Below, one piece after another: positions 1 through 64,000 of a stretch of DNA of 64,000 nt (position 1 is the first letter of the stretch; every line of letters begins with the position of its first letter). The position numbers and the translations under genes are program-made. Below the pieces are notes generated by a model that ran no database searches, was not told the origin of the DNA, and saw only the letters and a program-made list of their open reading frames with translations. This stretch comes from Cyanophora paradoxa CCMP329 (taxonomy: Eukaryota > Plantae > Glaucophyta), in the NCBI GenBank assembly GCA_004431415.1, contig QPMI01000640.1:128816-192815 (forward strand), read 5' to 3'.

Positions 1-3000
1 GCGGGCAGAGCGGGCTGGGAACCGGCAACCCGTCCTCGTCGCACTTCTACGGCGCCGAGTCGAAGAAGGCCATCGAGGCGGCTCGGAAGCAAGTGGCCGC
101 CGCGCTGCATTGCGCAGAGGATGAGCTCATCTTCACGAGCGGCGGCACCGAGTGCGCCCGGCGCTGAGCGTGCGCGTGCTGGTGGGCCCGGCCCGGCCCG
201 AGCGCCTGCGCGGCAGGTCGAACAACTACGCGATCAAGGGCTACTTCGCGGCGAATAAGGGGCGCGGCAACCACATCATCAGCTCGACCGTGGAGCACCC
301 GGCGGTCACGCAGGTGTGCGACTTCCTGGCCGAAACCGGTGCCGGCGCCCCGCCCGTCCCCCGCCGCCACGCCGCCCCTCCCTGCGAGCCGCGGACCGAC
401 CCGCCGGCCGTGCGCGGGGCGCGCGTGCAGCCGGGGCGCGGGTCTCGTACTGCCCGGTGGACGGGACGGGGCGGCTGGACCTGGCGGCCCTCGAGGCGCT
501 CATTACGCCAGCGACGATCCTCATCAGCGTCATGCACGCCAACAACGAGGCCCGCGCGCCGCCGCCGTTGCCGTCGGCCTCGCGCGCCCCGCCGCGCGCC
601 GCCGCCGAGGGCGCCCCGCACAGGTGGGGACGCTGCAGCCGATCAGGGAGATCGTGGAGATCGCGAAGCGCGGCGGCCGCAACATCGCCGTTCACACGGA
701 CGCCTCGCAGAGCGTCGGCAAGGCGTGCCCTCCCCGCGCGCGCCGCCGCCCGCGCGGCGCGCGGCCCGGGGCGGGAGGTGACGGCGGGGCGCCAGGTGCC
801 CGTGCGGGTCGACGAGCTCGGCGTGGACATGCTCACCGTCGCCGGCCGTGCGCGCCCCGCCCCCGCCGCCCCGCCCGCGCCTCTCCAGCGCCGGAGGGGG
901 GCGGGGCGGGGCAGACAAGCTGTGCGCGCCGAAGGGGATCGGGGCGGTGTACACGGGGCGGGGGACGGCGGTGGAGCGGCAGATGCACGGCGGCGACCAC
1001 GAGCTCAAGCGCCGCGCCGGTGCCCCCGCCCCGTGTACACCGCCCCTCTCCTTGCCCCGCCCTCCACCACGCGCCCCAGGCACCGAGAACGTGCTCTACG
1101 CTGTGGCCCTGGGGACGGCGGCGGCGGCGGCGGCGCGGGACCTCGAGAAGAACATGGCGCACTGCCGCCGCACCCGCGACCGCCTCCTCGCGCGCTTCAA
1201 GGAGGCCGGGTGCGCGCGCCCGGCCCCGGCTCCCCGCTCGCGCCCCGCCTGAGGGGGCGGCGGGCGGCAGGCTGGACATCCGGGTGAACGGGCACCCGGA
1301 GCACTGCCTGCCCAACACGCTGAGCGTCGGCTTCGGGCGGATCGAGGCCCCGACCCTCCTCTCCGAGCTCGCCGCCTCCGTCTCCGCCTCCGCCGGCGCC
1401 GCCTGCCACTCCGACCACAAGGACGCGCGCGCCCCCGCCGCCCCGCGCTCCCCGCCCCCTCTCGTTGCGCTCAGCGGGCGGCGGCAGATGTCGGGGGTTC
1501 TGAAGGCGATGAAAGTGCCGGCGGTGTACGGCATGGGCACCGTGCGCCGCGGCCCCCCGCCTGCGCGGGCGGCGCGGCGGGGGCGAGGGGGGCGGGGGGC
1601 GGCAGGTGCGGTTCAGCACGGGGGCGACGACGACGGAGGAGGAGGTCGACCGCGCCGCCGCCCTCGTCGTCGCCGCCGGCCCGCCCGCCCTCGCCCCCCG
1701 CCCCCACGCCCGCCCCGGCCCCCTGCCCCCTGACGCGTGGCGCGCAGTGAGGCGGCTGACGCCGGGGGAAGAGGCGGGGGCGGGGGACGGGGAGGGCGAG
1801 GGGGGGCCCGAGGGGCTCCCCGCCCTCGCCGACGTCCGCATGACGCGCTACACCAAGGGGCCCGCCCCGCCCCGCCCCGCCCCGCCCCGGGCCCCGCGTG
1901 GGGGGCGGAGCTGAGGGGGCGGCAGGATGGGGTGCGCGTGCAAGCTGAAGCCGCAGCTGCTGGAGGGCGTGCTGCGGGGCCTGCCGCGCGCCACGGACCC
2001 CCGCGTCCTCGTCTCCACCGAGACCTCCGACGACGCCGCCGTGTCCGCCCCCCGCCCGCCCCGCCCCTCCCACGCACCGAGGCGCCCCGGGGGCGCCCGC
2101 AGGTACAAGATCAGCGACGAGCTGGCCGCCGTGCACACCCTCGACTTCTTCACCCCCGTGTCCGCCCCGCCCCGCCCCGCCCCGTCGGCGGCCTCTGGGT
2201 GCGGGGCCGAGGTGCGGGCGGGGCGGCAGGTGCGACGACCCGTACGAGTTCGGGGCGGTGGCGGCGGCCAACGCGATCTCCGACGTCTACGCGATGGGCG
2301 CGACGTGCGCCGCCCCTTCGCCGGGGGCCGGGGCGTGCGGTGAGAGCGGCGCAGGCCGGCGACGGCCCTCTCCATCGTCGCCTTCCCCTCGCTGCGCCTC
2401 CCCATCACCGCCCTCCAGCGCATCCTCCAGGCCGGCCCCCGCCCCGGCGGCTCCGGGCGCCCTCCCGCGGGGTCGAGGCGGGGCGCAGGGGGCGGCGGAC
2501 AAGTGCGCGGAGGCCGGCGTCTCCATCGTCGGCGGCCACTCCATCGACGACCCCGAGCCCAAGGCCCGCCCCCCCCCCCCCCCCCACCCACCCCCACCCC
2601 CCCCCCCCCCCCCCCCCCCCAAACCCCTCACCTCTCCCTCCGCCCCTCGCCCCCGCCCGCCTCGGCCCGCCCTGGCCCCGCTCACCCCTCGCGCAGTTCG
2701 GGCTCTCGGTGACGGGGTACGGGCACCCCGAGCGGATCCTGCGGAACAGCAGCGCGCGGGCGGGGGACGTCGTTGTCCTTACGAAGCCCATCGGCGCGCC
2801 CCGGCAGCTGCCCCCGCAGCGCACGCCTCGCCCGCCCCTCACGGTCACCGCGGCAGGGACGGGCGTGCTGACGACGGCCACGAAGCGCGGGGTCGCGTCG
2901 GCGGAGGAGGCGGCCGCCTGCGTGCGCAGCATGGCCGAGCTCAACCGCGCCGCCGCCGAGGCGCCCTCCCCCCCGGCCTCTTCCGCCGGGCGCCGCTGAG

Positions 3001-3605
3001 CGTGGGCGGGGCGGCAGGCGATGGCGGCGGTGGGGCCGGCGGTGCACGCGGCGACGGACGTGACGGGCTTCGGCCTCGTCGGCCACCTCCACGAGATGAC
3101 CGCCGGCTCGGGCCCGCTCCACGCCCCGCCCCGGCCCTTGCCCCCGCTCAGCCAGCGCCTCGCAGGCTGGACGCCGAGCTCGACTCGGCGGCCGTGCCCT
3201 CCTCCCCGGCGCCTTCGCCCACGCCGCCGCCGGCATCGTCCCCGGCGGTGCCGCCCCGCGCCGCCCCTCGGGGCGGCGGGGGCGGCTGAGGGGCGCGGGG
3301 GCGGGGCCAGGGACGGTGAGCAACATGGAGTACGCGGGGCGGTGGGTGCGGTGGGGCGACGGGGTTGGGGAGACGACGCGGGCCCTCCTCTGCGACGCGC
3401 AGACCTCCGGCGGCCTCCTCCTCGCCGTCGCCCCGTCCGCCCTCCCCCCGCCCCCGCCCCGCCCCGCCCCCGACTCCACCCGCCCCGCCGCGCGCAGGAG
3501 TCGGCCGAGGCGCTGCTGGCGGCGCTGCGGGAGCGGAAGACGCTGGCGGCGGCCGCCGTCGCCCGCCTCACCGCCCCGGGGCCTGGCATCATCACCGTCC
3601 GGTAG
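1..3605 (+). CDS. NifS-like cysteine desulfurase/selenocysteine lyase fused to selenophosphate synthetase (SelD/SPS, Cys form); about 21 introns in window, 5' end outside window
   Basis: Spliced exons give GNPSS.H, IFTSGGTESNN, EHPAV, MHANNEVG, HTDASQ, AGHK (PLP Lys) and SAGAACHS (catalytic Cys). A linker then leads into RMTRYTKGMGCACKL, DDAAV, TLDFFTP, AAANAISDVYAMG, GGHSIDD, LTKPIGTG, ATDVTGFGL.GH and DAQTSGGLL. Stop TAG at 3603-3605. About three 1-nt homopolymer discrepancies at 3110-3500. Confidence 0.93.
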
Positions 3606-5129
3606 TCCTCTAGACTGGAAGCTGCCTGGGCCCGTTTCCTAATTTTAATTATAACCGACTCGGCGACGGTGATGGCGCCCGCGCGGGGCCCCTGGGCGCC
3701 GGCGCCAGCGAGGAAGGGCCGCGTTAGCGAGCGGCATTTGATATAAAAGGGCCACTGACTTGCCGCGCGCGTCAGTTGGGTCCGGGGAAGGGCATTTAAC
3801 CTCGGCGAATCCAAGATCTAGATGCGCGCATGCAGAGGGCAGCTGCAGGGACTTAAACTAGCGCTTAATTAAGCTTAAGAAGGCGCGCGCACGGTGGCCG
3901 GGCGAGCCGCTGGGCCGGCTCCGGCTGAGGCTGGCCATGCCAGGCGAGCTCAGCGGCTGCAGCTGTCCTCGCGATCGAGGCGAGCTGTCCTCTTAGAGGT
4001 AGGCCTCATGATCGGGGCCTAGCGAGCTAGCTCTAGCTATGTAAGGCGCGGGCCTTGAGAAGGGGGAGGGAACCTTGTCTGGCCATGGACGTGCTCCAGC
4101 TCCTGCAGCTGCCAGGCTGCGCATGCCCCGTGGCCGTCGCGCGCGGAGGCGTGGCGGGTGCACGAGTGCGCATGTGCTGCGGGTGCACGTGCGTCACGGC
4201 GTGGCTACATAGCTAGGGGCTGGCCGGCGCCTCGGCCTCCGCGCGATCTGGGCGCGGGCACGGGGACGCTGCTCAAGCTCACGTTCCGCTCAAAAAGCGG
4301 CGCAGCGGGCCAGCTCATGATCAGCGGCGCCGGCTGCATGCGCAGCAGGCATGCGCATCGCGCGCGCGCGGGGCTCTGCGTCGCGCAGCACGCGCGCCGC
4401 GCTGGCATCGGCTTGTTGGAAGTGGCATAGCCCGCCAAGTGCGGCCGGCTTGCGGCCGGCTTGTGCAATTGCGTCGGGGCGCGGTTGGCGCGGGTGAAGC
4501 GTGCGCGGCTGGCGCGGCTAGCCGCTGAGCCACAGCAAGCTGCCGCGCGGGCGAGAGGCGTAACCATTGTTGAGCCGAGCCGAGCTGCGGCGCCCGGGGG
4601 AGAAAGCGGCCGGGGGGTACTTTAAGAGGTTTTCTCAGGGTAAGTTCGCACTCTCCAATGTGATTGGCTAGCGCGCGCGGCGTCCTCCCACGCGACCGCG
4701 TTCGCGCCTGGCCTCGCTCTCGCAGTACGGAATGTCGAACATGATGCGCGCAACGACCTCGAACTGGTCTGGCCCGTATATCTGCTCCCTGTGCGTCGCT
4801 GGACCCATTTTTGTCCCGGGTGTTGGTGCCTGTTCCTGGATCACCCTTTGGTCGGACGGGACCGGGAGACATGGTTTCGGGGTCCCCTGGGGATGCGCTT
4901 TCAGGGTGTACCGCGCGGCCCCGGTTTTGCGGAGGTCGGGGAAATGGGATTTGGGGTAGGGTTGGACCCAAGGGACAGGGACAGGGGAAGTGTTTTACCC
5001 TTCCCCAATCATAATTACATGCAGGCAGCCGCTCGAACTGTCCGATCATCTGATCCGTCGCGGGGCTAGCGCTACAGGAACTGATGCAAGGCGGGTACAT
5101 CAATTGAAGAAGGGGGCTACAGGCAAACA

Positions 5130-7328
5130 ATGCGAGCCCGCGGCCGCCCGCGGCCGGTCGCGGCGTCGGTCGTGCTCGCGCTGCTCGCCGTTGCGATTCT
5201 GTGCGCGGGGCAGGAGCCGAGCGATTGGCGTACGTTACCCGCACCCTCGCCGAAGCCGCCGCCGCCGACTGCGCCGCGAACTGCCAGAGGTCCCGGAGTG
5301 CGAACCGCTCACAACGGACGTTCATGCCTTCTTCTACAGCTGGTATGGCAACCCGCAGGTGCGAGACACGCTCAGCGCCGACGGGTCGCCGGCGCGCGAG
5401 TCGCAGCTTTAAGCTGCGATTGCGATTTAGTCTATATTAGAAACGACTGCGATTACAAACGACTCGCGGGGGGCCCACGCCGCAAAAGCTTTTGCGGCGT
5501 GGGCCCGCCCTCCACCGTAGTCGCAGCTAGCTCCTGCGCATGCGTTGTCCGCAGCTAGCCTGCTCGTGTTACCGCTAACCGTGCACGAAATAGCTAACCG
5601 TGCGACGCGCACAGGTCGACGGCAAGTGGATTCATTGGTGCGGGCCAGCGCTTCGATCGCTTCAGCTGCTTTCGCGCCATCAAGCTTGCCGCTGACAGGG
5701 ACCACGAGTTTCTGAGGGAAGAGAAGACACGCGGCCGGCACGACCCGGACAGGGGCGACCTCGGTGCGCCCCGCAACGTTAACGCCGAGCTCACGCTTGA
5801 GCGCGGCAGCGTGACGCTGATTCGGGGCCGGGCGCAGCGAGCCCGTACTACCCCGCCCTCGGCGCGTACTCGAGCGCGGACCCGGCGACGGTGCGCGCGC
5901 AGCTGAAGCAGGTGCGCGGAGGCGGGCGCGCTCGTCTCGCCGGCGCGCGATTCCGGCGGCTGCAGGTGAAGTGCGCGGGGATCGGCACCATCTCCTACTC
6001 CTGGTGGTGCGACAACGACCCCGCCCAGAGCCGCCCCGCGCGACTCGCGGCGCGAGGCGGTGCGGGCAGGGGCCGGGGCAAGGCGGACGGGCAGGGCGGG
6101 TTCACGGACCGGATGCTCAACATGACTCTGGCCGTGGCCCACGAGGAGGGCGTCCTCGTCAACATCCACGTACCCCCCGCCCCGTCTTCCCCCCCCCTCC
6201 GCCTCACGCTTCCCGGGGCAGCTGGAGCCGTACGAGGGGCGGAGCACGGGGACGATCCGGGAGGACCTGGGGTACATCGCGGCGAACTACGGCTGGAGCG
6301 CCGCGCTGCAGCGCGTCGAGGGCCGCCCTGTGCTCTACGTCTACGACAGCTACCACATCCCCTACGCCGACTGGCGCGAGGTCCTCCTCCCCGGGTGGCC
6401 GCCCCGCTCCGCCGCAGGCCCGGCGGCGCGGGGCTGATGCGGGGTGCGGGGGCAGGGGCGCGGGGAGCGTGCGGGGGACGGGGCTGGACGGCTTCTTCGT
6501 GGGGCTCGTCTGCGAGCCCGGGGACGACCGCGCCGTCCTCGAGGCCGGCTTCGACGCCGGCTACTCCTACTTCGCCACCGTCCGCCCCGCCCCGCCCCGG
6601 CCCGCACGCAGGCTCCCTGCCGCCTCACGGCCGGCGCCGGCGTGCGGCGCGCGCGCAGGAGGGCTTCACGTACGGCTCGACGGCGCGGCACTGGCCGCGC
6701 TTCGTGCGCGAGGCCGAGGAGCGCGGCCGCGCCTTCATCCCCTCCATCGGGCCCGGCTACGACGACCTCCAGGCCCGCCCGCCCCCGCCCCCGCCCCCGC
6801 CCGGGTGCGAGGGAGGGGGCGGGGGCAGATCCGGACGTGGAACGGGGTGAACCTGCGGGAGCGGGGCGCCAACGGCGAATACTACGAGGCGATGTTCGAG
6901 CAGGCGATGCAGGCCCGGCCCCGCTTCCTCACCAGTGCGCCCCGCCCGCGCCCGCGCCCCGCCCCTGCCGCCCCGCGCCGCTCGGTCGGTGAGCCGGGGC
7001 GGGGCGGCAGTCACGTCGTTCAACGAGCAGGGGGAGGGGACGGCGATCGAGGCGGCGGTGCCGCGGAAGGCCGCGGGGCGGGGGTACAAGGACTACGGGC
7101 CGCACGGGCCGGACTTTTACCTCCGCAAGACCCGCGCCCTCGTCGCCCGCTTCCTCGAGGCCCGCGCCAGCTGGTGCCGCGCCCCCCCTCCCCCCCCCTC
7201 CCCCCCCCCCCCCCCCACCCACCCACCCCACCCCCACCCCCTTCCCCCGCCCCGCCGGCTTCTGAGGGCCCACCCTGCGCAGGTACCCCGCCCTGTACGG
7301 TGCAGGCCCCGGGGGCGACGAGCTGTAG
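5130..7328 (+). CDS. Glycoside hydrolase family 99 endo-alpha-1,2-mannosidase-like protein
   Basis: Hydrophobic N-terminus. Spliced motifs VHAFFYSWYGNP, YYPALGAYSS.D, HLEPYEGR, YVYDSY, GFTYGST, FIPSIGPGYDD, TSFNEQGEGT.IE, Y.DY. Last exon 7283-7328 ends GGDEL-stop. Confidence 0.9.
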
Positions 7329-7993
7329 ATATCGATCTGGCCTCGGCGAGCGCATGCATATGCGCAGGCCTAGGAGGGAAACGTGCAGGTGTATGGCCGG
7401 GGCGGGGGCCGCCCGCGGCCGCGCACCGCCGCGCGGCCGAGTCGCGATCGAGCACTGCCGCGCCGGCAAAGGCACGCCATGCATATGCGCATGCGCACTC
7501 CGCGTGACGTCGACGCGCGCCGGCCGCGGCCGCGCGCCGAAGATATGCAGCGAAGATATACGCGCCGGGCATGCAGCGAAGATATGCGTATCGGTCGGTG
7601 CGCTCTTGATGAGCTCACCGCGTGCGGAGGCCGCCGGGGATCCCATCGCTGCAGCGCTAGCGCTAGCGCGGATCCGGAGCCGACCCTCGCTGCCTGGGTA
7701 GAGGAACTTCCGGAACAACTTCCTGGGGCATTTCTTAGTTGCTTCCGGCAATCGATCGCCCGAATCAGAGACTTGTAGCCGACTAAGCCGGTGCGAGTCA
7801 GTGTCATGAGAGCGACAGCGGCGAACGAATAGCGCCGTCGGCAGCGTTCGCAAACCTCCGGCAGCGCGTCCATTCCGGCAGCATGCTGCTAGCGCTGTGA
7901 GCCGCCCGCCGTCGGCCGCGGACGTCGGCCGGACTGGATCGGACGAGTGTTTCGGGCCGCGGGAGTGCAGCGATCGATATCCGTCTCGCGCGC

Positions 7994-8533
7994 ATGGCGA
8001 ACGTCGGGGAGCGAGTGCTGATAATGGTGCAGTCTCCGACGCCGGTGCCTGCGCATGCGGCCGGGGGCGGCGGCGAGCTCGAGCTCGAGGGGCTGCGCGC
8101 CTGCGCCGGCGCCGATGGCGGCGCGCCTGCGCCGGTTCCCGAGAGGGGCGCAGCGGAGCTCGACCTGGGGCCGCTGGACGGCCTGCGGGCCCTCAGCGCC
8201 CTCCTGATCGCCGCAGGGCACCTCTTCTCTGGCTGGCTCTACACCGGCGGCGGCCTCGACGGGCCCCAGGCCGCCATGCGCGTGTACCCCCTTGACCTGA
8301 ACCTCCCTGTATCCCTCTTCATCGTCCTCTCCGGCTTCACCCTGACCGCTGTGTACCCCAACGCGAAATCTTCCCCACGCGCCGCCCTCACCTTCTTTGC
8401 CCGGCGTCTCGTCCGCATCGTACCCCTCTACCAGTTCTCCCTGGTGCTGGTCGTACCCGTCACGATCCACTATAACGAGGGCTTCACGCCTGGCCTCTTC
8501 AAGGTACGGCCTCGTGGCCTCTGGACCTCGAAG

Positions 8534-8567
<34 letters not shown>

Positions 8568-10110
8568 GCTCCCGCCCCCTCCACCCACCCTCCCCCCTCC
8601 AATCCCCCCTCCCCTTCCCTCACCCTTTCCCTTCCCTCCTTCCTTCCCCGCACCAGCACCCCCCCCCCCCTCCCCCCCTCCCCCATCCCTCCCCCTCCCT
8701 CCCTCCCTCCCTCCCCCCCCCCCCACACACACACACCCTCCCTCCCCTTCGGCCGTGGTCGCCGCCCCTTCCCCCATCTCCAACCGCACCCGCTACCCCG
8801 TCCCCCACTCCTCCCTCGCACTCTCCAACCCCTTCGCGCCCACTGCACCTGCGCCCCGGCCCCGTGCGCCTGCCCTGACACGCCCCCGCAGATAATGGTT
8901 ATCACGGCACTCGGCATGCAGTCGCTCGTCGCCGACTGTGCGCTGCTCTCAATGGCTCATTTACTCTTTCTCGCGGTCACAGCTGACGGGGCGCCGCGCA
9001 GCCCAGTCGACCTTCAACGGGCCCCTCTGGACCGTCAGCGCCCTCCTCGTCTGCTACGCTCTGTACCCCTTCCTCCTTCGCGCCCTCCGCTCGCGGCCGG
9101 CCGCCGCCCTCGTCGCCCTCCTCGTGCTCCTCTCCGCGGCGACCTACCGTCTCGCCTGCGAGCACGTCGCCGAGAAGGGCGTCGCGGGGGTCGCCTTCCT
9201 CCACCTCTTCGTCGCCTACCGCGTTCCAGGGGTGCCCCAATTCGTCTCTTTTCCCCGCCCCCCGCCTCCATCCCCCCTCTTTTAATTTCCCCAAACCTCC
9301 CCCTGCTGGCGCGCACCAACGTCGGCGGGGCGCAGTTCGTGTGCGGCATCTGCGGGGCGCTGCTGGCGAGGGGGCGGCGGCTGCCGAGGCCCTCCCTCGT
9401 CTCCGAGGCGTGCTCGGCCTCTGTCCTGGCTGTGCGCCCCCGCCGCTCGTCTCCGCTCGCCTCCCGATCCCAAGTGGCGGCTGGGCGCGCGGGGCGCCGG
9501 CGCAGAGCCTGGCCTACGTGATGGCCACCACGCGCGGCAACTTCCGAGCGTTCACGGAGCTCACGGGGTGCGCATGTGCATCTGCCGCCTCTGCCCCCGC
9601 GCCCCGCCGCGCCCCCGCCGCGTCCTCGCTGACGGCGGCGGCGGCACCGGCGCAGCACGCTCGAGTTCGCGCTCGTGCCCCTGCACTGCTGCTGGCTCTG
9701 GGCCCTCGCCTCCCCGGGCTGCCGCGGCCCGACCCGCTGGGCCCTCGGCTCCCGCCCGCTCCGCCGCCTCGGCGCCGCCTCCTACGCGCTCTACTGCCTG
9801 CACATGCCGGCCACCTTCCTGATGGCGTGGGCGCTGGGCGGGGGCCCCGCCGCCGTCCCCCTCCGCTACGTCGGGGACCACCACGGTGCCGTGCCCCAGC
9901 GCACCCCCGCACCCTCCCCCAGCTCTAGGTCTAGACCTCCTCGAGCTGATGTACCCGCGTATCGCGATCGGTCCAGGCTGGTTCTTCTTCCCACTCTGGA
10001 GCCTGCCCCTGCTCCTCGCCGCATTCGTGGCCATCGCGCTCGCGGGCCAGAGGTTCGTTGAGATCCCGTGCCGCCACTGGGCGCTCTCTCGATTCGCTTG
10101 GATGAAGTAG
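7994..10110 (+). CDS. Acyltransferase family 3 (OafA-like) multipass membrane protein
   Basis: LDGLRALSALL..H, SLFIVLSGF, FFARRLVRIVPLY, NGPLWTV, LGAASYALYCLH and FVE.P motifs across spliced exons. Confidence 0.85.
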
Positions 10111-10309
10111 TGGGCTTGGATTCGCTTGGATTTCGACAATGCTAGTATTTGGGATTGCAGTTGTAAGTAACAACATGCAGAAGAAAGCAAGATTGAGACG
10201 AAAACCTACTAGGCTATAGCTATATAGCTAGTGCTAGTACGCGGCTGCAGCTGCAATATTTAATCGCCGAGTTCGGCGGAGACGATAAAGGGCGCATGCG
10301 CAGATCTAG

Positions 10310-13300
10310 CTACAGATCTAAAGCCGCGAGGGCCTGCCGCAGGGTCCCCACGATCTCTGCCGTCGAGGGCCGCCCGGAGGGCTCCTCGGCCCAGCAGCGC
10401 GCGAGGAGCCCCGCGAGGGCGGCCGGCAGGTCGGGGGGGATGGGCGGCCGCTCGCCCCCCTCCAGCACCCGCGCCGTGATCTGCCGTCCCCGCGCCCAGT
10501 ATTAGTTATATATATATCTTTAATTCGCTCGGCGCCGGCCTAGCACTAATTCGAGTCCGGAAGCTGAAGGATAGGCCTAGGGTGGCGGAGGCGTATACGT
10601 AGATCGATATCCAGCTACAAAAAAAGCAAGATTGTAGAGAAGAGCGGGGTGCATATGGGCAGGGCAGCGGGGGCGTACGTGCTCGGGGCGGAGCCAGGCC
10701 TCGACGGGGCGGCGGGCGAGGAGCTCCCAGAGGACGACCCCGAGGCCGTACACGTCGCTCCGCTCGTCGTACCCCCGCATCCGCTCCACCTCCGGCGCCC
10801 GGTACTGCCCCCCCGGCCCCCGCGACGGTGAGCCGGCACTCCATCGCAGACCTAGATCCAGACGAAATTGAAAAAAGTCAAACAAAAGCGGCGCACGTGG
10901 CGGTCGCCGACGGGGTTCCTCGGATGGCGCCCGCTCCGCTCCCTCCGGTGGGAGGCGCTGAAGTCTGAACGAAAGGGAACCCCATGCAAAATTAAAGGAA
11001 ATTCAATCGAGACGGATTTCAGAAGCTCAAACCACCAATCTTGACATTTAAGAGGTCGTCCTGCTCTCCATCGCGCAATTCAGCTTAGTCCATTAGACAA
11101 ACTTCGGATTTATGCATCACAAATTTCATCCGACGTACCACAAAGATATTCTCAGACTGCGAATTCGCGCGGAGGGACATAAAGCTTAAGATCCGTCCTC
11201 TTGATGCTGGGCCCGGGATACGTATACGCATACGAATTCGCACCTTGAAGTCTTTGTGTATCACAGGTGGCTGTCTGCTTTGCAGATAGTGCAGGCCTGC
11301 TCACGCAAAGAAATAAAAACATATTTGCATACATATAACACGCGTAGTACGAGCTATACATATTTGCACCAAATAAAAACTTCATCAAGGCTTGCAAAAC
11401 AATTGCACCTTCGGCGATCTGAAGGGCCATAAGCATAATCTGTTTTTGATCCAGCTCGCCAATCAATGAGCTGTTCTGCATCGTTAACATCACATATCAA
11501 TATTGTTCATGACAGGCACAAATTCGAATGGAACGGAGGTGCACATGTAGTTCACGCGCGTGCTCACCCGTATGATTTGCTTCAAGTTCCCTCGCCCCAT
11601 ATACTCCATGACTGCATCGATATCGCGCACCGCAATTCATTGAGTCAGTCTTCTGCGCACTCTGCTACGAGCGGGCAGATGTGGGGCCCTTCGGGTTCAC
11701 CGAGAATGGGGCTGGGGGGTCTCAACGAAGCCCCGACGAGAGCGACGACCCGCGGAGACTGCAGGGACCTGCAGCAAATATTTCAGTACTATTCATTGAA
11801 TCTCAAAATATGAATTGAAGCTTTTAGAGACATATATGTGTATGTTCAATTGCTCATGAATATATGGTGCGTGCACACGTACACGTACCAGTGGATATCC
11901 GCTTCGCTTCGCAATCTACGTTTCTCTGCGTCTACGTACTCGTCGACGCGGGTCACCCTCTTGACCGCAACGACCTTCCCTGATCATGAGAATTGCACGC
12001 ACAGAGTCGATTTGTGATCGACGAAGAAAACCCAAAGGCAGATATCGATTGCGCCAATTTTGCAAGGCGGACCGTTGTAAATTCCCCGAAAAATCTCGAC
12101 TCGTGTGTCCAAATCTGCATACCCGCCGGAGTTTGGCACGATGCGCTCACCTAGAGCCAGCTGTGACCTCGAGTCAGGATGCAGCCAGGACACCCGGGAC
12201 AGAGTTTCGGATAAATACGTATATATACGCGGAGCACATGGGAGCGAGTGTACCTTGCGGGCATCAATATTCCACGGTAGTTCAGTTTCGAACTCGCCCC
12301 ACTCAAGATGAACGCCGAAATTTGTATGGCCGGCGTCATCACCAAATTTCCAGTCATCCCTCGAGCACGTTTCCAGAAGACTCATTTTCTGTACACACGA
12401 ATTAAAATGATGCGTGCGATATTAATTCGTTCGTTCTTTAATTTCGCGGCATTGAAGCGAATTCGAAGCGAACACGTGCGCGGACCGTTGGCAGGGCGAT
12501 CCCCGTGGCTCGCACCTCGCGCACTTTCTCTGCCTCTCGAGATAAAACCTGCGCTTCTCGAGATCAAGCTCGCGAACACTCGATCGCAGATTCGATTTCA
12601 GTACGCACGAGCATCGAGCTGTACGCCGTGCGAATGCGTTCAAACTCTGGATCGTTTGTAGACCTTGAATCCAAATTCGAAAGATCTGATCATCAATTTT
12701 ATGTGCATATGCATGTCACAGAACATGAGGTAGCCTGAACCTATATAATTAGCTATAGGACGCCGGTAAGGAGAGATCTGGATTTCGAAGTATACTGGTG
12801 AAGCCAGCTATTTTAAATTGAAGTGCGCCCGAATATTTTGCTGCGATATTACTCATGATCAGCGCGAACGGGGGCGCCGCACCTTGTCCGAGGCAGGTCA
12901 ATGCGTCAGCGAAAGCCGCCCTGGCCTCGCAGAGCAGCAGGGGAAGCACGGCGGCCTTCTGCCTCGACCACGCGCATGCGAACGATCGGGTCAGTCGACG
13001 TCGGCATCATCTCGAGCTGCCAAGCGAGGAACGGGGCATGGAAAATGCGTCTCGCAGTCGCCGAGCTGGCTCGCCTGGCGGACGATGAGCTCCCAGTCGG
13101 AGGAGCTCTCGTCGGGGCCCGCGGAGAGCGCCGCCCCCTCCTCCAGCGCCCCGCCCCCGTCCGCGCGCCTGCCCCCGCCCCGCCCCCGCGTGCCTGAGCC
13201 GCTGACTCCGTCTCCAGAAGCAAACGCACGAGAGGACAACTCGCAGGGCCTCTTCGATTCAAGGAGCCAGCCTCAGCGCGTCCGCACGCGTCGAGCCACG

Positions 13301-14405
13301 CGCACTGGCGCCCCCAGGCCTGCGAGCGAATTTAATCTCCAACGTCATAATTATATAAATTAAACGACTCGGCGATATATCGATTTCATGATTGAGGTGC
13401 TGCTAGACATGAACGCCATTGCGGATCTCTGGACGCACCAACAAGCGCTGGCCATGGCCGGATCGCGATGCGGGCTCGCCAACGTCAACGCTCGCAGCTT
13501 TTCAGCGAGCAGGTCGGCGAGAGAGGAGAGGAGGAGGGTGGACTCTTGGACGACCGCAGCAGCAGCTGCAGACGCCTCCTCGAGCTCCTCGTGCTGGCCT
13601 GCCGCTGCAGCGCGCAACCGGGCCCACCGAGCAGGCAGCGCCGCGACGGAGGTCGCCAGCTCGTCCAGAGCCTGCAGCTGCCGCACCGTGGCCGTGGGGC
13701 TCCCCAGGCCTGCAGCTGTGCGCGCCACGCCCGAATAAATTAGAGACCGCGAGCGCAGCTACAGGAAAGGTCGCACACGCGTACAGACCGGGTAGGGGAT
13801 GCGCATGCGCATGCGCAGCTGCGGCGTCGATTGTGCGGAGCGCCACGGCGAGGGTCTTCGACGCCGCCACGAAGCCGAGGCGATGGTCTTCCAGTCGCGC
13901 CGACAGGCAGCGGAGGGCATGCGCAGCTGCTGCATGCGCATCGATTGCTCCAACGGCCTCTAGATCTCGCGCGTGAAGCATGCGCTCTAGCTCTGCGCAT
14001 GCATATGCGCAGAAAGGAGCGTACGCGTACACGTGAGCTTGTAATTGCGCGCTGCCGCTGCCAAATTAAAGCCGGCCCGGAGCACGAGCATGAGATCTAG
14101 ACAGGAAAGATATGCACGTGCTCACTTCGAACGTACAAATCGTCCGGAGGTCCGAGCAGGCTGGCACGCGTTAACGTTGCCCGCCGGAGCCACCAGCAGA
14201 TCGAGACGAGCTCTTGATCGAAGTCACGACCAGCGTACGCGTCCGCGTGGGGCGGGAAGCTGACGCTAGCGATCGGCCGCGGCTGCCAAAGCGCCCCTAT
14301 GACAAGTACTAGGCGTGGAGTCGATGGCCAGCCGCAGACCGCCCAGATGGCGATGGCGACGATGGCGCAGCTCGCAGACGCGATCCAGAAGCCGTCGAGG
14401 CGCAT
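10310..14405 (-). CDS. Tyrosine-kinase-like protein kinase with N-terminal coiled-coil region; 5' extent uncertain
   Basis: Minus-strand exons: MALQIAE-GLHYLQS.QPPVIHKDFK-SENI, VKIG-DFS, YRAPE, SDVYGLGVVLWEL, RPPIP...LLARCWAEEPSGRPS. Stop at 10310-10312. Upstream exons are tentative and some appear frameshifted. Confidence 0.7.
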
Positions 14406-15416
14406 GGGTCGCCCGCGCGCTGCTGCTGCATGCATATGTGCGCAGCTGCCGCGCCGCGGCTGCGCGCGCGCGGGCCGGGGCCGGCCGGCGCGCCGCGGGG
14501 GCCGGCCGCGGGCAATTGCAAATTGAAGGCCTATAGCTGCAGCTGGGGCGCGCCCCGCGCGCGGCGCCGGCGCCGGCCGGGCGCGCGTCGGGCTAGCGCT
14601 ACGCCGAGGCCTAGATCTCGCTGTGGGGCGGCCTTGCAATTGCAAGCCGATCGGATCGCCGCCGCTACGGCTGCATGCGCAGCTGTCGCGATCGCGCGCG
14701 CTTCAGATGGGCCCAGCTGGCCAGTCCGCGCGCGCGCGCGCAGGGCCGTGGCCTTGAATGTTATCGTTGCGCATGCCGGCCCGCGACAAAGCGGCTGCTT
14801 CTGCGCCGTGGCCCTTGATAAGTCGACATGCGGCGCGCACCGCGCGCGCCGGGGCGCCGCGCATTCGCCGGCGCATGCGCACCGCGGCAACAGCACTAAT
14901 GCTGGCGCGGCGCGCGCCCAGTCCGAACGCCCGCGCAAGTAACTGCCCGCGCGCGCGCGCGCGAAGTAACTGCCCGTGCCGCCCTCGGAAGTTCCTCTAC
15001 CCAGGCGCGCCAGCTCAAGCCGGCTTGGAGCTTCTGCAGCTGTAGTTTTCCGGCTCGCCAGCTCCTCCCCTCCCCCCGCCCCCCCCAATAAAAAAAAAGC
15101 TCCCCGCCTAGCGCTAGCTCAATATTATTTATATAATTAAATAAATATAATTGCAAGCTCTGCACGTCTCGCGCGGGCTGCGGGCGCGCAGGCTGCAACG
15201 AGGGGGTCGGGGTCGACGTCGGCCCCGGGCTGCGCTGCGCTCCGCTGCGCTGTGCTCGAGCCCGCCTTCACCGAACTCGCCGCACCCCTCCACGCCGCAT
15301 TCCCCACTGTCCCCCCACTGGAGCCGGCCCTCGTGTTTCTCGCGGCCGCCCGAGCCGGCCCAGCCTCTCTTCCAAGTCAAAACACGGTGGCGGGGCGCCG
15401 TGGGGCCGGCGAGGCG

Positions 15417-17098
15417 CTAGCGGAGGCAGTGCTGGAGGGCCGTCTGGGGGAAGGGGCCCGAGGAGCCCGAGAGGCGGCGGCCCAGCCCCAGGCCCCCCGG
15501 CGCCCCGTGCGACGAGTCCCGCGCCAGCGCGCTCGCCTGCGCGTGAGGTTCGATCCGCACATCGGAAGCGGAGGGGAGGGGCGGGGGGCGCTTCGCTGGC
15601 TCGCTTGCCTGGCGCTGGGCCGAGCCGACGGAGTTGAAGATGGAGGGGGCGGCCGCCCCGTACGATTGCGCCGAGAAGCGCCGCGGGGAGAGCAGCGGCG
15701 GGCCCATGCCCCCCGCGTCGTAGCTGCGGCGGGGGGCGTCAGGGTCGCGAGGAACAGGGCCTGCCTCCGCCGCGCTCGCCTGTGGTGGATTGGGGAGGAG
15801 AAGAGGCCGGGGCCGGACCCCGAGGGGCCCGGCGAGGTGCCCGGGGGCGGGTTCAGGGGTACGGAGTTGAGGAGCCGCCCGAGGACGGGGTCGGGTGCCG
15901 CGAGGCGGCGGTCGGGGTACGACGACGGGACGGGGGGGGCGGGGGCGGGGGCGGGGCGGGGGGGGGAGGAGGGGCCGGCCCTTGGGGGGTCCGGGAGGGG
16001 CCGGGAGGGGCCCGACGGAGTACGGGGCGGACGGGGGCGCGGGCGCGGGGGCCGGGCGGGTAAGGGGCGCCTCGGGGGGGCGCGTGGCGTGCTGGAGATG
16101 CGGGGAGGAGGGGCTGATGAACCCCAGGCTGGTGCGCGCCAGCTGCTGCACGCGGCTGTCCCAAGACGAGCCCACCAGCTGTGACAGCGGCTCCTGCGCG
16201 CCCCTCGCCTCGCGAGGCGGCGGGGGGGGGGGGGGGGGGGGGGGGGCGCGGGGAGGGGGGCGGCGCACCGCCGCGCCCTGCGAGCGCGCCAGCTGAATGT
16301 TCTCTGTGCGACGCGACGTGAAAAGGAGGGGCGGGAGGGGGTAGTGGGAATGGAAGGGGGTACCCGAGCTGCCCTCGCACGCCAGGCACAGAAGCGCCAG
16401 CGCCTGGATGGCGACGCCGGTGTCGGTCTGGCCCCGCTCTCAGCCCGGGAAAAAATGGAAGGGGGGTAGGCGGGGCACAGTGGGGGTGGCGGCGATGTTG
16501 GCGAGGGCAGCGAGGAAGCCGTACTGAGCCATCGAGGCGCGAAGGCCTGCGGGGATGAGGGGCGGAGGCGAGGCTCAGCGAGAAGAGGACGAGCTCGCGG
16601 GAGGCAGGGGGGGGGGCGGGGGGGGGGCGCGCACCCCTGCGGCGGGCGTCGTCGGCGCGATCGTACATGTGCCCGAGGAGCGTGATCGCCTCGGCCGAGG
16701 CCTCCGCGAACGCCCCCGACACGATCTGCCGCCCCCGAGGAGACGCCGTGAGCGAGCGCCCCTCCCGGCTCCTCGCGCGCAGCAGCCGGCGGCTTCTTCG
16801 GGGGTACGCCGACGCACGCGGGCGAGCATGCCGGACTGGTATTTGTACGAGGCGCAGACGACGCCGCAGGCCACAGCGTCGGCGCCCTCCTCGATGCACG
16901 TCTGCGCGGCGCCCCGCCGGCTCGGTCGGGGGGGCGGGGGTGCAGGGCAAGGGCGGGAGGGAGGGGGCGTGGAGCGGGAGAGACGTACGGGGAGGATGGT
17001 GGCGGGGGAGAGGCCGACGAGGGTGTAGAGGATGCGGAACGCGGTCGCCATCGCTGCCGTCGCCCCGCCCGGGCGTCGGCCCCCGGGCGGGCGCGCGG

Positions 17099-17130
<32 letters not shown>

Positions 17131-18096
17131 CGGGCGGGTGGCTCACCGCGGGCGTTGTCGAGGCTGGCGCACATTACGTCGACCAGCGCGCGCACCGAGC
17201 CGGCGAAGAGCGTCCCGCTCCCTGCCCGAGCTCAGCATTCCATGAGGGCGCGGGGCCCCCGCGCGGGGCGCACCGAAGGCGGCGACGGCCGCAAGAACGC
17301 GCATCCCGTGCTCCACGAGCTCGTGGTGGTCCGTCCGCGCCTTCAGCAGCCGCAGCACCGAGTGCGCTGCGCCGCGTGAGGAAAGAATCTGCTCCGCCGT
17401 GCGGTCGGGCGCAGTGGGAAGCGACGCGTGGCGCACCGGCGCCGATGGTTGCAAAGGCGCAGACGCTTTCGGCGCCGGCGGCACACATCGATTCGATGGC
17501 GTTAAAGCAGGCGATGAGCGCCGGAGGCCGCAGCACGTCGCTGCTGTCCAGCACGGCCAGCAGCCGCTTGCACCCGTCGTGGTGCAAAAGCTCCAGCACC
17601 GCATCTGCTTGTGTCGTTTCGAGGTCTCAGCGCGCGCCTGCGGGGCGGCGCGGCCGCGGGTCAGGGAAAGCACCTCTGGGAGCAGGGCCGTGCTTCGTCT
17701 TCCAGATGATGGCGCGGCATGCGATCTCGATCTGCATACAGCGTAAACTTGCGTCGCCGTCGCCGCTGAAGCGCTTAGGCGCCACCTGCTCGTTGTCGTG
17801 CGGGTGGTTCTTGATCGAAGTGAGCACCTGCTCGACCGTGGCGTGGTTCCAAGCTGCGAGTTGCGGTCAAAATGAGGGTTCAAGTTACGAAGAGATAGAG
17901 AGATGCGCCCACCGGCTTGTCCCGGAAGCGCCCTCTTCAGCAAGCCGCCGCCTCCACCCTTGTCTTCGTCGTCGCTCGGGCGGCAGCATAGGTCCAAACC
18001 AAAGCTTGCTATGGCATCTTTCATGCGCTCCAAGAAGAATCGGGCGAGCAGCTGCCCGGCCGAAATCCGATCCGGCGCGCGGAAGCTGCCGTCCAT
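15417..18096 (-). CDS. Armadillo/HEAT-like helical-repeat protein with low-complexity Pro/Ser tail
   Basis: Spliced exons with amphipathic helices (EQVLTSIKNHPHDNEQ, IEIACRAI, GAAHSVLRLLKARTDHHELVEHGMRVLAAV). Introns of the local type. Family assignment by pattern only. Confidence 0.5.
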
Positions 18097-18222
18097 GGCG
18101 GCCCCTGCGGCGCCGCTGGTGCGGCCAAGCTCCAAAAGTCACCAGCTCCGGCGGCCGAGTCGCCCCCGGTCGGAGCTTCGGTCGGAGCGCTCTAATCGGA
18201 GTACCCCTGCATTGGATCATGC

Positions 18223-18628
18223 TAGGGACTATCCTTGCAAGGAACCACCTTGCGTTTAAGGTGCGTTTTTGGCCGTTTAAGGTGACCTTGCCAAGGTCGG
18301 AAGGTGATCAAGGTGAGGGCAAGGTCCGCCCATACAAAATTTTTGTATGGGAGCGCTACGGCGGCCTACATCTGACCCCCCCATCGGACGCTGGATTGGT
18401 GGAAACGTGCTTAATTTCAGCCACATTTGGCTAAGATCAACTCGATCTGAGACATAGATCAAGTGAAAGATGCACGGTTCAATGTTGGATCTAGTAAATT
18501 GTGAGCCCGCCGCACGATTTGTATGGTGAAAACTTTGTATGGCGGGACCTTAAGGGAACCTTGCCAAGGTGGCGAGGCGTTCAAGGTCACCTTGTCAAGG
18601 TGGCGAGGGGTACCAAGGATAGTCCCTA
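18223..18628. mobile_element. Non-autonomous hAT-type MITE (406 bp)
   Basis: Perfect 15-bp TIRs TAGGGACTATCCTTG (18223-18237) / CAAGGATAGTCCCTA (18614-18628). Exact 8-bp TSD GATCATGC (18215-18222, 18629-18636). Many subterminal CAAGGT/ACCTTG words. Confidence 0.92.
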
Positions 18629-18785
18629 GATCATGCCATCATGGCTGGCATAGCCAGCACAGGCTCGCCAGCGGCCGTAGGCGCGCCTGGGTGCGGCTAG
18701 GCACGTTCGCGGTGCACCCTTGTTGACGGTCGATTTGCTGTGCACGCTTGTGGACTGTCGAGCCTTTCAGCATTCACCTGCCGCA

Positions 18786-21700
18786 ATGGACACATCCGGG
18801 AGCTACGAGAACTCGCTGGAGCTGTCCTCGTCCGCCGGCAGCATGAACTTCGGCCGCAACGAGGCGGCGTTCGCCTTCGGCGGGCAGATACCGCGTGCGG
18901 TGCAGAAGAAGCTCCAGCAGCAGCAACAACAACAACAGCAGCAGCAGCAGGGCGCCGGGCGCGGCAGCTACGGCGCTCCAATTTCAAAATCCGCGCCCGC
19001 CCCTGCCGGCCGCGGGGTCCCTCCGGCGGCCGGCGCGCGCGATCCTTACGCAGCTATCAACCTCTCGGGTCCCGCATCATCATCCGCCGCGAAGCCGAGG
19101 GAGCCCTACGCCGGCATCCAGCTCGGCGGTCCGAGCGCAGCAGCGGCGAAGGACCCCTATGCCAGCATACCGCTCGGGGGCGCTAGCGGCGTCGCGAAGA
19201 AGGATCCTTACGCGGGCATCCCCCTGAGCGCGGGCCCCGGTCCCTCGGGAGGCGGGGGCGGGGGCGGCGTGCTGGGGTTCGGCGGCGGCCGCGGCGGCGC
19301 GGGCGCCAAGGACCCGTACGCGGCGGTGAGCTTGGACCCGTACGCGGCGGTTGATCTCAGCCGCGCGTCCTCCGCGCCGGGGGCGGCCAAGAAGGACCCC
19401 TACGGAGGCATCCAGCTCGGCGGCGGCGGCGCTGGCGGAGGCGGCGGCGGCCAGCGGCGCGGGAGCGCGACTTTCGACGCGGACAGCGATTTCGACTTGG
19501 AGGAGTTCGAGAAGCCGCAGAACAAGGGCCGGCGGACTGCCCCGGCGGGGGCCGCGACCGCCGCCTCCGCCTCCGCCTCCTTCGCGCGCGCCTCCAGCGC
19601 CCCCGCCAAGCAGGCCCCGCCCTCCGACCCCTACGCCGCCATACCCCTCGACTTCGGCGGCGGCGCCAAGGCCGGCGCGAAGGAGAAGCGCAGGGGTTCG
19701 GCCTCGGGCGGGGACGCTTTCGACCCCTTCGCGCCCCGCCCGGGTATCGCCGTCTTCGACCCGAACGCCGACCCCGACTTCGATGAGCTGTACGCCCCCC
19801 CGAAGCCCAAGCCCGCCCCCTCCCCCGTCCCGGCTCCGTCCCCCGCCCCCGCCCCCGCCCCCTCTCCGGAGCCGCGCCCGGGCATGTCGGGCCGCAAGGA
19901 CGCTGCCCCCGGCCCCGCATCCGCCGCCGGCTCCTCCTCGGCTTCGAAGGGCGGCGGCCAGTCTCTCTGGAGCGCCCCCGGGGCCCAGTCCTCCCTCGCC
20001 CCCGCCCGCTCCGCCCCTTCCTCTTCCCTCAAGGCGAGCGCCCCCCCCTTCCCCCCCTTCCCCCTCGCCTGCTGATACACGGGCAGGGGGGCGCGAAGGA
20101 TGCCTACTCCTTCGAGATCGACCTCAAGCCTGCGTCGTCCTCCTCCAAGGCCCGCCGCGGGCCCCGCGCCCCCGCAACCCCCTCCCCGCACCTCCTCTCA
20201 TCCCCCTCTTGCCCCGCCGCAGGCCCCGCCAGCATCAACCAAGCCGAAGGATCCGTACGCCTTCGACCTCGACCTCTCCTCCGTACCCTCCTCCAAGCCC
20301 GTGAGCCCTCTGCCCCCTTCCAGCTCGCCTTTCTGAGAGCCTCTCCCGGCTAATCGCGTGCCCCAGGCCGGCCCGAAGGACCCCTATGCCTTCGACATCG
20401 ATCTCAACCTCCCCTCCTCGAAGTCCCAGGCCCGCGCCCCTATCGACCCGCGTACCCTGGGGTCTCCTGTTGACGCGGTACCCCTGCAGCCCGCAGCAGG
20501 CAAAGTGAAGGACCCGTACGCGTTCGACGTCGACGTGCCTGCCGCAGGCTCCAAACCCGTGCGCATGCACCCCCTAGCCTTCCTGTACCCCCATCCCTCT
20601 GAGCCGGGGCAGGGATCGGCGAGAGGGTCGGACTTGGACGGGGAGAGCCGGCCGCGCACGGGCCCGCAGGCGCAGGCGGAGTCGCGCCGCGGGTCCATAG
20701 CCGACTCGCTGGCGGCGGCGGCGCAGGGGGGGCGGCCCCTCTCCGCAATGGAGCGAGCGGAGATGGCGCTGAGGAGCGGCCGGGGCGGCGGCAAGGCGGC
20801 CCCGGCGGCGCCGCCGGCGGCGCGCAGGTCGACATTCGAGGATTCGGACAGCAGCGAGGTGTTCGACTCGGATGGGGAGCTGGTCGTGGGGCCCAGGAAG
20901 CCCAAGGCGAGGCCGCCCGCTGCCCCCGCCGGCCCCGCCCCTGTTCGCCACCTGCCCCCTCTGCCCCCGCCCCCTCGCCCCCTGCCGCCTCCCTCGACTC
21001 GGCGTGTGCAGGGCGCGAGGGACCCGTACGCCGCGATAGACCTCGACATGGACTTCGGAAAGGCCGCCGGCAAGCCCGCCCCGGAAAAGGGCCCCGGCGA
21101 GAAGAACCGGCGGGGCAGCATCGCCTCCGACGCCTCCCTGGTGCAAGCCAGCGCCGCGCAAGGAAACAAACGCGGAAACGAGATCCCCCCGCGCAGGAGT
21201 CTGTCCCCTCGTCGGCCTTCTCGGACTCGCCGCGGCGCAAGTCGCCCCGGCGGGGGGCCGGCGCTGGGGCGGGCGCAGGCGCGGGCAAGCCGCAGCAGCG
21301 GCGGCCGCTCAGCGACGAGGAGGAGGACCTCGAGGTGCGGCGGGCGCGCTGGGGCGCGGGGCGACCGCTTCCGGCCGGCCGGCCTCTCTGAGGCCCGCGG
21401 CAGGCCAGCGGCGGCCTCGGCGAGTCCGACGAGCTCGCCAAGAGGTGCGCCCCAGCGACCCGCCCCGCCGGGGCGCGCGTGGTGGGGGTGTGGTGGAGGT
21501 GAGGGGGCCGGCTCGGGGCGCAGCGACGCGCTGGCGAACGCGATCCGGACGCTGGACTCGGCCATCGCCGAGCGCGCCCCCGTCCCCGCCCCCAAGAGGT
21601 CCCCCGCCCCTCCCCGCCCCGGAGAGCCCCCCCTCCCAACACCCGCATTCGGAAGCCCCGCGCCGCCTGACGCCCTAAGCCCCTCCCTTTCGCCGCAGCT

Positions 21701-24189
21701 CTTCCTTCAAAGCCTCCGCACCCGCTCCAGCCCCGGCCCCGGCCCCGCCGGCGCACCAGCCCATCATCGCCGCCAAGCTCGGGATCCAGGTTCGAGTCCA
21801 GCCGGAGCCCCATTATGCGAGCGCCGGGGTGAGCCTGGGGTACAGGTGCGGACCATCGCGGACCTTCTCGCGGAGGACCCGACCCCGATGCCCTTGGCCT
21901 CTGCCGGGGTACGGGAACCTCACTCGCGCGGCCTCGATTTCGTTTCGTTTCGTTGAATTCGGCTCTGCGGCCCCGCAGAGCGAGACGAGCAGCGGGGTGC
22001 CCACCCCGCGCCGCAGCTCCGACGGCGGCGAGATCTCCTCGGTGAGCGTACCCCCTCTTCCTCCTCCCACCACGACTGAGGGGTCCCGTCCATTCTCCAG
22101 CCCGAGCCCGTGCCCGTCGTGAGGGCTTCAGTCACGGGGCAGCGCGTCTTCTCTGCGGCCGACCTGATGGTTCGTGAGGCGCCGTACCCCCCGGATCCCG
22201 CAGAAACCGAGCTCAATCCCGTACCCCCCAGCGCCAGTCCGTTTCCGCTTCGGAAGTCTCGGCCTCGCAGGAGCTCGCAAACTCGGCCTCCAGCATCCCA
22301 GAGGTTCCTCTCTCCCTTCTTGTCTTTGTACCCCCCAGCGATGTGACCGCGTACCCACAGATCGCGGACTCGATCGGGTCGCCCCTGGGGCGCAGCGGGC
22401 GCCGCGTGTTTGACTCGATCGAGGAGGTCCCGGTTCGGATCATCCCGTCATAAACCACTCCACGCTCACCCCGCGGGGCCGCCAGGAGGAGGAGGAGGAA
22501 GAGGACGGGGGAGGGGTCGACGAGAGTGCCGGCGAGGTGCGTGCGAGGCGGGCACCCCTCGGCGGGACACGTGCAGAGCGTCGCCGGCGGCCATCCCGCA
22601 CTGCCACCGAGGCCTCGCCGCTCGCACAGATCCCGGACGAGGACGAGGAAGAGGAGGAGCGGGGTGGGGCGGGGCACGACGCCTCCGTCGTCGGCACCGA
22701 GCCCGTGCGCCCGCCCCCGGCCCCGCCCCTATTCCCCCTCTTGCCTGCTCCTCCCCTCCCTCTCTGCCTCCTCTCCACAGAGATCGCCCTGCTAGAGATC
22801 CATCCTTTCCCAAACGACCCGTGTCCCTCCCTACGATGGAGAACGCTCGCCAGCCGCTCGACTTCGGGGCGGGGCCGCGCTGAGGCGGGCGGGGGTGCGC
22901 AGGTGAGCGACGGGGAGGAGGGGGAGGGCGGGGGTGGCCCCCGCGCCGACCGCGACGACGCCGGCACCGTGCGCCCCCCCGCCGCGACCCGTCCCGCCAG
23001 AAACCTTCCCGAACGCAACACTCCACGTCCATCTCTAGAGGGAGGGGGGGGAGAAGGGGGGGTAGGGGAATGGGTGTGGGGGAGGAGAGGGGGGGGGTGC
23101 TTCTAGGGGGTCTAGGGGAAGGGTGCGGGGCGGTGTGGAGGGGCGTGGGGGCGGGGCGTGCGGGGCTGGTCGAGCGGCTCCGGCAGGAGTACACGGAGGA
23201 CTTCGAGGCCCTCTCCGTCGCCGACACCAGCGCCCTCCTCAGCCCCAAGGCCCCGCCCCACACCCCCCGGCCCCTCCCTCTCCTCCCTCCCGCTCAAGAC
23301 GGGCGCAGGGCCAGCGCACGCCCTCCGCCCTCCGAACCGGCGTGCGGGTGCGCCGGGGCCCTACGAGCGCAAGCGAACGGCGCGCCTCTTTTAAGCAGGC
23401 GTGTACCCCCGCAGGAATCGGCGGGGTCGCTGCGGGAGTCGGTCGGGGAGCGGCGCCGGAGCGTTGCGTTCCGCGAGACGCCGTCGCGCCGCGGTCCGCC
23501 GGGCGCATTCGGAGCGCCTCCCCGGGGGCTGAGGCCGGCGCGTGCCCCCCGCAGGCCACACGCACGACGCGGAGGTGCAGGCGGGCGGCCCCCTGCGGCC
23601 CCTCGTCGGCAACTGGACCTCCGCCCTTCCCTTCGACTACACGCGTACCCCCTCCCCCTACCCCCGCGCCCGCACGCGGCTGAGCGCGGGAGGGGCAGTG
23701 CCGGAGGTCCCCGCCGAAGATGTGTTCGAGGTGCGTGCGGCGGGGCTGGCGGGGCGATCGGGCCGAGCTCAGTCGGCTCCGCTCAGGTCAACCAGTGGGC
23801 CACGATGGAGTTCTTCAAGCGGCAGCTCGACCTCCTCTGCATTCGGGTACGAGAGTCCCGCCCCGTCGCTCTCCCCGCCCCTCCCACACCCGACCCGCGC
23901 GCTCCCCAGATCAAGACGGACGCGTTTGCGGCCGACCTGCACGCCGGCGCCCTCGCGGGGAGCGGCTGGGGGTACTACGGCGGGGGTTACCGCTACACGA
24001 CCCTCGAGGAGACGAAGCAGGCGCGCCCGCGTACCCCCCTCCCGGCGCCACCGCGGGCCACGCGAGGGCGCAAGGAACCGGGGGTGCGTGGCGCAGTACA
24101 TCGCGGCGAACCGGCCGAAGGCGGTCTCCTTCGAGGAGGCCCTCGAGGCCGTCAAGCGGGAGGAGGCCCTCGGCATTCGCATCTCCTAG
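18786..24189 (+). CDS. Large disordered protein with DPYA repeats and a C-terminal DUF4614 (C19orf44-like) domain
   Basis: ATG at 18786, poly-Q, about 13 DPY[AG] motifs. C-terminal FFKRQLDL...LH...YRYTTLEETKQYIAANRPKAVSFEEALEAVK resembles the C19orf44/DUF4614 C-terminus as I recall it. Confidence 0.7.
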
Positions 24190-25088
24190 CTCGTCTCCTG
24201 GCGCCCCCCTTCCCCTCCCACCTCCCCCCCTTCCCTCTTCCAACCGGGCGTCGCCTGCACTCGAATCCGCAAGCCCCGCCAGCAGAGGTCGATCGCGGCT
24301 GCGGGCGTCAATCTCGCGCGCCGGCCCGGGCGCAGAGGGTGAATTTCGCGCAAGTCTTGGAACTCGAGCTGCAGCTGCAGCTGGCGCCGGCGGCGGAATT
24401 TCGCAGCGAGATATCGATGTTGCCCGGGCTTGCCCCGCCGCGGCCCCCCGGGCCCGCGAAGCTCGAATTAAGTGCGAACGTGTACGTAACGCTCCGCAAG
24501 CTTACCCCGGCCCGATTAAGTCGTTCGAATTCGCGTACCCTCTGCATGCTCCGCGGCGAGTCCGCGCCCTGCTGCTTCGGGAAAAGACGCGAATCCCGTC
24601 CACGCATTTCCCGAATGCACTGCGGCAGCCGGGCGCCCGCCGCCTGGGAGCAGCATGCCGCAGTACGCACGCGCGCGGCTCTACGTACGCCACAGCAGCA
24701 GCAGCTTCCGAAGTTCGAATTCCCGTTCGACGTCCTGTCGATCAGGCACCTGCAGCTAGCGCTATAGCTAACGCTGGCGGAGCGAGCTCTAGATCTTAAG
24801 CTTGCGTCAGATAGTTCAGAGGCACGCGCGCGTTGACTTTACTGCGGCACGCTCTTAAGCTTGAGTCGTTCGAACAATCGCCGCAGAGGGCGAGGCCAGC
24901 TGCAGCTGCAGCAGCTGCAGGCGCGGGCCATTGCAATTGCAGGCATGCAATTGCAATCGCAATCGCAACTGCAACTGCACCTAATATAGCTGGGCTTCAT
25001 GGCTTCAGCAGCATACGCCAGTTTTAGTTGCAACTCCGCCTCGTTGGGCCCGCTCAGCGGATGCATATGCATGCGCAGCGTCGTCGTC

Positions 25089-28000
25089 ATGCGTTCGGCG
25101 ACCGAGGCTCTTGAGCCTCCAGCCGCTCGCGCATGCGCAATCGTGCGCGAACGAGCGCATCCCTTGGCCTTGAGCTCGGTCGGGGCGCCGGCGAGGCCGC
25201 GGCCGGTGTCTGCGTCAGTTGCATGCGCAGCCGCGGAGCGCCGGCCAGGACAATTCCGGTGGCAGCAGCCGCAGTGCCGAGGTCGGCGCCTCTGTTCGCT
25301 CCCGCAGCTTCGGTTGCAGCTGCGGCTGGTCGCGCTGGTGGCGCTGGCGCTCTGGGGCGGCAGCGCGCCGGCGGCGCTGGGGCAGGCGGCGGCGCCCTCG
25401 TGCTCGAAGCCCCTGTGCAGGACCGGCGTGGGCCCGGCCTCCCGCTGGTCTCCCCCCGGTGCGCCTCCTTGCCTCGCCTCTTCGCGCGGCGCCCCTCACA
25501 GCCCCTATCTGATCCTGGTATCGGCGCAGCGAGCACTTTCCGGCGCGTCTCCGCGGCGTCTCCCCCCTCGGCTCCGCTTCCGCCGCTCACGGTGCGCGGA
25601 CCCCGCGTACACGGACACGGCCGAGGCGCGCGGCTCGCTGATCACGAGTCGCGGCGGCGGCGGCGGCGGCGGCGGCAGAACGCGAGCCGCCTGCTGCAGA
25701 CGGGCGTGGCGTACGCGGGGAGCGCCGTCACCTCGGCCTTCATCGCCGGCTGGATGCAGTTCCTCGCCCTCGTGAGCCCCTTCGGCGCCTTCCTTAAAAG
25801 CTTGGGCCCTCCTAAGCTGAAGCTACCTTTCAGCCAAGTAGTAAATCTAACGTTTAAGCTAATTATAAAGATGAATTCATTAGTACGCTTCAATGTAGCC
25901 GTAGCTAAACCAGGAAAGCTGAAGCTGAACGGGCCAGGACATCGCGGAGTGGGCGACGAACGCGACGGACGACCCGCTGGTGTACGCCTACGAGGCGTGC
26001 GACGCGGCGGGCCGCTGCTCGCTGCGCAACGGGAGCATCCCCGCGCCGCTGACCGCGGGCGGGGCGCTCGTGAATGGCGCGACGAACCGCATCGACGGGG
26101 GGCCCGTCTACGGGGCCACCCCCGCGCGAGCGGCCGCCGTGCGGGCCTTCTCCGGCGGTTCGCCCCGCCTGCTTCTCCCCGCGTTCCTCTCCGACGCTCC
26201 CCCCGCAGGCCTTCTCAAGGAGGAGGGCTCGGCGGGGCCCCCGCCCAACGAGCTGGGCCTCCCGATGGGGGGCCCCCCCGAGCGCGCCCGCCGGCAGCGC
26301 CTGACCGGGAGCCCCGAGGGCAACGCCAGCCCCGCCCTCCTCGGCGTCATCAGGTGAGGCTGGAGGGCAGCCTGTGAACAGCCATCCTGCGCTCTAGCGA
26401 TCGCACGCGCTCGAGCTGCGCCCTCGAGCCTGCCCCTCGAGCGGCGGCCGGGGCGGCGCGCTGGGTGCCGCCTGACGCGGGGGCGGGGGCAGCACGCTGG
26501 TGCGGGAGCACAACCGGGTGGCGCGGGCGCTGCTGGCGGAGAACCCGGCGTGGGACGACGAGGCGCTCTTCCAGGAGGCGCGCGTCCGCGTCGTCGCCGT
26601 CATCCAGGTGCCCCGCACCGCCCCGCGCGCTCGAGGGCCCGCCCTCCGTGCCGGCGCCTGCTCGACAGCGCGCGTGACGCCGGCTGCTGCGGCGGGGCGC
26701 GCGCGGCGCAGCGGGTGACGGTGCTGGAGGTCCTCCCCGTCGTCCTCGGTGCGCCCCCTCGAAGCATCCACGGCAGGCCGCCGCCGCCCCGCCGGCATCC
26801 GAAGCCGCCGCGTCCCGCAGGGGCCCCGCTGACGACGTACAAGTACAACGCCTCCGGCGAGGCCCGCGTCCCGCTCGAGGTGCCCGCGCTCCGCGCCTCG
26901 AGGTTGAAGGGTAGGGGGCCCCCGCCCCGCCTAGAAGACCCGCCTCGTGCATGCGCAACGCGTCGCCCCCTCAGCGTCCGCCACTCACCCTGGGGTCTGA
27001 ATCCTCATCTCAGTTCGCGGCGGCCGCGGCGCTCGTGCACCGGACGCTCCTCCCGCGCGTGCGCCCCGGCCCCCGGGCGCCAGCTGGCAACCGCGCAGCT
27101 CTCAGAGGCCTCGATGGGGGCAATCTGAGCGCCGCTCGGCCCCTCGCAGGCGTACGCGCGCGTGGACGCGAGCGGCGCCGTCGCCGCCGAGGGGCCCCTC
27201 TCCGCGTACGACGCGTACTACACCGCCGCCTTCCTCGAGGTGCCCCTACCCCCCCTCTTCGCTCCTCCGCGGGGCCCTCTGAGGGGCGGGGCGGGGCGCA
27301 GGGGAGCGCGGAGGGGATGCCGGGGCTCGTCCGCGGGCTCGCCTCGACGTACTCCTCCAGGGCCGACCTCCACTACGCCGACTTGTGCGCCTTCAACTCT
27401 ACGATTCTGTAGTGGTTCCATAGGACCACTTGCCCCGCCCCTGACCGGGAGGGGCGCAGCCTGCGGGCGGGGCTGTGGCCGCTGCCGGACGCGGGGACGG
27501 AGGACTTGGCGCGGGGGCGGCTCGCGGGCCTGCCGCGCTACGGGCAGGCGCGGGCGGGCTTCGGGCTGCCCGTCCCCTCCTCGTGGGACAAGGTCGCCTC
27601 GGGGGCCGCCCTCCTGGAGGCCCTCCAGGTGCCCGCGCCCGAGCCCCCCGCCCGCCCCTCCCCATCCCCGGCTCAGCGGCCCCGCGCGGGGGGGCCGCAG
27701 GCGGCGTACCCCTCCCCGGCCGACGCCGACCTCCTCGTCGGCCTCCTCGCCGAGAAGGTCCGCCCGAGGCCCTCGAGCTCTTCTAGAGCACGCGCCTCTC
27801 TAAGATCTGGCTTTGAGACACGAAGCTGCTAGAGCTGCAGCTCGTCTCTGATCATGAGGGCGGGGCGCGCAGGAGCAGGCGGGGGGCGTGGTGGGCCCCC
27901 TCGCCGCCGCGATCATCCTCGAAACCATCAAGACCGTCCGCGACACCGACCCCTACTGGTCCCCCCAAGCCCCACCCGCCTTCCTCTCGTACCCCCCTTG

Positions 28001-31000
28001 CCTCAGCCGGCGGCGGCGCGCGCGCAGGTTCGACACGCTGGCGGCGCCGGTGCAGAACGAGGTGCGGGCGCGGCGCTTCACGGACACGGTCGAGTCGGCC
28101 TGGGCGCCCTTCATCAAGAGCCTCCCCCGCTCCGTGCGCGACCGATCGCTCTCCGCCGCGCGACGCCCGCTGCGCATGCTCCGGCGCGAGGCCAGCGCTG
28201 TGGCCGACGGGCGGGCAGGTCTTCATCGCGACGCCGCCGCCGTGGCAGCAGAACGACTTCTCGCAGGACCTCTCCGCCCTCGCCAACGCCACTTCGCCCG
28301 CCCCGGGCAACGCGACGTCGCCGGCGTCGAACGCGACGGCCTCCGCGTCGGCGACGAACGCGACGGCGGCCTCGCACGTGTACGCGGCGTCGGCCCGCCT
28401 GAACGACGTCCTCAGCATCCGCTGGTCCATGCTCGTCGCGACCCGCGAGATCGAGGTCGCCGTGACCTGCGCCTGCGACGGCTGGGTCGGCATGGGCTTC
28501 GGCTCCTCCATGGCGGACGCCGACGTCGTCTGGATGCGCCACAACGCCTCGGGCTCGCCCCTCGCCGTCGACGCCAAGGCCATCGGCTTCCGCGGCCCCG
28601 CCACCGGTGCCTCGCCCCGACGCTCGCGGCCGCGCTTCGGGTGCAGCTGACCCGGCCGCGCGGGGCGCAGACGGGCGGCAGGACGTGACGCTGGTGGAGG
28701 CCTCGCGCTCGCCGGGCACGCAGACCTTCCGCTGGAGGCGCGCCTGGAGCACGGGCGACGCGGCGCAGGACAAGCCCATCGAGCCCGGCCGCCAGCGTGA
28801 GCGCCGCTGATTCGCGATCTATTCGCGGCTTCGCCCCCTCGGCCTGATCCTCCTCCGAAATGTGCAGCTCTCATCTTCGCGTGGCGGGCGAGCGGGACGG
28901 AGGTGCGATCTTTCGTTTGATACGCTCTATCGCATTGAATCAATCGTGGACACGTCGCCGAGAGAATGCTAAGGGCGATCCCGCAGTTTTCCATCCACCG
29001 CCCCATGGACGTCCTGCGCGGCTCCATCGATTTCTTCGCGGCGGCGGGCCTCAGCGCCGCCGTGGCCTACGGGACTGGCACCTCCAGCTCCGCATCCTCA
29101 GATCCCGGCGCGGGGGCGATCGCGACCCCAGCGGACCCGGGCTCGAGCTTCACTGTCTCCGAGGGCCGCGACTACGGCAACGCCTACACCGGTGCGAGAG
29201 GCAGTCGCCCGCGCGTTCGGCGAGCCCTAGGCCTGACGCCGGTCGGATTCGCGATCGCGATCGCGGGGCAGTGCACGCGGTGGCGATGGCGATCACGTGG
29301 GCGGTGATCGTCCCTGCGAGCATCTTCATCGTGCGGCACCTCAAGCACATCCCAATCTGGCTCAACCTCCACCGCGGGTTCGTCGAATCTGCCGCGCACC
29401 CTTGAGCTGCAGCTTGAGCTTGCCTCGAACCAAACGTCGACGCGCTCGAATTATTGACACCGAGCGTCACAGGATGATGCAGCTGGCGCTGACCATCACC
29501 GTTCCCGCCGCCTCTGCCGCGTTTGCCTCCCGGGCGACAGGCGCCGAGGCGAAATCTCACGGGTGCCGCCCCTTTGGAAACGCTCTATTGCGCGCGCTGG
29601 ATCGTTGAAGCACGCGGCGGGCAGGCTGCTGGGTCTGGCGCTCGCCATCGATTCCGCCCTGCAGCTCGCGTTGGGCATGCTCGTCAAGTGCGCCGTTCAT
29701 TGCGCAGCGTTGTTGAATTACACGGCGTTTAATCTGCCCGGCTCCTTGGCGCGTGCGCGCAGGCACTTCCACATGTCGCGCAAGCCGCAGCGCTGGGCGC
29801 ACGCCGTCCGCACCCTCCACCGCGCCAACGGATGGCTAGTCTGCCTCGGGGCCCTCGCGAACGTGGGCCTGGGGCAGCAGCTGATGATGCCCGTCGCCCG
29901 GAACGCCTTCATCCTCTGGCTCGCCGTCCTCGTCACCGTCTTCGCGCTCGGCGAGGCGATCTCCTTCTACAACTGGCGCCGCGTCGAGGTCATCTTCGAC
30001 TCGATCAACGTCAAGAAGGTCGCGGTGCGCCAGGCCGGCGCAGAACCCAACAGAATGTCGCTGAACACGCAACGCGGATCCGGATGGACAGCACATCACG
30101 CCGTCAGAGTTCGAGCGGGCGATCCGCCTCGGGTCTCAGTGGGTGCTGGTCGGGGACCGGTGCGCCCGCAACGTTCCTCGACGCGCCCCCGCGTGTCTAA
30201 CGCGACGCGCTCCCGCGCGGGGGCGGGCAGCGTCTTTGACCTCGCCCCGATCATGTCCTCGCACCCCGGAGGTGCCCCTCGCACTCCGGCCCGCTCGCCT
30301 CTGGAGCTCGAGCGCCCGTCCGACGGGCGCCCCTCGGCCTTGCAATTGCGCAGGGACGGCGCTCCTGCACTCGGTCATCGGGCAGGACGTGAGCGCCTTC
30401 CTCTACGGCAGCGGCGGGCGCATGGCGTTCGGGGGCTACCGGGCGCACCACCACAGCGTCTTCGCCCACCGCATGCTCCAGGACGTCCGCCCCACCCTTC
30501 ACCCGTGCAGCGCGCCCCCTCCGGCTTCGTCTGAAGGATGCGGGGCAGCTGTGCGTGGCGGTGCTGCACCCCGAGGGGGACAGGGACGACGAGGCGGCGG
30601 TGGCGGAGGTGCAGACGTGGACGGTCGTGGAGCGGACCGTCGTCTGCCCCAGCAACCGGCCCATCTACCGCGTCCGCTTCGCCTGCGACGTGACCCCCTT
30701 CTACCAGTGCGCCCTCGGGGTCGTCGAGGGGGCCGTCGGCTCATGCTCTTCCCAGGGACGACCTCCGCTACCTGGGGCAGCACTTCGAGGTCACGGCGAA
30801 CATCAACGGGCGCGACGTGCACCGCCACTACTCCCTTGTCCGCATCGCGCACGCCGGCGGGGCGCGGGCGGCGCCGACGCGGGCGCGGCGCTACTCGGTG
30901 GATCCCGACGGGGAGCTGGACTACAGCGCGACGCACGACCTGTGGCTGCGGCGCTACCCGACGGGCGCCATGTCGCGCTACCTGCTCGACGCCCCCATGG

Positions 31001-32871
31001 GCTCCTCCATCCGGTGCCCGCCCCGGCGCCGCCCCGCCCGCGCCCCCCCGAGAGAGGCCGCCAGCGAGCGCGCCCCTCCGAACTCGCAGCGTGCGGGGGC
31101 CCCTGGGGCTCGGCCTCCGCCTGGGGCACGACACGGAGGGCGACCTCGTCGCGGTGCGCCCCGCCCCGGCCGGCGCCCCTGCAGCGAGGCGGGGGGGCGA
31201 GGCGGGGCGGCTGACTGCGGCCTCGTGCAGGTGGTGGCGGGGACGGGGATCCTGCCCCTCCTCGACCTCGTCGCCCACATCCGCAGGACCGAGGACGAGC
31301 ACGCCGCCCAGGTCCCCCCGCCCCGACCCCCACCCCTCCCCTCCATACCCCCGCTGCCCCGCCCCATGACGCGCTTGGGGGCGGCGGGGCAGCTGGCGAG
31401 CCCGGTGCTGGGGCCGCGGCAGGGCCCGGAGCCGGCGGCCCTGCGCCTCCCCGCGACGGAGGTCTCGGACACCGACCGCGAGGCGGCCGCCCGGGCGCGC
31501 GCCCGCCTCCGCCGCTGAACGCGGCGCCGGCGTACGAGCCGCTGGGGCCGGGGCCGCCGCCGGGCGCCTCGGGGTCCGAGGGGGACGCCGAGCGCCGGGG
31601 CTCCCTCCGCAGCGGCGGACAGCGGGCGATCAGCTTCGGGGCGAGCGCGTCGCGGAGCTTCAAGGGGAGCGCGAGCAGCAAGAGCTTCCGCAAGAGCTTC
31701 AAGAGCCGCCTGGAGCCCTCGGGGAGCCTCCTCGGCCGCACCGCCCTCGTCGTACCCGTGGAGGGCGCCCCCGGCCCCTCCCCCTCCCGCCCCTCATCCC
31801 CCCCTACACGCACGCCACGCCGCCTCCGCCCGTCCCCGCATCCATGGTGCGCAGTCTTCTAGCCGCTTGAGCGCAAGCCTCGCTGGAGCGCCCGGCTCCT
31901 TCCCCCTCCCCCTGACGCCTCGGGGGGGGGCGTGGCAGTCGTCGGGGATGGGGATCGGGAGCTTCCTCAACATCAGCATGCCCCTCCTCTCCCCCTCCCT
32001 CAGGGGCCCCGACTTCCAGCTGCCCCTGCCCCGCGACGGCTCCCCCATGCACCAGGAGCTGCGGGGCGGGAGCTTCACGGGGCGCCCGCAGTCCTCGGGC
32101 GCCCTCGGCGGCCCCGGCAGCGCCACCGTCCGCCGCCGCCGGGGCCCCCGCTCCGCCGCCGCCCGCGGCCTCGCCGCCCCAAGGGCCCCACCGCCCGCCC
32201 AACATGCGCCTCCGCCTCAAGGTCCCCCCCCCCCCCCCACCCCCCACCCACCCCACCCCACCCCGGGTGTGACGGGGGCGGCAGCTGGTGGGGTGCTTCG
32301 AGAGGGCGGAGGACATCCCCGAGCTGCCGTGGCTCGAGGAGTGCGCCGCCGCCTGCCCCGCCCTCGACCTCTTCCTCTTCGTCGCCAAGCCCCCTCCCAG
32401 GCCCGCCCCCGCCCGCCCCCGCCCCGCCCCCCTGCCCCCCGCTTCCCGCCTCTTCCCGCACCGCCGGCTCCACGTCACTAGGCGCTTCCGTCGACTCCAG
32501 CGTTACTGGCCCCGCCGCCCCAAGACGTCGGCTGTGCTGCGTGCGGGGCGAGCTGAGCGGGGCGGGTGGGGCGCAGGCGTGGCTCTCGCAGGGGCCGGGG
32601 CGGCGCTCGGGGCGGGTGGACGCCGCCTTCCTCCGCGACGCCGTCCTCGCCAAGGCCAAGGCCCTCCGCGCGCCGCGCCCCGCCCCCCCGCCCCCCGCCC
32701 AGAGCCAGAGCCCCGCACCGGGGCCCGCCCCTCTAGATTCTCTGCCGGCTGCTGGAGGTGACGTGGCGCGCAGGCTTCTTCTACATCTGCGGGCCCCCGG
32801 TCTTCGCGCACACCATCCGCGCCGCCGCCACCGAGATCGGCGTCGAGCCCAGCGCCCTCGTCTCCCTCTGA
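25089..32871 (+). CDS. Multidomain membrane oxidoreductase: peroxidase-like + DOMON + cytochrome b561 + cytochrome b5 + FAD/NAD(P)H reductase
   Basis: Peroxidase: [63 protein letters not shown]: [16 protein letters not shown]. b561: four His (VHAVAM, NLHR, SHG, LHRANG). b5: HPGG..HS. Reductase: RHYS, GAMS, RGPLG, AGTGILP, YICGP. Stop at 32869-32871. Start codon approximate. Confidence 0.88.
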
Positions 32872-33577
32872 CCCCCATCCACCTCCGCCCCGCCCCGCCC
32901 CGCCCCGCCCCGCCGCCGCCCCTTTCACCGGCTCATTGAGTCGCACACGGCCCGTAGCTTTCGCCGTCCGACGGTCGTTTTAGGGCTCCGAGGGTCGAGC
33001 CTCGGAGATCGAGTTGCCTGTGTGCTTCTATCCGCCGTCGTGAGAGGTCGTCCTGTACATTAATATATATTAGGCACTTGGGCTTGTTCGGATTCCTTAG
33101 CAATAGATTTGATTTCTGCACGTGGCAGTCGGCTGTTCACTTCTGCTTTTCATAGCATTAAGAGCCGCCTCCCTCTTTCATTGCAAACCTTGATCTTAAG
33201 CGCATCTTTGCTAACTTAGTTAGCCTGGCATTGTACGCGCATTGCTTTGAATCTCGTATTCCACGGTGTTCTCTTCAGCCCCGCAACTTAGTAAATTGAG
33301 GCCGCAAGTCCCTTGTTTTGTATAGATGCGTTACGTGCTCATATTCGAGTATAGCGACCAGATACAGTTATATATATATGATCAGAAGGCCTTCTTTATT
33401 TAATTTCGCCTCAAATGTTTTCATGATCAGCTTCAATTTCCTCGATTCTTCCCTTTCACTGCTCTGATGAGCCTCGGAGCGCGTTAACTCGATCTCTGCG
33501 GGGGCGGCAATCGAAATACGTGCCCGTGGTTCTATCTGCGTGTCAGAGTCCCTTCCAGATCTCTATTCTTCTTGATT

Positions 33578-33616
33578 AATTGATTGATTGCAATTGATTG
33601 ATTGATTGATTGATTG
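33578..33616. repeat. (ATTG)n microsatellite
   Basis: aattgattgattgcaattgattgattgattgattgattg. Confidence 0.75.
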
Positions 33617-34226
33617 TGGTATTCTTCCCGGGTCCATCGATATCATGGTCATCATGGCATGACGTCGACATCGCACAGTGACATAACGTTCTCGCTGCCA
33701 GGAGACTTCCGGCTTGAAATGCATATGTGGCCCGTACTAGTGGGGAGTCGTTGAGGACGTTGAGGACCGTCGGACGTCGACGTCGGCCGGCCGGGTCGCC
33801 CCGCGGCCGCGGCCCGACGGCATGCGCATGCTTCAAAAAATTTACAGTTTCACGAAATCGAATTCGAACTGAGACCCGTCTACATCGAGCGGGGGTCGGG
33901 CCGCCGCCGCGCCGGCCCGCCGCGAGTCGCCGCGCTAGAGCCCTATAGCTAGCTAGTCCTAAGCATTATCACCCCCCCCCCCCCCCCCCCCTCCCCCCTC
34001 CTCCCGGCAGCAGGGCCGCGGCCTAGGCCTGCAGTTTTGCTTTGATTGAACTCGGAATACGTAATGCGAAGGCAGATACTGGCCGTGGAAAGCTTCGAGC
34101 AGCTCCGAGGCTCAAGAGCTCTCTGGGTGACACACTGACACGAGACGCCGAGCGGCCCAAGCGGCCGGGTACAGGGCCAGCCGCAGTTAACATCTGAGCG
34201 AGGCAGGGCGCGCGCGGGGCGCTGCG

Positions 34227-36339
34227 CTATATAACGTAGTCGCCGATATAGTCGTCGAGGGTCTGGTCCATCCCCTGCGCCCCGCCCCGTGTCGGGCCCG
34301 GGCCGGGGCGGGGCGCGGGAGGGGGCCGGGGGAGGTGGGAGGCGCCCGTCCCCCCGGGCACCTTGGCGGGCTCCATGTCCTTGTTGCGGCCAAGAACGCG
34401 CGCCGGCACCCCCACCTGGCCGCCCAGCACTCAGGCCCCCGCCCCGTGCCGCCGGCGCCGCAGAGTGGCCGCCCCGCGCGCACCGCCGTCACGTGAGGGG
34501 GTATGCTCTTCAGCACCAACGACCCCGCCCCGATCTTGGACCCGTCCCCGATCTGCACGGGGGGTACGGGATTCAGAGCCGGGGGCAAGGCGGTTGCTGG
34601 TGCTCGACGCACCGTGATGTTGCCCAGGACAGTGACGTTCGCGGCCAGCAGTACCCCGTTCCCGATCTGTACCCAGCTAAGCGATCCGATTCGGATCAAA
34701 AGGGGTACGGGCGCTCAGCACCTTCGGGTGCCGGTCGCCCGTTTCCTTGCCGGTACCCCCAAGCGTGACGCCGTGCAGGACTGGGGACGCAAAGGAATCA
34801 GGGGGCGCAAAGGGCCTGGAGGGGTGGCGCGGAGTACAGGCGCACTAGAGACATCGTCACCGATGACCGCCGTCTCTGCGCGTACCCTTTTCAGCCGATT
34901 CCTGAGGGGTACTCCAAAATGCGAGCAGCGGGAAAGCGCAGCGAACCGCCGATCACAACGCCCGTCGCGTGGTCGAGCTGAGTAGGGCAGATGGTGAGGG
35001 GTACTGAAGAAAAAGGGGGGGGGGGAGAGGGAGGAGGGAGGGGAAGGGGAAGACGCACGAGGATCCCCTTCCCAACGCGCGCAGCGGGGTGAATGTCCAC
35101 GTGGAAGCAGTCGCTGATCCGGGACTGGCGCCCGGGCACGCTTTAGAGGGGAGGGGGGGGTGGGGGGTGGGGGGGAGGGGGACGCGGCGGTCCCCGGGGT
35201 ACAGGACGCGAGCGCGCACCTGGAGGGCGAGCGCGAGGGGGATACGCTCGCGCTGCCACAGCGCGTGCGCCACGCGGTGCGCCTGCACGGCCTGGGGTAC
35301 GGCATCGGCGCCGGGAGCACAGGGACGGGGCGTGGGAGGAGGGGAGCACCTGGAAGCCCTTGAAGTACAGGAGGGCCTGGCTGTACCCTCGGCACGCCGG
35401 ATCCCGTGCCTTGACGGCCTGTGGCGGTGCAGAGCTCGGAGGGGGCGCGGACAGCGCCCGCGAGGGGGGTACGCGCGCACGCGGAGGTCGGCGCGGTACG
35501 CGTCCTGGATGCCGGGGTCGCTCCTGATGACCTGCTTGAAGAGCTGCGGGGGGTGTCGCAGAGGGACGAGGTCGGCAGGCGGGTACGGCGGCGCCGCGCG
35601 GGGCGGGGCGGGCACCTCCATGAGCTGCGTGGCGAGGAGGGTGGGGGAAGCCAGCTTGTTGGCGAGGTGAAAGGCCTGCGCGCGGCGCAAGGCGGCCCTC
35701 AGCGGCGCGCTCAATTCGAAGCGACGCGCTCCGAAGCGGGCCGCACGAGGGAGTCGTCGAGAGAGCCTGCGGCGCGGCGGGCGGGCGGGCGGGCGCTCAG
35801 CGGCGCCCCAGCGACGCGCTCTCAGTGGCGCCGGGCCTTGAGGGGGGCGGGGCGCACTGTGGGCGAGGATGACGGAGTAGAGGAACGAGGCAAGCGCCGG
35901 CTCCTGCTGCGTGTCCGCCTTCGCCTCCGCCCGGATCTCCTCCCACAGCTCCCCCTGCCGGGCCCCGCGCGTGCGTTCAGACGGCTCCAGCACGAGCGAG
36001 CGGCGCGGGGGCATGTACGTCGTCCAGGCTCTCCGGCGGCCGCGCGGAGCTGGTGATGGCCGGTCGCTCTGGCGCCGCCGGCGCGCCGGACGCGGCGCCG
36101 GCGAGACGGCCAGAGCGGAGCGGCAGGACTGCCGCGCGGCCGCAGAACCTCCTAGCGGATGCAGAGAGCCGCAAATGGGCCGCCTCGCCCGCGCCGCATC
36201 CCAGAGCGCCGCGAGCGCCACGAACAGAGCGCCGGATGGCGCTCCGGCGCGTGCCTGGGGCCGCGCATGCGGTCTTAGCTTCGGTCCATGGCCAACGACT
36301 CGGCTGGCCGCTGACTAGCACCGGCGCGGCGAACAGCAT
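34227..36339 (-). CDS. cysE: Serine O-acetyltransferase with N-terminal organellar (probably plastid) transit peptide
   Basis: LWEEIRAEA...EPALASFLY, RDPAC, LLYFKGFQAVQAHRVAH.LW, VDIHPAA, DHATGVVIGETA, LHGVTLGGTGKETGDRHPKIG, IGAGSLVL, VGVPAR. N-terminal Arg/Ala/Ser-rich extension starting MLFAAP. Confidence 0.95.
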
Positions 36340-36479
36340 TGCATGAACCTATTCGAACCTGTACCCCGAAGCCACCGGTCAGAGCAGCACATCGGCAAGC
36401 CGCGGCGCGGCGAGCAGCGATCTGCGGCACGGTTTGAGGCGGGTGGCGCTCGGGGCGGCGCGTGCCGCCGCGTTGGCCA

Positions 36480-39400
36480 ATGGACCGCATCGTCAACCAG
36501 CGGAGCCTGCAGGTCCTGAAGTACGTCCCGCGCTCCGCATCGCATCAGCCGCCGCTGAGGCGCGTACGCGCGCCCCGCAGCTACTACGCGAACCTCAATG
36601 ACACGGCCGAGCTGTACTCGCACCGCCACGAGATCCACGACCGGGAGCCGAGCACGAGGCACAGGGAAGCGGCACGCGACCAGCCGCTCTTCGTGCGCCC
36701 CGCAGCGCCGCTCGGCGAGCCGCCGCCGCCGCTCTCCCGTCTGACGTGTGGTTCGCCGCCTCCGATCCGCGCCCTCGCAGCGGCGCATCCTGGCGTATTG
36801 GACGGACTCGGAGCTGCTCGTGTCATTCGTATACCTCGCGTCGCTCGGGATCCTCGGCGGCTGCCTCGCCATCCTCTACAGGTCCGCCCTCGCCGCCGCC
36901 GGCCGCGCCCTGCCCCTCCCGCCCCACCGCCTGCCCCGCGACGCGCGCGGCGCAGCTTCATCGAGGAGAACATCGTCCACCTGCACAACCTGCTGGGCGG
37001 CGACCCGGAGCTCTCCTGGGTGCGAATTCGAATTCGATGCAAGAGCACCGCTGCTTGGGCGAGGCGGCGGGGGGCGGGGGCCGCGCAGGTCCCCCCCGGC
37101 CCTGCCTCGTTCGTGGCCTTCGTCGCGCACACCGTCTTCTTCGCCGGGCTCGCCGGGGCGACCCCCAAGCTCCTGACCCCCCACGGCGCCGGCTCCGGTG
37201 CCGGCCCCCGCCGCTCCACGCCTCCTCCCCTGGGGATCCCTCACGGGGCGGGGCAGGCATCCCGGAGCTGAAAGCGATCCTGTCGGGCATCATTCTGAAC
37301 AAGTACCTCACCTTCCGCATGCTCCTCACCAAGGCGCCCGCCCCGCGCCCGGCCTCGACCCCGCGGCCCCGATCCGACGCCGCTCCCCCGCAGTTCTTCG
37401 GCCTCATCTTCGCCGCCGGCGGCGGGCTCTTCACCGGCCGCGAGGTGGACCCCGCATACCGCCCGCTTCCGCCCCCCGCGCGCCCCCCGACCCTTCCCTC
37501 TCCTCGCCGCCTCTCCGCAGGGCCCCTTCGTGTGCCTGGGGGCGTGCGTGGCGCACCTACTCTGCAGGCGCGCCCCTGCCCTCCGCTCCCTCCTGGCGAG
37601 TAGAGGCGCCGTTGGACTCACGCGGGGCCCGTGGCCTCAGCCTGCCGGTCTTCCGGGGCAAGTTCCTGCGCAACCAGCGCCAGCACCTCTCCATGCTCGC
37701 CGTCGGCGCCGCCGTCGGTGCGCCGCCCACAGGCCCCGCCCCGCTGCCGCCCCGCCTCCTCTCAAGGGCGGGGGCGGGGGCGGGCAGGGATCGTGTCGAC
37801 CTTCGGCTCGGCCATCGGCGGCGTCCTCTTCAGGTGCCGCCCCCGGCCCGAGGCCCCCGCGAGGGCCCCACACCAGCTCGCCCCGCCCCGCCGGGGCCCA
37901 CGAGTAGCCTCTAAGAGCTCGCCCACGAGCACGCTTCCCCGGCCCGCTCTTGCGCCGCCGCTGAGCGCTCCGCAGCATCGAGACGACGGCGACCTACTAC
38001 ATGGTCCGCGACATGTGGAAGGCAGGCCCCGCCCCGCCCCGCCCCCTGCCCTCGTCGTGAACGCGCGGGGCGGCGGGGCGCACAGTGCTTTTTCTCGTCC
38101 CTCGTCGTCTCCCTCCTCTACGCCTACGTCCGCTTCTCCGGCAAGGCGCGCCGCCGCCGCGCCGCGGGGGCCTCGGCCCCGAGGGAGGCGCTGAGGCGGC
38201 TTCGGGGGCGGGGGCAGGTGTCGGCGGTGGAGGGGACCTCCTTCGAGCAGGCGCGCCCCGCGCGCCGCCCTCGGCGCCGCTGCGGTCCGACGGGGTCGGG
38301 GGGCGGGGCAGGTGCGGTGGACGTGGGAGGCGGGGCTCTTCGTGGGGGTCGGCCTCCTCGCCGGCCTCTCCGGCGCCGCCTTCAACCTCCTCGTCCGCCG
38401 CGCCGGCAAGGCCCGCCCCGCCCCGCCCCCCGCCCCGCCCCGCCGCGCCCCCTCCGCGCCCCCTCCGCGCCCCATGGGCGGCGGCAGGCGAAGAAGAAGT
38501 GGCGGTGGACCCGCGAGAGCCGCATCGGCATCCTGTCCGCCCCCTCCCCCTCCCCTCTCTTCCCCTCTTTCCCGGCTCCGCGCTGACTCGCCTTCTCTCC
38601 TCCCCCAGCTGCGTCTGGGGCCTGCTGGTGGGGGCGATCTCGTACCCCCTGGGACCCTTCCTGCGCAACACCTTCGACGAGTCGATGAACGCGCGCCGCG
38701 CCCTCCCCTTCCCCCTCCCCCGCGCCCCGCGGGGAGGCCGCCTCAACGGGTGTGCGGGCAGGACCTGTTCACGCACGAGAGCCTCGCCGAGCGCCGCCCC
38801 GAGTGGTGCCCGCCGCCCCCGCCCCTGCCCACCCCCGTCCCCCCCTCCTCTCCTCCCCCTCCTCCTGCCCCTCCTCCATTCATCAAAGAAGCTCGAGCTC
38901 CCATAAAGCCAGCTTCCGTCTACATCGTGCTTTACGCGAGCCCATGCTTGCATAAAGCACGGTACAGGCGCCTGCTCCCCTGACGCGCCTGCGCAGGTTC
39001 GTGGCGGGCGCCGGGTCGATCGTGCCTGCGCTGCTGCTGCACGCCTCCGCCCGCCTCGTCCTCACCGCCCTCACCGTCACCCTCCCCATCCCGTCCGCCC
39101 CCCACTGCCCCCGCGGCCCCTCTCCCTCCCCCCCCGACCAGCCCCCGCTCCTCCCCCCCAGGACGGGCATCTTCGTGCCCTCGCTGACCTTCGGCGCCGG
39201 CTTCGGGCGCGCCTACGGCGAGGCCCTCGCCCTCCTCGGTACCCCGCCCGCTTTCCACCCCCTCGCCCTCTCAGGCCGCCCCCCGCAGGCGCCACCTCCA
39301 TCGCCCCGGGCATCTACGCCCTCGCCGGTCCCGCCCCCCTCCTCACCCCCCCCCCTCTCTGACGATGTACCCCCCTACCGCGCAGGGGCGGCGGCGGCGT

Positions 39401-41256
39401 GCACGGGGACGACGCACTCGATCGCGGTGGCGGTGATCCTCCTCGAGATGACCGGCCAGGCCCGCCACCCGCCCGCCCTCTAGCTTAGAGGCCCCGCCCC
39501 AGAGGCCTTCAGGGGGCAGGCGCGGGGCGCGTCGCCTTCGCGGGCCCCGCCCCGCCCCCCGCCCGCTTCCGACACCGGCGGCCCCCGCAGATCTACCACC
39601 TCCTCCACGTCCTTGTCGCCGTCGTGCCTACCCCCCGGCCCGGCCCCGCTGTGTCCCCCTGACCACACCTCAGCTGGTGGCATACGGCGTGACGACCTCT
39701 CTCTCCCCCTCCTACTACGAGAACGCCCTCGCTGCATACAAGTGTGTACCCCCAGAGAGCGGGGGTACACGCGGGGTGCCTGATGCGCCGGCGCCCGCCC
39801 CCGGGCCGCCCCCCGCAGCATCCCCTACATGCCCCTGCTCCGCCCCGCCTCCACCAAGGTCTCTTCCCCCCCTCGTCCCCACCGTTCTCCCCCGGCCCGG
39901 TACCCCCCTCGACCCCCCCGCCTCAGGAGACGGCGCACGACGTGATGGTGCGGGAGCCGATGCTCCAGTGGCTCGCCCTCGACTCCCCCCTCTCCGTGCG
40001 CCCGTACCCCCCCCCTCCCCCTCCTCTCCAACCCCTGCTGCACCCAGGACGTGCTGGAGTCGCTGCGGCGGAACAGGGACTTCCACGCCTTCCCCCTCGT
40101 CCTCTCCACCCGGTCCGCCCCGCTCGCCTCTGCCCTCTGGCCTCCCCCGGGGCGCTCAGGGCTGGGGGCGGCGGGGCGGGGCAGGTCGCGGCGCCTCGTC
40201 GGCGTCGCCACGCGGGCCTCTCTCGAGCGCGCCCTTCAGGTCAGAGGGGGAGGGGAGGCGGGGGAAGCGAGCGCCGTGACCGCAATCGACGGGACGCTGC
40301 CGGCTGACGGGGGGCGGCGGGCAGGAGGCCGGCCTGGTGGCGCGGGGGCGGGGCGCCGGGGAGGCCGACCCGACGGTCACCTGGCAGCGCTTCCACGTGC
40401 GATGCCGGGGGGCGGCCAAGGCGATGGCGAGCGCTCCCCTGAGCGCGCCCCCGCGCAGGACCGCTTCCTCAGGAAGGTCGGCGTGCGGGACGGGCCGGGG
40501 CCCGACGCGGGGCTGGGGCCCGGGTCCCCGCCGCGCGTCGGCCCTGCGGATGCGGCCGCCGGCGTGGGCGAGGTACAGCCCTGCACCCCCTCGCCGTCCC
40601 AGGGGGCTCATTCGGGAGGTACAGGAGCGGGAGGCGCCGCGGAGCGAGGGGCCCCGACCCCCCTCCGGGGCTGCCAACGATCTCGTAGAAGGGGTACCCC
40701 CCTTCCTCTAGCCATGCCCCCCTCCTGCCCGACGCCCGGCCCCCGCAGGCCGATGCGCCGCCCGTTTCGCCCCCCGGCCCTCCGTCCGCGACGAGCAGGT
40801 GCCGTACCCCCCTGCCCTCCCGCCCACCGTTCCCCTCTGATTCTGGGGTAGGGGCGCGCTCGCGTCCTTCGAGGAGGGGGGTCCGCTGTTTCCGGACGAC
40901 TCGCCCCCCGAGGGGCCCCGCAGGCGGCCCCCGGGAGGGGGTGCAGGTGACGAGGTATGCGGAGGAGCGGGGCGGGGGGTACGGTCGTGTACTCACGGCA
41001 GGGCAGGACCCCCCGTCGGCGCGGCCCCTTGGCGCCTGCTCCCCGAAGTACGACCCTGCACCCCTCCAGATCTCCGAGTGTACCCCCCTCACCAAGGTAA
41101 GCCGTGCCGTACCCCCACCTGCCCCGGTTCGAATCCGCGCAGATCCACTTCTACTTCACAATGCTCGCGTGCAACGCGCTGTACGTCACGGGCCCCGGGG
41201 GAACACTGGTCGGCGTCCTCACGAAGCGCATCCTGATCGCGGCCTCGATGCGGTAG
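36480..41256 (+). CDS. CLC family chloride channel/transporter with C-terminal CBS domains
   Basis: Spliced signatures GSGIPE, GREGP, GGVLFSIETT, GIFVP, THSIAVAVILLEMTGQ, SYY. CBS motifs TAHDVM, AFPLV and DPAPLQISE.TPL.K.HF.F.ML. Stop at 41254-41256. Confidence 0.93.
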
Positions 41257-41514
41257 CCTCATGAGCCCCCTGTACCCCATAGTACTAGAAATAGTCTGTT
41301 CTCCTGTGTGCAAATGTTTTACTGCATCTATGGCCTTCGCTGCACCGAATCGACTGATCATGTGAAATGTCATATGTGCTAAGCTCGCATGCTCCGGTTC
41401 TGTACGCCGAGGACTATACTACGATAGCTACTCCCTGCGGGGATGCCTGTCTGGATCTACACAATCTAGCTCAAGGTGCGCCGCCCCGAGTCGGGGGCCG
41501 GCCCGGCCGGGCGG

Positions 41515-42154
41515 TCACACTTCGGTCGTGTAGGTCGGGGCGCTGCCGCCGGCCCATCCCGCGAGGGCCGTGCCCTGCTTCTCCACATACGCCCGCTTGT
41601 TCTGCCGCTTCCTGCGAGGCCCCCCGGGCGTAACCAAACACGCCGCGCTGACGGCGCCGATGAGATCGCGAAGCGCACTTGTGTATTTGGTACGCGCAGA
41701 TGAGGATGAAGACTAGCGCGATGAAGGCGGCCGTCGCTATGAACATTCCTGCGGGGCGCGCCGCGGTGAGCTGCGCTGGCGGACGCCAGGCGTGGGACGT
41801 GGCACGCGGACTGCCCGCACCGATCATCGTCCAACCGAGGCCCTGCGAGGAAAAGACAAGCGAACGTCAGCGCGAGGGCGTGCGAGGCCTGGGGACACGC
41901 GGCGGCGTCGACAGGGAAGGCAGTGTTTCGGGCCGGTTGGCCCGCGTACACCAGCAGCTATCCGGGGTCGCCGGGCGGAGGCCTCGCGGATGCGCGAGAA
42001 GGATAGATCCCGGGCTCCCTTCACGACGCTGCGACGCGACGCCGCGGCGACGAACCTTGTCCAGACGGTGGCTTTCGTGGTGGGACGGCGCCCCCGCTTC
42101 GGCGCCGGTTCCCGCGCTGCTGCTGCCGCCAGTTTCGGCGCTGATGCTCGCCAT
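41515..42154 (-). CDS. Small single-pass membrane protein (5' structure uncertain)
   Basis: Three clean spliced exons give GLGWTMIGMFIATAAFIALVFILICAYQIHKKRQNKR...APTYTTEV-stop (TM helix followed by a basic cluster). Confidence 0.5.
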
Positions 42155-42512
42155 CGTGAAACGAGCCGCCGGTCAAGCGTGCACTAGACTGGGCCTCGAT
42201 AAACGGACTCCCGAAAGCGCGGTTTGCGTTTCGACGCTCGGTACAGGCTGTTCGATTCGGGAAATGAGCTGCGTGCTCGGCGGCGGGGCACAAGGGGCTC
42301 AAAGGACCGCTGGTTGGACCAGGTGGGGGGTACGCAACCAATTCCGCACCGCTCCCGCCCAGCGGCACGATCGATCGCTCGTTCGCAGCATCGCAGCGCT
42401 CGCGCTTCGCAGACCCAACGCTTTACTGCCTGTACATGTGTGTGTCAGGTGCAAGCTCCATGCGGCGATGCTGGCAGCGATGCAAATGCAAAATCTTGAA
42501 ACTTTGCTGCAG

Positions 42513-45295
42513 GTCGATCCCTGCGGCGTGTACAGGGAGGAATTTGACATCGGCGCCAGCGGTAGCGCTGCGGCCATCATATCGATCAAGCTCGAGGCGT
42601 GCGGGCACAAGCTCGAGGGGGCCGATCCCGCCTCGATGGCGGCAGCTCGCCGCGCGTCTTCTGCCCGTTCCCCTTCGCCAACTGCAGCAAGGAAATCGAA
42701 CTTGAGCCCGCCGCCGCGCCGCCGCTCACCCGCCGACTCGGATCCAGGGCTGCCCCCTCGTCTCGTTTAAGCCAGGCGAAGATGTGACCAAGTGCCCCTC
42801 GTGCAAGCGGCCCGTCTGCCGGCGCTGCGCCGGGTCGGTGTGTGCGCGGCCCGCTAGACGCTCTCGCATCGATTCGAGCAGTGAAGACTCGCTCACGGCG
42901 GCGCAGGAGCACCCGGACGGGGCCTGCCGGCCCCCTCCGGAGCCCCACGATGCGATGGCGGAGGATCTCGGCCCCCTCCCAGCGCACGTCAAGGTACCCG
43001 GCGCCCCGCCCCGCCCAGCCGGCCCGGCAGCCGAGGCGGCGCGGCGCACACACGTCGCCCCTCGACCGCCCCCCCTCAGGCGTGCTCCTCCTGCAAGGCT
43101 CCGATTGAGCGTATCAGCAACTGCGACCACATCGTATCCTCCCCTCATTCCGAGTTCACTCGCCTCCCTGCCCGTGTCGCGATCGCGACCTTACCCCCGC
43201 AGACGTGCCGGTGCAAGCACCAGTTCTGCTGGCAGTGCCTGACCTCCCACCTGTGCGCCCCCTCCGCCCCGCACCGAGCCTCGCCCCGCTCAGGCCGCGT
43301 TCAGGGGCCACACGCCATACTGCCCGCTTGTCCTGCCCACACCCCTGAATACGCCGCGAGGGCCCCCGAGCACGTGCCCCGACCGCCCGACGCGGACTGG
43401 GTGGAGCGTTCCGACGAGGCGCTCCGAGGCCGCGAGCTGCGGCGCGCCGGCGAGATCCTCGGGGTGCGCGTACGCCACCCCCCGGGGCGGAGCACGCCGG
43501 CCGGGGCCGACGATGGCGGGGGCGCAGGGGGCGGCAGCGTACCTGGAGGGGCGGGCGGGGCAGGAGGCCGGCGCGCTGGAGCTCGGGCGGGCGCTCGGGC
43601 GCATGGCGAGAGCCCTCGCTGCCCCCGCCGCCGTCGGCGATCGCGATGCCGTCTCCTTCCACCGCGCGCGCCACGCCTCCGACCCCGCCCGGCCTGTCCG
43701 CCCCGGCCTCGGGCCCTTCGTCACGCGCTTCCCTCTGGCTGCCCCTGCTGCGCGCCGTCCGCGCGCTCGATGCCGCCGTGCGTCCCCGCGAGGATCGCTT
43801 CGAGCGGCCCGTGCGCCCCCCGCCGGTGGCGCGGCGGTGCGCGGGCCGTGACGGGGCGGCAGGGGTACGTGGAGCTGGCGGAGGAGCGCCTCCTCCTCGG
43901 CCGCGCGCTGTTGCTGCGCATCGGCGGCGCCCACGAGGCCGTACCCCTCCTCCAGGCGCATACGCAGGCCAGCTCTGTAGCCCCGGCCCCACGGCTCATG
44001 TTCTTCCTCCCGCAGGAAGCCCTCAAGGATCTCCGGGCGGCAAACGGCGCCGCCTCGACGCCGGCGGCCGTCGCTCTCGCGGCCGCCTCCCTCTCCCACG
44101 CCCTCGCGGAGGCCAGCGACCCCGGCGCGGCCTCCCGCGCGGCCCTCGCGGCCTGCAGGCCCCTGCAGCCCGGCCCCGAGCCTCCGCTGGCGCCGCGCGC
44201 AGACGGCGGTGGTGGTGGTGGCCGCCGCGCCGGGCGGGCCGCCGCCGGATCCCGGAGGCGAGGCGGCCGCCTGGCGCGAGGCGCGCGCCGCCCTCGACGC
44301 CGCCGCCGCCGCCGCCGCCCGCGCCCCCGGTGCAGCGCCCCCGGGGGCGGCTGCAGCGGGGGTCCCGTCGTGCCGCGCCCCCGGGGCGGCTGCAGCGGGG
44401 GTCCCGTCGTGCCGCGGGGCGCGCGGCAGCGAAGCTGGGGCGCTCTGGCGGCGGCGCTGGGCGCGGCGCACCCGCGTGCGGCGGCGGCGGCGCGCGTCGC
44501 CGACGCGCGGGTGCGACCTCCAGGTGCGACCTCGCAACGACTCCCGCGTGAACTTCGGCTCGTTAGCTCATCAGAGCTGCATGGCGATCGTCGTTCGAGG
44601 CTCGCTGACGCGGGGCGCGCCGCGGGGCAGGAGGCGGAGGAGGACGGCGTGGGGGCCCTCGCCTGCTTCGCCGAGGAGTGCGAGCGCGAGCTCTGGGAGG
44701 CCCTGGACGCCGCCCGCGCCGCCCGCGCTGCCCTCGCCGCCCCCGCCCCCCGCCGCTGCCGCGAGAGCGAGCTCCGCCCCGCCCCTCGCTCCGCCTGATA
44801 ACCCCGCGCCATGCTCGCCATCCCCCGGCCTATCCTGGAGTCCTAGCGCACTCCTAGCCCCCGCGCCCCCCAAGCCCCGCCAGGAGCAAATCGAGCAGCC
44901 TTATCCTTCCCCCGCGTCGCAAACCATCCCGCAGGCTGACTTGGAGGCTGCGCGGCGGGAGCGCGGGCACGGGAGCGCGGGGGCAGCCCTCCCCGCGGCC
45001 GCCTTCGCGGAGGCGGCCGTGGCCGCGGGGCGCCGCCGCGCCGCCCCCGAAGCCCTCGAGGTGCCTTCCCCCAGCAGGCCCCGCCCCTCGCTCCTTCGCT
45101 CTAGATCTCCTGAGCCTCACGCTTCTTCCCCAGCAAGCGGAGGCGGCGCTGGAGGCGGCGCCCGAGCACAAGCCCGACGCCGAGCTGCGGGACTGGGGCG
45201 CCGCGAGCTTCGCCGCCCTCGCCGCCCGCGCCGCCCTCCGCCACCCCGACGCGCCCCTCGTCGACGCCCCCGCCGAGCTCGAGGCGAGCGCCTAG
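42513..45295 (+). pseudogene. RBR (RING-IBR-RING) E3 ligase-like gene with helical C-terminus, degenerate or mis-assembled
   Basis: Intact RING2 CSSCKAPIERISNCDHITCRCKHQFCWQC. IBR half CPSCKRPVCRRC..H...C. RING1 is broken (CGVY.EEF..CGHK, frame change, SRLDG..FCP...C). Further frame changes near 43335. Confidence 0.55.
44340..44418. repeat. Tandem duplication of about 39-40 bp
   Basis: ccggggcggctgcagcgggggtcccgtcgtgccgcg occurs twice head-to-tail. Confidence 0.85.
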
Positions 45296-46390
45296 ACGAA
45301 TGCAGTTTGAATAAAGGCTGAGGCGGCGGCGTGCGGTTAGCTTTCGATCGATATCAGCACTTTGCATGTGCACGTGCAGCGTTTTTGGAATCGGTCTCGC
45401 TTCGAATTCGGATTCTATACTCACAAACACCGGAGCGCCTTTCAAGCTCAAGCTAACGGCGGCCCGCGTTTGAGTTCGAATGCTGCGCCGCCTCGAGCTC
45501 ACCGCCGCGCCGCCGGCTGAGCCTCCTCCGCAGAGACGACGCAGGAGCGCCCCTCCCAGTTCGTCGCTCCGCACTGCACGCGCCGCGAAGCCGCAAGTGA
45601 ATTAGACGGCGCAGCGCGCGATCCAAGATCGAGAGCCCAAGGAATCCGAACTCGCGATCGAGCGGCCGCACCGAGCAACGCTGCTCCGGGGGCACGCTCG
45701 CTTTGACGGATTCGACGTGCACTGCACATGTGCAGAAGAGGGGGCGCGTCAAAGCTTAAGACACAGCTGCAGGCGCGCGGAGTTGGGGTTTGGGTTTGGG
45801 TTTCGGGCGCACTCCCGCAGCCCGTCCAGCTCGTTTTGCCGCACTGGGAGCTGCGGGAGGCGCGTCAGCTGCAGGGGCAGTGGGCGAGGCGTTGATCCCC
45901 GCCGAGGCGAGCGCCTGGCGCCCGCGTCACGCATAGCGCAGCAACACAAAGGCCGTTGGCGGGCTAAGAAGAGCAGGATCCGGAATGGATGATAGCTAAC
46001 GCTCGCAGCTTCCGCCCTGGCATCGACGGCACCGACGTGGCGCATGGGCGAGCTCGAGTGTTCGGCGGCACCGACGTGGGCGAGGCGACGACCCAGCCGC
46101 GAGGCGACGACCCAGCCGCGTGGCTTCTACCGAGCACCATTCTCTCAAAAGAACGCCGCACGCACCACTTGCACGGGCTGCACATTTTTGCTAAGGCTTG
46201 CTTCGAAACAACCGCACGCCGACTGAGCGTCGCGCGTCCGACTCGCGGGGCCGGGCGGGTACACGAATGACTGTTAACCTAAGAGAACTACGTATACACT
46301 TCTCTACCCAGTGTACGGGGGTCGACACACGAAGTTGGCCAGCGGCCTAGCGTCGAAGCCTGCTTATCCATAGCACGCGGCTACACGCCA

Positions 46391-48027
46391 ATGCGCTTCA
46401 TCGACGTTGGGGTGAACCTGAACGATGACATGTTCGCGGGTGTCTACAACGAGAAGAAGGCAAGTGAAGCGCCGCGCTCCTCCCAGCTCTTCGCGCGTGC
46501 CGATCGCCCGGACAGGCGCACGACCCGGACCACGATCTGATCCTGAAGCGGGCGCGGGAGGCGGGTGTCGAGCGGGCGATCGTCACCGCCGGCTTCTGGG
46601 AGGAGTGCAACGCGGCGCTCGAGCTCGTGAGGCGCCTGGCGGACGTCGAGGGCGCCCCGCGGCTCTACAACACGATCGTGCGCGCGGGCCTTCCACCGCT
46701 TCCCACCGCACGCGCCCTCTCGTGCTCAGGCAGCGCCGCATGCGCAGGGTGTGCACCCGACGCGGTCCGCTGGGCCCGGGAGCGAGGCGCTTGGCGTCTC
46801 TCCAGAGTTGCTTACGCGTACGCCGGCGCCGCAGGTGCCAGGAGTTCGAGACGGCGGAGGGAGGGCCCGACGCGCACCTTGCCCGCCTGCAGGAGCTTAT
46901 CGAGGCCAACAGGGGCCGGGTGAGCAACGCCTGTACCCTCGACGCCTGCACTCCCGCAATAGCACCCAACCGCCCCGCGTCGCAGGTTGTTGCGGTCGGG
47001 GAGTGCGGGCTCGATTACGACCGGCTCCACTTCTGCCCGAAGGAGGTCCAGCTGAAGTGCGCCGTACCCCCACTTCGACCGCTCGAAGCTTATACTCCTC
47101 TTTCGAAGGCACTTCGAACGTCAGTTCGAGCTGGCTGAGCGCACGGGGCTACCCCTCTTCCTCCACAAGCGCGCCCTTACCGCCGCGTCACCCGCCGCAA
47201 ACCCCGCCGCGCACCCTCCTTACGCGTACCACCAACACGCAGCCGCGCGACCGGAGACGATTTCGCGGGTTCCAATCCTCCCACGCCTGTGGCCTCGCCT
47301 GCCTGCCCGCTGCCTCACTCGAACCCGCCCCCTCTCCGGTATCCCCCCCGGTATCCCAGACCTAGTGCGGAGGAACCGGCATCGGTTCAAGAGCGGCGTG
47401 GCGCACTGCTTCACGGGGGGGCTGGAGGAGGCCCGCGCCCTCATCGATCTCGACCTCTACATCGGTGGCCCCCGCGCCCCCTCCCCCCGCCCCTCGCACG
47501 CTGCGATCTAAGCGGTGGGGCGGGAAGGCGTCACGGGCTGCTCGCTGAAGACGGAGGAGAACCTGGCGGTCGTGCGCGAGATCCCCCCGGAGCGCCTCAT
47601 CCTCGAGACCGGTGCCCCCGCCCCGCCCCCGCCTTCCGCTCCCGCCCCCCCCCTCCTTGAGTGCGGACGGCAGACGCGCCGTGGTGCGACATCCGGCCCA
47701 CGCACGCGGGGTACAAGCATGTCCTCACGCAGTGGCCCTCCGTCAAGAAGGAGAAGCGCGCTCCGGCGCCGCGGCGTGCCCCCCGCCCCCTCCCTCCTTG
47801 AATCGGCCCGCAGGTTCGAGCGGGGGAAGACGGTCAAGAACCGCACGGAGCCCTGCCACATCCGGCAGGCGAGCTCGCGTACCCCGCTCCCTCATACTTC
47901 CCGTTCTGAAGTGTACCCCCCGCAGGTCGCGGAGGTGGTGGCGGGGGTGCGCGGGGAGGAGCCGGCGGCGCTGGCGGCGGCGGCGTACGAGAACTCCATG
48001 CGCCTCTTCTTCCCGTCCGAGCTCTAG
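46391..48027 (+). CDS. TATDN1: TatD-family deoxyribonuclease (TATDN1-like)
   Basis: [69 protein letters not shown]. Confidence 0.93.
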
Positions 48028-48196
48028 CCGGCCGCGGCGCCCGCAGCCGAGCGCTATAGCTAGCATTCACTTCATTGTTGATGCCACAACGACGCCCCAC
48101 GAAAAGAAGTTTGCATCTTCGAATTCGAGTCTGAAGCGCAAACTTGAGAGATGCATTCCATTCCATTCACTTTCGCCCGCGCGGTGCTTTGCCGCG

Positions 48197-51100
48197 CTAC
48201 GCCGGCAGGGAGGGGGATGGTGCCTGCGCGGGCGGGGTGCCAGCCGCGAGGCGCGCCTTCTTGCTGCGCTCCCGCTCCTCCCTCAGCCGGTTCTGCTGCT
48301 CGAAGTGCTCCAGAGCCCTGCCGCCCGCGGCTGCGTGAGAGGGGGCGGCGCGGTCTAGGGGCTCTCGAATCGCTATACGATCTGGGGGGCACCGGTCGAG
48401 GGACTGGGTGATGGGCATGAGCATGGGGCAGAGGCGCGCCCGCTGCTCGCCCGGCACGCTCCCTCCCAGCGCCCGCACGTTGTCGTAGAGCTGCCGGCAC
48501 GGTGACTTAGCCATGGAGGGGGGAGGGCCAGCGCACTGCACCTGGGACATCGCCTGCGTGATCTTTTCTGCCCTCTGCGAACGCGTCCGAGGAGGAGGGA
48601 TCAGAAGACTGCGAGGCGGGGGGGAGAACTGACTGGGCGCGCCGCTTGGAGGAAAGGGGCTGTGATGGGGTAGCACGCCCAGAAGTGCCGCAGCAGCTCG
48701 CACGAGTGCGCGAAGTGCGCCTGCGGGGGGCCGCCCCGGCCTCAGCAGCGCCCCCGGATAGCGCGCGCTGACCCCGGCGGCGCGCCTTCAGAGCGACGGC
48801 GAACTCGGAGGGGGTGCGCAGGTCGGCGTCCTCGGCGCCGCGCGCCGCCCGCGCGGAGAGCGCGTTCTGCTGCGTCTGCTCCGCCAGCACCTGCCACCGG
48901 CCTCGCCGCGCGCGCGGGAGCGGCGCGGGGGGCCCGAGGCGCGGACCTTGGAGGCGAGGGCGTCGGGCACGATGGCGCTGCGCAGGCTGAGCAGCGGCGC
49001 GCTCCCCTCCGGCCCCGCCTCCAGCCCCGTCCTCAGAGCCTCCAGCCGCCCCTCGAACGCCGCCAGCATGCGCGCCGCCTGGCGCCCCCTCAGGCGGGAA
49101 GGGCAGCCCGAACGAGAAGTGCGCGCGCCTGCTCGGGGGTCGGGGGCGGCTCCTCCACGGGCGCCGCCCGCTGGCTCGCGAAGGCCGACGCCGCCCCGAA
49201 CGGCGTCGACGCCTGCTCCCAAAGTGAGGAGGCGAACCAAGGAGAGGGGGGCCGGGGTACGTATGCCTGCGGCGGCGGCTCCGGCGCCGCGTTTGCGTGG
49301 GCGTCGAAGTACCGTCGCGGGTCCTGCGGGGAGCGTGGGCCGCCGGCGCCGGGAGGCAGACAAGGGGGTACCGCGATGCGGAGGGGCAGCAGCGCCGGCG
49401 GCGCCTCCTTCTCCAGGTCCTGTACCCCCGGCCCCGGCGTGAGGAGTCGCGAACCCCCCGTAGTGCCGGGCCGGGCGGACCTTGAGCCGCAGCTGCTCGG
49501 CCACCTTCTGGTGGGTGTCCTCCGCCGCCTGCTGCACCCATCAGCGCCCCGCGGCCAAGTCTCCGTGCCCCCCCCTCCCACCTGGGGGGGCGGAGTAGCG
49601 GCGGGGCGGCCCTTGGCGGGGGGCGGGGCCGGCGGCGCCTGCGCCTGCGCCTCGCGCGCCGCGACGGCGTCCTCCGACTCCAGAATCAGCGCCCCGTGCC
49701 TGCGCCGCCGCCTCAGGCGGCCCCGCCCGCGCCCGCCCTGCCGCCCGCGAGGCGCGCCTGTTGAGGGTGCGCAGCACGCGGGTGCGCTCCTTGGAGGGCG
49801 GCGCCGGCGGCTCGGTGCGCACGCCGTAGCCCTGCGGCGGCGGGGGGGCGTGAGGGAGGCGGGGGGCGGGGGCGGGGGCGGGGCGGGGCGGGCCTCGGGG
49901 AGGCGGTCGTCGGCGGCGAGGTTGACGGTCGGCTCCAGCCGCCGCACCTTCGCCTTCAGCTCCATCGCCAGCGCTGCCACCCGCGTCGCCCGGAGCGGAG
50001 GAGAGCCCCCCGCCCCGCCCCGCCCCGCCCCGCCCCGCGCACCGCTCGTGTCCTCCTCCAGGCACTTCGCGAAGATCGGGTCGATGTTGGCTACCGAGAG
50101 AGACCCGCCCGCCGTCCCGTCCTGCCGTTCCGAGCCCACGCATCAGCCCGGGACCCGCCGAGCTCGTGCCTGACGGGGCGGCCCTCGCAGGGCGGCGCCT
50201 TCAGGGCGCTTCTCAGCCGACGGGCTGTGAACCCGCCTATGGCGCCTCTGACCCCGCCTTGAGGCGCGCGCGCCTGGGCGTCGCTTGCGCGGTCCCTGAA
50301 GAAGTATTTCGACTGGAAGTAACGCGTCCAGAACTCTTTCTCGCTGAGCTGCTCGGAGGTAGCGAGGCGCCGGCCAGCGCAGCTCAGCGCAGAAAGCTGG
50401 GTAAAAGATGCGTCGGGCACCTTGTGCGGCACGTTCTGCAGGTACGCGCGGTGCACCGCCGGCGTCTCGACGAAGATCGCGTGGATGACCTGTTGAAGAC
50501 AGCACAGCGGTGGGTACAGTGGAAAGCTAGGAGGGTACACGTGAAAGGTGTGCGGGGCCCCTCTGAGGGGCGCGCGCGGGGCACGCGGACCTCCGGAGTG
50601 ACACGGAAGTGGAGCTTGTTCGCGGTGTCCTTTCAAGTGCCAGTTCCCGGTCGGTCGGGGGTACCGCCCAGTGGGGGCGGGGGTACGGGGCCCGACCTGC
50701 TGGGGCTTGAGGTCCGAGATGAGCGCGTTGGGCATGCCCGTGCGCCTCGCGGCCTCCATCTCCTCCTCGCGCCTCAGCAGGGCCTGCGGCGGGGGTGAGG
50801 GGCCGGGGGCGGGGCCGGGGGCGGGGCCGGTGGGGGGGTGCGCGGGCCCTCCTGGAGTCCCAGAACTCGTCGTCGGTGACGACGCCGCCGCGGACGAGCT
50901 GCTCGTGCAGCCGCCGCAGCTCCCCGTCCCGCGCCAGCAGCTCCCCGCGCGCCCGCACCTCCCGCTCCGACACCGCCGCCGGCGCCGGCGGCGGCGTGGC
51001 CGCCGGCGCCGGCCGCTTCGGCGGCGGCCGCGGAGGGGCGGCCGCGGCGGCGGGTGGAGCGGGCGGGGCCGGGGAGGCAGCCGGGGCAGGGGCGGATGCG

Positions 51101-51618
51101 GACGGGGGCGGGGAGGAGGAGAGGCGGGGGGGCGGGCTGGGAGCGGGGCGGGGGACCTGGCCGTTGGCGTGGAGCAGGTCGGCGAGCAGGTCGCGGAACG
51201 AGTCGCGCTCGCGGTACGTCGCCTCCCGCTCCCGCGCGGCGTGCACGCCGAAGTCGAACGTGAACGGCCCCGCCGAGCCGCTGCTCGACGCCCCCTCCGG
51301 CGGGTTCACGTCCACGCGCATCATGATCGGCTTCGCGGGATCCTGCTTCGTGACCATGTAGCCTGCGCCGCGCTCGGCCGCAGCGGGGCACACGGGTTGG
51401 GTCGGCCGCAAACCTTTCATCGACGCGAGGGACACGCGCACGGAGGAAGTTCCCGGCAGCGCCTCCGTCCACGCGAGCGCCTCGCGCGTCAGCTCCAGCG
51501 TCCCGTTCTTCTTCTGGTAGCGGACCTGCACGGTACGGCGGCGCTCGATCGGGCGCCCGGCTCGACCGCCCGTGCACCAGGGCCGCACCATCTCTACGCG
51601 CTGCAGGATCTCCTCCAT
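48197..51618 (-). CDS. GTF2H1: TFIIH subunit p62 (Tfb1)
   Basis: N-terminal PH-like domain (VRYQKKNGTL..FTFDF..RDSFRDLL). Two BSD-type segments: ELRRLHEQLV.GGVVTDDEFW and IFVETPAVHRAY.QNVP..LSEKEFWTRYFQS. Confidence 0.88.
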
Positions 51619-51711
51619 CGAGCCAGTGTCGGCGAGGGGGAGGGGGGCAGCTGAGTCCGGGTACGCGGAAGTTTGCCGGGTACGCGGCAGTCCGGGGTTT
51701 TCGGGAGTAAC

Positions 51712-52210
51712 ATGGCGCCGAAGTCGGGCATCGGTGCGGCTCTGCGATCGCTGGCGTAGCTGCGGATCTGATCTCTGAACCTTTTTGCAGCCGTTGGGCT
51801 CAACAAGGGCCACGTGACCACCAAGCGCGAGAAGATCGTGCGGCCGGCGAGCCGGAAGGGGGTCAGTCGCTCCCCAGCTAGTGTCTAGAGGCCTGCTGCA
51901 CGCGGGCCTCGCGACCGCACGCCTCGCTAACCCGCTCCGGCCGCAGACTCTCGGCAAGCGCGTGAAGCTCATCCGCGAGGTGATCCGTGATGTGACTGGC
52001 TTCGCCCCGTACGAGCGCCGCATGCTCGAGCTTCTGAAGGTCGGCAAGGACAAGCGCGCCCTCAAGTTCGCCAAGAAGCGGGTCCGCTGTGCATGTGCTT
52101 CTCGAGCGCCGCCCCTCCTGACCCGATCGCAGCTCGGCACCCACATCCGCGCTAAGCGGAAGCGGTCCGAGATGGAAACCGCGCTCCGCCACATGCGTGC
52201 CAAGCACTAA
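51712..52210 (+). CDS. RPL36: 60S ribosomal protein eL36
   Basis: [15 protein letters not shown]...[45 protein letters not shown]; 3 introns. Confidence 0.97.
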
Positions 52211-52459
52211 GCTGCTTGTGCATGATCACGTGGTCGCCTACCTCGGCAATCCTGTATGGAGTTTCTGTGACTCCATCAATCAACCCCGGCATCAGATGTA
52301 TCGCCGAGCACGCGGGGCCAGGCGCTATCGGGCGGCGAGCGAGCCCTGGCGGGGCGCTGTTTCCGGCTAGCAGCTTAGCTCTGAGCGGGGCGCCGGGCTT
52401 GGGCTCTGCGGCTCTTTCAGTCATCCCTTTTCCGCCTTTATCCTCCCGTTTCGTTCTAC

Positions 52460-52594
52460 TTGCCCAATTAAAAACGGAGTGCGGGGGATGCAGACCCCCC
52501 GTGCCCTGTCCTGTCTTGGGCGACAGCGACTCTTCCATGTTCCTGTCGTGGGCGCTATACTAATGGCGCTTACGGTGACTTATTGGGGACAGTT
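52460..52594 (+). ncRNA. Box H/ACA snoRNA, copy A1
   Basis: Hairpin GCCCAA..TTGGGC with internal pocket, hinge ACAGCGA (atypical H box), second hairpin, then ACA-GTT end. Confidence 0.75.
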
Positions 52595-52631
52595 CCCGCT
52601 GTTCTTCCACTATCTCTCTTTTCCCGTCTCC

Positions 52632-52782
52632 GTGCCCTTACGAAACAGCGGCATAGGAGCCCGCGGGCTCTGCCTATGCTCTGTTGACATTTTGTCATGG
52701 GCCAGAGGAATCGCTTCCAGGATCGTTCCAGTTGTGCTCTGTCGCTCTCCGGCGCAGCTGGTGGTTTACAATGGGCACATCT
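52632..52782 (+). ncRNA. Box H/ACA snoRNA B
   Basis: Hairpin, H box AGAGGA (52704-52709), hairpin, ACA-TCT. The 3' pocket ATCGTT/TGGTT is complementary to conserved 18S AACCA-UA-AACGAU and lies 15 nt from ACA. Confidence 0.8.
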
Positions 52783-52814
52783 TCCACCCATTCTCTAGAA
52801 GCCCCTCTTTCGTT

Positions 52815-52948
52815 TGCCCAATTAAAAACGGAGTGCGGGGGATGCAGACCCCCCGCGCCCTGTCCTGTCTTGGGCGACAGCGACTCCTCCATGTTCCTGT
52901 CGTGGGCGCTATACTAATGGCGCTTACGGTGACTTATTGGGGACAGTT
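52815..52948 (+). ncRNA. Box H/ACA snoRNA, copy A2
   Basis: Near-identical duplicate of 52460-52594. The two T>C differences convert G-U pairs to G-C. Confidence 0.75.
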
Positions 52949-53335
52949 CCTCGCACTCGCCCCCGGGCCCCCCGATAGAGAGTCCTTTCACGACCCGGGC
53001 CCTGCGCTACGAAGGAAGCCCTCCAACCCCACTCGTGCTTGCCCATGCGGCTCCCAGCGAGTTTTCACGTGCACGTATACGTAGGCGTGTCGTTTCGAAT
53101 TCACAAAGCTTAAGATAACCCGGATTCTCGGGCGTGAGATTCAGCTGCAGGCCTAGGGCCGGGCGAAAAAAATTGAAGACTAGTACTAGTATTGGCGGTG
53201 GCAATGCATGTCTTAAATTCATTAAGCTTGCAGACGTCCATATTTGTCTAGCCTAGATCCGTATATAAAATCTGCGGGGCCACAGTACGGCCCATCCCGT
53301 ACCGCATTCAATCTAGTCAGTCTCCGGGTACCAGT

Positions 53336-54652
53336 CTAGCTCCAGACATCTCCTTTAAAGATTCTGAGGACGCCGGGATACGTGGACCATGGCGCCAGGC
53401 GGGCCCTCACACTCGCCCCAGCGTCCTTCTGTGGGGGCGTCAGGTGGACCTGATGGGCGGAGGGAGTAGAAGGGGGAGGGGTACGAGCCATGATCTTCTC
53501 GTGGAGAGCCCAAGACTCACGAGGAAGTAGCAAATCGCATTCTCTGGACCCAGAACCGGAGGAGGGGGAGGGTAGAAGTGTGAGCCGGGTACACAGCAAA
53601 GAAGGGCATTGTCTCGCGCACCGAAGGCACGTCGCGGGGCAGAAGTCGCCTACGTAGTGGGTCGCGGGTCAAATTTCGCAGGAGAGAGAGAGGGCGCACT
53701 CGAAGGAGATATCGACGTACCCCCTCCGTCCCCGAGGTACACGATGCGGGCCCATGACCCCTCTGCCAGGATCGAGCGGACGATGGAGCCTGCGGGGGCC
53801 ATGGAAGAGGGTCGCGCGGACAGAGACACGGTCGCAGGGATATGCGGACCCTTGCACAGGTTGGGCGGGCAGAGCGGGCAGCCGTGCGGGGGCAGCTCGG
53901 GGGCGTGGTAAGGCCGGACCCGCAGCGGGCCGCGCCCGCTGCTTTCAAGGTGCGCGGGGTTGGTATACACATGCGAGAAGAGCTCAGCGACGCCGTAATG
54001 CTGCGCGGGGTTCGCTCGTTCGTGTACTGGACTCCGAGGCCGCGATTCGAATTGGAGCGGACCCTGCAGATCGTGTCGATGAAGTTCGTGTTGGCGTCTG
54101 AGATGATGCGAAGTTCAAAGCCGCGGGCGTGCGACTCGCGGAGGACCTCCAGCATGGCCGGGTGCTGCGTCACGCGCGCTTAGCCTGAGCCTCGCAGCAG
54201 CACCTGCGCGGCCTGACCAAAGTGCAGGTCTGAAGCGCACGGGCCAGGTCTTCCGGACTGTGTCCCCGATGCCAGAGGATGCCCAGCATCCGATCTAAGC
54301 GCGTACGGATTCAGAGCTTAAGCGTGCGGATCGCACCCCCAAGCAGATCGCCTAGGCGAAGGCATTAAGAACATTCAGGCATTCATTCTAATAGAAGAAC
54401 ATAATAATAAGAGCAAAAAAACGGACCCATGAGCTGCGTCCAGCCGATGCGCTCCGCCGCTTGAATCTCACGCATCTCGTTGATCATATCGGGAGACAGC
54501 ACCGTAAAGATGTGCGTGTCACTGTTTTCGTCGATCTGCGAAGAGTCTCGCACACTTGACAAGGCATGCAGCCGCGCCGAGGCGTGCGTGCGTACCAGCG
54601 TGTGATCGAAGTCGAAAAGGACGAGCACCTTGCCTTCTCTCAAGTCTGCCAT
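53336..54652 (-). CDS. PHOSPHO1/2-type HAD phosphatase (pyridoxal phosphate/phosphoethanolamine phosphatase family)
   Basis: LFDFDHTLIDENSD, W..LM, IISDANTNFI, VYTNPA, HGCPLCPPNLCKG, VYLGDGGGDFCP. Confidence 0.92.
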
Positions 54653-55289
54653 CTCTCCAAACTTCAATCCACACCTACGTGCCCCACGCGCAGGCGAGGT
54701 CGAGCAGGCGAGGTCGTGTGCCTGTGCGCTCCGCTATCTGCCTGTGCGCTCCGCTTCGCGTGAACTTGCAATCAATATTGGTAACTGGGGTGTCTTGCTG
54801 GCCCAGCTGCAGTACTAGTGGCGCGCGGCTATAGCTAGCGCGCGCTCTGAAGGGAATTCAAATTCAGGCACCCCCCTTCCCCCCCACCCCCGGCCCCACT
54901 CGAGGAACGGGCAACCATGCATGCAATGGCCACGAGCCAGCTGCAGCTGGAGCTATAGCTAGCGCTCAGCGGCTTGCGCGGCTCATGCACCGGATGCTCG
55001 ATGATGCATCGGCTTCTTCTGATCATATATAATCATGAGCCGCTGAGCGGAATCGATGTCGCGTGTCGGACGTCGATTATATATAGGTGGGCCTTTGTGA
55101 AGCGTTGAGCTCTCGAGCTTGCCCCTTCGCTGTCAATGCATTGTTAACCCTCGGAGGTTGCATGAGTCACGCGTCGCGGAGGTTTGGGTGTTATATTGCG
55201 ATCAGGTACACGCTGCACTAACAGGGGGGCTAGCACTAACCGACGCGGGGAGTAACAGCCGGTGTACCCCTCGGGGGGCCTCCCGGCCT

Positions 55290-56796
55290 CTAACGATGCT
55301 CAGGCTCTAACTGAATGCTGTACCCCCCGCTGTTACTGCCCGAACCTTCCGAACTTGCGTAATTCGGCCTCGCCCTGTACCCAGTGGCTGGTGTCGTCCA
55401 TCCATTCGCGTACCTCCCTCTGACGCTTGAGTGACTCACGCTGCTCGGGGGTAGGGGAGGGGGGCCTTCGAGGCGGGGTGGGGAAGGGGGTACGGTGGCA
55501 AAATTCAGCCACTCGGGGGGTATGCCGAATTCGCCGTGAACGATCCTCTGCGGTGTGAAATACCGGTCGCTGCTCACGGCCAAGTGGAAGAACGCGCTCC
55601 TGAGCCCGGAGAGGAAGCGTGGTTGCATGAATGGCTGCTGGAGGGACTCGTCGCGCCAGGGGGCTACGAAATCAATGATACGCTGCTGTACCTGCGCGGG
55701 CAGGGCAAGGATCTGGCTCTTGCGGTTCGCAAAGGCCGTCCACAGCGCTTGCAGGTCGGCCCAATCGCCGTTCAGATCCCTGCGTTCGCGCCTCAGGTAC
55801 GATCTCGGGTTCTCTGTCATACCCATCAAGCCCGCGGCCCTGATCATCTCCCTGTCCGGGAGCTCTCGCTCGTCGTGGAATTCGTCTCTAATCCAGCGCA
55901 CAAGGTAGAGCACGCGCTCCATGAAGTTCTCCGCCGGCGAGCCGCCCCTGAGGACGTGCGCCTCCCCTCCAGCACTGCGTTCGCATCCTCCAAGTCCACG
56001 TTCCGCTGTCGAATCTCCCCGTCCAGGTCGCCGTTGTTGTACAGCACGTCGGACTCGCGTGTTCGCGCCATGCTCGCGGCTCGGTGAGAATTTATACCTG
56101 TACCCCTACTCGCGGTCGGGGTACCTGTCGCCGGGCATCAGCCTCGCGCGCTTCCGCATCTCCGCCTCCCGGGTAGCCAGTTCTTCGGGTCGTTGCTCCA
56201 CTCCTCCCATTCGCGTATGTCCCGTCTGACGTCACGCGGGGCGGGGCGTTTATCGGTGGGGCGGGCGGGGCTGGCAGGGCCTGGCGCGGGGGTTGAGGCC
56301 CCTGTTCCACGAGTACTCGGGTACTCTTCCCATCCCAGGGGTACCAGATTCATCGGAATTGGCTCAACTTCGAATTGGGGCTTTTTGACGTGATAATCAT
56401 AGTTTGTGACATACGCCGTCACAGCCGAGCGCAAGCGCGAGAGTCGCGCAAATTTACGTCGTCCATTGCGAGTCCCTTGCCTTCGCGTACCACTCGAGGA
56501 TTTGCATGCGAATGTGGTCCGGGAGGGTCGAGAGTATGCTGAGCTTGGAGCCCAGGGCGAACCAGATGCGCTTGAACTCGTCGATAATCCTGCCCTCGTC
56601 GTGGCTCCGAACGTAAAGGGCCCCGCCAGAGTTGTAATGCGTGTCTAGCCACCCTGCCGGGCCAGCTCTAGCACCGGCCAGGGTTGGCGCTGTCGATTCG
56701 GTCGCGAGGCCTGCTCTACCACCAGCGTCTAAGGTCCTTGACCTGATCTATGAACTGTGCGATCACGTCCCTGGGCGCTTCCTCTGCATCCGACAT
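55290..56796 (-). pseudogene. Unknown intronless protein with two copies of a helical domain and Pro-rich linkers; several frameshifts
   Basis: ATG at 56796. Fragments EFKRIWFALGSKLSILSTLPDHIRMQILEWYAKARD..LSRLRSA and DLQALWTAFANRKSQILALPAQVQQRIIDFVAPWRD..LSGLRSA align with each other. Confidence 0.55.
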
Positions 56797-56846
56797 TTGC
56801 AATTGCACACATCAAGAAATTCTAAACGCTACTGCGAGGCTACGCT

Positions 56847-57501
56847 ATGCATACCGATACAAATTGCGAGACTTTGCAACAGGGGAGCGCAGCGTGGCAC
56901 GCGGCGCGCCGTGAAAAACTAACTGCATCTAATTTTGCGGCTGCGTGCGGCATAAACCCCTGGAAATCCAGGCCCGCCTGTGGCGGAGCTAAGCGGGATA
57001 GCGGAGGAAAACAACTTTGACAACCCTGCCCTAACCTATGGGCATGACTATGAGCCCCTCGCGGTCTCTCTCTACAAAACGTCGAACAACAACGTGGACG
57101 TGCAACATACTGGATTGCACGAACATAAGGAACTGCCCTTCCTGGCGGGCAGCCCGGACGGGCTGATTGGAAGCGATCGTATACTTGAAATAAAATGCCC
57201 CTACAAACAAGAACTCTACGAAAAGGTCCCAACTTATTACATGCCCCAGCTCCAGGGCCTGCTGGACATAACGGGCCGCGACTGGGCCGAACTTTTCTGT
57301 TTCACGCCTCTGCGCGTGCAAACGTGGTACGTCAGACGGGACGAGAGGTACATCAAGCTCATGAGGAAGTGCTTACATCTATTTTGGATGCACGTCAAGG
57401 AGGGCACGCCGCCCGAGCCCTACAGCGATCGAATGAAGTCAGAGAACCTCAGCGAGGAGCAGGCGGCGCTGCGCGAGTTTAAGTCGTACGCCCTCCTCTA
57501 G
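56847..57501 (+). CDS. YqaJ/lambda-exonuclease-like viral recombinase nuclease (one frameshift near 56975)
   Basis: QGSAAWHAARREKLTASNF, GHDYEP, FLAGSPDGL, ILEIKCP, YYMPQLQG: PD-(D/E)xK motifs intact. Confidence 0.92.
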
Positions 57502-57839
57502 TGTCCCGACCCTCTCAGATATTAATTTAAAGATCTGGGAGGGTCGGGACACGTCTCTTGGTCAGACTACTTATGTACGCCCTCCTCTAGTGTCTCGACC
57601 CTCTCAGATATTAATTTAAAGATCTGGGAGGGTCGGGACACGTCTCTTGGTCAGACTACTTATGTACGCCCTCCTCTAGTGTCTCGACCCTCTCAGATAT
57701 TAATTTAAAGATCTGGGAGGGTCGGGACACGTCTCTTGGTCAGACTACTTATGTACGCCCTCCCTCCTCTAGTGTCCGGACCTTTCCAATAATCTATAAA
57801 GAAAGTAGGGAGGGTCCGGACACGTCTCTTGGTCGGACT
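57486..57839. repeat. Four tandem 89-bp units, each carrying a ~52-bp palindrome with AT-rich centre
   Basis: Units start at 57486, 57575, 57664 and 57753 (fourth diverged). Arms GTGTCCCGACCCTCTCAGAT / ATCTGGGAGGGTCGGGACAC flank ATTAATTTAAAG. Confidence 0.95.
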
Positions 57840-58115
57840 CACCGTAGCTTGGTGTAGCTCAGGCCCAGGCGGGGAAGGCGAGTCTGCAATGAATCAGACC
57901 CCACAGGATTTGGTTGAGCTGCTCTTTGCAGGGGGCAGGAAGGCGGCCGCAGAGGGCTAGGGAGACTAGATCTAATTAGTAATCCCACACCGCGCATGTG
58001 CAAGCGACAGAGAACGAAGTGAGTAAATGCAGATCGATGATACGGCAATCATGAGTTGTTCAGAAAAGGTCGGGACACATAGAGAGTGCATGCCCTCACT
58101 CTCGTCCGCCCTCGC

Positions 58116-58168
58116 AATGTCCCGACCCTCCAGATCTTTAAATTAATATCTCAAAAGGTCGAGACATT
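58116..58168 (-). repeat. Inverted-orientation copy of the palindrome
   Basis: Reverse complement of 58118-58166 matches 61461-61510 with one substitution and one indel. Confidence 0.92.
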
Positions 58169-58212
58169 CATTGATCATATGCATGACGTCACTTGAATTC
58201 GCACGTTCGTAT

Positions 58213-61200
58213 TTACACACTGGCACGCGCATCCCGTTCGCGAAGTCCACACTGTGACATCCGACAATCACACGCGCCTGTGAATGAGAGCATAGCAGTC
58301 GGAGAAAACGTTGTAAACCTCTGGAAGCTTGGCGCCATGCCTGCCCTTGCCTGCTTAGCCTGGCGCTCTACTGCGTCGTCGAGCATGTCTTCCTCCCACG
58401 TGATGTAGCGTCGCTTTCGGCTGCCCATTTGCCCTCCGTCCGCGTCGGAGAAAGCGCGTCTCACTCCGAGGTACTTCTCCAGCAGGTACTTGATGACTTG
58501 CCAAGACTGCTGCGAGAGCCGCTTCTTCTCACCGTCCGCTGCATCGAAGCGGGGCGCGCGCTCGTCCAGACTCTGCAGAGCCGCGTACGCCTCCCGACCC
58601 TCCGGCGACGCCAGGGCCGCGTAGGCTTCGTCCGACCACAGAGCACGCCCCGCGAGCTTTCCATACCCCCGCCAGCCGAAGAGTTTCTTGAACAGCGCGA
58701 CGACCTTCGATACCTTGAGGCGCTCAGCAGTAGGCACGATCTCGGCAACGTCCGCGCCATGCTTCAGCACCAGCGTGACCACGGCAGTGAGCGGGATGGA
58801 GTAGAACGAATCCCACATCCAGGCGACGTCTCCTTCGGTCAGCTCGCTCGGATCCTTGGCCAGGAACGCGGCGATCGACGTGCGAGCAAGCGAAGCAACC
58901 TTCTCGATGTCCAGCTTAGCGAGAGACTCGCGGGACTGCCTCCAGGCCAGCACCGTGCTCCACAGATCGACGGGCTCCAGCGCGCCCGCCTCCAGCACGC
59001 TCCTGATCTCGCGCAGCCGCTGCTCCTTCTCCTGCTTCGGTCCGCTCGGGTTTTGATCCTCCGTGACTTGCACGTTCATCAGCGCGCAGGTCGACATCAG
59101 CCGCAGGCGCGCTGCCACTGCGAGGCGCCGAGTGGGCATGCCGGCGCGGCGGCTCCCGCGGTGGCTAGCCTTCAGGTCCAGGTAGCGCTGCATGTCGTCC
59201 GAGCTCTCGTCGTCGTCGCTCTCACGCCAGTGCGCAGCCGCCGCGCCGACCGCAACCGAGGGCGTCCGGTTCTTGCGCACGGCGACGAGCAGGTGCTCTC
59301 CGTCGGGCGTGCTGCGTTTGCGCAGCCTTCTGACTCGAAACAGCAGCTGCACGATGTCGTCCGCCTCCAGCTGCGCGGGCTCTGCCTGGAACACGCCGTA
59401 GACCTTGTCAAAGTGCGCGTCCGAAAAGTCCACGCCTGCCCCGAGCGCGGAAGTTGCGATGAGCACGTCGCAGGCCTTGTACGCGCCCTCCTCAGACACA
59501 TCGATCGACACGATGCGCACTGGGCCCTCGTTCGTGAAGCGCACGCTCTTCTCCTTGGCCTGCCCAACGATGAGCCCGATCGTGAACGGTGCGCCGCTGC
59601 CGTCCTCGGGCCCTGCCTCGAGCTGAGTCACGTACTGAGCGCCGCCCAGGCTGAGCTGCTCCAGCGCCTGCTTCGCAATCTTCTCCTGCAGCTCGATCGC
59701 CTTGGCCGGCGTCTCCGCGATGATCATGGCCGCGAGCGCCCAGGTCGGCACTGCACCATGATGTCCGCCTCGACGTGCGCCGGGCTGTCTGACACGCGCA
59801 TCTTCCAGTCGCAGGTGCGATGCGAGTTGTACAGGAGCCCCAGGCGCGCCCCGACCTCCTGCGCCGACTCTGCCAGGTACGCGAGATCGACCGACCGAAC
59901 GAAGCCGTCCATCGCCACGATGCGCGATGCCTTCATCACGCCGCGCCATAGGCCCACGCAGCGCGCGTTTCGAGGCACTGACCGCATACCTAGGTGCAGG
60001 CCGGTGGGCTCGAGGTGCCGCTCGAGGTGAGGTGCTTCGTGAGGGAGGAGAGCTCGTCCAGCACGACCAGTAGCGGCGCCGTCGACCAGCCCTCCCAGTC
60101 CTCGAGCACCTTGTGCAGCGAGTCCCATGTGATGACGACGCACCTGCACTCCTCATGGCGGAAGCCCCACTTGCCATGCGATCCCTTTGAGCTCTCCGGT
60201 GCTTCTTGATGTCCATGTAAAGCACGGCGTCCTTTGACAACTCCGCAGCATCAATGCGACGCTTGAGGTCGCGGGAGAAGCCCGCGGCAAGTCACGAGGA
60301 TCACTCGCCAGCCGCCTGCGAGGGCCGGGTCCAGGTACGCATCGATCAGCGCCTGCGTCTTCCCCGTGTTGAGTCCCGAGCAGATGACGTCGACCTGCGG
60401 CTGAGCGGATCTCGGGTTCTGCTCCAGCGCCCCGAATGCGGAGGTAAGGATCTTGCACGAGAGGTGGCGTTCATCCACTGCATTGACGCAAGCCTCCAGG
60501 CCGTCGACTCGAGCGCGATCAGGAGGGAGGGAGGGCAATGTCGAAGGCGACAGGCTGCGAGGGATCGGTCACATAGCGGGTCTGTGCCACGCTGCCCGAC
60601 TCCCTCCGGTCCCCTCCCCCTCGAGCTCGACTTCAATACCGTGCGCCTGGATGGAGATTCGAGCCGCCGGCGCCCCGGCTGACTCCCGCCCAGGACGAGG
60701 GTGATGGACCCGTCGGGCTCGACTCCAAGGTGCTGAACGCGGCGGGCGTCGTGCAGGCCAAGGTCGCGCGCAGCTCTGCCCCCGCCTTCCAGATCTCGTC
60801 CCTCACCGCCTTGTTTTGCGCAGGCGGTCCAGGAGCCGCTCCAAGGCCGCAGGCTTGGGCTCGAATCCAGGAGAGCGCCCGGCTCCGGGATGGGCTTAGC
60901 GCGGGGCGCCGAGCTTCTGGATGGAGTGGGGAGGAGCTCCGCTCGCGGCCCGGGCGCCGGCCCCCGCAGAACGTAGCCCCCGTGCCATCCACACCGAGCT
61001 CCAGGCCGCTCGAGCTCCCAAAGAACCATGCCATGAGATCGCAAGCCTCCGGGCTCTGTAGGACGTAGGCAGCCTTGAATCCATTATCCAAGGGGCGAGA
61101 GAAAGTGAAGCCTCCGAACTTGGTTGCAAAGGCGCAGGCTGCCGCGGTGCTCGTCTCATCCTCGCACCCGAGAAGTGGCTGGGGTGATGCAGGGCGGTGG

Positions 61201-61370
61201 AAGACGCAGAAAGCCGTCCCCAGGGTCGGGCTGCAGGCCTTCTGGACTTCGACGAGAGGAATCGAACGAAAAAGCTGCACTCCTGCTCGCTCAGATCTAT
61301 CTGCTGTACCCCGGCCCGGGCATACGGGCCAGGAAGGCGTCGACGTCGAGAGACACGCGTCCGTTGCCAT
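58213..61370 (-). pseudogene. UL9-like (origin-binding protein) superfamily-2 helicase, multiple frameshifts; start uncertain
   Basis: Across frames: ICSGLNTGKT (Walker A), VILVTCR, LYMD, VVITWDSLHKV, LVVLDELSSL (Walker B), IVAMDG, LIATSALGAGVDFSDAHFD, QLLFRVR, and a basic C-terminal segment. Confidence 0.8.
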
Positions 61371-61460
61371 GGTCGTCTCTCTATAGCTAGGCTTGGAAAA
61401 TTCTAGATCTACTAGGCTAGTCAACGTCTGTTGGCTAGCTATAGTCGACGTCTGGACTGC

Positions 61461-61595
61461 TGTCTCGACCTTCTGAGATATTAATTTAAAGATCTGGGAG
61501 GGTCGGGACAGGCTCTGGTCCGTCTGGATCCGGACTGCTCAGCGGCTGTCTCGACCTTCTGAGATATTAATTTAAAGATCTGGGAGGGTCGGACA
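61461..61595. repeat. Two further palindrome copies (period 86 bp)
   Basis: tgtctcgaccttctgagatattaatttaaagatctgggagggtcg(g)gaca at 61461-61510 and 61547-61595. Confidence 0.93.
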
Positions 61596-62789
61596 GGCTT
61601 TGGTCCGACCTTAAGCGCTCAACTAGACCCGGTTGACACCGTCTTGATCTCTCCTTCTTGGCGCAGCGGACGATGTGACGCGCAGACCGTCGGCCCGGCG
61701 GACGGGGAGGCGCGCGCGTAGAACTTCGAAGCGCTAGCCCCTTGCTTGACGAAGCTTAGAAAGTTTTGAGCGCACGCGAATGCGACACGTGTAGAGAGAA
61801 GGCAGAGCGCGCCGGAGCTAGCTTGCGCGGCCGAGCGCTCGACCGCCTTTGCTCCTAAGCTCAGAAAGTTTTGGGCTCACGCGGTTGCTCCACGTGTTTC
61901 GACTCAAAACACAGTACCCCAACCCGAAAAAAGCGCCCGGGCAGCGCATCTCGCAGCGCCCGGGCCCAGCGCTCCTTGCAGCACTTGCCAGAGGCACTAG
62001 CTTGCATTCCGCTCAGCCCGGAGAGCCGCCGCCTCGCTCCTTTCGATTCGGAGGTGCGCCTCACTTCGCAACCTCTTTCTCCGCACCACGGCTAGCTCCG
62101 GACCTCAGATTTTGGGCGCTGGAAAGCTCCTCGACGCCGCACTCACGCCGCCACGCGCAGGGTCGCTCGCGCCGGCCGCGACCTTCGAAAGCTCGATGGC
62201 GCCCGAGCCGGAGCACTCCGCCGCATCCCGCAGGTGCAGCTCGCTCTCTTGCCGCTCTATCCTTGCATTAGCACTAGAACATGCCCCGCAACCTCGCGCT
62301 CGATTCGCCGCGTCCGCTGACATTTGGTCTCTGAGCAGGTGCCGAGATTGGCCGCCGCGCCTTCCGCAACTCGAGCCGACGTTCGCGGCGACTTGCGCAC
62401 GCTTCTAGATCTCGTTCTCAAGCCCGCGCATCGATTCGGCGGCTCCGGCTCGCCTCCCCGCGCCTCCAGCCCCGCGCCCCACACCCGTTCTTGTCCTAGC
62501 TAAGCCCTCCCTTGTCGCGGCCAGTCGCGGGCTACGCGCATCGCGGATAGCATCAGTGGAGCTACGTTTCAGCGCTGGACGCAGGCCCGCCCGCCCAATC
62601 CCTCCCACCTCCCGCTCGCAGCACGCTCACTGGCCGCAGGCAGCTTCGCGGGGAGCGCTGGATTCGAAGCCGCGCACTTCCCGCCCGTCCCGACGTCGTA
62701 CGCGCTAACGTCGCCCGCGCCGCAGTGGCCGCCAGGCCTCCTGCATCCAGCCTTCGAGCCGGTGTGGCTGCGGGAGAAGCGCCTCGCCT

Positions 62790-64000
62790 TCTGGCAGGAG
62801 ACGGCCTCCTGCCCCTCACCCGTTCATCATCACCCACTGCGTCGTCGACCCACCACCTTCCTCGTCGGCTCGGAGACGGAGGGTGGATGACGAGCGTCGC
62901 GGGCATCGTCGAGTACATCGCGCGCACGGAGGGCCGGACACCTCCGCCGCCGTCGGCGCTGACATCGAGAACGGCCGGCTGGACGAGACCCTCGCCGGCT
63001 TCGGCTCCTCTGCCGCCTCTACTCCTACAAGCTCGGCGGCGTCTGCAGACCTACATCCGCGGCATCGTCCCAAGGCCCCTCTCCTCGGCGAGAGCCAGCC
63101 GGCGCTGGAGGCGATCGCGATCCCCGTCGCCCAGTTCAAAGACCCGGCGCCCGACGTCGGCCCTTCCTCGTCAAGCCCCACACCAAGGGCAAGGGCAAGC
63201 GCACCCGCAACTCGGCGCCGGCCTTCCTCCCGCCCCAGCCCCGCCACGGCCCCCAGCAGCGCCCCGGCCAGCAGCGCATCGACGAGATGCTGCCGCGCCA
63301 GGTCCGGCCCCGCGTACCCCCGCCTTCCCTCCCGTACCCCCCTCCCCCCGCCCCCCTCCTGATCAAGGGCAGGGTACCCCGACGAACGGCGCGGCGGGCC
63401 GAGCGGCTACGGGAGCTCGGCCTCCTCCGAGCGCCGACGGCCCCAGCCCCCTCCCCGGCCCCGCGCCGTCCTCAACCGCGATCCAGGGCTTCGGGGCCAG
63501 CAGGAGGCCGAGCGGCGGGCGCTGGCGGCGCGCAGGCGCGCGAGGCGGAGGAGCGGCGCCAGGCCCTCTGGGCCCAGCGCCTTGCAGGAGGCCACCGCCT
63601 TCCGCGCCGAGCTGGAGGCGGGCTTCCGCGCGGAGCGGATGAGCGCGGCGGAGGCCGTGGAGGCTGGCGGGCGTTCGAGGACGGGACCGTGGAGCTGGCG
63701 AAGGCCTCGGCTACAGCTACCGGCGGGCGCCGGTGCCACTCGTACGCAAGGCGGGCGGCGCGAAGGCCATCGCGGGCAAAGATCGACGCGGCGGAGGAGC
63801 AGGCGGCGCGCGAGGAGGCCGAGGACAACGCGCGCTTTCCGGCACCTGCACCACTGAGGCCCGAGGCGGTATTTTTTCTCAACCCTCCCTCAATTCGGTT
63901 CCGCGATGGCCTTCGAAGCTTATCCTGCCCACTACTCGCTAGGAGCCTCGCCGCGACACCTCACCTGGCTCCTCGGCGGCACCCCCACGGCCTCGGCGGT
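62790..64000 (+). CDS. Partial intron-containing hypothetical gene (low complexity/coiled coil), frameshifted, runs off window
   Basis: Host-style introns at about 63302-63372 and 63869-63942; helical fragments such as ALQEATAFRAELEAGFRAER. Confidence 0.35.

Follow-up and report, generated by a model that had tools for sequence, protein, structure and literature searches.

What kind of mobile DNA would set a UL9-like origin-binding helicase and a lambda-type exonuclease among repeated palindromes in the nuclear genome of an alga? The question is raised by a locus of Cyanophora paradoxa CCMP329 that fills the right end of our window, a stretch of 64,000 nucleotides from contig QPMI01000640.1 (positions 128,816 to 192,815).

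Extent and copy number of the element

The Cyanophora paradoxa genome holds roughly 50 copies of this element family, and the window contains a left arm (Table 1). Proteins with 99% identity bear out the host species. In all three DNA runs, read depth is 29-82 times that of the flank from ~55,080 to the window end, with an abrupt change at the border with single-copy host DNA. Since depth is high right up to the window end, the element measures 8.9 kb or more and its right end lies beyond the window. The sequence-only reading had described a minimal, self-contained unit of 6.3 kb with three ORFs; the locus is instead the left-hand portion of something larger, in which a second helicase is also partly encoded, with four ORFs inside 55290..61600 and two more to the right. 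The prospect of a single copy, which that reading had raised against itself, is dispelled by the gene set, which is found on many contigs, with the gene order YqaJ - UL9-like - short SF3 recurring.

The single-copy contig stops at 55107 (runs X1 and X4) or 55109 (run X9), from which, with the 31-mers, we infer that the shared sequence begins at 55078-55080, at one of the four runs of at least four TA units in the 64-kb window. One unbranched X15 contig spans 55109-56088, and the left end shows no twofold rise in depth across 55138-56071, a weak indication, in bins 467 bp wide, against a terminal repeat of several hundred bp. Because the frameshifts that can be checked fall on read-versus-window indels, the window's frameshifts are likely assembly errors: the listed indels at 55944, 56970, 56981, 58322, 62749 and 62933 coincide with changes of frame and are supported by most of the read depth. 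On the same grounds we reject the frameshifts as a sign of gene decay.

Table 1. Features of the element in the window (positions of the 64,000-nt stretch)
Feature	Position	Strand	Basis
Inferred left end, (TA)4 then GG	55078..55087	.	Single-copy contig ends and 31-mers
ORF3, function not assigned, frame breaks; another frame ends at 55290	55333..56071	-	Read indel 55944
ORF4, likely ORF3 paralogue	56106..56796	-	P0022 N-terminus matched at 92-100%
YqaJ/lambda-type exonuclease, frame break near 56975	56847..57501	+	PF09588 E 2e-16, TIGR03033, PHROG 434
Tandem array, 3.9 x 89 bp, with four 50-bp palindromes (~20-bp arms, AT-rich core)	57486..57839	+	
Fifth palindrome, reverse; left bound of helicase module	58118..58167	-	96% to inverted 61461-61510
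Spliced antisense transcript across helicase gene	58204..61505	+	Run X15
UL9/CyRepA1-like SF2 helicase, ~1,030 codons, several frame breaks	58268..61370	-	Motifs, PF02399 relatives
Palindromes six and seven, 86 bp apart; right bound of helicase module	61461..61596	+	
Multi-copy spacer with 41-bp direct repeat (61752, 61857)	61600..62735	.	Depth and repeat scan
Last quarter (residues ~1163-1519) of 1,500-aa helicase-like protein	62736..63857	+	
Small, moderately hydrophobic ORF leaving the window (~62 aa in other copies)	63906..64000	+	

Two helicase forms in one element family

The proposed YqaJ exonuclease is upheld by its Pfam match, and its relative P0030 scores above the TIGR03033 cut-off. 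Its relatives, matched at 25-41%, came from viral and metagenome contigs, and none of the 113 loci fetched with it matched the helicase, the SF3 region, ORF3 or ORF4. ORF3 has no Pfam, PHROG or Atlas match; at 26% identity to ORF4 over 117 aa (E 6e-4), the two are likely paralogues.

The UL9-type assignment of the long reverse-strand gene holds through its relatives. The window's own helicase pieces have no Pfam match, and PF02399 (gathering cut-off 20 bits) recognizes P0087, of the 99% subfamily, at 29.7 bits, P0012 at 22.5 and P0010 at 21.7, with P0011 and P0029 slightly under the cut-off. In an alignment with environmental UL9-like proteins the gene product shows SF2 motifs I, Ia, II, III, V and VI, and in the Atlas a PF02399-bearing cluster (27% of members) ranked first, with recognition below threshold. 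Thirty helicase gene models on 27 contigs fall into four subfamilies of ~99, 72, 68 and 45% identity. A CyRepA1 profile matches P0010 at E 6e-15 (55 bits, short of the NF042913 cut-off of 200); DUF3854 was not detected in the UL9-like helicase, and AEP/PriCT domains match P0092 and P0094 but none of P0011, P0012 and P0029, nor the N-terminal piece in the window. The two predicted structures were of low quality (mean pLDDT 35): the closest structural match of a low-confidence model is HSV-1 UL9 (Z 6.3, rmsd 11), in a range attainable by chance, a viral fold search returned nothing at E<=0.001, and a PDB sequence search with the helicase reached UL9 only at E 0.2. HMMER against 1.84 billion representatives gave 11 matches, namely five of the same family, a repetitive false one (P0089) and five outside proteins, all of the latter at E>=1e-4; among helicases from elsewhere, AEP/PriCT-UL9 fusions of the giant-virus kind come closest. 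Searches of viral contigs, prokaryote genomes and phages turned up no relatives for either the UL9-like helicase or the SF3-like protein, and our sequence searches found no close relatives outside Cyanophora paradoxa. There was one weak match to a CyRepA1 plasmid.

The SF3-like helicase motifs of the 1,500-aa protein lie in the part missing from the window copy; in P0064 we take positions 1005, 1049, 1096 and 1112 to be these motifs (Walker A, Walker B and motif C). The SF3 label, read from sequence profiles, is weak: scores lie under the cut-offs (AAA_22 E 0.001, PF00910 E 0.25), the profile score beats 200 of 200 shuffles yet amounts to only 6.5 bits, and neither D5_N nor TIGR01613 matches. 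For P0064 a PDB sequence search came back empty and the predicted fold was unusable; the N-terminus of the SF3-like protein matches nothing recognized, and no ORF scanned matches the HUH Rep domain that marks Helitrons and Replitrons.

Among gene models the two helicase forms are mutually exclusive. The UL9-like gene adjoins a short SF3 gene on 15 of 22 contigs and a full one on none of ten (Fisher P=0.00035, with linkage counted by gene numbers, not DNA); YqaJ adjoins the full SF3 gene on only one of ten, and all four contigs naming all three genes have the order YqaJ - UL9-like - short SF3. Finding the UL9-like gene beside the short, never the full, SF3 gene points to a replicase swap, in which a UL9-like cassette bounded by inverted palindromes likely replaced most of the SF3-like helicase gene. 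C-terminal alleles are common to both forms, and these shared, mosaic tails point to recombination between them. Two unrelated initiator helicases thus apparently share one slot of one element family in one genome, with recombinants, and replicase swapping, hitherto inferred by comparison between viruses, becomes directly mappable.

A putative origin and an antisense RNA

Seven copies of one palindrome, as the sequence-only reading had counted, are present, at 57502, 57591, 57680, 57773 (64% identical), 58118 (reverse), 61461 and 61547; a 21-nt core is exact in six of them, against an expectation of 0 (100 shuffles). Folding of five isolated copies gave hairpin z-scores of -5.5 to -10.1. That reading had also proposed an origin here: the layout is that of one, and the function is a prediction from sequence. 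The UL9-like protein would bind the palindrome arms, melt the AT-rich core and start replication with host polymerases, and YqaJ would resect ends and favour exchange between element copies. The HSV UL9 box GTTCGCAC was not found in the element, searches of viral contigs, prokaryote genomes and phages turned up no relatives of the palindrome, and there was no Rfam match. The locus may provide an initiator of UL9 type together with its origin, beyond herpesviruses and plasmids, in an alga that can be grown in culture.

The claim that the 6.3 kb are intron-free stands for the helicase coding strand and fails for the opposite strand, which is spliced in X15, a single run that we regard as RNA-like from its splicing of three RPL36 introns. 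Eight of the nine listed joints are GT..AG on the plus strand, the ninth is too if shifted by one base, and a tenth is recorded; these joints have depth 0 in three DNA runs. The antisense strand holds 7 donor/acceptor pairs versus 2.6 in synonymous shuffles (P=0.004), an excess that is partly circular because the motif was derived from the same introns. The antisense RNA likely keeps the window copy's UL9-like helicase gene quiet, and would damp the initiator. A protein-coding role for it was rejected as unsupported, its long plus-strand frame notwithstanding.

Competing readings and known systems

We give about an even chance to the reading that we prefer, a family of endogenous, mid-sized DNA viruses, Polinton-like or similar, in which the UL9-like gene and the palindromes make up an origin module; its integrase and capsid genes would be encoded past the window's right edge. 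This virus reading draws on the depth ratios, the helicase models and subfamilies, the gene order, the exclusive helicase forms, the shared tails, the UL9 boxes of HSV-1 oriS and the literature on Polinton-like viruses (PLVs). Glaucophytes carry 156 PLV-type elements (PMC12220804 Table S6), and in the accessible parts of the sources PLVs with helicase replicases resemble ours in their many insertions per protist genome, an SF3 fused to an unrecognized N-terminus, occasional PF02399 or YqaJ genes and replication-module switches (PMC12220804; PMC10120064; 10.64898/2026.06.19.733378), the last source describing such switches as common; PF02399 is present in a few PLVs of other hosts (PMC12220804), and a figure legend on a haptophyte PLV mentions YqaJ (10.1101/2022.07.28.501842). 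Unlike those PLVs, the Cyanophora swap retains the old gene's C-terminal quarter, with both forms coexisting and recombining, and palindrome arrays go unmentioned in the accessible text of PMC12220804. Also unlike them, and counting against a virus, no capsid, packaging ATPase or integrase appears in the visible 8.9 kb or the scanned fetched gene models; the protein-primed PolB and rve integrase of Polintons/Mavericks are both absent from the visible part. PLV criteria comprise major and minor capsid proteins plus an A32-like ATPase, an rve integrase or tyrosine recombinase with or without target duplication, TIRs of several hundred bp and a length of 14-40 kb, set here against an element of at least 8.9 kb with no long TIR evident. 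The earlier remark that neither capsid nor transposase is visible is sound for those 8.9 kb only, as the element runs on past the window. The weak indication against a long terminal repeat, the weak SF3 label without D5_N or TIGR01613 matches, the lack of PF02399 in the 156 listed glaucophyte elements, the counting of linkage by gene numbers, the rarity of YqaJ beside full SF3 and the missing HSV box likewise speak against a virus.

Rather unlikely, though well worth weighing, is a nuclear replicon with neither capsid nor integrase. It would initiate replication from origins of its own, either at its locus or as a circle, and insert again at TA runs or through homologous recombination aided by YqaJ. 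The visible genes serve replication and recombination only, tails are mosaic, no long terminal repeat is evident, and gene models on contigs 140, 194, 983 and 21332 show apparent internal tandem duplications with differing junctions; CyRepA1, a plasmid initiator, is similar to the helicase (PMC9978351), and in the accessible part of PMC12220804 PF02399 occurs in none of the 156 glaucophyte elements. Such a replicon has against it that the right part lies beyond the window, that the tandems may be assembly artefacts, that the shared left end fits an enzyme-cut terminus, and that among the joints listed none marks a circle. The small hydrophobic ORF and an exon of P0004 with an amphipathic N-terminus, absent from the window, presumably resemble virion genes and so count against it too. 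Slightly more doubtful is its full form, a nuclear capsid-less family with herpes-like palindromic origins, an interchangeable SF3-like/UL9-like initiator, YqaJ-driven re-integration and a self-limiting, host-spliced antisense RNA. A right arm with neither capsid nor integrase would make this mobile DNA of a kind that we did not find described; one with both would make it an unusual Polinton-like virus family. It is improbable, and compatible with the other readings, that the cassette at 58118-61510 parasitizes the larger family, moving or inverting by palindrome recombination: its bounding inverted 50-mers are 96% identical, three of the four subfamilies, which reach down to 45% identity, have members beside short SF3, and recombination between same-orientation palindromes would free a circle of 3.8-4.0 kb, but its depth is not above that of its neighbours and no inversion joint is among the joints listed. 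Still less probable is a large cut-and-paste transposon (ISL2EU/PHIS-like or another DDE type) with viral helicase cargo and its transposase beyond the window. The (TA)4-GG left end suits it, ISL2EU elements having YqaJ, an AT-type target and TIRs usually starting with GG (PMC4482050); yet no DDE gene is seen in the visible part, the YqaJ relatives are those 25-41% viral and metagenome matches, and our element exceeds ISL2EU/PHIS in size and encodes helicases; for those transposons the accessible text of PMC4482050 describes neither origin-like arrays nor helicases that are intact and interchangeable. Giant-virus insertions are reported in Cyanophora paradoxa (PMC12344493), and the nearest outside helicases are of that type, but a decayed fragment passively amplified by segmental duplication is very unlikely given ~50 near-identical copies, the sharp edge against single-copy DNA and the coincidence of frame breaks with read indels.

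Other systems share single traits with the element. Baculovirus homologous regions consist of imperfect palindromes arrayed at several places, in viruses that also have an SF3 helicase and a nuclease of alkaline-exonuclease type; they serve as analogy only, no baculovirus gene having been found in the Cyanophora element. HSV-1 shares the SF2 motif set, PF02399 and an AT-rich core between inverted arms, two UL9 boxes flanking an AT-rich spacer at oriS (PMC13261067), but identity to UL9 is ~11% in the structural alignment, the arm sequence differs, the Cyanophora helicase is longer by ~300 residues at its N-terminus, and neither ICP8 nor a polymerase or primase is seen. Mriyavirus SF2_hel, mimivirus R8 and ASFV F1055L likewise place a UL9-like helicase among the alternative replicases of one virus group, in the accessible text of 10.1101/2024.02.29.582850, but have an intact AEP domain, which was not detected in the Cyanophora helicase, and no HUH gene was seen here. 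CyRepA1 initiators of cyanobacterial plasmids share the helicase core and abundant antisense RNA at the replication locus, although theirs covers the upstream gene ssr7036 and not rep (accessible parts of PMC9978351 and PMC10079941). The element's contigs may already be listed in the genome-paper supplement or the per-element tables of PMC12220804.

Extent and host range of the element

We reconstructed the family from gene models and from sequencing reads placed on the window; family lists comprise the matches returned by searches, not a census, and contig and model counts are lower bounds. At least 46 contigs bear some part of the family. Across three DNA runs, depth over the element is 29-82 times that of the single-copy flank, a ratio that the tool warns is no copy number, and it remains high up to position 64000. 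The element therefore spans at least 8.9 kb, with its right end outside the window, and is not the minimal 6.3-kb replicon of helicase, YqaJ and palindromes that the sequence-only reading had proposed. To its left lie ordinary spliced host genes, by their sequence RPL36 and a phosphatase-like gene. Six of the listed indels, borne by most of the depth, coincide with points where the reading frame shifts in ORF3, in YqaJ, in the helicase and in the right-hand gene. One contig across the helicase also carries 17 letters more than the window, so that the frameshifts are likely assembly errors. The element is real, multi-copy and likely intact, with an unusual replication module.

A helicase piece used as query returned 12 clusters (45-99% identity), and every cluster looked up among them is labelled Cyanophora paradoxa in EukProt. 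Our searches found no close relatives outside this species, P0032 aside. For no other gene of the element did a close match from elsewhere turn up; P0032 is a YqaJ on a 1.9-kb ENA contig (59-64% identity) and could belong to a related family that lives in a different host. Unknown repeats make up 11.5% of the genome according to PMC6704402. The top literature listings, whose coverage leaves out subscription papers, Repbase and bioRxiv supplements, held no description of the family; we also drew on parts of 10.1101/2024.02.29.582850, PMC8502044, PMC10120064, 10.1101/2022.07.28.501842, PMC4482050, PMC9978351, PMC10079941, PMC12344493 (section 9 and supplement) and PMC12220804 (section 10 and supplement).

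Coordinates of features in and around the element
Feature	Position	Strand	Remark
GC-poor segment	10500-12900		2.4 kb, 47-51% GC; begins near (TA)5 run; no convincing ORF
Direct repeat	52460-52596 / 52814-52950		137 bp, 99% identical; in single-copy host DNA
Imperfect inverted repeat	54964-55049		Directly outside presumed left end; bin depth above that expected from one end alone
Inferred shared start, (TA)4-GG	55078-55087		Placed from single-copy contigs ending at 55107-55109, if built from 31-mers
TGA[CG]TCA	55163, 55432		Near left end
ORF3	55333-56071	-
Deletion variants	55793-56030, 56349-56469, 62815-62887		Minority to half of depth in DNA runs
ORF4	56106-56796	-
TGACGTCA	56227, 58184		Only two occurrences in 64 kb, both inside element
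YqaJ	56847-57501	+
YqaJ, allele of this copy	56983-57498		91% identity to common allele; differences cluster in the middle
Facing palindromes	58118; 61461, 61547
X15 contigs	58204-61505
UL9-like helicase	58268-61370	-
Longer contig	60037-61488		17 extra letters
Shared acceptor	60694		Exon start of gene models P0057 and P0079
SF3-like tail	62736-63857	+
QQRIDEML	63272-63295		In SF3-like tail; putative resemblance to a PCNA-binding motif

Replication genes and palindromes

The YqaJ gene passes its family cut-offs, and the UL9-type assignment of the helicase stands at family level: three relatives pass PF02399 and the SF2 motifs are kept. The protein resembles CyRepA1, at a score below cut-off, and its top structural match is HSV-1 UL9, a weak, model-based likeness; domain searches detected no AEP domain in it. 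ORF3 and ORF4 are likely paralogues.

With the right-hand gene as query we obtained 32 models, 10 of them long (1,018-1,519 aa), with Walker A and further motifs at SF3-like spacing and weak SF3 profile support; the window copy matches just the stretch from about residue 1163 to 1519. Judged from gene numbers, 15 of 22 contigs with the short form have a UL9-like model no more than six genes away from it, against 0 of 10 contigs with the full form (P=0.00035). On all four contigs naming all three genes, they follow one another as YqaJ, UL9-like, short SF3. YqaJ adjoins a full SF3 gene on one contig only. The tails are mosaic: long and short forms share C-terminal alleles with varying crossover sites. 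YqaJ alleles about 97% alike adjoin helicases that are no more than 68% alike, a pattern suggestive of exchange between modules. Judging by their models, contigs 140, 194, 983 and 21332 may carry internal tandem duplications, though these could have arisen in assembly. In P0004, a helicase model on contig 983, residues 1-108 are a fused exon, absent from the window, with an amphipathic N-terminal helix that may be a further element gene of virion-protein type.

All seven palindromes described previously are present, with arms of about 20 bp around an AT-rich core. A 21-nt core is found six times without mismatch (never in shuffles), and the five isolated copies that were folded scored as hairpins at z -5.5 to -10.1. 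Behind YqaJ, four of the palindromes make up a tandem array with an 89-bp unit; another faces a pair across the helicase gene, which is thereby bracketed by inverted 50-mers (96% identical).

Antisense RNA over the helicase

X15, RNA by the tool's guess, splices RPL36. Of nine listed X15 joints over the helicase, eight are GT..AG on the + strand and the ninth becomes so after a one-base shift; a tenth appears in a further joint table (5c). No DNA run shows any of these joints, and most carry about all local depth. The helicase gene runs on the opposite, - strand, and the complement of motif V falls within one of the introns; this RNA is therefore antisense. The splicing comes from one run, whose contigs cannot set RNA starts, ends or levels. 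One TGACGTCA copy, presumably a CRE/bZIP-like motif, stands just before the first base of the RNA.

Mode of replication and nature of the element

The UL9-like protein would bind the palindrome arms and open the AT core, in the way UL9 acts at oriS (PMC13261067); YqaJ would resect ends for exchange between copies, and antisense RNA would limit the initiator helicase. Two points speak against a viral origin and keep a capsid-less element in play as a less likely reading: a long TIR is not evident, and Table S6 of PMC12220804 has no PF02399 entries. We favour an endogenous mid-sized virus, at about an even chance, since that table lists 156 PLV-type elements in the host group, such viruses switch replication modules according to 10.64898/2026.06.19.733378 and PMC11161782, and a small hydrophobic ORF follows the SF3-like gene on the right.
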